DNA of 63,333 nt, counting the filler, from Olpidium bornovanus S191 (Eukaryota > Fungi > Olpidiomycota): the NCBI GenBank assembly GCA_017911155.1. It is 30 parts of 30 records of this genome, joined end to end, with 100 filler letters (N's around TTAATTAATTAA, not from the genome) between each part and the next. Parts side by side here need not be neighbours in the genome. Positions count along the whole stretch, not along the records: positions 22,366 to 24,627 come from JAEFCI010003427.1; 29 more parts are not named here. One strand, given 5' to 3'. The translations under genes were made by a program, and so were the position numbers. Within the stretch, counting starts at the first letter, position 1. Every line of letters begins with the position of its first letter. A model generated the notes under the pieces. The model was not told the DNA's origin. It saw only the letters and a program-made list of their open reading frames with translations, and did not search any database. Positions 1 through 63,333 of this stretch are shown piece after piece.

Positions 1-10834: not shown

Positions 10835-11990
10835 CAAAAGCTCTTCTCTGATATGGATTCTCCTATTCGCCTTCCTTTTTCGCCTGGAAAGGCCGAATGT
10901 TCGTCTGGTCGGAGTGATTTTCCTGATTTTTCTCGGGGTCGTTATGATGGTCATGGACGAAACCACGTTTGTGCTCATCGGGTGAGGCGTTTTTTCGACC
11001 TGTTGCCCTTTCCGGCTGGCTTGCTTCCATGGGGCGGAGATTCTGACTGCGCGTCTGGCCGCCAGGTTCATTGAAGTAATGACGGCGGCTATGCTCAGCG
11101 GCCTGCGGTGGGCGCTGACGCAGATGCTCCTGGACAGGGAGTCGTTGGGGATGGTTGGTGTGACTATCGGTTTCGTTTTCAGGGCAATCGTACGACTCTA
11201 GGTTCACGCTGCTGTCGGGTTCGTTCGGTACCGCAGAACAACCCCGTGGCTACCATGTTCTTTCTCACCCCCTTGATGGCCTCCAGCCTTTTGGTCGCGT
11301 CGGAGTGCCTCGAGGGATTTCAAAACATACACCGCTCGAAGTTCTTCGCGACGGGAGCGGCCGCGGTTCAGACCGTGTTATACTCCGCAGCCGGTGGCGG
11401 CCTCGCATCGATCATGATTCTGAGCGAGTTCTGCCTTATCTCCAGGACGTCGGTGGTGACACTCTCGGTTGGGGGCATCGTGAAGGTACGTGCTGTTATT
11501 TGGCTTCCCAGCTGCTCCCAGCATGGTCTTTAGTGTGCTCTGACCCGGAGTTCGGGGCGGGGGGGGGGGGGGGGGGGTGGGTTTGATCTTCAGGAAGTCG
11601 CCACGATTTTGATATCGGCGATCGTTTATGGCGACCGGCTCTCCGTGGTGAGTTTCTGCTTTGTTTCGACCCCGCGAGCGTCGGAAGGAACCTGTAGCAG
11701 GAAGAATTCAGGCTCATGTACTATCGACGCGGAAGGTCAACGTCCTGGGCCTGGCTATCTCGGTTCTCGGCATCGGCCTGTATAACTACATGAAGTTAGC
11801 GCAGCTGGCAGCTTCCACCGCCGCCGCCGGGGACGAGGACGCCCTTCTCGCGCTGTCCGAGAGTGGGGCTCTCATGGATCCCGTCTCCGACAACACGGCG
11901 GACGAACAGATCTCTGTGATGGGCTCCGGTTTGGTCATCTTCGATGAGGACGACGAAGTGGCGATCGTGGAGGGGAAGCCGAGCAAGTGA
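10835..11990 (+). CDS. Triose-phosphate-transporter family nucleotide-sugar transporter (SLC35C2/Ymd8-like), 5' partial, multi-exon
   Basis: KSSSLIWILLFAFLFRLERP, SGLRWALTQMLL, NPVATMFFLTP, SEFCLISRTSVVTLSVGGIVKE, NVLGLAISVLGIGLYNYMK; stop at 11990. Confidence 0.88.
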
Positions 11991-12306
11991 AGTAGCTTCA
12001 TCTTGGCGGAGGTTCCGTATTTCAAAACGTCATTTTAGCCCATGCCGCCCATGCAGCCCTGGCCGGTCTCGTCCCTTGTCGTCCAACATGCAGCTCGCGT
12101 ACGCACTTCCAAAAAAATCAACGCAAAAACTTTTACCCTTGTCGGAAGTACGCGCCGCGGACTGTTTGGGGCACTTCCGAGATTTCGCTCTGGAAAACGT
12201 ACAATGNNNNNNNNNNNNNNNNNNNNNNNNNNNNNNNNNNNNNNNNNNNNTTAATTAATTAANNNNNNNNNNNNNNNNNNNNNNNNNNNNNNNNNNNNNN
12301 NNNNNN

Positions 12307-13327
12307 CATGTTTCTCCAGATCCAGACGGCGATCGTCCTGCCGACCACGCTCCTGCTCGAGCGCACTTATTTGCATTTCTTTCGCCTGGAGTTTATCTTC
12401 AAGTTCGAGAATCCGAGTCTCCCGCTGCTCCATCTCCTCCAGGTAGGCCTTGGTCTCGTCAAGAAGCGCACGGGTCTCTTCGAGTTCAGCAGCGAGAGAA
12501 TCGCGGTCCTGGATAACAATCTCCAGTTCCAGCTTGGGCACCCGGGAGTTGAGGGCGAGGTGCAAGCGTTCAGTGAGGTTTCGGATTTCGGCCTCTTTGT
12601 CGCAAAGAAGAGCTTCCAGCTCCATTATGCGCGCGTTCGTTGTTACGCCATCGCCTTCCGGTTCCGAGTCACGAACGCTGCGAGATTCCAGCTGGGACCG
12701 TAGGTTACCAATTGTCACCTCGGCATCCCGGATAATCCGGTCGTAGGCTTCCCGGTCAGCCGCGTGCCTGGCCACAAGTTCGGCACGCTCCGCAGACGCC
12801 CGCGCTGTGAGAGCTTCCAGCGTGCGCTTCCTTGAATGCAATTCTGTTTCGAGTGACCGAATCCGTTGGTCTGGTAATTGTGCAAGATCTTCCGGCGCCA
12901 AGTTCGCGTCCTTCCCGACATTCAACATCTGATCCAGGTCGTCTTCACGTTTGGAGGATGATTCGGCGAACCCAGGCGACGTTCCCGTCAGAAAAGGGCT
13001 GTTGCAATTAAAAGATGGCGACGCATGGTCTCTGATTGGCGTGGCATGTGGGGCGCTTTCTGCCTGGAGGATCAATTCCATACGCATTTTCCGTAAGAGC
13101 ATGTGTACTGTGCCGCGCACTGGAAAAGTAGACAGCACTCCATAATCACCTTCGACGTTGATACGTCTTTCCTGGAATCTTGGACGATAGGCGGAGAGGT
13201 CCGTTGCGGTCGGTATCCATCTCCAGACTTTCCTGCCCGTATGGCCGCCTGGGTGGTTGACGCCTGAATTACCGCCATGCGCATAAGCAAGGGAGTACTG
13301 GAACAAAACGTCATAAAACTCGTTCAA
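12307..13327 (-). CDS. Coiled-coil protein fragment (3' partial)
   Basis: Long ORF whose C-terminal half is a heptad-rich E/L/R coiled coil (IRSLETELHSRKRTLEAL...RILELEDKLQAKEMQISALEQER); N-terminal exon structure uncertain. Confidence 0.65.
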
Positions 13328-14012
13328 TTCCCTCCCGCCTACACTTGTCTTCTTCGGGGGCAGCGTGGCACCGAGCTGTCACGATGACCGCATGTCAGCC
13401 AGTGGTCATCGAACGGCAAGTCAGACGCGTAAACGGTACATACCCGTCGCGCGCTGTTAATGGATTTCGCCTGGAGAGCAGTCTTTATGCACCCAACCTC
13501 CTTCACCTGACAAGCGGAAGGCACCCGTCGATCAGCTATCGGGGACCTCGCTGCAAGCAAAAGTTTTATGACACCGAAGCCCAAATCGCGACGAAGCAAC
13601 CGAAACCCGATCTCAGCCTGACACGCGTGCCTTCGATACAGATTTCGCATGTTCTTTCCCCGCAGTGTTCAAGCCACCTTGGCCCTTCGCGCTAGTCTTG
13701 CTAGCCGTCTGCACAAGCAGCGGCTGCGGCGCGTTCTCCGTGTCTTGCCTGGGCTCGTCCATGCGGGCCTGAACCGTGTGGACCCTTTTCCAGAGTGCGC
13801 CCCCCGCGCGCGTTTTTTTTTTTTTTTTTTTTTTTCCTTCAGCGTTTCCTCAGCAGAGGCCGGTCCAAGAAACGGTCCGACGCGGTGGGCGCACGGAGTC
13901 GGCCGCTCTTGTGGCGGCGGGGTGCTCGCGTTCGCCGTGAGCGCTTTAGGCGGGGGAGAGAATGTCAGGCGGCGTGTCCCTTGAATGATCCGGCGTGGCG
14001 GGTGGGGGGGGG

Positions 14013-14043
<31 letters not shown>

Positions 14044-14474
14044 TTTTGGGGNNNNNNNNNNNNNNNNNNNNNNNNNNNNNNNNNNNNNNNNNNNNTTAAT
14101 TAATTAANNNNNNNNNNNNNNNNNNNNNNNNNNNNNNNNNNNNNNNNNNNNAGGGGAACGGGGGGCCAGGCCCTCTTTGCCGTTGCCGCCGTCCGAAACG
14201 ATTTCGGAGAGGGCACGGGCGGCAGGGAAGACGCTGAAAGCCGGGGGCGGCCAAAAACGGAAGCCCGCCTCTTGGTCCTCGTCGCGCGGAGCGTTTGATC
14301 ATAAAAAAGGTTCTGTCGCAGTAGGGGCCGTGGCCGGGGGGGGGGGGAGGGGGAAAAGCCGAAAAGGGGGAAGCGGCGGCCCTTTCTACTGACGCGGCAA
14401 CCGGGTGAGCGCTTCGCCCGGTTCCGTATCTCACGCCCGGCACTCCGGCGTTTTATTTCCCCTACGTTGTGCAG

Positions 14475-15665
14475 ATCCGAACCCTACACAGGAAGAAGTG
14501 TCTGTATACGACACCGTTCTCGCCGCGCTGCGGCCGTCAGGGCCCTTGTTGCAGTCACTAAAGGACTACCGAGGTTGCGGCGAGGAGATCCGGAAGGTGG
14601 ACGGGAGTCGACATGTTTCGCCCGCCGATTTCCCCTCCCCCCTTTCTCTCCCGGATCGGCGAGCTGGAAGTGGCTCGAGGTGTCTTGGATCGACGACGCT
14701 TAACGTCGTGCGCCGCACTTTCTTTTGTTTGTTTTTGTTTTCGCCGTCAGGCTATATCATCGCCAAGTCCAGAGACCGAGCAGGCGGCGTGGACGGCGCT
14801 GGTGCCTGCCGTCGCGAAATTGAGAGAGTATTACGAGTACTCGTCCGTGCTCGGTGGGTCGTGCGTTTTAAAACGCCGCGGAGAAGAAGAAATGGGCGGG
14901 CGGCGTTTGATCCCTGTTTGGTTTTTTTGTTGTTGCTGTTGTTTTTGTTGTTGTAGCCGCATCCGTTTTAAAACCGGGCTGATAATTTGATTTTGCGCGT
15001 CCCCCCCCCCCTCCGAGCAGAGCGTAAAGTGCCCCTCCTGCTGGGCGTACTAACGAAGGGCGACGTGTACTTGAAGCTAGAGAAGTGCCAGGCAACAACG
15101 AAGCTCCTGGCTGATATCCTACATTTCGTCTTCGCCTTCGATGACCTGAAGATGACGAACCCAAACGTCCAGAACGATTTCTCGTATTACCGGCGGACGA
15201 TGAACAGGATGAAGATGGGGATGCCCAGCGGAGGAGGTGACGCCGGCCGGGTACTAATAGGGGACGAGCTGGCGAACCGGATGTCGCTGTTCTACGCCTA
15301 CCCGACGCCGATGTTCAAATGCGTCGCCGAGACGACGGCTATTTACGTCAACCAGGTGCACACGTTTGTTGTCGCGCTTCTCCCCCTTTTTCTTTCTCTT
15401 TCTCTGTCTATCTTTCTCCCCTCTGTTTTTTGTTTCGGATCCCCCCTTCCGCTTTTCTACACAAGTTCCCTTCCAGTTTTTCGAACGGCCTGCAAACGCG
15501 CAAGCGACGCTAACCTTTTCTTTCGACCGTCTGCATAACTTTCAGAATTCCAACGTCGACCAGGTCGCCGAGTGCCTCTGGGGCATCGCCGCGGTCTGCT
15601 ACAACGCCATCGGGAAGGAGAGGGTCACGGGCTCGGAAGACGTGTCCTTCTGCCTCAAAGCCATG
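14475..15665 (+). CDS. CYRI: CYRI / FAM49 (CYFIP-related Rac1 interactor, DUF1394), partial at both ends, four or more exons
   Basis: Exons give YRGCGEEIRKAISSP...AWTALVPAVAKLREYYEYS...ADILHFVFAFDDLKMTNPNVQNDFSYYRRTMNRMK...ANRMSLFYAYPTPM, including the CYRI signature LKMxNPxxQNDFSYYRR. Confidence 0.93.
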
Positions 15666-15969
15666 NNNNNNNNNNNNNNNNNNNNNNNNNNNNNNNNNNN
15701 NNNNNNNNNTTAATTAATTAANNNNNNNNNNNNNNNNNNNNNNNNNNNNNNNNNNNNNNNNNNNNAGGCGAGTGACCTTTTCAATACGATACGGTCGCGC
15801 GTTGTCTTTCTCCGTTAGATCTGTCTCTCCGCGCGTTGTTGACGTACGGCGATTCGTACGATGAGTTTGCTTTCTCTTGTTTCATGCCCACGTCGGCGGC
15901 CGAGGATTGGTGCTGGCTTGAGGGTTGTTCGTCAGTATAACAATGTTGTAGCGCCCTGGATTTCCGTAG

Positions 15970-17229
15970 GCTGTGGCTTTGGTGTATGATTCCGAAGTCT
16001 TTGATGACGAGAAACTTGTGAACAGACATCCGGGAGTTATGCGGGAAGGGGTCAAAAAGGAGCTGCAGAAGCGGATTATTGACGCGGTTTCTCGAAATGA
16101 GCTTCTGCTGGAGGAAGTCCGCATCCTGACATCTGGCCTAAGTTTGGATGACTCGTTTCCTGCCGACAACTCGGATGTAAACTCGGTGACCGCCCACCAG
16201 CATACGGAAAAAGTAATCGCCGCAAATTTGAAATGCTCGGCATCATCAAGCGACTCCTCGGCAGGAATGCCGGACAGGCCTACGACAGCACAACATTTGA
16301 CGCCGCCAGAATCCGGGCGCGAGTTGATCCCAAGGCTATCGCAGGTTATATCGAAGAATGCGAGCGACCTTTCCATTCACCCGCTTTCCCTTAAAGATAA
16401 TCCGATATGCGGAACGTCGGATGTGGCCGTCGGATTGTGGACCCTTCCGTCGCTCGCAAACCACGCTTGCGCTACGAACGTGAACAAATTTACGATCGGC
16501 GACTACGTCTTTATCCGATCACTCCGGCGCATAAAGAAAGGGAAGGAAGTTGTCTTCCCTTACTGCGACGCTCTGGAACCGCTGCACAAACGCGAGGAAG
16601 CCATCAGGCAGCTGGGTTTCGATTGCCGGTGTCCCATGTGCGAGAAGGAGCGGAAGGAGCCCGCGGACTTGACCGCGCAGCGCACGCAGCTGTGGAAGGA
16701 CCTCCACGCCATTGAGCCGCGTCTGAAGGAGGCAATCGCCCGGAAACCGCTCAACGAAATCAACCGGATCGTGGACGCCGCAAAGAAGGACTTCGTGACC
16801 AAGCGCACGGCCTCCTTGACGCTGGCGAAGTTGCCTTACGCGAATGGCCTGCTCTACCGCGCCGCAAGCGCGCGGGCTCTTTACTTCGCCGCCGCCGGAC
16901 CGCCGCGTGCGCTGGATGCCGCGCAGTCCTTTGCCCTCGCCGCGAAGGCGCTGGCTCCCGCAGGCGTCCACCCGCTCTCGGACTCCACGGCCTACCACGC
17001 CGCCCAGGCCTTCCTGTCGGCCGACAAGTGCGTCGAGGCCGCCACCTGGTTTTCCGCCGCCGTCAAGGCCTGGAACGTCGCGTACGGCGGCGGCGTCGAA
17101 TCAATGAGAGCGGCTTACGGCGGAACTGCCGAAGGGGAGCGCGTTTTTGCGATGCTGGAGAAGGTGCTCGCTGCGTACGAGAAGACGAAAGGGCTAAGCG
17201 AGAACCGGCAAGGTCAGGAAGGAGCCTGA
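15970..17229 (+). CDS. SET-domain protein (SMYD/TPR-SET type) with Cys post-SET, 5' partial
   Basis: GLWTLPSLANHAC, IKKGKEVVFPY and GFDCRCPMC are the SET NHxC, ELxxxY-like and post-SET CxCxxC motifs, followed by a helical TPR-like tail; TAG acceptor at 15969. Confidence 0.88.
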   Translation, partial: AVALVYDSEVFDDEKLVNRHPGVMREGVKKELQKRIIDAVSRNELLLEEVRILTSGLSLDDSFPADNSDVNSVTAHQHTEKVIAANLKCSASSSDSSAGMPDRPTTAQHLTPPESGRELIPRLSQVISKNASDLSIHPLSLKDNPICGTSDVAVGLWTLPSLANHACATNVNKFTIGDYVFIRSLRRIKKGKEVVFPYCDALEPLHKREEAIRQLGFDCRCPMCEKERKEPADLTAQRTQLWKDLHAIEPRLKEAIARKPLNEINRIVDAAKKDFVTKRTASLTLAKLPYANGLLYRAASARALYFAAAGPPRALDAAQSFALAAKALAPAGVHPLSDSTAYHAAQAFLSADKCVEAATWFSAAVKAWNVAYGGGVESMRAAYGGTAEGERVFAMLEKVLAAYEKTKGLSENRQGQEGA

Positions 17230-18138
17230 GAAGTGAGGTCGCGGGTGCGGATTTAGTAGCTCCGTTTTCAAGCGGCTGTGGGCGTTTTTCCGCGTGTCGT
17301 CGCCCGTTTACACCCCAGATCCGGAAAGCCAGGGGCGTATTCGACAAGAGCGCTAAAGTTCACAGCCGTATCCTGCCGCATAAGTAACTCATTTTTGCGT
17401 TCATGCAAATCAAGACCGCCGTCGCGCTTTTTCCGTGACCAAATCGTTTGCGCATCGAATCGCCGCTAGGTGTGGTATGGCCAATCCGCCCCCCTCCCTC
17501 TCCGTCCCTTCCCACAATATAGNNNNNNNNNNNNNNNNNNNNNNNNNNNNNNNNNNNNNNNNNNNNTTAATTAATTAANNNNNNNNNNNNNNNNNNNNNN
17601 NNNNNNNNNNNNNNNNNNNNNNAAGGAAATTCGCCGTCCTCGCTTTTCGAGAAAAAAAATGCGTTGCTTCAGAGCCACGAATTCGCGCCTCTGCGCGTTG
17701 CGTCTTGGAGACCCCTGAAAAAGGTTGGAGCAGGTGCATCATGAAAGCGACGGCCGACCCCGCGAAGACGAACGCCGACCGCGGAAAAACGACTTTTTTA
17801 TTTTTTTTTTTGTTTTTATATATTTTTCGAACTCATGACTTTATGGCAGTAGGTTGTCAATTGGACTTTTGCAGTGTGCGACATGGAGCGCAAAAATGTT
17901 CTCCCATGGTTTCTCGTGGCCGGGTCCGAATCGCGGGTGTCACGATTCCTCGAGACGGGCAAATTTGGAATATCGCTGAGGTTCACAAAAGCGGAACCCT
18001 CACTCCTTCCTCCTCCACGCCCGTGCCTTCTGGTTTAACAAGGCCACAGGCTTCTTCCCGTCTTTTGGGCCGGCTTTGCTTTCAGGCGCCTGCGCAGCTG
18101 GCCGCCACCCCGCTTGCCGGAGGAAAAACCCGACGACC

Positions 18139-19660
18139 ATGGCCGGCCCTTTACCCGACCGGCCGGAGCAACGGCCGCAAGAGCGAGGGACGCCCGCCGC
18201 GCCGCCCGCGCCTTTTGCCAGGTCGCTTGAGGCGCTGACGGCCGCGGCGAAGGAAGCGTGCGGCGGAACGTGCTCGGCGGCGGAGGACGAAGCCAAATAC
18301 CTCGCCTACGTGACCGCCCTGGACTTCCACCTGGCCAACCCCGACTCGAGGACGCCCGCGGAGCGGATCGCCCTTTTGGCCGCCGTGGCAGTTGCCGTCG
18401 GCGCGTCGCCCGCATCGGATGTTTCTGCAGGCGTGCGGAATGCGTCGGCCGACGAGGTATCCGCGGGCTTGGCGTCGGCTGGCTGTTTTCCGGCGAACTG
18501 TTCGACTGCGCGTCACAGGTTCTCATTCCCCGGCGCTGCAAAAAAAAAAATAAAACCGGCCTCAGGATACCGCTGCTTGCCGGATGCTTCGATTCATCGC
18601 GTGGGACGTTTTCAAGATCGTGCTACCGTACACTCGCCTGTGGGATTGTCGCGCGGCGTCTCTTCAAATTATCAAAGCCGCAGCGGAGTTTGGCAACCCG
18701 AGAGAAGTGTTCATGGCGGCCGTGGAATCGCTTGCACGGCCTCTCGGCGAATTATCCGAAGGCGAGAGGCTTCCTTGTGGCGAAATTGCGGAAGCTTCGG
18801 CGGGGATTTTCGTACTATCAAAAGGTGCGGCGACCGCAAGAAAATGCAATCAAATGGTGTACACGCTTGCTCTTTTGCTGTTTGTGGACCGAATTGGGTA
18901 GTTATTCCCCGAATACAGACCAAAAAGCCGTCAGAGTTCGTCGGGCTTGCTGCGCGCAATGTGTCAAAAATCTTAGTAGGACTTGCAAAGGGACTTCGCG
19001 CGTCCGGGACCGTCAGTGACGCGGGTTTCGACGAGCTCCGAAGAAGTTTACTCAGCTCGACGATGGACCTCGTCAGCTGTTGTGCGTCTAACTGGAATAA
19101 TACGGTATCCGCGGCTCGCGATTTGTGATTGTGGGATCTCGTTCGTTATCGCCAAACATAACTTCAACCGTGGTCAACAGCACCCGCCGCCCCCACTCTA
19201 CTACCACCCGCGCGCCTCGCCTGACCGTCTGGAGCTCATCCGGCAGCGGCGAATGATTACTTATTTGATGCTCACGTTGTTTTACGTGATCTCTCCGGTC
19301 CCGTCGAGCGAGGATACGTCCGGCAGGCGATCATTGAAAACGCACGACAACGGCAATGGCGGTAGCGTCACCCCGGCGGATGAATCGATTGCGGGAGCAG
19401 CACTCGATGCTCTGGTTCGTTACATATTTCTTGCGCCGTGCGCCCGTCCTTTTACTCAGTTTTGGCATCAACGTGCGAATATCGCAAGCAGCGGACATCT
19501 GCTATCGACTGCCGGCTGAACGTGGTCGAGCTCCTGGACGCCTACACCGGCCATTATGACACTGAATATGGTGCGGATGTTTTTGAGGTGCGTTCTTCTC
19601 AGATTGCATGCGTCCACTCAGACACTTTAAAAAATTTTTTTATTGAAAAGGATTGGAGAT
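18139..19660 (+). CDS. Glomulin/ALF4/Ybp1-Ybp2 family protein, multi-exon, 3' partial
   Basis: IAWDVFKIVLPY...CRAASLQIIKAAAEFGNPREVFMAAVE fits the family's (G/A)WDL...GNPKE pattern; exon boundaries not fully resolved. Confidence 0.7.
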
Positions 19661-20879
19661 CAAGGAACTGGCGCAGTGATGGGATTCTACATCGTGGGAT
19701 CACAAATTCTCGCGCTATTTATACCTGNNNNNNNNNNNNNNNNNNNNNNNNNNNNNNNNNNNNNNNNNNNNTTAATTAATTAANNNNNNNNNNNNNNNNN
19801 NNNNNNNNNNNNNNNNNNNNNNNNNNNCACGGGTCCCGTCGGTTTCTTTCCTTTATTAAAATTGGAATGAATTTCCAAAAAAAAAAAAAAAAAAAAAAAA
19901 ACAAAAAAATAAAATAAAAAAATAAACTAAGGGAAAGGAAAGGAAAACGTTATCGCTTGTCCGCCTGGCGCGCGCGACACAGCCCGCGGACTCGACAACG
20001 AAAAAATTCCCGCTTGTGCGAGGTTCGTCCAGGCGCCGCTGCCGCTCCTTCCGCCCCTTTCCAACCCCTCCTCGGGGTCGGGAGGAGGAAGAACGCACGC
20101 ACGGTTTGACGCGTCGCAACCGCGACAGCGCATGGACGGGGCGTGGGGGTTTCGCCAGTGTGCGGCGGGAACGTTTCAGGGTTGCCACTTTCGGAACGCC
20201 CTGCCATCCCTTGGCAGAAGTTGTCAAGTCTTCACCCGGGCTAATCCTAAACTCGATTCTCTGCCCGTCATCAGACGCGACTCGTGTCCCGAGCGTCGGG
20301 CACGCTTTCAATGCTGGCAACGCCCCTAGTTGGCGTGTCTTTTTACGCGTCACCATACGGTGGGCGGTACTGGTTGCATTCTTTCACCCGGTGGGCACTA
20401 CGGTACCGTTTTCCCTCCCCCACTTCCAGCCAATACTTATACGCGCACAAGCACTCGGGTGTTGTTTTCATTGGACCAGCGACGAAGACGCTAGTCCGCA
20501 TATTTCAGCTTACTTCTCACCTTCATACAGATGCGCGACCCGGGACTTCGTATGGTCGGCTTGCTGCACGCAGATGACGAGCCGAAATGCTAAGTCTATG
20601 ACTCTCGGCGTTCCAAGTTCAGCGGTATGTTGCTATGGGACTGTTTGTAGTGTCAGCGTCGGAAACGGCACGAACACCCGCCCCTCCGTCAAGTCGGCGA
20701 CCCGATACTTGTCCACCGTCGGCGTAGACGGCAATCAAAGCGAGACTGTAAGGCAAATTTTTGTGGCACGTCTGCTTTGAGAACGGTCTCACCGGTGATT
20801 TTGTTGAGGTACAAAAATATTTGCCCAGCAGAACTCCGACCGTCCGTCGCAGCGCCCACCGTGGACCTCGACAAAGCAT

Positions 20880-22265
20880 GTGGTTCTCCGTAACGGTGGA
20901 ACTCCAGCCACTTCCTCCTTTTCAGATGGGTTGCGACCTCCAGCGACAACGGCTCCAAAACAGTCGGACTCGCCCTCATCCGTCAACGGACGGATGGATG
21001 TAGCATCTGCGCAGGCACAGCAATCCATCATCGAAAATAGCAGCGCGAGCACCGTCGCCACGCAGAACGTGTCGGCGTCTTCCAATATTGCGCATCACCC
21101 TGGCGAAGAAGGTTTATACGCAGCATCCTTACCGGCGATAACGGTAAACATTGTCTCCAGTAAATCGACGATACCAGCAACCCTTTCCCAGAATGCATCG
21201 AACCGGATCACTTTACGAAATGGCACGTCCGTTGTGATGATCTCGGCCGATTGGATGGCAACCAGCGCACCTGGGGCGCCATCAGAGTCAATAGTACCGG
21301 GGTTGGCGGACGAAGATGCCGCTGGTGGTGCCGCGAACAACGCGAAAGCTACCAGTAAGGTCTTGGTCACCAGTTCGAGCGTGCCTTTGTCAACAAAAAA
21401 TTCGCTGCACCCCAGGGACGGAAGTGCCTCAGTCGCGGGATTGGACAGCAAAATGGGCCCGACTAGGGCACGAAAGTCCCGGAAGATTGTGAATTCCGAA
21501 ATAGCTGACAGCCCCGTTGCGCCTAACGACACATCAGGACTGGCATTGAAGATACATTTGGTCGTGAGTGATGTGGAGACTCCGACAAGCGTTTCTCAGG
21601 ATGCGACAATTCCCTTGACGTTGCCAATTGGTACACCCACCGTGACTATTTCCGCGGATCGGACCTCACCGAGCGTGCTTGAAGTTCCTTCTTTTACATC
21701 GTATCGGCGAGTCACAAGCGAAAACCCTGCGGACGGTGTTGTGACCAAGCCGGATATTTCCTGCGGGGACACAGAGAAGCGGCCTAACTCGTTCCCGGAG
21801 GCGTCACCGCATGTGAAGATCAATGGGGGTCTCACACCGTGGACGTTGGTGAGCGACGCAGTCTCTCACACTTCGTTGGAAGGAGCCGTGCGGAAGTCAG
21901 AGCCAGGCACATCATGTTCCAATGAAGTGCACCCGAAGACCGCCAGCCGTCCCAAAAAGCCAGCCATCGAAAACAAACAACCACCTGTTTTGTCCGCTAC
22001 GGCCCCTCAACCGATCCGCTTGGCGTGTGAATTCACTTGCAGCTCTTCTGTTTTGGCCTCAGCGGAAACCTCAGCAGCACACACCCTTAAACCGTCGCAG
22101 CACGAGAAACAGGCTGCGGCTGCTAAGGCGGACGCCGAGAGCAAAGTAAAGCCCGCCAAATCGCCGAAACAGCGGCGAACTTCGCTGCCGAAGGCCGCTG
22201 TCTCCAATTTTCTTAGGCCGGTGAAAAACGGACCGCGGGATGCCTTTGGCGAGAATGCCGCCATG
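20880..22265 (+). CDS. Ser/Thr/Pro/Ala-rich disordered protein fragment (3' partial)
   Basis: About 460 codons open to the contig end; low-complexity, no domain recognised. Confidence 0.6.
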
Positions 22266-22365
22266 NNNNNNNNNNNNNNNNNNNNNNNNNNNNNNNNNNN
22301 NNNNNNNNNTTAATTAATTAANNNNNNNNNNNNNNNNNNNNNNNNNNNNNNNNNNNNNNNNNNNN

Positions 22366-23190
22366 ACTGTAACTCGTCGTGAGCGTAAGAACCAGTCAAA
22401 TGACAAGAAAGCGACGGTGACGACCGGTGAAACAAAAGGTACTTGCCACTCCCCGGACCATCCCAACGGCAGAGGCGACGGGCATGGGCACGGCTCGAGG
22501 CATCTGAGCGTCTCGACGATTGCAGTGGCTGCCGGGCCCCTAGGAAGCAGAGTTATGGATCAGTCCACGCGACACCGCGGCGGCCATATCCAAGGCTGCG
22601 CGCGCAGAGCGGTGCAGTCCCATTCCGGGAAGAACGATTCTCGGGTCTCGGACTCAGAGCGCCGGAAAGGAAGACAGGCGAACGCGAAGGGATGTCGGTC
22701 TCGAACGCAACGTGAACCGCTTGGTTCGTCCTTAACCAGCCCCGCCGGTGGGGTGAACCTTGCAGACCGTGCGTCTCCGGCTGTGAAACCGGCTGCCGCG
22801 CGACAGCGCTGCAGAGTCCAGGCGTGTTGCGCACGCGGCGGCAGCAGCGGCAGAACCGTGGCGGGCGGCGGCGTACGGAACGTCTTTGACGATCCGGAGC
22901 TCCTAGCGCCGCCGTCTCCGTTTGCGACAGCCATATCTCAGACGTCGCAAGGCCCGGACGGCGGGTCGGTGTCCCAAGCGCCTGGGCGTCCTCCTCTGTC
23001 ACCGTCGTTTCGCGATCTCGGAAAAAGACGCGGAAATTGGACAGAGGTTCCTGTCGTTCTCGAAAGACAGGACGAGATCTTTGACTTTTCGTCGCCCAGC
23101 CCCGACGATGCCGCACTGGCCGCGCATAAAACGCCGGACAACGGCGGCAAGCGCGTCGAGAAAGTCAAGGCCGCCGCAGCGCGAGGATGA
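22366..23190 (+). CDS. Ski7-like (HBS1 short isoform) terminal exon/retained intron of the HBS1 locus
   Basis: Frame open from contig start to TGA at 23188-23190; contains LLAPPSPFATAI (22900-22935) and IFDFSSPSPDD (23077-23109), the motif pair typical of Ski7-like HBS1 isoforms. Confidence 0.75.
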   Translation, partial: TVTRRERKNQSNDKKATVTTGETKGTCHSPDHPNGRGDGHGHGSRHLSVSTIAVAAGPLGSRVMDQSTRHRGGHIQGCARRAVQSHSGKNDSRVSDSERRKGRQANAKGCRSRTQREPLGSSLTSPAGGVNLADRASPAVKPAAARQRCRVQACCARGGSSGRTVAGGGVRNVFDDPELLAPPSPFATAISQTSQGPDGGSVSQAPGRPPLSPSFRDLGKRRGNWTEVPVVLERQDEIFDFSSPSPDDAALAAHKTPDNGGKRVEKVKAAAARG

Positions 23191-23430
23191 CATCGCGACG
23201 TGGACGGACGGCTGGAGCCGTGCCTTACCCCGCCGCCTCAGCCACGTGGATAGTCCGATTATTTTGTGCATACCCAGAATTTGCAACCAAGCACGCTGCA
23301 AAGAAACTCCTATTGACACGGTCCCTACGTCGCTTTTCTCTAAATCGCGTCCCACTTGATGTGGTATTGGGCAAACGGAATTGGGATGAACCTGCTTGGG
23401 TGCGTGTCACACCCCTTCGGGTCACCTCAG

Positions 23431-24627
23431 GCCAGAAGGGTGCCAAGCCAAAGCAGGGTAGCGCCGGGAAAGCAAAAGGCCAGCATTCGCTGCCGCCCGC
23501 CCCCTCGTCGCTCTCCCGGCAGGTGAAATCCGCGCAATCCAGTACAACCTCGCTGTCATCCGCCAAGCTCCCCGCGCCGGTGGCCGCGGCGAAAAAAAAG
23601 GAAGAGGAGCGGGAGCGCCAGAGGATGATTGCGGCGGCGGACGAGGAGGCAGAGGCCGAGGCGGCGAGGAGGAGGGGCGGCGAGGACATTGTGGATGATG
23701 ACGACGATCAAACGGACGACAGCCAATTGCTTTTCGACATGAGCGCACTCAATCTCGCTGCCTCTGCCGGCAAGCACGGGGAGACCGGGCTGCCGCCGCG
23801 GCCTCCGCTGCAACAGCAACAGTTCCCGCTCGCCGAGAGAAGGTCAATTCCCCGCGCTCAGTCCTGCGGCCTTGCCGCATCCGGAAACCTCGGGTCCGTG
23901 TCGTCTCTTTCCAGCTCGGCGGCGGGCTCGCCCAAGGGCAGTCCGAAATTATCCAGGCGCGTGAACATCGACGACGAATACGCTAAACGAGCTGTGCAGG
24001 AAGACAATATGAACTTTGTAGTCATTGGTGAGCTTGAAATCAATGTTGCCCGCTAGCGGAAAGTCGCCGGAGACCTTTCGTATTTTTTTCTTTTTGGCGT
24101 TCTCCGGTTGTGTCACTTTTTTGTTTGAGGAGTACTGTTTGTATATTGGGGTAGTTCGATAGATTTTTACGGGGTGTCGACGAATTCCATGATCGAGATC
24201 TCTAACTTCGGTTCTGGCTGTATCCCCGAAAACCTCAGGCCACGTTGACGCGGGCAAATCCACGCTGATGGGTCACCTGCTCTACAAACTGGGCCAGGTT
24301 TCGGAAAAGGACATGCGCAAGTTCCAGCGGGAGAGCGACAAAATTGGGAAATCCTCGTTCGCGTACGCGTGGGTGCTGGACGAGACGGACGAGGAGCGGG
24401 TTCGGGGCGTCACGATAGACGTGGCGACGGCGCGGTTCGTGACGCCCGTGAAGAAGCGGCGCTTCACGCTCCTGGACGCGCCCGGCCACCGCGACTTCAT
24501 CCCGAACATGATATCGGGGGCCAGCCAGGCCGACGTGGCGCTTCTGGTCGTAGACGCCACAAAGGGCGAGTTCGAAGCCGGGTTCCACTCCGCCGGCCAG
24601 ACAAAGGAGCACGCCCTGCTGGTCCGC
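23431..24627 (+). CDS. HBS1: HBS1 translational GTPase (exons 23431-24027 and 24239-contig end), partial
   Basis: NFVVIG|[14 protein letters not shown]...[27 protein letters not shown]...[38 protein letters not shown]...[11 protein letters not shown]; long N-terminal extension and HBS1-type residues distinguish it from eEF1A; intron 24028-24238 with a CTAAC branch point. Confidence 0.93.
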
Positions 24628-24800
24628 NNNNNNNNNNNNNNNNNNNNNNNNNNNNNNNNNNNNNNNNNNNNTTAATTAATTAANNNNNNNNNNNNNNNNN
24701 NNNNNNNNNNNNNNNNNNNNNNNNNNNACATGGACAGAAGCCGGGGTAGCAGTAACGGTGGGAAAAAATTGAACCGCGCGGGCAAATAAAAATGGACTTA

Positions 24801-25782
<982 letters not shown>

Positions 25783-26286
25783 CTACTTTGGTACCAAAAA
25801 TGAGTGTGCACGTGCGAATTCGCAAGGAGTGAGCATGNNNNNNNNNNNNNNNNNNNNNNNNNNNNNNNNNNNNNNNNNNNNTTAATTAATTAANNNNNNN
25901 NNNNNNNNNNNNNNNNNNNNNNNNNNNNNNNNNNNNNCCCCCCCCCCTCTTTTTTTTCCCTTCATTTCCTTTTTTTAATCTTACATTTTTTATTTCTTTA
26001 TTTCTCCTTTTTCTTTGCACACTTTTCTTTGTTCTCTTTTACTCGTTTTGTGGTTTTCTTACTTTTTTGTTTCGCATTTGTTGTGTGGCGGTTTCTTTTT
26101 TTATTATCTCATTTTACATTTTATATTTTTATTTATTTTTTGATTTTTTGATTTTTATTTATTTTTTGAATTTTTTTTATCTGTTGTCTTTATTATTGAT
26201 TTTTTTATTAATATCGTTTGGTTTATTTTTTTATTTTTTATATTTTCTTTATTTTTTATTTTCTTTTCCCGCTGCCGCCGGCGCAG

Positions 26287-28086
26287 AAAGTTCTCTTCCG
26301 CAAGTTCGGCGACGCCAACCCGCCGCCCTTCATATTCCGCCTGGTCGCCAACAATCCGCTCACGAACGAGGAGATCATCGGCGACGTCAAGTACTACATC
26401 GTCGTCGACAAGGGCGGCCTGTACCACGGTCTGAACTCGAACTTCTGTGTCGCCCGCACCGGCAGCTGCTGCGGCGACGCGCCGGGGCAAGATGACCGCC
26501 CGCAGCAGCAGCAGGAAGCCTCCGCCGCGTCGACGACCGCCGGCGAGGAGGCCGTCACCCAACACCACCACCGCTGCGGCACCTTGTCGTCCCCAAAAGC
26601 GGCGCCGGCGGCGGCTCCGCCGGCGCTCTCGAGCGTGCCAAACTTGAAATCGCTCCAGGCTCTCACGAGGGCGTCCATCGGCGCCAACAAGGGCGACCTC
26701 CGCGTTGCCGAGATATGCGTCCGGGGCCGGGAGGAAGTGGAGATGCTGCGCAGGTTGCAGCTGCTGGGCCAGTCTCAGCCCGGGTGGCAAAGGGCCGCCG
26801 CCGCCGCCGCCCCGGCCGAAACCGCGAGCTCCGCCGAAAGCCCCCACGACAAACGGCTCTGGTGGAGCGGGCCGCTGTGCGGGAGCGGCTTCCTGGCCGC
26901 CGGGGCGAGGGACGAGCCGGCGGCGGCGTTCGACCCGCGAGGGAAGCTCACCTTGCGCCGGAAGTCGGTCGCGACTCCCGACGAGTACGCCGTGAAGATT
27001 TCCGCGTCTCTCCGGAACCTGGCGGGCGGCGACTTCTCCGCCGTGTCGAGGTCGACTGTCGTCCTCCGGACGAACCAGATAACGGACGCGGAGTCGTTCT
27101 TTTCACCTTCGAGGCCGCCGCTGGGTCTCCCCACTTCCGAAAGCGTCGGCCGCCTCCCTCTCGCTCACCCGCCGCAGACTGCGGCTCAGCGGGACGCCGG
27201 GAAATCTTTGCCGGACGTCGGGAAATCACTGAACGACGGCAACGTCTTACGCGCGGTCTTCATCGGCACCGACGACGATTATTTACAGAAGTCGTCGCTG
27301 CGCGCCTTGTTTGCCGCGAACGCGTTGCACCCGTCCGACGCCGTGTTGTTTGACATCCCTAAGGAGACGCTGGCCGCAGAAGGTAGAGAAATCTTGGGGG
27401 GGGGGGAGGCGGCCAAAACAGCAACAACAAGAAGACAATTTTGAAATCCCTGACACCCGAGGAAAATACTCCCCGAACCTCTCTGCACTTCCCGGGATTA
27501 CCTCAAAGGAATTATCCTCCCCAGGTTGGACGAGGGAAACTCCCATATGTCAACGATTATCCTTTACGCCGACCCCTACGACGACGCGAGCGCTCTGATG
27601 GATCCATCCCGGTTTAGCGCCATTTTCCACCACGCCGCCACCGCCGCCGAGTTATGCGGCGTGCCCAATCTCTCCACGACCATCTTCCAGGTGGACATGC
27701 ACGGCAGCGGTTACGATGACTACGGCCGCAGCTCGGGGCACGGCGGCAGCCGCCGCGGCGCAGGCGCCCACGCTCACGGGGAGCTGCGGCATGCCGGGTT
27801 CGTCGACTCCCTCTTCCTCATGATGTCCGGCGACCCGGGCTCCGGCCTGCCGTCCCGGCCAGCTTGCAGCACCCGCCGGGCGTTCATGCTTATCATATAC
27901 GCCGGCTTCGTCGGCCTCCTCCTGATGCTGCTCCCCGTGCCCGCGTACTACACCGCCTGGGTGCTTTTCAGCGCCATCCTGAGCTTCGTCCTCATGTCCA
28001 TCACGATGTTCCTGGTCTATCACCGGAATGACCGGCGGCGACGGCGAGAAGCCGAACGGGAGATGAACGTGAACACCGCATTATAA
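26287..28086 (+). CDS. Hypothetical protein with C-terminal transmembrane helices (5' partial, likely one intron at about 27383-27510)
   Basis: Two long same-frame ORFs with high GC3; the C-terminus has two hydrophobic segments (AFMLIIYAGFVGLLLMLLPV; YTAWVLFSAILSFVLMSITMFLVY) followed by a basic stop-transfer RRRRR. No family recognised. Confidence 0.6.
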
Positions 28087-28212
28087 GTGGGGACGGGAAG
28101 CAGGGACTTCTCNNNNNNNNNNNNNNNNNNNNNNNNNNNNNNNNNNNNNNNNNNNNTTAATTAATTAANNNNNNNNNNNNNNNNNNNNNNNNNNNNNNNN
28201 NNNNNNNNNNNN

Positions 28213-28247
<35 letters not shown>

Positions 28248-28289
28248 CGCAGACAAAAAAAACCAAAAACGTGATCCCGTCCGCCGTCT

Positions 28290-29485
28290 GCGCACCTGTA
28301 AGCAGTTGGCGAGCGACGCTTGCTGCTGCTCGGTAAACAGCCTCGCTGCGTCCACCATCCTGGGGACAAGATCCGGCGGAAAGTTTCCGCCTCGTGAATT
28401 CACTTGGTGGCTCACGAGAGTGAGGATCGACACTGTGTAGCAAGTGTGTGTGAGAGAGAGAGAACCCGAGGGGGAAAAAAGATTCGGGCGGTAAACTTGG
28501 GGCGGACCTCGGAGCCGTTCCGTCCCGGTCCGCGCAAAAAAAAAAAAAGAGCCAACGCACGACGCAGCAACTCGAACGCGCGATTGCGCTGCTCTTTGGC
28601 GAAGGACGGGTCGTGCCAGGGGAGGAGCTCGATGAAAGATACAATAAATTCGAAGGGCCTCGCGGGAGTGTGGGAGTTGAACCAGTTCTGGCACCCGGCA
28701 ACGCGGACGGCGGGGCGCGTCGATTTTCGTCAAAAATAAGAAGGGGGAAATAAAAAGAGGGGAATGGGGGGTGGGGGGTTCCCCTCCGCCCACAGGCGAA
28801 ATCAGCAAACGCGCGCGCGTGCGCAAAAAAAAAACAAAAAAAAACAAAAAAAAACAAAAAAAAACAAAAAAAAAAACAAAAAAAAACAAAAGAAAAGAAA
28901 AAAAGCCTTCCCGCGAAGCCTTCCACTCACTTTGTAGCTTCTGCACAGCTTCAGCATCTTCTCCTTGTTCTGCTCCGTGAGGAACTCGCTGGTCTCGTCG
29001 ATGTGGCGGTGGGTCCTCCCGAAAAACGCGACGTGGAGCTCGTCGCGGCCGACGAGGCACATGTCGATCCTGCGGTTGAGCAGGCGGGGCGGCCCGCCGG
29101 TCGCCGCGGCGCTGGCGGCCAGGACCGAGCGGACGGCGGCGGCCGCGCTCTCGGTGCTGTCGAACACGACGTAGACCTCGTAGACCATCTTGCCCGTGTC
29201 CAGGGAGACGGGGATGCGGACCCGCGAGGGGTCGGTGGGCCCGCCCCACGGACGGAGGAAGTTGACCACGTGGGCCTTCTGCGTGCGGTAGTCCACGTTC
29301 GACATCCGGAGCACGGGCGTGTCGGCGCCCGGGCGGGCGCCGCTGAGCCCGGCGGAGGCCGCCGCGCCGCGCGGGGACGACGCGCACGACGCCGTCCTCA
29401 AAACCGGAGTCGAGTCCGGAGGGAAAAACTCGGGGAAGTGTTGGTGCGAAGGCGGAATGTCGAGGACGTGCCTTTCCAGCTGCAC
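28290..29485 (-). CDS. Fungal RRM (quasi-RRM-like) RNA-binding protein, multi-exon, partial
   Basis: VLRMSNVDY...VVNFL...RIPVSLDTGKMVYEVYVVFDSTESAAAAV...LLNRRIDMCLVGRDELHVAFF, followed by an exon reading RPFEFIVSFIELLPW...QRNRAFELL. Confidence 0.7.
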
Positions 29486-31883
29486 TCCGACGTTTTTTTC
29501 GTATCAAAAAAAAGAAGAAAAGCGCCGCCGGCCGCGGAAACGCACCGGCCTGAGTCCACCCCGACCCCCTAACATCCCCGCCGGGGAAAACGGGCCGTCT
29601 GCTTTTCCGCTCACCTGAGCCCGCAGAACAGTCAGCAGCTGCTCCACGTAACCCGGAAGATTAAGCATAATTCCTTGTAGACTTTGCTCGTATATGCGGA
29701 TATTGAGCGCGGCAAAAACGGGATCTGGACGGGGGGATGCGAAACGGGAAGTGACGCCGACCGATTTTAGAGGCGGGGNNNNNNNNNNNNNNNNNNNNNN
29801 NNNNNNNNNNNNNNNNNNNNNNTTAATTAATTAANNNNNNNNNNNNNNNNNNNNNNNNNNNNNNNNNNNNNNNNNNNNCATGCCCGAGATACACGTGGTC
29901 GAGGAAGAGTGAAACTCCAGATGAAACGAACGTTGAACTCGAAAAAAAAACGCGTGTGCACTCAACCCTAAACCAAGTAACGTTCCCCCTGCCCTCCCCC
30001 CAATATGTTGGTAAATAGCATCTCTTTAATGTATCGCGCGCCCGTACCGTCACAACTGCCGTACGTCGTGTTGTATCTAATGACCGGACATTAAGGCAAC
30101 ACCTCCCTCCCCATTCCTCTGCCCCCATACCATTTCCCAGTTTTTTTTTTGCACACCCCGAGCGTAGAACCGGGCGTTGTATTATGCGCGTGCGGGTTGG
30201 GTGGGGGGGGGGGCCGTAGACTGGTTTTTCTAGGGAACAAGGTGTCGTGTGATGTGTTGTAGTCTGATACTCTCCCGTCAAATCGCAAAAACTACATTGA
30301 ACAGAGGAGAAAGTGGTGGAGAAAGAGAGAGAGAAAGTGAAAGAAAATAGAGAGCAGTGTAGGTAGTAAATGGGTAAAACGAAAGGGAAACCGAGGCGCC
30401 AGCGCACCAGGGCGCACCACCCCCTGTAATTCCCCTTGTATAATCGCTGGTTCCACGTCATATAAAACAGACATAAAGCAGATGGCGTCAATACGCCCCG
30501 AATTCAGTTTTTCTTTCATTCTTTTTCTCGCCGGCCCGCTACGCTTCCGCCTTCCTTCCAAGCTCCAAAAGTCAACAAGCAATCCCCCCCCCCACCCTCG
30601 CTTTCCCCTTCCCCCCTTCCCGGGCTGCCGAAAGAAACATGTGGCGGTACGTGCGAGAGAGAGAGGAAGGAAGGTATAAAGAAAGAGTAGAAAGAAAGAA
30701 ATGTTCTTCGAAAGGGCACATAAGCCGGGAAAGGCGGTCCCCTTGTCAGACTGGTCAAGCAAAGCAGAGACTTCCGCTTCCGGATCAGAAAAAAAAAATG
30801 TCCCCAAATGTTACAGGACCGGCAAGGGGCCCCGAACGGGAAAACGGCGGGTGCGGCGATGCCGCGGACCCCGGAAAAGCCGCAAACAACGGCCCATCTT
30901 GTCGATTATGCCTGCATATCAAGCAAAAAAATTATTTTGTTTTCATGGCACCTGTTGGGGCAGTTGTCTGCTCGTTCGAAGCTCCCAAAGAGCTCGAAAG
31001 TCGGAATATAGAGTTTTCCTTTTTTCTAGGTTAGATTTGATGAAATTGTACTTACTACATATTATTATATTATGCTAATTATAACTATGTTTATATTATC
31101 TTAAATAATAATTTTATATTTGAAAACATAAACAAAAAAGCAAGGTTATTAGAGTAGTAGCTGAAAAAAACACCATGTCTCTAGCTCGACCTGGCGCCGA
31201 GTACGGTTGGTTTTCCTTTTCATAAATGGCAAAATTGCACCGGCATCCAGCCTAGGGGTGGCGAATTTCTGACGCCCGGAATCTCTGTTTGAGATTTTTT
31301 CCAACTGGCCAGAGGGACAGGGGTTTGGAGCTCAGTGGTGAGTTTAGGGTTTCGCCGAGTAAAAATGCTGCTGAGGTATGAATGTGGGCACACTTTTTGG
31401 GTCAACGTTTAGAAGAAACTGAATTACATGCCTTGGGTGGGGAATTCAATGTAATGCCTGAGTAAAACGAATAAGGCGTTTCCTTTCCAAGCAATTTGTC
31501 AAACGAACAGACACACCCGAGAACACTAGGGTGAACCTCACATAATGNNNNNNNNNNNNNNNNNNNNNNNNNNNNNNNNNNNNNNNNNNNNTTAATTAAT
31601 TAANNNNNNNNNNNNNNNNNNNNNNNNNNNNNNNNNNNNNNNNNNNNGGGAGAGGGGCGGAAAGAGGGGGCGAAACCGGAATAAAGGGCCGAGGGGGGGG
31701 GTCGGGAAAAAAAAAATTAAACCAAAAACTGAAAAAAGAAGAGAAGCGCTGGAATTCTCCCCCCTCATTTCTTCCCTCCACGCGCGCGTGAGGGAGAGGG
31801 AGAAGGCCGGGGAGGGCACTCAACCATGTTTGCTTTCTTTCTTTTTTCTTCTTTTTTCTTTCTTTTATTCATCCTGTTTTTAG

Positions 31884-32511
31884 AAATCAAGGACCCCGCC
31901 AAGCGCGAGCGGGCGTACCGGTGCCTGCTTGTTTTGATCCCGCGGCACAACCGCGAAGTCGCGCACCGGCTTTTCACGATGCTGGCACGCATCACCGAGA
32001 ACAAGGACGTGAACTTGATGAACGCGCACAACCTCGCGGTGTGCTTCGGGCCCAACCTGCTGCGGGATAAGCCGGGAAAGCCGAAGATGTCGGACATCGC
32101 CGACGTGGAAAAGGTCGTCCGGGTGGTTGAAGAGATGATTGAAATCGGCCCGAGCCTCTTCGAGGTGAGAAGGAGCGGCGGGATGTTTTTTTTTTGTTTT
32201 TGTTTTTCCGCCTGCCCCGGCCGCGAATTTTGTTTCCTCTTGGTTTTTTTTTTAAATTATTTGGGCAAGCGACGGCGAGAGAAACGGGGGGGGAGAGAAA
32301 GAAGAAAAGAAAGAAAAAAAGAGCTCCTGTTCTGTTTCCCTGGATTGCTGATTCGCCCGGGATGGGATTTCCGCATCCGCAAAATCAATCACCACAGGTT
32401 TCGGAGGAATCTCCTCTGGTTCCTCCTAAGCGGTCTCCAAGGTCGTTGTCCGCCATCGTCTTCGGCAGGTCCAAGAAGTTGTTGAACTTGATCAGGCGGC
32501 GTTCGGTCTGA
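31884..32511 (+). CDS. RhoGAP-domain protein C-terminus (exons 31884-32164 and 32398-32511)
   Basis: LIPRHNREVAHRLFTMLARITENKDVNLMNAHNLAVCFGPNLLR is the RhoGAP N-x-M-x-x-x-N-L-A-x-x-F-G-P-x-L motif; in-phase last exon ends RRRSV*. Confidence 0.9.
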
Positions 32512-33259
32512 AGAAAGCGGGCAAAAAATCCGGGCATCAACAAAATCAGGGGCTCAAAAATCCGCAATCACCGAAATGTCGCGTGGGCGGATCAATCGTT
32601 AGCGCATTTTTGTCTTGGATCATTCTGCATTGCTTGAAGCATTTTTGCCACACGTCTGGTCCCCCACGATAAGAAAATGGCCACCGTCCCCCCTCCCCTC
32701 CCCCTCCCCCATCCCTAATCCCTCAAGGTCGTTATGTGTTTTTGCGCTTAGTGAGGAAAGAAGTGCTCTTCCGTTGCGGTTGTACTATGTAAATGTTGCG
32801 AGAAGTCACGAAGAGAGCATATTTATTCATACATTGAGCGAATTCTCGGGAACTAACCGTCGGGTTACGTAATCGCCGGTGTCCGCGCAACTTCAACTCT
32901 CCTATTATCCGCATATCAAAGTCCGGATGTGCAGACCTGCCAGAGTTAGGGTTTGATGGCGCAGTTGGCCGGGATGCAGGAGAACCCCCGATTGAGTTAG
33001 GGCTAGGCTAGATGATTATCCGCACCCNNNNNNNNNNNNNNNNNNNNNNNNNNNNNNNNNNNNNNNNNNNNTTAATTAATTAANNNNNNNNNNNNNNNNN
33101 NNNNNNNNNNNNNNNNNNNNNNNNNNNCATGAACGAGGTGCGGCGAGGGGACGGCCGGGGGGCCGAAAGCGCGGGCCGTTTCGAATTTTTTCGACCTGTT
33201 GCCGCAAACCCTTGTTTCCGGATTTTCGATTTTGACGAACGCCGGCGCGTCCCGTTTAG

Positions 33260-33741
33260 TGGAAGAGGGTTTACACCGCCGTGTCGCCATCCGTCGGAAA
33301 GAATCAGTTGGGTTATTCCGTCTTTGTCGACCTGTTCCCGATCTTGACAATCCCGTTGTGCTGGAACGTGAGCTCGGTACGTGGAGACATCACATCCTAC
33401 CGCGTTTGTCGCAGCTTCCCAAACCGCCCGCCGTCGTCCCGTTCCGCGGGCGGCGGCCCGCACCTGTTTCTCCCTTTCCGCACCTTTTATTTACCGCAGA
33501 AAAACGACGTTCGCCCTTCTCGGAATACCAGGGAGTACTGTTCGCCGCGCTCAGCACCTCGGTCGTATACAACCTGCAGAACGTGATCGTCGCTCTCCCT
33601 GCCGTCCGGAGAGCTCTCGACATCCCGTTGCGTTCGCCTGTCCATCCGTCGCTGAGGAGAAAGAGGATCTGGACGCTCCTGGCCGAAATGCTAAGGGCGA
33701 CGCGTTTGGCGTGGTCGCCGAAAAAAAGCGCCAGCCGCTGA
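33260..33741 (+). CDS. Hypothetical protein C-terminal exons
   Basis: TAG acceptor at 33259, G|GTACGT donor and CAG acceptor at 33499 keep one frame to the stop at 33741; no family recognised. Confidence 0.35.
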
Positions 33742-34379
33742 CGTAGGAAACGCGGAGGAGAAACGGGGCAAGGTTCCCTGCCGGCGGCCCGGAGGCGTTC
33801 GCAATCGTCCCCCCTCCTCCCCCTCTCTGCCACATCCCACACGCTCTTTCCGGTTCAGACGCGGGCCCAGGGAACTGTGCCGCTTTTCGGCGGCGAAGCG
33901 CGAGTAAACCCCCTGGCAGCCGAAAACGCCGCCGCCGCCGTCTACAAGCAATAGCGCGCGCAAAGGATATGTGTTTTTTTTCTCTTTTCCCCCCCCCTCC
34001 CCCCCCTTCCCCCGTGATATTCTCGTTACCACGCATTCATCGCCTACCGCGCCTGTATGCAAAAAGGAAATAAAAAGCTTCATCTGTCGGGAAATGACGT
34101 GTTAAGAGGTGCATCGTCGGTTGCGATGCGCCCGTTAACGCGTCCCGCCACGTTCACCGGACGGGAGGAAAGGGGGGGGGGGGGCGGGGGGGGGGGGGGG
34201 GGGGGNNNNNNNNNNNNNNNNNNNNNNNNNNNNNNNNNNNNNNNNNNNNTTAATTAATTAANNNNNNNNNNNNNNNNNNNNNNNNNNNNNNNNNNNNNNN
34301 NNNNNCATGATGAACTTCCGCTTGTACTTGGTCCCAACTGACATAATGGTTGTAACTGCCATCCGAGGCGAGACCTCGT

Positions 34380-34560
34380 AAGCACGCAGCGTTTGCAACG
34401 GACACAATGGCTCCGCAATGCACGCAACGTACGCAATGCTTGCCATTTACGCAATGACGTCGGCAACGTACGCAACGAATGCAATGTGTGTGTAAGTGAG
34501 TGTGTGTGTATGTGAGTGTGTGAGTATGTGTGAGTGTGAGTGAGGAGTGTGAGTGTGTTG
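34380..34560. repeat. ACGCAATG/ACGCAACG short repeats followed by (GT/GA) microsatellite
   Basis: Several TACGCAA(C/T)G-like units, then TGTGTG/GAGTGT runs at about 34485-34558. Confidence 0.75.
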
Positions 34561-37452
34561 GGGAAGGGGAGGTGCGGGGGAGGTGGAGGACGGCGGTGGA
34601 CGCAGCTCATCAGCGTGTTTTCGGGGACGCGTTGCCCAACCCCGTTGTCGCCTCCGTTCTCCCGACATCCCGCCCCCCCCCTCTTACTGCGGCCTTTCCC
34701 GCCCCCACTTCCTGCGGCCTTCCCCCCCCCCCCCCTTCCTTCCAGGCGAGCCGGGGGAGGTGCAGCGGGGTGGGCCCCAGGGGGAAGGGGGAGGGGGGGG
34801 AGGGGGAGGGGAGGAGGGCAGGGAAAGGGGGGAAGGGGGGTGGTGGGGGGGCGTGGGGAAGAGGGCGGGGCAAAAAAACGGCCGGGGTTAAGGTGGACGG
34901 GGAGCCGGACGGCTTGGCGGCGGTGAATCAATCCATCAGCGCGTTTTTTTAGTGGACGCGTAGCTAATCTTTTGCAGCACCGCCTCCCCCGCCCCATCCT
35001 CTCCCCTCCCTCCCCACCCCCACTCCCCACATTCTTCCGTCGGGGGGGATGTGCAGAGAGGGTGCGGGGCTTGTTCTCAAACGGTGACCGTCTCAAACGT
35101 TTCTCAGCGAAAAGGCTTTGTTTCTCCCCTTTTGTCCCGACCACTTCATTTTTTTTTTTTGGCGTTACTTCCCTGTCGACGGCGAAACAGCCCCAACTTT
35201 CGCCGCCGTGCCCGTCGCCCTGGTTCCGCAGACCGACTTCGCCGTTTCGCCCGCGGCTGAGTCATATTCCTCCGACCAAGAATGCTTTATCCGTTAACGT
35301 TTTTCTTTGAAATTTGCAGACGATCTAGGAACTGACGGAGAGGCCGCGGCTGTACATTGATTCTCATTAAATTACGATTCAAAAGCCGTCGCGCGTGCCG
35401 CGACTTGCCGGGGGACCAGAGGATGATCCTGACCCGTCCGAGAATTCGTCGAAAGGCCGCCGCCTGGGAGGCATCTTTTCGAAAAATGCTTTAAAAACGA
35501 CTTTTCCCGTAACCTCCGTAATTTTTCCGGTAGCTCTCAGGAACGGGAGTAACGTTTTGTGACTTTAAAGCGTCCGTGAGAATGGACCCTGCGGAAAAAT
35601 ACCTCTTCTCGCCCCCTTCTCACTCCGCCAGACTCCCACCTTTTCCCCTTCATTGCCTTCTCGACGGTCGTTTTTTTAAACTGTGTTTCACTTCCCCTGT
35701 TTTTTTTTCCGTTGTTTGCGGGGCGGAGAGCTGAACACCTTCCGAAGCGTCCTTTGTAAAAAGACAGGAAGCCAGTAACCGCTTTCTTCCGGCTCTTCTG
35801 CCGGTCCAACCGACCGTCCGTTTGAAGTGGCCGGTTTTCTTACCCTCGAATGACTACACGGCGGACGTAAATGCGGCGCATTCAAACGTTTTAGTCCCCG
35901 CTCGACTTTTACATTTAGTCGCGTCTAACTGCCGGATGATTCGCTTTTCAATTGTGTGATTGCGACTCTAGCATATCAGACAACAGCAATATGCCAGTCT
36001 CCTCCTGAGGGCCCGCGGGGCAACGGGTTTTAGCGCTATATCCGCCGCCACTCTGAACGAGCCGGGACTTGAACCTGCCCGATTTTTGTCTCAAGAGCCG
36101 CGTCCTTCACGGCACCGTCAAAGATTTTTTTTGACTTCAATTGTCGCTCGACCCCCTGCTAAAGTCCTGTGCCAACGCCATCAACCCCGTTCAATCCCTG
36201 ACTGCAAGGTTACGTCCAGCACGGCGCCGCCAACGGCTTTTTTGGCATCAATTACATCATTATCGAGAAAATGGTCAAAAAGGCGCGGAAAAATAAGGCT
36301 TCGGTTTCTCGAAGGGAGAAGGCATTTGTTTTTGCAACACCTTTTGAAAGCGATGAGTCGCGGCGTCGAATCGTTGTGGGAGAAAGAGAGAAGGAAGGGT
36401 TTAGGATGGGGGGTGGGAGGGAAGGGGTGATGTGTGCGCGATGCGTGCGAACGATGCGATTGCGCAGGCGGCGCGCGGAGGTGGGAAGCGTGATGGATCG
36501 CGGGCTCCGTTTCTCCACAATACATTGCGCTGTTAAAAATACTCGTGAAGAAGGGAGGGAGGAAAGTGACCAAGACATATTCTTTTTTGCGGCCTTGGGC
36601 CCTTGCCCACGCCGGGAATTCTACACGGCTGATGCCCCGCCGCGGCGACGCCCCCCTTCCCGGCCCCCCGACCCCCACTGCCCAAGCCCATTACGTGCGC
36701 GATTTTATCCTTGTAAAACGAAAAGAGCGGTGCGTTTGATTGATACAAGGCAAGACTGTTATGGTAATGTTACAATAATACATTTTGAGTTCGGGGAGGA
36801 GGCGGGGAGTTTTTTATGCTTGAGAATGGTAATATAAAAATAAAAAGAGTGCATTATAAGATCCGGGGGCGCGTGGTCGTGATCATAAAAAAAACAAATT
36901 GTGCTTTTGAGAGTTCGGGAGGGACGCGTGATGTTTTTAAAGGTGATAATAAAAAACATGTCCAAAGTTGATGGATGGAAAGGAGGGAAGGGGGAGGAGA
37001 GGGTAGGCGGAGACCGGAAAGGATTGGGGTGGTGAGGTAGGATAGGGGAGTAGGGAGCGGGGGGAGGGGGGGGGTGGTATCGGATGGAGCGGAGGGGAGG
37101 GTGAAGAGATGGGAGAGGGAAGGGAGGGAGTGCGGTGAGGCGGGAGGGGGAGGGTAACAAACCTTCCGAGCGGGATCCTACGTGAGGGAAGGCGCTGTCC
37201 GGTATCCGACCGGATGGGGGGAGCGAGCACTGGCGCGGCAGCAGAGTCCGGTGGTCCCGGCCATAAGGCCTTCCCGGGGCTGCGGCCACCGGCCCTTGAC
37301 CCTGAGGGGCCACTCGCCTGGGAACCGCGGCCTGCCGGCAGCGCCGGACATGNNNNNNNNNNNNNNNNNNNNNNNNNNNNNNNNNNNNNNNNNNNNTTAA
37401 TTAATTAANNNNNNNNNNNNNNNNNNNNNNNNNNNNNNNNNNNNNNNNNNNN

Positions 37453-38470
37453 GGTGTCGTAATTCTGGTCACCGTATCGAGCTCGCAGACTGTCCGACTG
37501 GTCTCTCTTGGCATCCGGCACATAACCCGGGCCGGCAATGCGTTTCAGGGCCTCCACAGCGTTTGGCCGCATGAGCTCGATCGCCGTGACGGGCCCGGTT
37601 GAAAGAGCTTTCAAAAACTCGCTTCACGCGGAGGTAGAGAATAAGGCCAACTCGTGAGAACGGGGACGCCATTGAAATTTCGATTCCTCAGAGCGGCATC
37701 CCAAGCAGCACGTTCAATCAAAACACAGAGGCGAACGCCCGAGATGCATTCATTCCAACGGGTAACCTACTCGTATCCGGGTCTCGTCAAATAATCCGGT
37801 GCGAGAAAATTTTCAGCCTCGTAGCGGCCGAAGTCGACCGTTTTTAGCCGGCACAGCGAAAATCCGTGGAAGGTCAGCAACTCGTCGATGATTTTCCCGG
37901 TGTGCTGATAGGCCGACGAGGTGATCAGGCACATCGTCCTGAGGTTAATTATGCGCGTCAGCAATCTTGGGCGGCGAAGCGACTTCGGGCTAGGAGTCGA
38001 ATTGCAAACGCCTTAGACCTTTTGATGTCCCTTGTCATCCGCTTCCGGGTGAATTCGTCGCCAAATCCCCGGATTAAAAGCTGCCTGGAGAAGACGTTCA
38101 CGGATCCCCCCTCAAAAAGCTCGTCTAGTCGGAGCTGGGGATACTTTGAACGCTTCAAAAACGTTCTGTGCTGTTTCACGTCGTACTGTCCGTCATGCCG
38201 TGGTAATTGTCAGCTTGGTCATCACACGCACGTAAAGCCAATAAAGGCCCCGGTGTATATTAGTCAAAGCACTTCCTGAGCTAAAGGGCATCATGATACT
38301 ATCGAGACACAGGGGCTGCCACCTCTAGACCCCGCCACGATCGGCACGATCACACGACCCCACCATTTCGATGCTGTTGTCGGCAGGATAGAAGAATAGC
38401 TGGTACTGTTTATTGAGCTGCGCTTGGGGGTCCTGCCATGTGGCGTTGAACGCCAGACGCTCGTCCAAGG
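37453..38470 (-). CDS. NME7: Nucleoside diphosphate kinase 7 (DM10 + NDK), multi-exon, partial
   Basis: DM10: ERLAFNATWQDPQAQLNKQYQLFFYPADNSIEM...KQHRTFLKRSKYPQLRLDELFEGGSVNVFSRQLLIRGFGDEFTR; NDK: GKIIDELLTFHGFSLCRLK...LSTGPVTAIELMRPNAVEALKRIAGP...SLRARYG. Confidence 0.9.
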
Positions 38471-38473
38471 TGC

Positions 38474-41400
38474 TTGCGGCCTGATAAACGGAAGGAAAGT
38501 GCCAACGGACGGGCGATCTCGTTCAGCTGGCTGTCTCATGAGAGTCACCCGCCATGCTGTGCTCTAAAGTTGCAGTTTCGTACCATGGCGACGCGATGTG
38601 GTTCCTGGGAGGCAATGCAATGTTTTCCCGTTTTCGACGCACTGCTGTGGCCCAACAGTCGGGCGGCAGCGAGGGTTTCGAAAAGCAAAGCGCGTGGGGG
38701 ATTGTGGGAGTCCTCCGCTGTTCGCTCTCGCAGCCGCAGCGGTTCGCAGGTTTTGTCCCCTTGGTTTTGCGTTGCGAGGGCGGCTTGTTCTGACCGAGAT
38801 CGCGGGACGGGCGCAGGGGGCGGCGTTTCCTCCCTGAACCACCACCGCCCGTTCTCCCCTCTTTCTGACTGGGGCTCTTCAAGGACGGCCGGTTTGCGGC
38901 CGCGACGAAACCGACGGAAGCCCTTCCTGCAGGAAACAGGCGCCTTCCCCCTCCCCCCAAGCTTCGCCGCTTCCTGCAGGTATTCGGCCGCGTCTTTCTG
39001 CGGGTCGCTACGAAGGCACGCTGCGGAAATGGAAAAGACCCCCTCGGTTGCTGCGAGCGCAGGACGTTTGGCAAAAAAATATCAGGGGTGTTCGACCGGC
39101 AGTCCTGCACCGGAATGCCCATCTTGCGGCGAGGCCGAAGGGCGAGCCTTCACGTCGGCCGGAGGCTTTTACCTCCCAACCTACAGGCCCGCCGATGACA
39201 ACGACCAGGATCTGTGGTGGGACATCTGTCGGGAATCGACGCTGGAACTGCTGGCCTCGGTATGGCAGACCCGTTTGCGGAGCGCTCTTGCTGATACTCA
39301 GGAAAGTTGACCCGGCATCTCTCCGTGATCCCTAGCAGTCCAACTCTTTGGAAGATTCTTGGGCGAACAGACCTGTTACGCTGGCCCATGTACCGATCCC
39401 TCCTGAAGCAGCGTTCAGCTCGTCAGCCGGTGACGAAGGCGTTATGCGCAAGCGATCCTGCTCGTCAGTGGCCTGCGGAACGGCCCGCCCTGAAACATGC
39501 TCAGGAGGCCGGAAAAAAGTCCGTCGGCGAGGAAGCGCGACCGATCAGCTCCGCCGTATGAACAGCTCTGCGCCCGAGTCAACGCCGCGTCGTAGACCCG
39601 CCTCCCAGGGGAACAGCTGCATAGCGGAAACGCCCATGGCAAGGTCGTTCTCGCTGCAGTGGACGCCGTCATTCGAAACACCATCGTATCCGAGCTTCGG
39701 AGTTCATCTCAAACGCGGAGCCGCCGGCGAGCCGCACGGAAACGGCTGGACTGGGAGTCCTGGCGACCTTATGAACCACTTGCGCAAGATATCCGCCGGA
39801 ACAGGAAACGGCGAGAGCGTCGGGTTCGGCGGCTCGAAACGCGAAATGGGTAATTGGAACCAGTTCACCAGGATGCTCACAAATGGAGATGCCAACAGAC
39901 GTGCGCAGAGCGTGCCTGATTTGGTCCAAAAATCACCAACGGGAACGAGAGGAGATGCTAGGGCCTCACCGGAACCGCAGCCCAAACTGCTGTTTGACGC
40001 GCGCGAAAGCCGGTCGTCGGACGACAGCGCAGAGTTTGGGAGGAGCACATGGCAGGGAAAGTCTCCCTTGCAGACAGTCTCGAGACAACGCCAAGCTCGC
40101 CGTCGAGTCTGCCGGACGAGGAAGAACGACGGTCGATCAGATGTGGACTCCATGTTCAGCAGTGGCAGCCTTTCTTCTGTTCCCGCCACGTTCTTCTCGT
40201 CGGCGTCATCGGATGAGTCCGATGCGGGGAGTTTGGTAATGAATTCATCATCCAAACCTAGGTTGGCTACCAATACAGCTTTGGCGTACAACGAACGTGT
40301 GCTGCCGTCTTCCATTGACCCTTGGCTGGAAGTCGAAGAGTCTCCGTCTTGCTCTTTACATGCGCGTGATTCGCCAGCAGCAGTTGATGCTCGACTGCGT
40401 TCTACTGCGGAAACAGTATGCGCATTGCCGGATTCTCCTCGGCTCGCATTTCAGGGCTCATCCCCGCGCGTCTGCTGCCCAAAGCGCTTTTCTGTTCAGT
40501 GTTCGCCCACAAGTCAACAGCCTGCGCATCTACATTCTTCGGGAAAGTTCCCTTTAGAAGGACCGCGATCTAGTGAGCTGCACGACGACTGGGTCAAAGC
40601 CTTCTGCGCGAACAGGAGTCGAAGCGGGGATCCTTCCGCCGGGTCCCTCCGCGATCAAGGCTCCTTAGCCCGCCCGCCTACAGGGCATCAGCTGGCCGGG
40701 TCGTCAGTGGCTGAAACGCACGCGTCCTCTGACCGTCTTTCCACGACATGGCACCTCGGCTCATCACCGAAGGACGCTTCCCGTGTGCCTCGCTTAATAA
40801 TAGCCGAGCGCGATAGATGCGGGTCGCTGGCGCGAATAGCTAAAAACTCGCAAGACCCAGATTGCTTTCTTCGCTCTCCGCAGGATGCGCACTGCTCCCA
40901 GCTGAACTTTGGTGCGCCAGGAAAGTTGGGCATGGACGGCTCGTTGTCGAACAAACCTAAGGGTCCGTCAACCACCCGGGGTTCAAGGTCTCAAGCAGAC
41001 GAAGCGTCGTCGCCAATGCACACCTACAATTCTCCCGATCGATTACCAACCTCCTTGACTGTCGTACCGGAGAGTTCGTTGTTCGACGGACGGCCACTGA
41101 CTGAGAACGCGACGTCATTTTTAGCTCTTGGGGACGGCGACGGAAGCGAAACAGAGCTCTCGTTCAGCACGTGCGCGTCGCCGATCTCGCCAGTGCGCGT
41201 GCCGAGTTTTCCGATGCCGCCGGACCTGGACAGTCAGGCTATTGGGTCGGGGGTACTCCCGGATACGTTAACGGAGAACTTTCAGAAGCATCGCTGTTCA
41301 GACGCCGCGCTTCCTTTAACGGATATCGAGTGGCCCCCAACCGGATCCTTCTCGCTTGTTACCAATCCCCACTTGCTGGATAGCCAACCAGCGGATTCGC

Positions 41401-41861
41401 TAGATTTCTTTCAACCTTCTTTGAACAGAAGCCCCGCACTAACTGAGGGCGAGGGAAGGGTCCGCAGCGGTGAAGCGGGTGGAAATCTAACGCAAATCTC
41501 GCTCCCGGATTCAGACGACGGTGCTACTGAATCTAGGAACTCGGGGGAGTCGGACGAAGTCATCTGCGGTTCCCACACGCTGCTTTGCGATTATCCAGAA
41601 CGGGGTAGTGCATCAGCCGTGGCCGCAACTTCGGTGCTGGGCAAGATGGACAACCAAAAGGTGCTAGAGCCGACCGCGCCTCCCGCCAACTTACTGTCCG
41701 AATCCGAGGTGCATGGTTCTCGCCAAAACGATTCGACGGTACTTTTATCTGACGAGGGCCGGTGTTGTAATGCGGACCAAACGGCGCTTGCGTCCGTTGA
41801 TCCAGAAGCTTCCGAGACCCAGGTAAGGCGAGGTGGCTGGTGCGACACCCGTGTATTTTAA
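38474..41861 (+). CDS. Large Ser-rich hypothetical protein (ORFs 38474-39310 and 39348-41861, probably one spliced gene)
   Basis: An 837-codon uninterrupted Ser/Pro-rich ORF is unlikely by chance; no domain recognised; true start unresolved. Confidence 0.6.
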
Positions 41862-43551
41862 ATCCTCATCGAGCCGAGCCGTCCCGTATCACCTGACGAG
41901 TTGCTAGATCTCGGAACAATTCGGAACTGTATCCGAAGGCCGGACAGCCCCTGATGATAGAAGGTATATCGGCGTGTCCAGTGCTTCGCCGGCGCGGCGA
42001 CCGCATGGTGCGTCTGACCGAAAAGGAAACGACGACCCGTCATCTCCGTCAACGTCGCGAATCGTTTTGAGGCCGCAATCCCAGGTCAGAACTGTGAATT
42101 TATCGTGCTATACTAACCGACNNNNNNNNNNNNNNNNNNNNNNNNNNNNNNNNNNNNNNNNNNNNTTAATTAATTAANNNNNNNNNNNNNNNNNNNNNNN
42201 NNNNNNNNNNNNNNNNNNNNNCTGTTTATTGGGGGGAGAGACGCGGGCAGAAAACAACGCGCGAAACACCCGAATCCTCATACTGCTGCTCCTCCCGCTC
42301 TGCGCAGGAGACAGGAAGAGGAAGGCCCCCACACAGTACATGCTGTTCATGAAGGTGGGCGTCCCTGCGGCCGGAAATCCGCATTAGAGGGGACCGAGAG
42401 CGGCTTTTCGCCCCGGCCCCCCCCCCCCCCCCCCCCCCCCCCCCAAAGCACAAGGAAATCCGTCGCCAAACCGGAGATCGACGCATTCCACGGACAGAGT
42501 CCCAAAACCCGTCACCGTCGTGGACATCCAGCCATCCATCGTAAATGTGCCGCCGGCATGGAGTCGCCGGCCAGCCCCCACGACGAGCCTCATGGAACGA
42601 ATCAAAATGCAGTACTTCTCCCGCCGGACCGGGCGGTTATCTGGGCAATAGGGAGCGGCGTTCGCGTTTGCGAAACGCGCAGGGAGTGGTAACAGCGGCT
42701 AGCGGGGTCCTGATCGCGCGGAGCCGGGGGTGAAACGCGCACTTGTTGCGGCGGCGCCGGCAGTGCTGGTGGAGGGGACGGCAGGATGCGCGTCTTCCGG
42801 TCCTTTGTTCTGGGCTGGCTGTTGTGCCGTCGACGCGACAGCATTGCGCCGGCTTGGATCGCAGGCGGAGGTGCGGTTGCACTATGGCCGGAGTCCCCCC
42901 CAGCGACTGGAGAACCCTGGCGAACGCGGCCGTCGAGCTTCGCGGGAGAGTTGTCCGTTCGCCTGGGAGGCGCCGGATCGTCGCCGCCTCCGAGTGGCGG
43001 GTGCCGCTATCGCTGTAGAACAAGGTTGAACGACGGGGACGCGCGACGACGCGGAGCGACCGGTCGCGCGCGGGAAAGCAAAAGGTCTTTCGTGTGCTCG
43101 CGGGCGGAGAGCGCAGCGCAGGTGGCGCCAAGGTGAACGACGGAACACAGAGGAGCCCAGATTCGCCGGCCACACCGTAAACGGACGACTCTTCGCCGCC
43201 GCCCCTGCTCGTGCTCGGCGGCACAAGAAAACGCTTTCCGCCTGACCGGCAAGTGCTCGGCTGCTCTCTCGTCGGGTTTCGCGATTTCGCGCCACCGACA
43301 GCGTGCAAAAAAAAGGAAGAAAAAAACGCGAGCGCGGAGTAAAGGGGTGGGGTGGCCCCGGGGTGGCGGGAAAGCGGAGGAAAGATAAAAAAAAAAAAAA
43401 AAAAAAAAAAAAACCGGGGGAAAAAAAAAAAAAAAAAAAAAAACGCGCGGANNNNNNNNNNNNNNNNNNNNNNNNNNNNNNNNNNNNNNNNNNNNTTAAT
43501 TAATTAANNNNNNNNNNNNNNNNNNNNNNNNNNNNNNNNNNNNNNNNNNNN

Positions 43552-45090
43552 CATGATCGTCTGCTGGAGCGCCGCCCACGCCGACTGCAGCGTCTCCAGC
43601 TGCCGCCGCTCCCCCGGCGTGATCGTGACTTCGTACTTCTCCAGAATCGCGTACTGCTCGTGGATGGGTCCAAACTGGGCCTCGATGCTGGGTATGTCAC
43701 TTTGTAGCTGGGCGAGGAGGTTGAGGCTGTCCGACAGCTGGTCGAGGTTCGCCGGCGGCGTCTGCAGCTGCTTGGTCTTCTTCCTGAACATCTCGTGCAG
43801 GCTGTTGAGGTCGGTGCTGGCGTTGCTGTTGAGGAGGGTCGTAAGCTTGTTCTGCCAGGCGCTGCAGTGGCTCACGAGGGCGTGCTTCAGGGGCGAGCAG
43901 TCGAGGCGGACGAAGTTGATGTTCGTCAGCATCTCCTCTTTCTGTGTGTTGTTGGCGACCTCGTTGTACCGGGCGATGTCCGCGTCGAACGTCGACATTG
44001 CGGGCTTCAGCTTGGCGTACCGGCGGATGAAAGCGTCTTTGTTGATCTCCCAGATTTCGCGGTACGAGTCCCAGTTGCGGACGTACGCCTGGCAGTTCGT
44101 AGCGTTGTTCGCCATTCCGTTGGCGATGTTAACGAAGATCTTCAGGATGTCGTCCTCGCCGACTATAATGTCGACCATCCGCGGAGCCGTCCGCGACGGG
44201 GCCTCGGCCAGCGTGCCCGCCAGGCGCGGGATTATCGCGATCGTCGAGACCAGCTCCCGCGATATGCGGTTGACGACCTCCTCCAGCTCCTGCAGGCTGG
44301 GGACGAACTCGACCTTCTGCGCCTCCAGGGTGACGTTGACCTTGAACAGCGGGTGGACCTCGGCGGTGCCGTCCCTGTTCTTGCCCTCGCCGTTGATCGC
44401 CTTCGAAATCTCCTGCAGGGAGCGCTTCACGGTGGCGCGCAAGGACTCCTGCACCAGGTTGTCGATCTTCTCGACGTACCGGACCCAGTGCCCCTGGACC
44501 TCCCTCCCGTCGTTGCGGAACACTTCGTAAGTCGCCTGCAGGGTTTGCCGGATGTCGCCGTGGAGCGCACTCAGCTTCTCCTTGACGCTCGCGCGGTGGT
44601 GCTCCTGCGCAGCCTCGAACTCGGCGAGCTCGTAGATCCGCTTGGGCTCGACGTGCCACAGGAGGGTGTCGGCGATGGCCTTGCAGTTCCGCTGTGTCCG
44701 CAGGTTCGACTCGGTGAAGTCCCGGACCGTGCACTGCACGTCGTGCGAGTGCCTGCGGCACTCCTTCACGAAGTACTCCGTAATCCCTTTCGACGCCCAC
44801 GTGAGGTTCGTCAGACCCGGGTTGATCTTCCGGTCGAGGAACCGGATGAGCTCGCGGAAGAGGAGGTGTTCCTCGGGCGTCAAGGTCTCGATTATGTTGT
44901 TGTAGTCCCGGATGACAAGCAGGACGTTTTCGCGGAGAACCCTCATCTCCTCGTTCTTGCTATAAATCTCTTGTATGTGGAACGGGATGTCGTACTTCAG
45001 CTTGGCGAAGTAGTGTATCTCCGCGAAAAGGCGGAGGAGATCTTTGTCAAAACGCATCTCCAGTTTGAGCTCTCCCGGCCGCCGGGCCAT
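43552..45090 (-). CDS. DNAH2: Axonemal dynein heavy chain, inner-arm I1-beta/DNAH2-like tail region (internal fragment)
   Basis: FDKDLLRLFAEIHYF...LRENVLLVIRDYNNII...LFRELIRFLDRKINPGLTNLTW...LRATVKRSLQEISKAINGEGK...VHPLFKVNVTL...WDSYREIWEINKDAFIRRY...FVRLDCSPLKHALVSHC; single long exon with high GC3. Confidence 0.9.
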
Positions 45091-45261
45091 GANNNNNNNN
45101 NNNNNNNNNNNNNNNNNNNNNNNNNNNNNNNNNNNNTTAATTAATTAANNNNNNNNNNNNNNNNNNNNNNNNNNNNNNNNNNNNNNNNNNNNACTGAGCA
45201 GGACGACGGACCAAAAGTATGTTTTTCCGCGAAGAAATGGCCGTTCCGTTCCTCTCTTTAA

Positions 45262-46832
45262 GTGACCAGTACCTGCTTCAGACCGTCGGACCTGATCGAA
45301 TTCTCGAAACATGAGCAGAGAACCTGCCGATTATATATAAAGGACACGGACCAGGTGAAAACCATGCCGTTCACCTCCAACACGACCGTCAAGGACATCC
45401 TTCCCATTATCCGTAGGGTTGTCGATGAGGAATCTGACGACTGGACCGTTTTCGAAGTCGTAAATTGGCTAGGCGTCGGTATGCGTGACGCGGTGATGTC
45501 TGCCTTTGCGAGTTCCGTTCCAGTCATCCTAACTATTATACGGGACTGCGCGATCTCGCCTGGCAGAACGCCCGTTGCGGGACCAGGAACACTTAGAGAC
45601 CATCCTTGCCGGATGGAGTAGAGATAGTTTAAACGCCAGTTTAAACGCCAGAACGAACGCCGTTCCCGCGACCGACGAGGAGATGCTGATGGTGAAGAAA
45701 AACGAGCACCGAGAATCCTTGACGGAACAGTCGAATTCCACCGAGAATTATCCCCCACTCTTTGGGTGGCTTTACCTCGAGGTTAAGTCTGGAAAATGGG
45801 CCAAGCGATTTGTAGCCATTAAGAACGGGACGGTCACGGCCGCAAAAGACGGCAAGGTACCCTGGTCGCGGGAAAGCCTACCTCGGCTCGCTCGATTGTC
45901 CGCATTTCCGCGTACTGCCGCTTACTTCCTTTGCCTGCCGCTTTTCTATTGAGCAGGGCACCGGAGAAACGGCGTTGTGCTCACTTCTCGCCTTCGACGT
46001 TTACACGACGACGAAACCGCGGAAGCGCTCGCCTAGCAAGTTCTGCTTCTGCCTAAAGTCGCAGAAGCATCCCGACATTTCCGAGAGCCCGGAGGCGGGT
46101 TACGCGCATTTCCTCTGCGCCGAGCACCTGGACAAAATGCGTGATTGGGTCCTTAGTCTGCGGGCGGCGAGGACCCAGGTCATATGTACAGAGGAGAAGA
46201 GACGCCGAGTGCTTCTCGCCGCGGACGTGAAGAAGGAAGAACGGAAGCGGCGGGAGCATCTCGACACCGAAATCCGGATGAAGAAATTGCCACTGGTGCC
46301 GTCGGCGGCCTCGAGATCCGCGCAGGGGCAGCTGGATGTCGGGACTTCGGCGACTAGTCAGGACGCGGAAAGCGGAAGCGCCCAGGACTGGCGCTCGGCA
46401 GGTGCGGTAAAGACGTCGGCTGGCCCAACTTTATCCGCGTCGGCCGCCACGACAACGGAGTTGCGTCGCCATAAGACGTACGACGGAGTGCGCCCGTGGC
46501 CCGGTCGAATCGATATCACTGGCGCTGTCACAGACGCTGGAACCAATGCGGACGGGCGCATAGAGCCCTCCCCCCGCGTGACTTTGCCGCACATTACGCC
46601 GCCTCTGGCGCATGGAGGCGAGCCCGCTCCGCCTACCACCTCCACGTCCGGTCCCGGCTTAAAGCGACCGAAGGGCGGCGGCGGCGAAGGTACTGGAGCG
46701 CAGCCGCTGGTGCAGCTGGATGTCAGGCCGGAGCAGCAGCACACAGATTGGCTGATGAAGCAGAAATCCAAAACGACACCTCCGCCACCTCTGCTGCGAT
46801 TTGACGGACCTATTTCGTCCGTCAAGCGCTAA
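45262..46832 (+). CDS. Ras-association + PH domain protein, multi-exon
   Basis: Ubiquitin-like segment (RLYIKDTDQVKTMPFTSNTTVKDIL...DWTVFEV...LRDQEHLETILAGW) then a PH domain (FGWLYLEVKSGKWAKRFVAIKNG...FDVYT...FCFCLKSQ...HFLCAE...MRDWVLSLRAAR). Confidence 0.75.
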
Positions 46833-47355
46833 CGTCGTCTTTCCAGTGGATTTTATTTTTTTATTTGTACGCATTCGTTTTTTTCCATTGCCGACCGACC
46901 CCGGCTTTCAATTCATTAGTCTTCCGGCAGCGCAAACTCTCTTATTTGACGGTTCATTTTAAAATTTTTCCTCCGGGTCTATTTATGTTGCCCCATCACG
47001 CCACTCGTTAGATAGAAACATACCCAGAGACACGAAGCGTTCGCAAGCGTTAGTCTTCCTTCTCCACTTACCACCGGTTTACTCAACGCACGAGTTCTTT
47101 TGGACATAGTTTTCCGACAGCGATGCCGTGTGTACAGAATACGCGTTTATAACTGCGAAGCTCTGACGTCCCCCGGGGGGCGCGCGCGTCCGCCGGCGCG
47201 TTGCGCCTCGCGAGCGTCGCGCGTTTGTTCCTGACGGGAAAAAAGCTGAGAGCTAATCTTTTTTTTTTTGTCTGCCGGATCCCCTCAAACGCCGTCCTCG
47301 TCCCCCCGCAGCAGCAGCCCGCAAGTTGAGGTCGCCCTGCAGCACCGCGAGCGGC

Positions 47356-49808
47356 ATGGCGAAGCTCTCGTACGCGTCCGGCACCTCGGCGCGGCCGCTG
47401 CTGCGCGACACCATCGACGCCAACTCCGACCGCGCCGTGGCGGCGTTCTCCGACCGCGACGTCTTCGTAGACCGCTGCTCTACGTGAATCAAGTCTGCCG
47501 TTGTGAGAGCAGCAGATCAGTTGATTACGGGCTCACGCAGCTTTCCGTTGGACAAAAAAACCGGGCGCCTCTTCATCCTGGGACTTTGGTTGCCCGGCGC
47601 ACTGCGAGTCCAATTGAGGAGTCGCAGGAGGTGGCCCGGGGTGCGCGTCTTCCCTATATCTGAGCACCTCTCCCTCTGCATTTACCCGGGCTGGGACCGG
47701 TCCCGGCCGGAAGGCGCGGGAGCTGCATTAAAAGGTGCCTGTGTGTTAGCATTGTTATCAAATACTCAAGTGGCAGGAGGGAAAGTTTCTCAAGACGGAC
47801 CCTCCCGACCACGACCTTGACGAAAAGGTTCCCGCTTCGCGCACCAAAAGCCAGATGGTAACTCGGACTCTCCGCTCGCGCACGGACACTGCCCGCCACT
47901 GGCTTGACAGAGTTCAAGGAGCGGCACCCGGGAGGGCTGGCTATGCATTGATCAGAGTGCAAAGGATCTGCTGCAAGCCACGCGCTGATCCACAGCCGGG
48001 TAATCGGGTGCAGCAAGCTGCCTAACTTTGGCGCCACCCAGTGCCCCGCCCGCCCGCGCAGTCAACTACACGCTTGACACTGCTGCCGGCGGTGCAGCTG
48101 CGCGGGACAACCGGCCATCCGAGAGCTTCCGAAGTCCGCCGCAAAGCCCCCCCTTCCCCAACCGGGACTCGCACCCCGAAGCGTGTACGACCGCCCTGAT
48201 TTTGTCTCCTCCCACCTAACGCAGAAGGACGCGTCACACTTGCCTTTGACTTCGCTTGTCTGGCCCTGTGGTTCACGGACACGGGGCGTCTCGAGTGGTC
48301 AGTGCTGGCGAGCAAAAAAATCACTGCAGTGCCACCGCCTGGCGGAGGCAATGCCCAGGTGCCTGGGAGGGAAAGTATGCGGCGGCCCATTGCGAGCCAA
48401 CTACCGTCACACAGGGCGCTCTGGTCCGCGGTGGTCGTAAACGTTTCCCGGGGGGAATTGCGAGGAGGCTCTTGGGGTGCCGCCGCCGGGCCTTTTATAG
48501 AGGGGAAGAAGGGCGGTCAGGCGGAGAGAATGGGGCGAGTCCTTTTCTTCCCTTCGCCCCGCTCCGCCGTTTCCTTCCCCCTTTTGTCCTTTTACTTCGT
48601 GTAAACGAACACCCCTCCGCGCGTGTCACGCCCGCCGAGGAAAGACGAAAAAGCTCGCGGCTGTTGCAGGGAACCAGCGAACCGGCCATCAAGGTCGAAA
48701 CAGTCGCGCTCGGCCTGTCCAGGCCGAGCGTGCGCGCGGGCGACCGGGTGGGCATCTGGGCCCCCAACTGCGCCGAGTGGGTGTTCGCGCAGTACGCCAC
48801 CGTCAAGGTTGGCGCGATCCTGGTCAACGTCAACCCGGCGTATCGGGCGAGCGAGCTGGCAGATGTGCTGAAACAGGCGAGCGTCCGCACGCTGGTGGCC
48901 GCGCCTTCGTTCACGATCTCCGACTACGCCGCCATGATCGAAGACGCGGCCGAAGTGTCCCCAGATGTTTGTCGACCAAATATGAGATTATCCAAAAAAA
49001 AAAGTTACCGCTGACGTGTTCGAAAAACTGCCCAAAAATATTTTCCAAAACTTGCTCCGAGAAGAAGGGTCGTTGGCTGGGTTTGATTCCACAGCACCCT
49101 TCAGTGATCGTCCCGCTGATCGCCATGCGGTGGGAAGGCTGGCTTTCGACGATGCGCCCGTGACACCACAGTGGTGTTCTTTTTCGCACCCGTCCAGGAA
49201 CATCTGACGTGGATCATGTCCTGTTTTACCGATTGGCCTCGGTCGATCGCTGCCTCCTTGGCTCAACACCGCGTTATCTCCACAGAGTTGGGTCCATCGT
49301 GAGCGCCCTCGATACTCTGAAATTCGTCGAGCAAATCCGGCTGGCCTCTGCAGTCCTTTCAAAGCGTCGATGTGTGAACCGGTGCTGTGAACCGGATAGG
49401 CAGGACCGAGGTGACGATTTGCTACGACTTGACCGAGACCTCGCCCATTTCCACGCAAACCCGGGCGGACGACTCGCTGGACCGCCGGCTGTTCACGGTC
49501 GGCACCGTTCACCCGCATCTGGTGATCAAGATCGTCGATCCGGCGACGGGGTGACAGTGCCCCGCGGCACGCACGGCGAGCTGTGCACCCGCGGTTACTC
49601 GGTGATGCTTGGATACTGGGATGAGCCTGTCAGGACCGCCGAAGCCATCGACACGGCCGGCTGGATGCACAGCGGCGACCTGGCGGTCATGGACGCCGAC
49701 GGCTACGTCAACATCACCGGCCGCATCAAAAACATGGTGATCCGCGGCGGCGAAAACATCTACCCGCGCGAGGTGGAGTTCCTCTACACCTGCCCTGACA
49801 TCCTGGAT
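47356..49808 (+). pseudogene. Fragmented AMP-dependent acyl-CoA synthetase (actinobacterial-type AMP-binding protein) pseudogene
   Basis: Three collinear pieces: 47356-47487 (MAKLSYASGTSARPLLRDTIDAN, then stop), about 48670-48966 (GDRVGIWAPNCAEWVFAQYATVKVGAILVNVNPAYR), about 49408-49808 ([10 protein letters not shown]...VGTVHPH...[15 protein letters not shown]...[38 protein letters not shown]). Frameshift near 49550, YGMTE changed to YDLTE, and no TSGTTGxPKG P-loop segment. Confidence 0.8.
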
Positions 49809-50055
49809 NNNNNNNNNNNNNNNNNNNNNNNNNNNNNNNNNNNNNNNNNNNNTTAATTAATTAANNNNNNNNNNNNNNNNNNNNNNNNNNNNNNNNNNNN
49901 NNNNNNNNCCCGCAGGGGGGCCGGTCTGTGCCCCCCCCCCGCCTGCTCGGGCCCGATGCCTGAACTTGAACCCCCCCCGCTGATATCGCCGGTGCCCTTC
50001 CCCCCCCCCCCCTTTGTCCGCTGTTCCCGTGCAAAACCGGCTTGTCGCAAACCAG

Positions 50056-50848
50056 ACGAGATCTTGGCCCTGGTCCTCGATGTTGGGAGTTCCTGGACGC
50101 GGGCGGGCTACGCCGGCGAGGACACCCCTAAGGCCGTGGCGCCGTCTTACGTGGGCTCGCTGGCGGTGCCCGAGGAAGCGGACCGCCGGCCGGCCCTGGT
50201 CGACCACGCCGGGGACGTGATCATGGGCGACGACGACGCCGGCGCCGGCGCTGCTGTCAGCCGCGCGCGGAAACGGAAGTACGCAGTTGGCGACGGGGAG
50301 GTCAGCCTGTGGCGACCAGACATGGAAGTGGTCAACCCGCTGAAGGATGGACTCGGTAAGAGGAAATTTTCGTTTTTTTTTTTGGCGTCGCGCGAACGCG
50401 GGTTGATTTTAGGACAGAACTCTTCTGGAAACGTCGGCCTGCTGTGCGCAAGTTTTCCGTCCCGGGCACCTCCTGGCCTCCTAGCCGTTGGGAGCTAACG
50501 CTCGTTCGCCCGCGGCGTTGTTGGCCCCCCTTTTTTTTTTAAAAAAAAAAAAAGTCGAGGACTGGGATATCCTAGAGAACCTTTGGGACTACGCTCTAAG
50601 GTCGCGGCTGCGCGTCGACCCGCGCGAGCACCCCCTGTTCCTGACCGAGAGCTCGTGGAACACCCGCGAGGCCCGGGAGCGCACCGCCGAACTCGCGTTC
50701 GAAACGTTCGGCGTGCCGGCGTCGTTCATATGCCGGAACGCGGTTCTCTCAGCGTTTGCCGCAGGGAGATCGAGCGCCCTCGTGCTGGACTGCGGGGGCG
50801 GAACCACAAGCGCGGTTTCGGTGTACGACGGCTACGTGCTCAAGAAGT
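50056..50848 (+). CDS. ARP4: Nuclear actin-related protein Arp4/ACTL6, partial, two or more exons
   Basis: [28 protein letters not shown]...[15 protein letters not shown]|VEDWD...[38 protein letters not shown]...[24 protein letters not shown]...VYDGYVLKK. Confidence 0.9.
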
Positions 50849-50877
50849 GTGAGTTCTGGTCACCCCTGGTGGCAGCC

Positions 50878-50909
<32 letters not shown>

Positions 50910-51151
50910 CCGTTTTTGCCTAGCGGACCCGGTCGTACAATTTGCCGAGGGAAAAACCCCGCGCCCCCCGGGCGGCCAAACACCCCCCCCCCGGCCCCCG
51001 GGNNNNNNNNNNNNNNNNNNNNNNNNNNNNNNNNNNNNNNNNNNNNTTAATTAATTAANNNNNNNNNNNNNNNNNNNNNNNNNNNNNNNNNNNNNNNNNN
51101 NNTGAAAGATGGCTTTCGGCGGCGGCGGAGCGGGGGGGGGGTCAGGTCCGA

Positions 51152-51304
51152 GTTGGGCTCATAACCTGTTCGATTTTCTTTTGTGGTTTTCTCGCCGTTG
51201 AGGCGAACGCGTTTATTGAGAAAAGGAGGAGAACTATACTACATATACAAACATTCAGGGGTTCCGATCCCGGTACGCGTAACCCCACCCGGTAAATCCC
51301 AACA
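51152..51304 (-). mobile_element. Copia/Ty5-like LTR (138 bp, TGTT...AACA) plus half-tRNA-iMet PBS
   Basis: The minus-strand LTR begins TGTTGGGA, ends TCGAACA, contains AATAAA and is followed directly by GGTTATGAGCCCAAC; related to the LTR at 525-651. Confidence 0.75.
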
Positions 51305-51314
51305 AAAACCAACG

Positions 51315-52110
51315 GTGTTATGGTAAGAACAGTTGAATCGGTGGCGTTCTCGGGAACCTGTGATCAGATCAACTTAATCTTTGGCTCGTTTGAAAGCCCT
51401 CGTCAAGTACGAGTACTATGCGCCTGCCGAGTTTCAAAATTTTACCATTTGATGTGCTTTGCTGGTGGCAAGTGATCAGTTTGGGGTGAAGTGAAAACGA
51501 TTAATACTATTTTTGCCTTTTTTCGAGTGGAGTGTTCTCAAAATCCTGTGGATCAGATATGTCACCGCTTTGGCGTGCCTCGAAAGCTCTTGTCGAGTAC
51601 TATAAACCTGCCGAGTTTCAAAATGTTCTGCTTTGATCTCACCTGCTGCTGGTAAGATCACTGCAGTGGCTGGGGGGAAGACTAAGTGTTGTGGTAAGAA
51701 CACTTGAATCTGTCGCATTTGTGGGAACCTGTTATCGGATCTGGCTGATCCTTAGCTTGCTAGAAAGCCCTCTTTAAGTACAACAAGCCTGTCAAGTTTC
51801 ACAATTTTCCGCTTTGGTTTCACCAGCTGGTGGTAAGATCAGTGTCGGGGGTGGTGTGAAAACTAAGTATTGTCCGCTTTGGTTTCACCAGCTGGTGGTA
51901 AGGTCAGTGTCGGGGGTGGTGTAAAAACTAAGTATTGTGGTAAGAACACTTGAATCGGTGGCGTTCTCGGAACCAGTCATCGGACCAACGTGACCTTTGG
52001 CTTGTTTGAAAGCCCTCGGTGAGTACTATAAGCCTGCTGAGTTTTAAAGCTTTCCAGTATTGACGCACTTGCCGGAGGTAAGATCCGAGTTGGGGGTGGT
52101 GTGAAACGAG
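51315..52110. repeat. Degenerate ~183-bp satellite, about 4 copies, with a ~62-bp internal duplication
   Basis: (G/A)AGTAC anchors at about 51411, 51595, 51776 and 52021; GGTAAGAACA(C/G)TTGAATC at 51322, 51693 and 51939; duplicated TCCGCTTTGGTTTCACCAGCTGGTGGTAAG segment. Confidence 0.85.
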
Positions 52111-52404
52111 ATATTTTCCGTTTTCCGGTGAGGAGGGTGCGGGGGTGGTGGTGTGGGTGGTGGGCTGCTCCCCGTCAGCACTCCCACCGAAAACCCGAAA
52201 ACCCCCGAAAACCCGCTGGAAGCAAAACGGAAGACCTGAGTGACCGATTCAACACTTGAATCTGTGCCCCCGCCCAACCCCAGCACCAGCACAGACAGGA
52301 GAACAGGTCAGGCAGGTGAGCAACTCCGCGAGACACCGTCCAAAAAAAAACCGCAGGTCTCTATCTGCTCTTGAGGCCAAGGTACGTCACTTTTTCTCTT
52401 TTTT

Positions 52405-53430
52405 GCACTGTTTGAACATGGAGGCCGACTTTGAATCCACACCGCCAGACACACAGGGACCTACCCAAGCCGGTTCAACGACCTCGTTCGAAAGGTCTCG
52501 TCGAAGCCTTTAAAACGAGTCTAAAACCACTTGGTTTGGGTTTTTCCCTGTCAAGGTGCAAGGAATGCAAGTCACGAGCCATGTTAGCGCGGTGAAAACC
52601 TGTGAAACGAGACACCGCGGTCGAAGCATGGTGGTCGCCATGGTCGCCATGGTCGCCCGACCGCGCAAGGAGGAAGGAAGAACGGAAGGTGCGGAGGGCG
52701 TTGCGGAGGGGATGGAGGCTGGGCGACGCCATCCATGGTCGCAGTTTTCTCCTTTAGCACTGTTTGAACATGGAGGCTGACTTCGAAACCACACCGCGGG
52801 ACACAATTACCTCCCCAAGCCGATTCAAGGCTCGTTCGAAAGGTCTCGTCGAGGCCTTTTAAACGAGTCTAAAACCACTTGGTATAGGTCTTTCCCTGTC
52901 AAGCTGCAAGAAATGCAAGTCACGAGCCATGTTAGCGCGGGGAAAACCCGTGAAACGGGACACTGCGGTCGAAGCATGGTGGTCGCCATGGTCGCCCTGG
53001 TCGCCCGACCGCGCAAGGAGGGAAGGAAGGAAGGAAGGTGCGGAGGGCGTTGCGGCGGCCCTAGAGGCTGCCCAACGCCATCCATGGTGGCGGTTTCTCC
53101 TTTAGCACTGTTGAATATGGAGGCTGACTTCGAAACCACACCGCGGGACACACAGGTACCTACCCAAGCCGGTTCAAGGCTCGTTCGAAAGGCCTCGTCG
53201 AGGCCTTTAGAATGAGTCTAAAACCACTTGGTTTAGGTTTTTCCCCATCAAGCTGCAAGGGATGCAAGTCATGAAACGTGTTAGCGCGGTGAAAACCCGT
53301 GAAACGGGTCACTGCGACCGAACCACAGTCGCCTTGGTCGCCATGGTCGGCGCGGTCGCCATGGTCGCAGGACCAAGGAAAGAAGGAAGGAAGGCGGGCG
53401 AGGGCGTTGTGGGGGCTGCCATGGTCGGCC
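52405..53430. repeat. Three tandem ~350-bp repeats, each with a 21-bp palindrome
   Basis: ATGGAGGC anchors at 52418, 52770 and 53117 (periods 352 and 347); AAAGG(C/T)CTCGTCGA(G/A)GCCTTT in each copy, perfect at 53188-53208. Confidence 0.93.
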
Positions 53431-53503
53431 TGGTCCATGGGCTGTGGGGGTTCGGGTTGAACGGGGGGGAGGGTGGGGGGGGGGGGGAAACTTCTTTTTT
53501 GGT

Positions 53504-54108
53504 GACGTGCGAATCTTCTTTTCTTTCGACGTGCGAAGCTTCTTTTCTTTCGACGTGCAAATCTTCTTTTTTCTGCGAAGTGCGAATTTTTTTTTTTTGC
53601 GACGTGCGAATCTTTTGTTTTTTTTGCGACGTGCAAATCTTTTTTTTTATGCGACGTGCGAATTTTTTTTTTTTGCGAGGTGCGTATCTTTTTTCTGCGA
53701 AGTGCGAATTTTTTTTTTTTTGCGACGTGCGAATCTTTTTTTTTTTTTGCGACGTGCAAATCTTCTTTTTTATGCGACGTGCGAATTTTTTTTTTTTTGC
53801 GAGGTGCGTATCTTCTTTTTTTCGAGGTGCGAATCTTTTTTTTTTTTGCGAGGCGCGAATCTTCTTTTTTTGCGACGTGCGAATCTTCTTTTTTTTGCGA
53901 CGTGTGAATCTTCTTTTTTTTTGCGACGTGCGAATCTTCTTTTCTTTAGACGTGCGAATCTTCTTTTTTATGTGACGTGCGAATCTTCTTTTTTTGCGAA
54001 GTGCGAGTCTTCTTTTTTTTGCGACGTGCGAATCTTCTTTTTTTTGCGACGTGCGAATCTTCTTTTTTTTGCGATGTGCCAATCTTTTTTTTGCGACGTG
54101 CGAATTTT
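53504..54108. repeat. ~24-bp minisatellite GACGTGCGAATCTTC(T)nGC, 25 copies by manual count
   Basis: Conserved GACGTGCGAAT core separated by poly-T of variable length; units 4-8 recur as units 9-13. Confidence 0.95.
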
Positions 54109-54122
54109 CCGGATAACTGTGC

Positions 54123-54244
54123 GAGGAGACCCCTTCAAGATTTTCAAGATTAATGAATTTCCCAAATTTTCGGTATAATGGCACGCACGCTCGTGCCATT
54201 ATACGGAAAATTTGGGAAATTCATTAATCTTGAAGGGGTTTCCT
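54123..54244. repeat. Long AT-rich inverted repeat (hairpin/cruciform), ~55-bp arms, 6-nt loop
   Basis: CCCCTTCAAGA[TTTTCAAGA]TTAATGAATTTCCCAAATTTTCGGTATAATGGCACG - CACGCT - CGTGCCATTATACGGAAAATTTGGGAAATTCATTAATCTTGAAGGGG; one mismatch and a 9-bp duplication in the left arm. Confidence 0.95.
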
Positions 54245-54266
54245 GCGTCCAGATAACTTTTGAGAT

Positions 54267-54533
54267 TTGACAATTGACAATTGTCAATTGTCAATTGTCA
54301 ATCGCCAACTGCCTATTGTCAATTGTCAATCGTCAATTGTCAATCGCCAACTGCCTATTGTCAATTGTCAATCGTCAATTGTCTATCGTCAACTGCCAAT
54401 TGTCAATTGTCAATCGGCAATTGTCAATTATCGATCGTCAATTGCCAATTATCGATCGTCAATTGTCAATTATCGATCGTCAATTGTAAGATCGTCAATT
54501 ATCAATTGTCAATTATCGATCGTCAATTGTCAA
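54267..54533. repeat. Heptamer array TCAATTG/TCAATCG opening with a 28-bp perfect palindrome
   Basis: TTGACAATTGACAATTGTCAATTGTCAA (54267-54294) is self-complementary, followed by a few dozen 7-bp units. Confidence 0.95.
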
Positions 54534-54539
54534 GCCGCG

Positions 54540-55420
54540 CCCGGTGTGCCCGGCCCCCCGCCCTGGCCCACCAAAAACCAAGCAAAAACAAACACCTCGG
54601 AAACCCCGAAAACCCCGCCCCGCCCCGCCAGGGTGACACTTACGTTGCCCTCTGGGGCTTTCCTTTTTTCTCTTTTTTGTTTCTTTTTCTTCTTTTCAGC
54701 ACCACCCTCGGTATGCTCTCTTTCCAGCTGTTCCTCACGCATGCGAAGTTCCTTTTCCTGGCGTTCCACGTCTTGTTGCTGCTCGCGGAGGGCGCGTTCG
54801 CGTGCGTCCAGGGTTTCAAATGTTCCGCACTTCCCTCCAGCAGTTTCAGCAGTTGCTTGTCCAGAACTTTCCGTGTTTTGTAACGGCGGGGTTCTGGTCA
54901 TTATTCTTTTTCTGGGTGCTTCTTTGCGTGGATGGTTGCAGCGGCGGTCCCGGCGCGGCGGCGGTTGCGGCAAGGCGGCGGTTGCGGCAAGGCGGCGGTT
55001 GGTTGCGGCGCGGCGGCGCAGAGGATGGCGGTTAAGCAACGGCGCAACCGCCGGAACGGCGGCGGCAAGCGCGCTTTTTTGCGTGGATGGTTGCGGCGGC
55101 GGTCGCGGCGGGGCGGCGGTTGGTTGCTGCGCGGCGGCGCAGAGGATGGCGACTGCGGCGGCGGGCGCGCGGCGGCGGTGGTCGGGCGAAAGATGGTTGC
55201 TGCGCTCTTCGGGAGCGCAGAAGAAGGCTCTTCGGGAGCGTTCACGGGTTCACGGTAGGATGCTTCACGGGCAGGGCGCCGTTGGGCTCATAACCTGTGG
55301 TTTTGTTTTGGGTTTTTCGTTGTGTTTTATTTGGGTTTCGGGTGGTAACTACTTTCGGGGGTAACGGGAGGAGGGCTTGGGTACCGACAGTCCGCTCGAT
55401 CGATGTCGACACCACCCACA
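54540..55420 (-). mobile_element. Copia/Ty5-like element 5' end: 125-bp LTR (55296-55420, TGTGG...CCACA), PBS (55281-55295), GC-rich repetitive internal region
   Basis: Perfect 5-bp TIR, minus-strand AATAAA, PBS GGTTATGAGCCCAAC directly abutting the LTR; the internal region has duplicated TTTGCGTGGATGGTTGC...GCAGAGGATGGCG blocks and no gag/pol motif. The left boundary is approximate. Confidence 0.7.
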
Positions 55421-55800
55421 ACAATGCACTCCATCCTTCTGTAGGAAACAATTTAGTAGATATAATAATATAACTCTATAAAATAGAAATTGGGTATCTG
55501 GGTATTAAAAAAGCATCAAAAATTTACTTTTTTATAAAATTTGTAAAAAAATTGAGATCAAAAAAGTGTCAGAAATTTTGAATTAAGGTAAAAAGTGAGA
55601 AAAAATGGTTTTCAACATTACTCAGCCAAAATGGGTCAGAAATGGTAAATTTAGAAGCAAATTGATACAATTCCTGGAAAGTTTCCAGGAACATGTTGGG
55701 GGCGAGAGGGGGTGTGTGGAACCTGGGCGGAGTCCCGGCTCTCCGGGGCGGGGCCGGATAGAATCGGGGTCCCAACCGGACCATAGGTTATTTACCACCC

Positions 55801-55883
55801 CCGGGGCCAACACAGCCCCGGAGGCCACCGCCCCGGGGCCAACACAGCCCTGGAGGCCACCGCCCAGGGGCCAACACAGCCCC
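55801..55883. repeat. 32-bp GC-rich tandem repeat, about 2.6 copies
   Basis: CCGGGGCCAACACAGCCCCGGAGGCCACCGCC at 55801 and 55833 (one mismatch), partial copy at 55865. Confidence 0.9.
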
Positions 55884-56156
55884 AAGGGACCCACTGGGTC
55901 CGCCCTGTTAAAGTTCTGCCTTCCTACCTTTCTCGTTACCGGTCTGGTCGGAACCCCATAATGTTGTGTTCCCGTTATAACGCGTAAATCTTCCTCTGTA
56001 TAATAAACGCCCCACCCGGCGAANNNNNNNNNNNNNNNNNNNNNNNNNNNNNNNNNNNNNNNNNNNNTTAATTAATTAANNNNNNNNNNNNNNNNNNNNN
56101 NNNNNNNNNNNNNNNNNNNNNNNCCCCCCCATTTTTTTTTTTTTTTTGGGGGGGAG

Positions 56157-56195
<39 letters not shown>

Positions 56196-56379
56196 AAAAA
56201 AAAGAATATAAGAATTGGGGAGCTCTTCCTCCCCCCGCCGCCGCCCGCCTTCCCCCTTCCTCCCCCGCAAACCCGCAACGTCCGCGCTTCTTCCTCCCCC
56301 GCACAAACTCGACGCTTTCTCGGGTGCGCGCCCAACCCTCTCGCCCTTCCCGAAACGCGGCGCTCTCTACGCGAAAACC

Positions 56380-57237
56380 ATGATTACCGTCACCGGCGCC
56401 ACCGGCCATCTCGGCCGCCTCGTCATCGACGAGCTGCTGAAGCGCGGCGTGGCTCCCGCGAAGATCGTCGCCGCCGTCCGCAGCACCGAGAGGGCCGCAG
56501 ACCTCGCCAAGCGCGGGGTGCAGGTGCGCGTCGCCGACTACACGAAGCCCGAGACGCTGCCCGCAGCTCTCGCCGGCACCGAGAAGCTGCTGCTCATCTC
56601 TTCTAGCGACGTCGCCGGCGACCGCGTCGGCCAGCACTCGAGCGTGGTCAAGGCCGCGAAGGCCGCCGGCGTGCGCCTGATCGCGTACACCAGCTTCCTC
56701 AACGCCGATACCAACGGCATGATCCTCGCCGCCGCCCACAAGGCCACCGAGGCCGTCATCCGCGACTCCGGCGTGCCCTACGTGTTCCTGCGCAACGGCT
56801 GGTACGTCGAGAACTACAGCGAAAACCTCGCCTCCGCGTTCAAGTTCGGCGCGCTGGTCGGCGCTGCGGGCTCCGGAAAGGTTTCCGCCGTCACCCGCGG
56901 GGACTGCGCCGCCGCCGCCGCGGCGGTCCTCACCACTGACGGCCACGCCGGCAAGACGTACGAGCTGGGCGGCCAGACCTTCAACTTGCCGGAGCTGGCC
57001 GCCGCGGTGTCAAAGGCGAGCGGGAAGACGATCGTCTACAAGGACGTTTCCGCTGAGGAGCTGACCAAGACCCTGGTCGGGGCTGGGGTGCCCGAGGGGT
57101 TCGCCGCCGTTCTGGCCGACTCCGACAAGGGAATCGCCCGCGGCGACATGTTCACCGACAAGGGTGACCTGCAGCGGCTCATTGGTCGTGAGCCCACGCC
57201 GCTTGCTACCGCCTTGGCGGGCGTCAAACCTACCTGA
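56380..57237 (+). CDS. qorB: NmrA-like SDR / NAD(P)H:quinone oxidoreductase (YtfG/QorB type), intronless, complete, 285 aa
   Basis: MITVTGATGHLGRLVIDELL (Rossmann TGATGxLG), VRVADYTKPETLPAALAGTEKLLLISSS, QHSSVVKAAKAAGVRLIAYTS, HKATE, LRNGWYVENY, GKVSAVTRGDCAAAAAAVL, KTYELGG, LQRLIGREPT; AAAACC-ATG start context. Confidence 0.9.
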   Translation: MITVTGATGHLGRLVIDELLKRGVAPAKIVAAVRSTERAADLAKRGVQVRVADYTKPETLPAALAGTEKLLLISSSDVAGDRVGQHSSVVKAAKAAGVRLIAYTSFLNADTNGMILAAAHKATEAVIRDSGVPYVFLRNGWYVENYSENLASAFKFGALVGAAGSGKVSAVTRGDCAAAAAAVLTTDGHAGKTYELGGQTFNLPELAAAVSKASGKTIVYKDVSAEELTKTLVGAGVPEGFAAVLADSDKGIARGDMFTDKGDLQRLIGREPTPLATALAGVKPT

Positions 57238-57520
57238 GTCGCGCGCGCGCGCCCCTGCCCCAAGCCACGGATTCGCCTCCCGGACCTCCTCAAATTTATA
57301 GTTATCAACCCTCGGCGTGCGTCCGTTAAACATCTTAGACGAACCTCCCGAGTCCGCCTATCCAAACAACTTCCCCCCCCCCAACCCACCCGGCTTAACT
57401 ATTCCCATCGAGGAATGGAGNNNNNNNNNNNNNNNNNNNNNNNNNNNNNNNNNNNNNNNNNNNNTTAATTAATTAANNNNNNNNNNNNNNNNNNNNNNNN
57501 NNNNNNNNNNNNNNNNNNNN

Positions 57521-58698
57521 ATCATGCATTCGAAACTGTATAAATCAATTTGAGCCGTACGCGTGCGTTGATCAATCAGACCCGAGCTTGATAGGCCATT
57601 GCGAAAACAATCGGTCGACACTGCCGTACCTGGTGACAACCCAGTACCAGCACGCTCCCCACGCACTCACGGACAATCGCGGCACCGGCAACGGCTCCAG
57701 CGACCACGACGCAGTTATTAATGCCGCTGATATGGAGCGCGCCGAGATGGACACCCTCGCGAATAAGGTTGACCGTGCAGTTTTCCAGGTTGCGAATGAG
57801 ACAGTCGTTGTTGGTGTTGCGGTTAGCCGAGGCAACCTCGCCTATGTCCACGTGCGCATCTTTCCGGTGTTCCAGGGTGAAGGTGGCGGCCGTTGCCGGC
57901 GCAGTTTTCGCGACAGGCTGCAATGGGGCGGCAGTGCAATCGGGCGACGGGTTCGGCACGGGCGCCGCGCCGGGCGGCTTTGACTTGGACTTGAACAAAA
58001 ACTTCGTCTTTGGCGCCAACACGGAACGCCGGTCGGCGAGCTCGCCAAGGAGCACTTTAACGTGCTATGAACGCCCGCCACGGGAATACAGTCAGCTGAA
58101 GCCTGGCACGTCTGCTTTACAATGTGAGTGTTCGCCAATCGTGGCATGCCACCCCGTGGAGCGCAGCCGTCACACCTCCAGACATCGTCGCTGGTCATAC
58201 AACGGGAGGTACACCGTCGCCTTCGTCACCTCCTTGCTGAGCAAGTTGATCTTTTGGCTGATTTCCTCAAGTGGCTTCTCTACGTCAGAACGCGGCTTGC
58301 TCGCGAGATCCGACAGGGCTTCCTTTATACCTGTTGTTGTTTCACCAACGGTCGACCGGGGAGAAAAGGGGCGCGGGAAGAGGGAAGGTGAGCATTGGCA
58401 GCGGCGAAGTGTCCGATGACACTGACGTAGTAGCGGAGTGGCCCCCCATCAAGTAGACGGCGAGCGGACGGGAAGTGCGCGCAAGCGGATGCAGAAAGCG
58501 CCGAAGGTATCCGAAAAGCGCGCCAACGCGGAGGCTCGCTTTCGCCGCCGCCCTCCTGCCCCACACGACCTCTGCCGGCTCACCTTCTTTCTCGGCCTGG
58601 AACCACGAAAAGAAGTGGGCGGCGGCCTCCTTGGACACGACCCTCCCACCGACGGCGTCCGAGCTTGCGGTGGCGGCCGAGTTGGGACCGTCAGCCAT
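57521..58698 (-). CDS. TBCC: Tubulin-specific chaperone C (cofactor C), multi-exon, 3' partial
   Basis: N-terminal helical bundle (LSKEVTKATVYLPLYDQRRCLE), PKTKFLFKSK linker and C-CAP beta-helix (LIRNLENCTVNL...GALHISGINNCVVVAGAVAGAAIVRECVGSVLVLGCHQ|FRMHD). Confidence 0.9.
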
Positions 58699-59916
58699 CG
58701 TGTTCTCACGTTCACAGGGGGGGAGGGGGAGCCGACTGCCGGCGAAGGGAGGCCAGTTACGGCTGGCCGCCTTTCGGGCTTGAGAGGGTGCCGGCAGTTC
58801 CCGCCGACAGCGCACCCGCCGTAACGACGCTTTTCCGGGCCTGTCACAGTAGCGCTTTCTTCAAGATCGGTAAGATCCGGCCTACGCGGAAGCGTCTCCT
58901 ACCAGAACCCCTTTCTTCTTGACCCATACACCCACCGTGCGCAGGGGCATCATAGGAGCATCCGCTCGTCAGCTCGAAACTCGCACGTTGTAGTGACAGA
59001 CCAGGAACATCGAGAGGGCCAGTTGCATTGCTTCACACAGCGGTCCAAAAGCAGGTTGGCGGCTTGCTGGCGACCCGTGGGTGCATTAGATAAGCTAGGG
59101 GCGGAATGGTTGGTTCGGCATTCGCGTTTCGTAATGTTGAATTCCCGGTTTCGCGGCTTCACTGCAACCTGCTTTTCGATATCAGAAGGCGACCCCAGGA
59201 CAAGGGCGGTGCAGATGTACTAGTGCCGTATCGCAAGCACTTTTTGCTCGGCATGCACATGAGATTTTACGCAAGTGTAATCGATCGGTTGGCCGAGACA
59301 AGCATTCGCGTCCACTAGTTCGTACATGAAGTGAAGAGCGTCCATTTCGCAGGAACTACAATCGAATATCACAATACTTCAGTATTTTGAGACATTGTTA
59401 ATCGCATTATACTCGTTATGTAATTATATATTGCCGCGCCCGCCGNNNNNNNNNNNNNNNNNNNNNNNNNNNNNNNNNNNNNNNNNNNNTTAATTAATTA
59501 ANNNNNNNNNNNNNNNNNNNNNNNNNNNNNNNNNNNNNNNNNNNNCATGGTTACAGACACAACGCCGAACACATCCACTCATATACACTGCTCCGGGTAG
59601 GAAACAAGCTAAGTCAAGCAGTTTCCGACTCGAAGAACCTGACCCCGGCCTCTCAGGTGGCCGCTCATTATCAATCAGCCAAGACGGAGGGTGGGAGACC
59701 ACCGGCCACGAATAGTTTATTAGAATTCAGTTTAAATTCCGCGATCAATCGGTACTGAGACCCTTGACTAGAAACTCCGAAAGTACCGACACTCCGAGAG
59801 TTACCGGCGTCCAGGGTTCGGCCGCGGGGAGCAGATCCCAGACGGGCAGTGAAACCACGGAAGCCCGCGTCGCTGGGAAGGAGGGGAAGGAGAGGAAGGG
59901 GGCCGCTTGCCGCTCG

Positions 59917-60562
59917 TCAGTGTTTCTTGGTCCTGGAAGTATTGCCGGATGAGGGCGGGCCACCATGATCGAGGCACGGCGACAGCGGAACGGGATCCGC
60001 GGTGACGCGGGTCTCGGAGAAAGAGTAAAGCAGAAGGCCTCCGAAGACGAGGACCGCACCGGCTTTCATGAAGAGAGGAAACGGATTCCCGAAGTACCAC
60101 ACTGACATGGCCAAGGACACAAATTTGCGCACGTTCAGCACCAGGTTCACTGTCAGGGCCGTCGTCACGGAGGTCAGCCGGTGCACCCCAGCGATGCACA
60201 TGTACCTGGAGAGACGCAAAGGAGAACGCATGGGCCGAGTGAGCGAGATGGAAACGCGAAGAGAGGAAAAGATCGAGGGGCGGAGGAAGGGCCTGGTGGA
60301 AGAGGGGGGGGTGTTGGACAGAAAAATACAACGGCGAATCTAGCGTGATTCAGACAGAACAATCTCTTAACTGTGTCAACACGTTGAGGACGAGGAACAC
60401 CGCAAGCTTCGGCAAGCGGACATCCAACCACGTCGCTGCGCCGGTGGGCAGGACCGGGGCCAAGACTTTGCTCAGTAGCACCGGTTTGGAATTCGCCACG
60501 ATCGTCGCCTGCGCAAGAATTTCCCGGCGGAAGATGAGGAAGAACGGCAGGCTGAGCGCGTG
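59917..60562 (-). CDS. YEA4: UDP-GlcNAc/UDP-xylose transporter (UAA family, Yea4/SLC35B4-like), 5' partial
   Basis: HALSLPFFL...LVLNVLTQ|YMCIAGVHRLTSVTTALTVNLVLNVRKFVSLAMSVWYFGNPF...GAVLVFGGLLLY; stop at 59917. Confidence 0.88.
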
Positions 60563-60786
60563 CTGCGAAAAAGAATAAGGAATCGTAACGCGTCACAAAC
60601 TGACCGGACACCCGATTTTCGACGCGGTCTCAAAGCAAACCGAAAGAAAAATAAAGAAAGCGAATCCTATCCGACCGCGCAACATGNNNNNNNNNNNNNN
60701 NNNNNNNNNNNNNNNNNNNNNNNNNNNNNNTTAATTAATTAANNNNNNNNNNNNNNNNNNNNNNNNNNNNNNNNNNNNNNNNNNNN

Positions 60787-60994
60787 AAACACGGCCCCAG
60801 GATTCTTCGTGATGTACGACATATCGCCGATGGTGATTTTGTACAGCGACCGTCGCCGGCCGCTCTCTTACTTCTTGACGGGCTCCTTGTCCGTCATCGG
60901 GGGCATGTTCACTATCGCTGGCCTGTTCGACAGCGCGGTGTACAGCGCCGAGCGCAACCTGGCACGGAAGGTCGAGCTCGGGAAATCGACATGA
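60787..60994 (+). CDS. ERV46: ER-Golgi vesicle protein Erv46/ERGIC3 C-terminus
   Basis: PGFFVMYDISPMVILYSDRRRPLSYFLTGSLSVIGGMFTIAGLFDSAVYSAERNLARKVELGKST*, with the COPII-coated vesicle family C-terminus and dilysine-like tail. Confidence 0.9.
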
Positions 60995-62420
60995 AAAAGT
61001 AGTTCAGGATATTTCCGTTTTTGCCGCCCCTCCTGCCCTCCGAGGACGAACGCCTTTTGTCAAATAATAAAAAAAAAGCCGGCGGGAAAATGGCGTTACA
61101 GAATGAATTTGCCCCGCGGACGTTACGGTTGCCTTTTGCCGGACTGGGGCGGCTAAAAAAAAAAAAAAAGGAACGCAGAAAAATCTGGCAGCAGGCGTAC
61201 CCGCTTTGGTGAGGAGATGCGATCTGGTGAGGCCCCAAGGGGCGTCGGGGCGCCGATTAAACGGCAGCATGCGCGAAGCAAATGCCCTCCCCCCCACCCG
61301 CTACCCTCCACGGCATTCTGACACCATTGATCGAACCGTGGTTCCCGAGATCCGTTGTTCTCCCTCTTCGGTCTTTGACCGGCAGACCCGGGATTCTCGC
61401 CGGCGTGGGCTCAAGCTAACGATGTGCGCGCCTTATTTCGCGGCTGTATCGGGGACTGTCCCCTGAACTCGGGACGTGCGGTAGACGATGCCAGGCTGGG
61501 TTCGGGGGTGTGCTCACTTCGCCCCAGAACAGCGAAAGAGACCCGATCGAGGCGGCAGAGGCCGGGTAATTTTGTGTGTGGGTTCGCACGTAATTCGTTG
61601 CGGCGGGCCTGAATAATGATCTGTGCCCCGCACCGGCGAGTCATGGCGCCGTTTTTTACCACCGCGGCCAAGTGGGCCCTCGTAATCTCGATGTGAAGGT
61701 GCTTCCTAGCACCTGTTCCGCGCAACACTCCCACTGCCGACCGACTCTTGCTAAAGTAGCTGCCCCTCCTTCCGGCGTGCGCAAGTTTTCCTCGCTGTCC
61801 CTCCTTTGCCGAGCTATCGCCGTCCGCCATACGCGCCGCACCGACAGCCCCGGCTGCGTGGCCCCACTTAGTCCGCTTAGTAATGACGCTGTTGTTCTCC
61901 AACACCTGGCCCAGGTGCGGGCGGCGGTGCTGCTGTCGGAAACGAGAGGTCCGCTCACCAAAGGAAACTCCCTCAAATATAGCGACCACGGACCAAAGAT
62001 CCCGATAGATCCCGTTCCCTCGAACGAGGAGTGTTGTGAGTACTGTAGGATGCGATCTACAGTCGCGCGAACAAATCTGCCACCGGCTTTCGTGGGCTCA
62101 GCGCACATAGCTACGCCCACGCTGCAGATGATAACCCCCAAAGCAAAAACAAAGGAAAAAAAAAACTTCATCCCGTCCTTCCCGTTTTTTGCCTTCGTTG
62201 GTCGGTCCTTCGGCTCCTCCCCTGCGTCACAACAGTTTCGCAACCCCGTTCCCAGATAATAGAAGCACTTCTTGTGAAAAAAGAAACTGCCCTCTATGAT
62301 TCACTGATCCTTTTCCCTTTCCCAGCTCAGATCACTTTCCAGCACGCAAGACTGTCCCCTCGCGCTGGAATCAACACGGAATCGGGGCGTGCCGGGCTGC
62401 CAATTGAGGCCAGAGCAGCT

Positions 62421-63333
62421 TCAAATATGAACAAACGTCTCAGCAAACTCGCGCAATTGAAGGTCGTTTGCCCAACGAGACATATTAAATGTAAAAGAGC
62501 TACTCGGTGAGTCGGACAGACAGTGGGCTAATTGGACCTTGTCGCCGAATGCGCGCAAGGCAACAAAATCCTTCAGGTCCCTCAGGGGGAGGTCCACCTC
62601 ATCAATGAGAGATGGTTTGGCGCCTCTCAAGGAACGGGCTTGGCGTCTCGTACCAATCCAGACCCTCTGATGAGTTCGCACTCTTGGTACCGTTTACGCG
62701 CCGCGCAGCAGCGTCCTCGCCGCCCCGCGGCGCGTCGGTTTCCTTGCGAAGGCTGGCTGTGCCCCGCGGGGTCGGTCGCCGCTGCTGGCGCGCGTAGGAT
62801 GTCGGCGACGGGATGGTCGCGGAACCGGTCCATCCGTGCGTCGTCCCCGCGTTTTTCTCGGGCACGTTTTGAACCCGCTGCTGGCTGCTCCGCTTCGCCG
62901 CCGCCTGCCTCAGCAAAAACGCGGGAAAACCTTGCTGAGTAACCGGCTTCCGCGGGGTCGCCTTGGCCTGCTGCGTCTTCGGGGCGCTCGGCGAGAACAG
63001 GCCGCATGTCGACGGTGCCGCCGACCTCCCCTTTGTCTGCAGGCCGTGGGGCTTCTGGTGGTCGGCCGAAGCGGCTGCGTTGTCGGCGTCGACGGCATGG
63101 GCCTCCGTCGTTTCCCCGATAGGATGTTCCTCTGTTTCAACACAGATTTCTGACAAGTTGGAGCCTGCCGGGCCCTTCGCAGCAGCGTCATTTTGATTGG
63201 TAAGACCATCCTCATGGTTGCTGATGTCAATGAGTGGCTTCCGCAGTTTAACATCGTCCGCTTTCGTTTCGCCCTGGGAAGCAAGACGGCTGGTGGCCAG
63301 TTGGAACCGTCGCCTGCCCGTCGCTGATGACAT
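62421..63333 (-). CDS. Hypothetical disordered protein with D-box-like motif (extends to window edge)
   Basis: 243-aa ORF 63333-62602 containing RKPLIDISN and several TP/SP sites; overlapping frame 62681-62421 may be the continuation. Confidence 0.5.

Follow-up and report, generated by a model that had tools for sequence, protein, structure and literature searches.

A SKI7/HBS1 locus of Olpidium bornovanus with one splice donor, two acceptors and a probable GTPase-less Ski7-like product

Olpidiomycota are a zoosporic lineage, sister to the terrestrial fungi, and include the root-parasitic fungus Olpidium bornovanus. They are not among the species covered in the SKI7/HBS1 literature compared here. 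A locus of this fungus raises the question of whether one gene supplies both HBS1 and a Ski7-like protein and, if it does, which splicing choice separates the two. The window, i.e., the whole stretch of DNA that was analysed (63,333 nucleotides), contains the locus on a single contig, which is organized around the following exons and introns.

22366-24627, + strand: the whole contig JAEFCI010003427.1 of Olpidium bornovanus, 2,262 nt, probably the middle of a SKI7/HBS1 gene
22366-22438, + strand: 3' end of the upstream exon, common to both isoforms (RNA contigs X1 no. 1 and X14 no. 6)
22439-22525, + strand: 87-nt GT..AG intron with the proximal acceptor TTGCAG/ at 22525, spliced out of the Ski7-like isoform
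22439-23430, + strand: 992-nt GT..AG intron, spliced out of the HBS1 isoform
23431-24027, + strand: HBS1 linker exon (exon 2), disordered, with conserved blocks including NFVVIG (profile, RNA contigs)
24028-24238, + strand: 211-nt phase-1 intron (intron 2), G/GTGAGC ... CCTCAG/, which splits the G1 motif
24239-24627, + strand: start of the translational GTPase domain, GHVDAGKST (Pfam), cut by the contig end

The downstream exons belong to HBS1. The first ~130 residues of the GTPase domain lie on the contig, match Pfam GTP_EFTU over 24238-24627 (E = 1.9e-34) and are 62-74% identical to HBS1-like proteins of early-diverging fungi, which are the best relatives. Exon 2 is recognized, from about 23526, by a profile of the relatives' sequence between patch 4 and G1 (47.6 bits, E = 1e-14). 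At the other end of the contig, frame 1 is the sole open frame of the upstream exon, with stops in frames 2 and 3, and the RNA contigs of this exon reach 326 nt or more beyond 22366, off the piece. Two open frames on the opposite strand (187 and 154 amino acids) were rejected as products of GC-richness, every RNA joint, including all three in X1, being of the GT..AG type on the + strand.

The RNA evidence consists of assembled contigs of two runs (X1 and X14) from two independent studies, in which rare variants are dropped and which carry neither strand nor end information. A single donor is seen in these contigs, AAG/GTACTT at 22438/22439, from which two joints depart, 22438/22526 (X1, depth 41.3) and 22438/23431 (X1, depth 21.9), both preserving frame 1 of the upstream exon. 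In X1, contig 1, which holds the upstream exon (depth 58.9), branches either into contig 2, which makes the joint 22438/22526 and then runs unbroken to 23458, or into contig 3, which makes the joint 22438/23431. Both rejoin contig 4 (depth 61.6), which runs from exon 2 into exon 3 and further downstream, intron 2 having been removed. Over 22524-23458 contig 2 is continuous and unbranched, with zero differences from the genome. In X14, contig 7 spans 23019-23351 at a depth of 5.4, against 8.7 downstream, where intron 2 is spliced; the joint 24027/24239 has a depth of 61.6 in X1 and 8.7 in X14. The form that retains intron 2 reaches a depth of only 5.2 and the depth inside 22439-22525 is zero; therefore, the signal over 22526-23430 is not unspliced pre-mRNA or DNA. 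Two raw-read RNA runs, X16 and X19, yielded 0 reads over the locus and thus bear neither way on its splicing.

The switch is a choice between two alternative 3' splice sites, 22525 or 23430, for one donor. In the two studies, the Ski7-like isoform outnumbers the HBS1 form by about two to one, and the depths of the two branches (41.3 and 21.9) add up to approximately that of the rejoined contig (61.6), which suggests that the Ski7-like mRNA runs on through all HBS1 exons. A separate Ski7-like gene with its own promoter is ruled out, since the junction 22438/22526 ties the segment to the shared exon. An earlier note on this DNA had proposed that one gene of this early-diverging fungus encodes both HBS1 and a Ski7-like protein, and the two joints from one upstream exon bear this out. 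They also confirm its phase-1 acceptor at 23430, from which HBS1 is read in frame. The switch itself survives as a splicing choice, but not as the intron retention or alternative donor use that the note had named: one donor serves two acceptors, and the 87 nt are intronic in both forms.

The segment that is present in one isoform and absent from the other contains the following elements.

22526-23190, + strand: Ski7-specific segment that continues the frame of the upstream exon for 221 codons up to the TGA (RNA contigs, translation)
22897-22938, + strand: SKI7-like motif (Rrp43-docking type), ELLAPPSPFATAIS, aligned to the relatives' block pliApPSafAqfi
23077-23133, + strand: Patch 4-like motif (Csl4-contact type), IFDFSSPSPDDAALAAHKT, aligned to the relatives' block FaFDtPSPDDiVlaAqsk
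23147-23152, + strand: candidate in-phase GC donor gcg/GCAAGC, hypothetical, which would fuse the Ski7 segment to exon 2
23188-23190, + strand: TGA that ends the Ski7-like ORF, unchanged in X1 and X14 contigs, overlapping the HBS1-frame ATG at 23187-23189
23191-23430, + strand: 240 nt past the stop, kept by the Ski7-like mRNA and removed as intron from the HBS1 mRNA

Frame 1 is open from 22366 for 274 codons, up to the TGA at 23188-23190, which comes 26 residues beyond PSPDD. The 220 codons of 22528-23187 stay open in 0.2% of mononucleotide shuffles (P = 0.002). The earlier note had read this frame, both motifs, the stop at 23190 and the HBS1 GTPase exons downstream from the DNA, and all of them lie where it had placed them; the presence of the stop in X1 and X14 contigs extends its claim that the Ski7-like ORF ends before the GTPase exons to the observed mRNA. 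The alignment of the peptide with the HBS1LV3/Ski7 motifs, which the note had suggested as a check, gives a match of the Olpidium sequence to both published consensus motifs (PMC6143672; PMC5389692).

The core of the SKI7-like motif, LLAPPSPFATAI, is located at 22900-22935. Its counterpart in Rhizophagus is HIAPPSIFATSIF, and the Olpidium motif is near-identical to the glomeromycete APPSIFATSIF. The Phe and the aliphatic residue at +4 are kept, and the Arg of RxxxFxxxL is Pro, likewise in most early-diverging fungi; the metazoan consensus is A+PShFAahL (PMC6143672). The Patch 4-like motif, cited also as FDFSSPSPDDAALAAH, includes IFDFSSPSPDD (23077-23109) and is carried by 46 of 119 relatives. 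A motif profile built from 32 early-diverging fungal HBS1/SKI7 proteins, with Olpidium left out, matches frame 1 alone (30.2 bits, E = 1e-9), the remaining 52 six-frame pieces scoring 0.8 bits or less, so that, judged by sequence comparison, the match is far beyond chance. The HBS1 isoform is without a Patch 4-like motif. A degenerate second patch 4 in exon 2 (QVKSAQSS) was considered and rejected, only its AQS tail being alignable and the motif profile giving -0.5.

Residues 1-115 of the Ski7 segment, rich in R, G, A, and S, find no match in protein searches, and Pfam places no family on the segment. A word-index protein search with the 220-aa segment returned nothing at 121-385 aa, and with the motif region alone it returned only the sequence itself; a PDB sequence search with the motif half gave zero matches. 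In an exhaustive HMMER search of 1.84 billion representatives, the sole match is the contig's own GenBank model, and therefore the segment as a whole has no detectable relatives and the short motifs alone are conserved. Third-position GC is 0.63-0.65 in the segment vs. 0.73-0.87 in exons 2 and 3, showing no bias.

The best explanation, with a probability of roughly 0.68, is that the contig represents the middle of a single SKI7/HBS1 gene, in which one donor and two acceptors also generate a GTPase-less Ski7-like product. Use of the distal acceptor at 23430 skips 992 nt and gives the HBS1 mRNA, in which the shared N-terminal exon is followed by the disordered linker and the translational GTPase; by homology, its product would take part in Dom34/Pelota delivery to stalled ribosomes. 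Use of the proximal acceptor at 22525 removes 87 nt and brings in the 221 in-frame codons with both motifs. Since the stretch from patch 4 to exon 2 is unspliced in the RNA, translation would stop at 23188 and yield a GTPase-less Ski7-like protein. By analogy to yeast Ski7 and human HBS1LV3, this short form, if translated as predicted, would tether the SKI helicase complex to the cytoplasmic exosome, contacting SKI via the shared N-terminus (an expected HBS1_N region, off the contig) and the exosome via the two motifs. The main product is probably a GTPase-less Ski7, as in vertebrates, because no in-phase GT donor is present from patch 4 to the stop and the RNA retains the intron. Against this reading stand the missing third-position GC bias and the unmatched first 115 residues of the segment, the fusion of motifs and GTPase in every relative examined, and the Pro in place of the Arg of RxxxFxxxL.

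Alternatively, but this is unlikely, the functional Ski7 could be a long isoform with GTPase, in which a cassette at 22526-23146 (621 nt, 207 codons) would be followed by a GC-AG intron at 23147-23430 (284 nt, phase 1), and the stop-containing RNA would be incompletely spliced or unproductive. The relatives have a phase-1 intron 8-20 residues past PSPDD and their motifs are fused to the GTPase, and Olpidium shows gcg/GCAAGC in that phase and at the place of the relatives' phase-1 donor; of the 19 in-phase positions from patch 4 to the stop, it alone is a GT/GC site in a donor-like setting. The frame joined from 23146 to 23431 is stop-free, the length of the cassette is a multiple of 3, and rare variants are dropped by the contigs. 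However, a joint from the candidate at 23147 to 23431 is found in neither X1 nor X14 contigs, X1 contig 2 shows no branch between 22526 and 23458 (depth 41), and the depths of the two paths seen already sum to the flanking depth. Furthermore, GC donors are in general rare and weak. A minor long form is probably absent, though the in-phase GC donor at 23147 and the open HBS1 frame across 23130-23430 allow for one.

It is improbable that use of the proximal acceptor serves to reduce HBS1 output, the resulting RNA being a non-productive "poison" isoform destined for NMD and its motifs relics of a lost or moved Ski7. As the Ski7-like mRNA apparently continues through the HBS1 exons, at least one exon junction and a long 3' region (>1.4 kb of downstream RNA) come after its stop. 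This arrangement is that of an NMD target and counts against the GTPase-less product; the segment also lacks a codon-position GC signal, and rice has a comparable unproductive retained-intron SKI7 transcript (PMC6143672). On the other hand, both motifs are kept in frame, in order and in spacing when compared with the distant-relative profile (E = 1e-9), and the 220-codon frame is open (P = 0.002). An abundance of about twice that of the HBS1 form, seen in two studies, is also unexpected for an efficiently degraded RNA.

The 240 nt past the stop end at CACCTCAG/ and are covered by X1 contig 2 and, up to 23351, by X14 contig 7. Their GC drops to 0.49-0.55, and they show no similarity to the relatives' linker profile. 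The HBS1 frame is open across 23130-23430 and on into exon 2 (4.7% of shuffles, P about 0.05) and its ATG overlaps the TGA, an arrangement in which recoding, either reinitiation at gATGa (23187-23190) or a -1 frameshift within 23130-23187, could lead to a GTPase product in the HBS1 frame. This is very improbable, as such an open frame is only marginally unusual, the W/C/F/Y-rich peptide that it encodes has no match in the relatives' linker profile, and a canonical slippery heptamer was not seen on inspection by eye. Reinitiation after a long ORF is, moreover, inefficient in eukaryotes.

Least tenable, and contradicted as the main pattern, is the earlier note's own model, in which a donor at 22379 (C/GTGAGC) or 22385 (C/GTAAGA) is joined to 23430 (CTCAG/) and the Ski7 form arises by ~1.05-kb retention or donor choice: the strings are present in the phases it had given, both are good consensus donors and the acceptor is confirmed, but the contigs of both runs read without interruption through 22379 and 22385 to 22438, the donor at 22439 is the only one seen, and 22439-22525 is absent from the RNA.

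The suspicion that automatic annotation would fail here was justified. GenBank model KAG5461586.1 ("hypothetical protein") conflicts with the RNA in two places: it reads through the 87-nt intron, so that the residues encoded by 22439-22525, intronic in both forms, are included, and it contains an invented intron (23164-23291) that skips the stop. The locus corrects this model, which fuses intron and exon. Such loci get mis-joined or split in annotation, e.g., in Paraphysoderma.

The long models of Rhizophagus irregularis, Actinomortierella ambigua, and Batrachochytrium dendrobatidis carry both motifs in the Olpidium order, LIAPPSxFAxxIF being followed after 33-98 residues by FxFxxPSPDDxVxxAQ. 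All of them share the linker blocks and the GTPase with Olpidium, and two share the phase-1 intron after patch 4. The acceptor at 23430 corresponds to that of this conserved intron (phase 1, after patch 4, with a K/P-rich linker next), and a like intron is found in Rhizophagus, Actinomortierella and, as a candidate, Paraphysoderma. Its conservation in glomeromycete, mortierellalean and blastocladian relatives and in Olpidium suggests an early-fungal plan, with a skippable Ski7 exon that holds both exosome motifs. Every relative examined has its motifs fused to the GTPase. In the long models the annotated ORF reaches the GTPase 84-157 residues after patch 4, whereas the Olpidium ORF stops 26 residues after PSPDD. 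Because this fusion is made via the phase-1 intron and Olpidium is without a GT donor, a GTPase-less product is probable.

It is conceivable, if somewhat short of an even chance, that an ancestral long Ski7 (motifs plus GTPase, made by cassette inclusion) turned into an HBS1LV3-like adaptor in Olpidium. The conserved phase-1 intron that follows patch 4 would have lost its GT donor, now GC or dead, and would consequently be retained and the stop read. If true, a fungus would have lost the GTPase domain of Ski7 independently and by a different mechanism, which would show that Ski7 can do without this domain outside animals. Should the short product be the real Ski7, the locus offers a natural experiment on the need for its GTPase domain.

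SKI7/HBS1 genes with alternative 3' splice sites are known from Lachancea kluyveri, Aspergillus nidulans, and Saitoella complicata (Marshall et al., 2013; PMC3597508). As in these ascomycetes, a single Olpidium gene pairs one 5' site with either of two 3' sites, the proximal for Ski7 and the distal for HBS1, and the alternative segment is located in the disordered region ahead of the GTPase. In the ascomycetes, motif S3 follows directly after the distal site and is thus shared by both isoforms, and the GTPase is retained in the long one. By contrast, the two acceptors of Olpidium enclose both motifs, and the reading frame of the long RNA, as observed, ends ahead of the GTPase; a long isoform in frame into the GTPase, with patch 4 downstream of the distal site, is not what is found.

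In plants, the HBS1/SKI7 gene contains a cassette exon, as in Arabidopsis At5g10630 (Brunkard and Baker, 2018; PMC6143672), and here too the outcome, SKI7 or HBS1, depends on whether a segment with the SKI7-like motif is included or skipped. With a phase-1 acceptor on each side, the Olpidium segment would form a 621-nt cassette, provided that the GC donor is used. The GTPase is retained in plant SKI7, and in Arabidopsis patch 4 comes just after, not in, the cassette-encoded sequence. Unlike plants, the Olpidium contigs show no second junction of the cassette type.

The vertebrate form, human HBS1LV3/SKI7 and zebrafish Ski7 (Kalisiak et al., 2017; PMC5389692; PMC7924785), is a short HBS1 isoform with the same N-terminus, a unique terminal region in which an F-x-x-x-L/I helix motif is followed by PFDFxxxSPDD, and no GTPase domain. 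The Olpidium product is predicted to share this layout, and, as in HBS1LV3, the GTPase exons lie beyond the end of the ORF in the one Ski7-type RNA path observed. The distance between the Phe of the first motif and that of the second is 53 residues in Olpidium vs. 47 in human. Unlike HBS1LV3, Olpidium has Pro for the Arg of RxxxFxxxL. In the vertebrates the later exons are replaced by an alternative exon 5, whereas the Olpidium RNA seems to keep the downstream HBS1 exons after the stop. The gene is of a known kind, here supported by RNA in Olpidium and with a modest twist, and it extends RNA-supported SKI7/HBS1 alternative splicing to Olpidiomycota.

The piece at 22366-24627 (2,262 bases) is the entire contig JAEFCI010003427.1 of GCA_017911155.1, a metagenome-derived Olpidium bornovanus genome assembled from non-axenic zoospores (PMC7865070). 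The locus is most likely a dual SKI7/HBS1 gene. Frame 1 is open from the contig's first base for 274 codons, ending in a TGA at 23188-23190. The frame beginning one base ahead of 23431 encodes a disordered linker ending ...NFVVIG, and the G1 motif of the GTPase is interrupted by a 211-nt intron (G/GTGAGC ... CCTCAG/, the slash marking the splice site). The exon that follows begins (G)HVDAGKST... and encodes a GTP_EFTU domain (E 1.9e-34), and the closest proteins to the GTPase part (62-74% identity) are HBS1-like proteins of chytrids, Glomeromycotina, Mortierellomycotina, Mucorales and Kickxellomycotina. The open frame and the downstream HBS1 GTPase exons described in the earlier note are therefore as it had them. 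GenBank holds one partial 641-aa 'hypothetical protein' here (KAG5461586.1), and the mis-annotation that the note expected is real: the model translates an 87-nt intron and invents another (23164-23291) that lets it bypass the stop.

The RNA basis is the assembled contigs of two runs from different studies, X1 and X14; such contigs drop rare variants. Both runs are clearly RNA, since the 211-nt intron is precisely removed in each (joint 24027/24239; depth 61.6 in X1, 8.7 in X14). Two large raw RNA-seq runs under the same species label (X16 and X19) contained 0 reads of the locus in about 10 million sampled from each; their label may denote a host or mixed sample rather than Olpidium itself. 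The X1 contigs are as follows.

22366-22438, plus strand: contig 1, with 326 nt farther upstream; depth 58.9
22438 to 22526, plus strand: contig 2, 87 nt skipped (GT..AG), then continuous and letter-perfect to 23458; depth 41.3
22438 to 23431, plus strand: contig 3, joined directly with 992 nt skipped (GT..AG); depth 21.9
23431-24027 and 24239-24627, plus strand: contig 4, exon 2 and exon 3 with intron 2 spliced out, and 552 nt past; depth 61.6

In the contig graph, contig 1 forks to contigs 2 and 3, which both merge into contig 4. The switch is thus one donor, AAG/GTACTT at 22439, with two alternative 3' splice sites, a proximal one at 22525 and a distal one at 23430. At 22379 and 22385 there are strings resembling donors, and at 23430 a CTCAG/, all in the phases that the note assigned to them; the acceptor was chosen correctly, as the 22438/23431 joint demonstrates, but the RNA runs uninterrupted across both strings, which are unused as donors. 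The dual gene proposed there survives, whereas its switch by alternative donor or intron retention gives way to acceptor choice.

Depth within 22442-22517 is zero in X1, and intron 2 is retained in a low-depth contig (24002-24182; 5.2 vs 61.6), a rough measure that puts unspliced background at ~8%. The signal across 22526-23430 therefore comes from a specifically spliced isoform, about two thirds of transcripts, and not from genomic DNA or bulk pre-mRNA. The proportion is the same in X14 (5.4 across 23019-23351 vs 8.7 downstream). Frame 1, the only open frame of 22366-22438, is kept by both joins: the distal join is in frame through to the GTPase, and the proximal one takes out exactly 29 codons, frame 1 then running 221 codons to the TGA. 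Exons were joined solely for stop counts and for viewing the residues around a junction. Genome and X1 RNA are identical over the 935 nt of the Ski7 segment and the retained stretch; at position 23500, in exon 2, a C of the genome is an A in the RNA (GCC Ala to GAC Asp), so the sample comes from a slightly different isolate.

Both motifs of the Ski7 segment lie where the note had placed them.

22900-22935, plus strand, frame 1: SKI7-like motif, LLAPPSPFATAI
23077-23109, plus strand, frame 1: patch 4-like motif, IFDFSSPSPDD

The first kind (human RxxxFxxxL, metazoan consensus A+PShFAahL) docks on Rrp43, and the second (PFDFxxxSPDDIVKxNQ, in plants IaPFKFDaPSPDDhV) contacts Csl4 (PMC6143672, PMC5389692). 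Protein searches with the whole segment found no relatives, and Pfam and PDB gave nothing, as is expected for a disordered region with short linear motifs. Instead, 119 HBS1 relatives were gathered through the GTPase part and scanned for the motifs. FxFxxPSPDD(I/V)V..AQ occurs in 46 of the 119, 84-157 residues ahead of G1. In 32 of these 46 it is preceded, at a distance of 33-98 residues, by LIAPPSxFAxxIF or a near variant. A 74-position profile of those 32 proteins, with Olpidium left out, matched residues 178-256 of frame 1 (22897-23133) with 30.2 bits (E 1e-9) and reached at most 0.8 bits on every other six-frame piece of the contig. On this sequence evidence both motifs, with their order and spacing, are homologous to their counterparts in fungal SKI7/HBS1 proteins. 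The first reads HIAPPSIFATSIF in Rhizophagus and LLAPPSPFATAIS in Olpidium, where Pro takes the place of its basic residue, as it does in most early-diverging fungi; the Phe-to-Phe distance between motifs is 53 residues in Olpidium and 47 in human. Within exon 2, the relatives' post-patch-4 profile aligns 23505-23530 with 'laAQSk', the patch 4 tail; the motif profile gives no score there, and a second patch 4 is rejected as probably a low-complexity coincidence.

The annotated long proteins of relatives have the motifs fused to the GTPase, and exact exon mapping in three of them places an intron of phase 1 a short way past patch 4.

L002:3386-3454: Rhizophagus irregularis, 69 nt, phase 1, 15 residues past PSPDD
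L003:3527-3779: Actinomortierella ambigua, 253 nt, phase 1, 8 residues past PSPDD
L007, 2798 to 2866: Paraphysoderma, good candidate, 69 nt, phase 1, GT donor

In all three, the following exon starts K/P-rich and continues with an '(D)IAGLNL'-like block. In Olpidium the 23430 acceptor shares phase 1 and has FDMSALNL farther downstream, and the relatives' linker profile aligns inside exon 2 alone, with nothing in 23130-23430. Given the same phase, the similar following exon and the confined linker profile, this conserved intron most likely has its Olpidium acceptor at 23430. The ancestral plan would be an upstream exon, a two-motif Ski7 exon, the phase-1 intron and a linker exon, HBS1 arising when the Ski7 exon is skipped; the 22438/23431 joint is exactly that skip. 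The A. ambigua exon before the intron is ~1,485 nt by tblastn, a multiple of 3, and may be skippable as a cassette. In Paraphysoderma sedebokerense (JAHLJZ010000009.1, L007:1451-5117) two neighbouring genes are annotated: a 359-aa protein without Pfam matches, ending 6 residues past a strong Ski7 block (KPFEFDTPSPDDVVLTAQSKKSG, 39.7 bits), and, beginning 195 nt later, a 474-aa HBS1 GTPase. The 69-nt intron (aaaaac/GTATTTA to TTTGTTTTAG/) would fuse them in frame, and the pair is probably a single SKI7/HBS1 gene split by the annotator. At the HBS1 loci of Podila horticola and Basidiobolus meristosporus, with 3-kb flanks, the Ski7 profile found nothing at E < 0.01; in these lineages the motifs may be gone or diverged past detection, or Ski7 may have moved to another gene.

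From patch 4 to the stop, the Olpidium frame offers 19 in-phase positions; no GT is among them, and one is a GC in good context (gcg/GCAAGC at 23147). Its use would make 22526-23146 (621 nt, 207 codons) a clean cassette whose joined frame lacks a stop, and a long Ski7 with GTPase may exist as a minor form of the kind that contigs drop. No joint of 23146 to 23431 occurs in the X1 or X14 contigs, contig 2 runs across 23146 with no branch, and the flanking depth is already made up by the two paths observed. Recoding across 23130-23430 is disfavoured: the HBS1 exon-2 frame is open throughout, the 240 nt retained after the stop included (4.7% of shuffles), and the Ski7 stop shares bases with an ATG at 23187-23189 (gATGa). 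The encoded peptide does not resemble protein and has no match among the relatives, and both features are rated as chance or a trace of recent change.

In the favoured dual-gene reading, the distal acceptor yields HBS1, acting by homology in ribosome rescue with Dom34/Pelota. Use of the proximal acceptor together with retention of the former intron after patch 4 would yield a Ski7-like protein without GTPase, predicted to end 26 residues past PSPDD. The N-terminus is an HBS1_N domain in relatives and lies off the contig in Olpidium; shared by both products, it is the predicted binding part for the SKI complex, as the two motifs are for the exosome. We infer that the short form is translated and makes these contacts. 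Against it stand a stop upstream of an exon junction and long downstream RNA, an NMD-like layout; the absence of third-position GC bias in the Ski7 segment; and the R/G/A/S-rich, unconserved character of its first 115 residues. The open HBS1 frame with its overlapping ATG belongs on this side too.

The gene fits the SKI7/HBS1 family in every testable feature. Ascomycetes and basidiomycetes express a single SKI7/HBS1 gene through alternative 3' sites (PMC3597508), and plants through a cassette exon (PMC6143672). Olpidium shares the splice logic of ascomycetes, but has both motifs between its two acceptors, and its observed long RNA stops ahead of the GTPase. Vertebrates produce the short, GTPase-less HBS1LV3 by alternative splicing (PMC5389692); the Olpidium short product would be its functional analogue, the outcome being common to both and the route different. 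The gene is thus of an established kind, with a possible Olpidium variant in which donor loss has given rise to a GTPase-less fungal Ski7.
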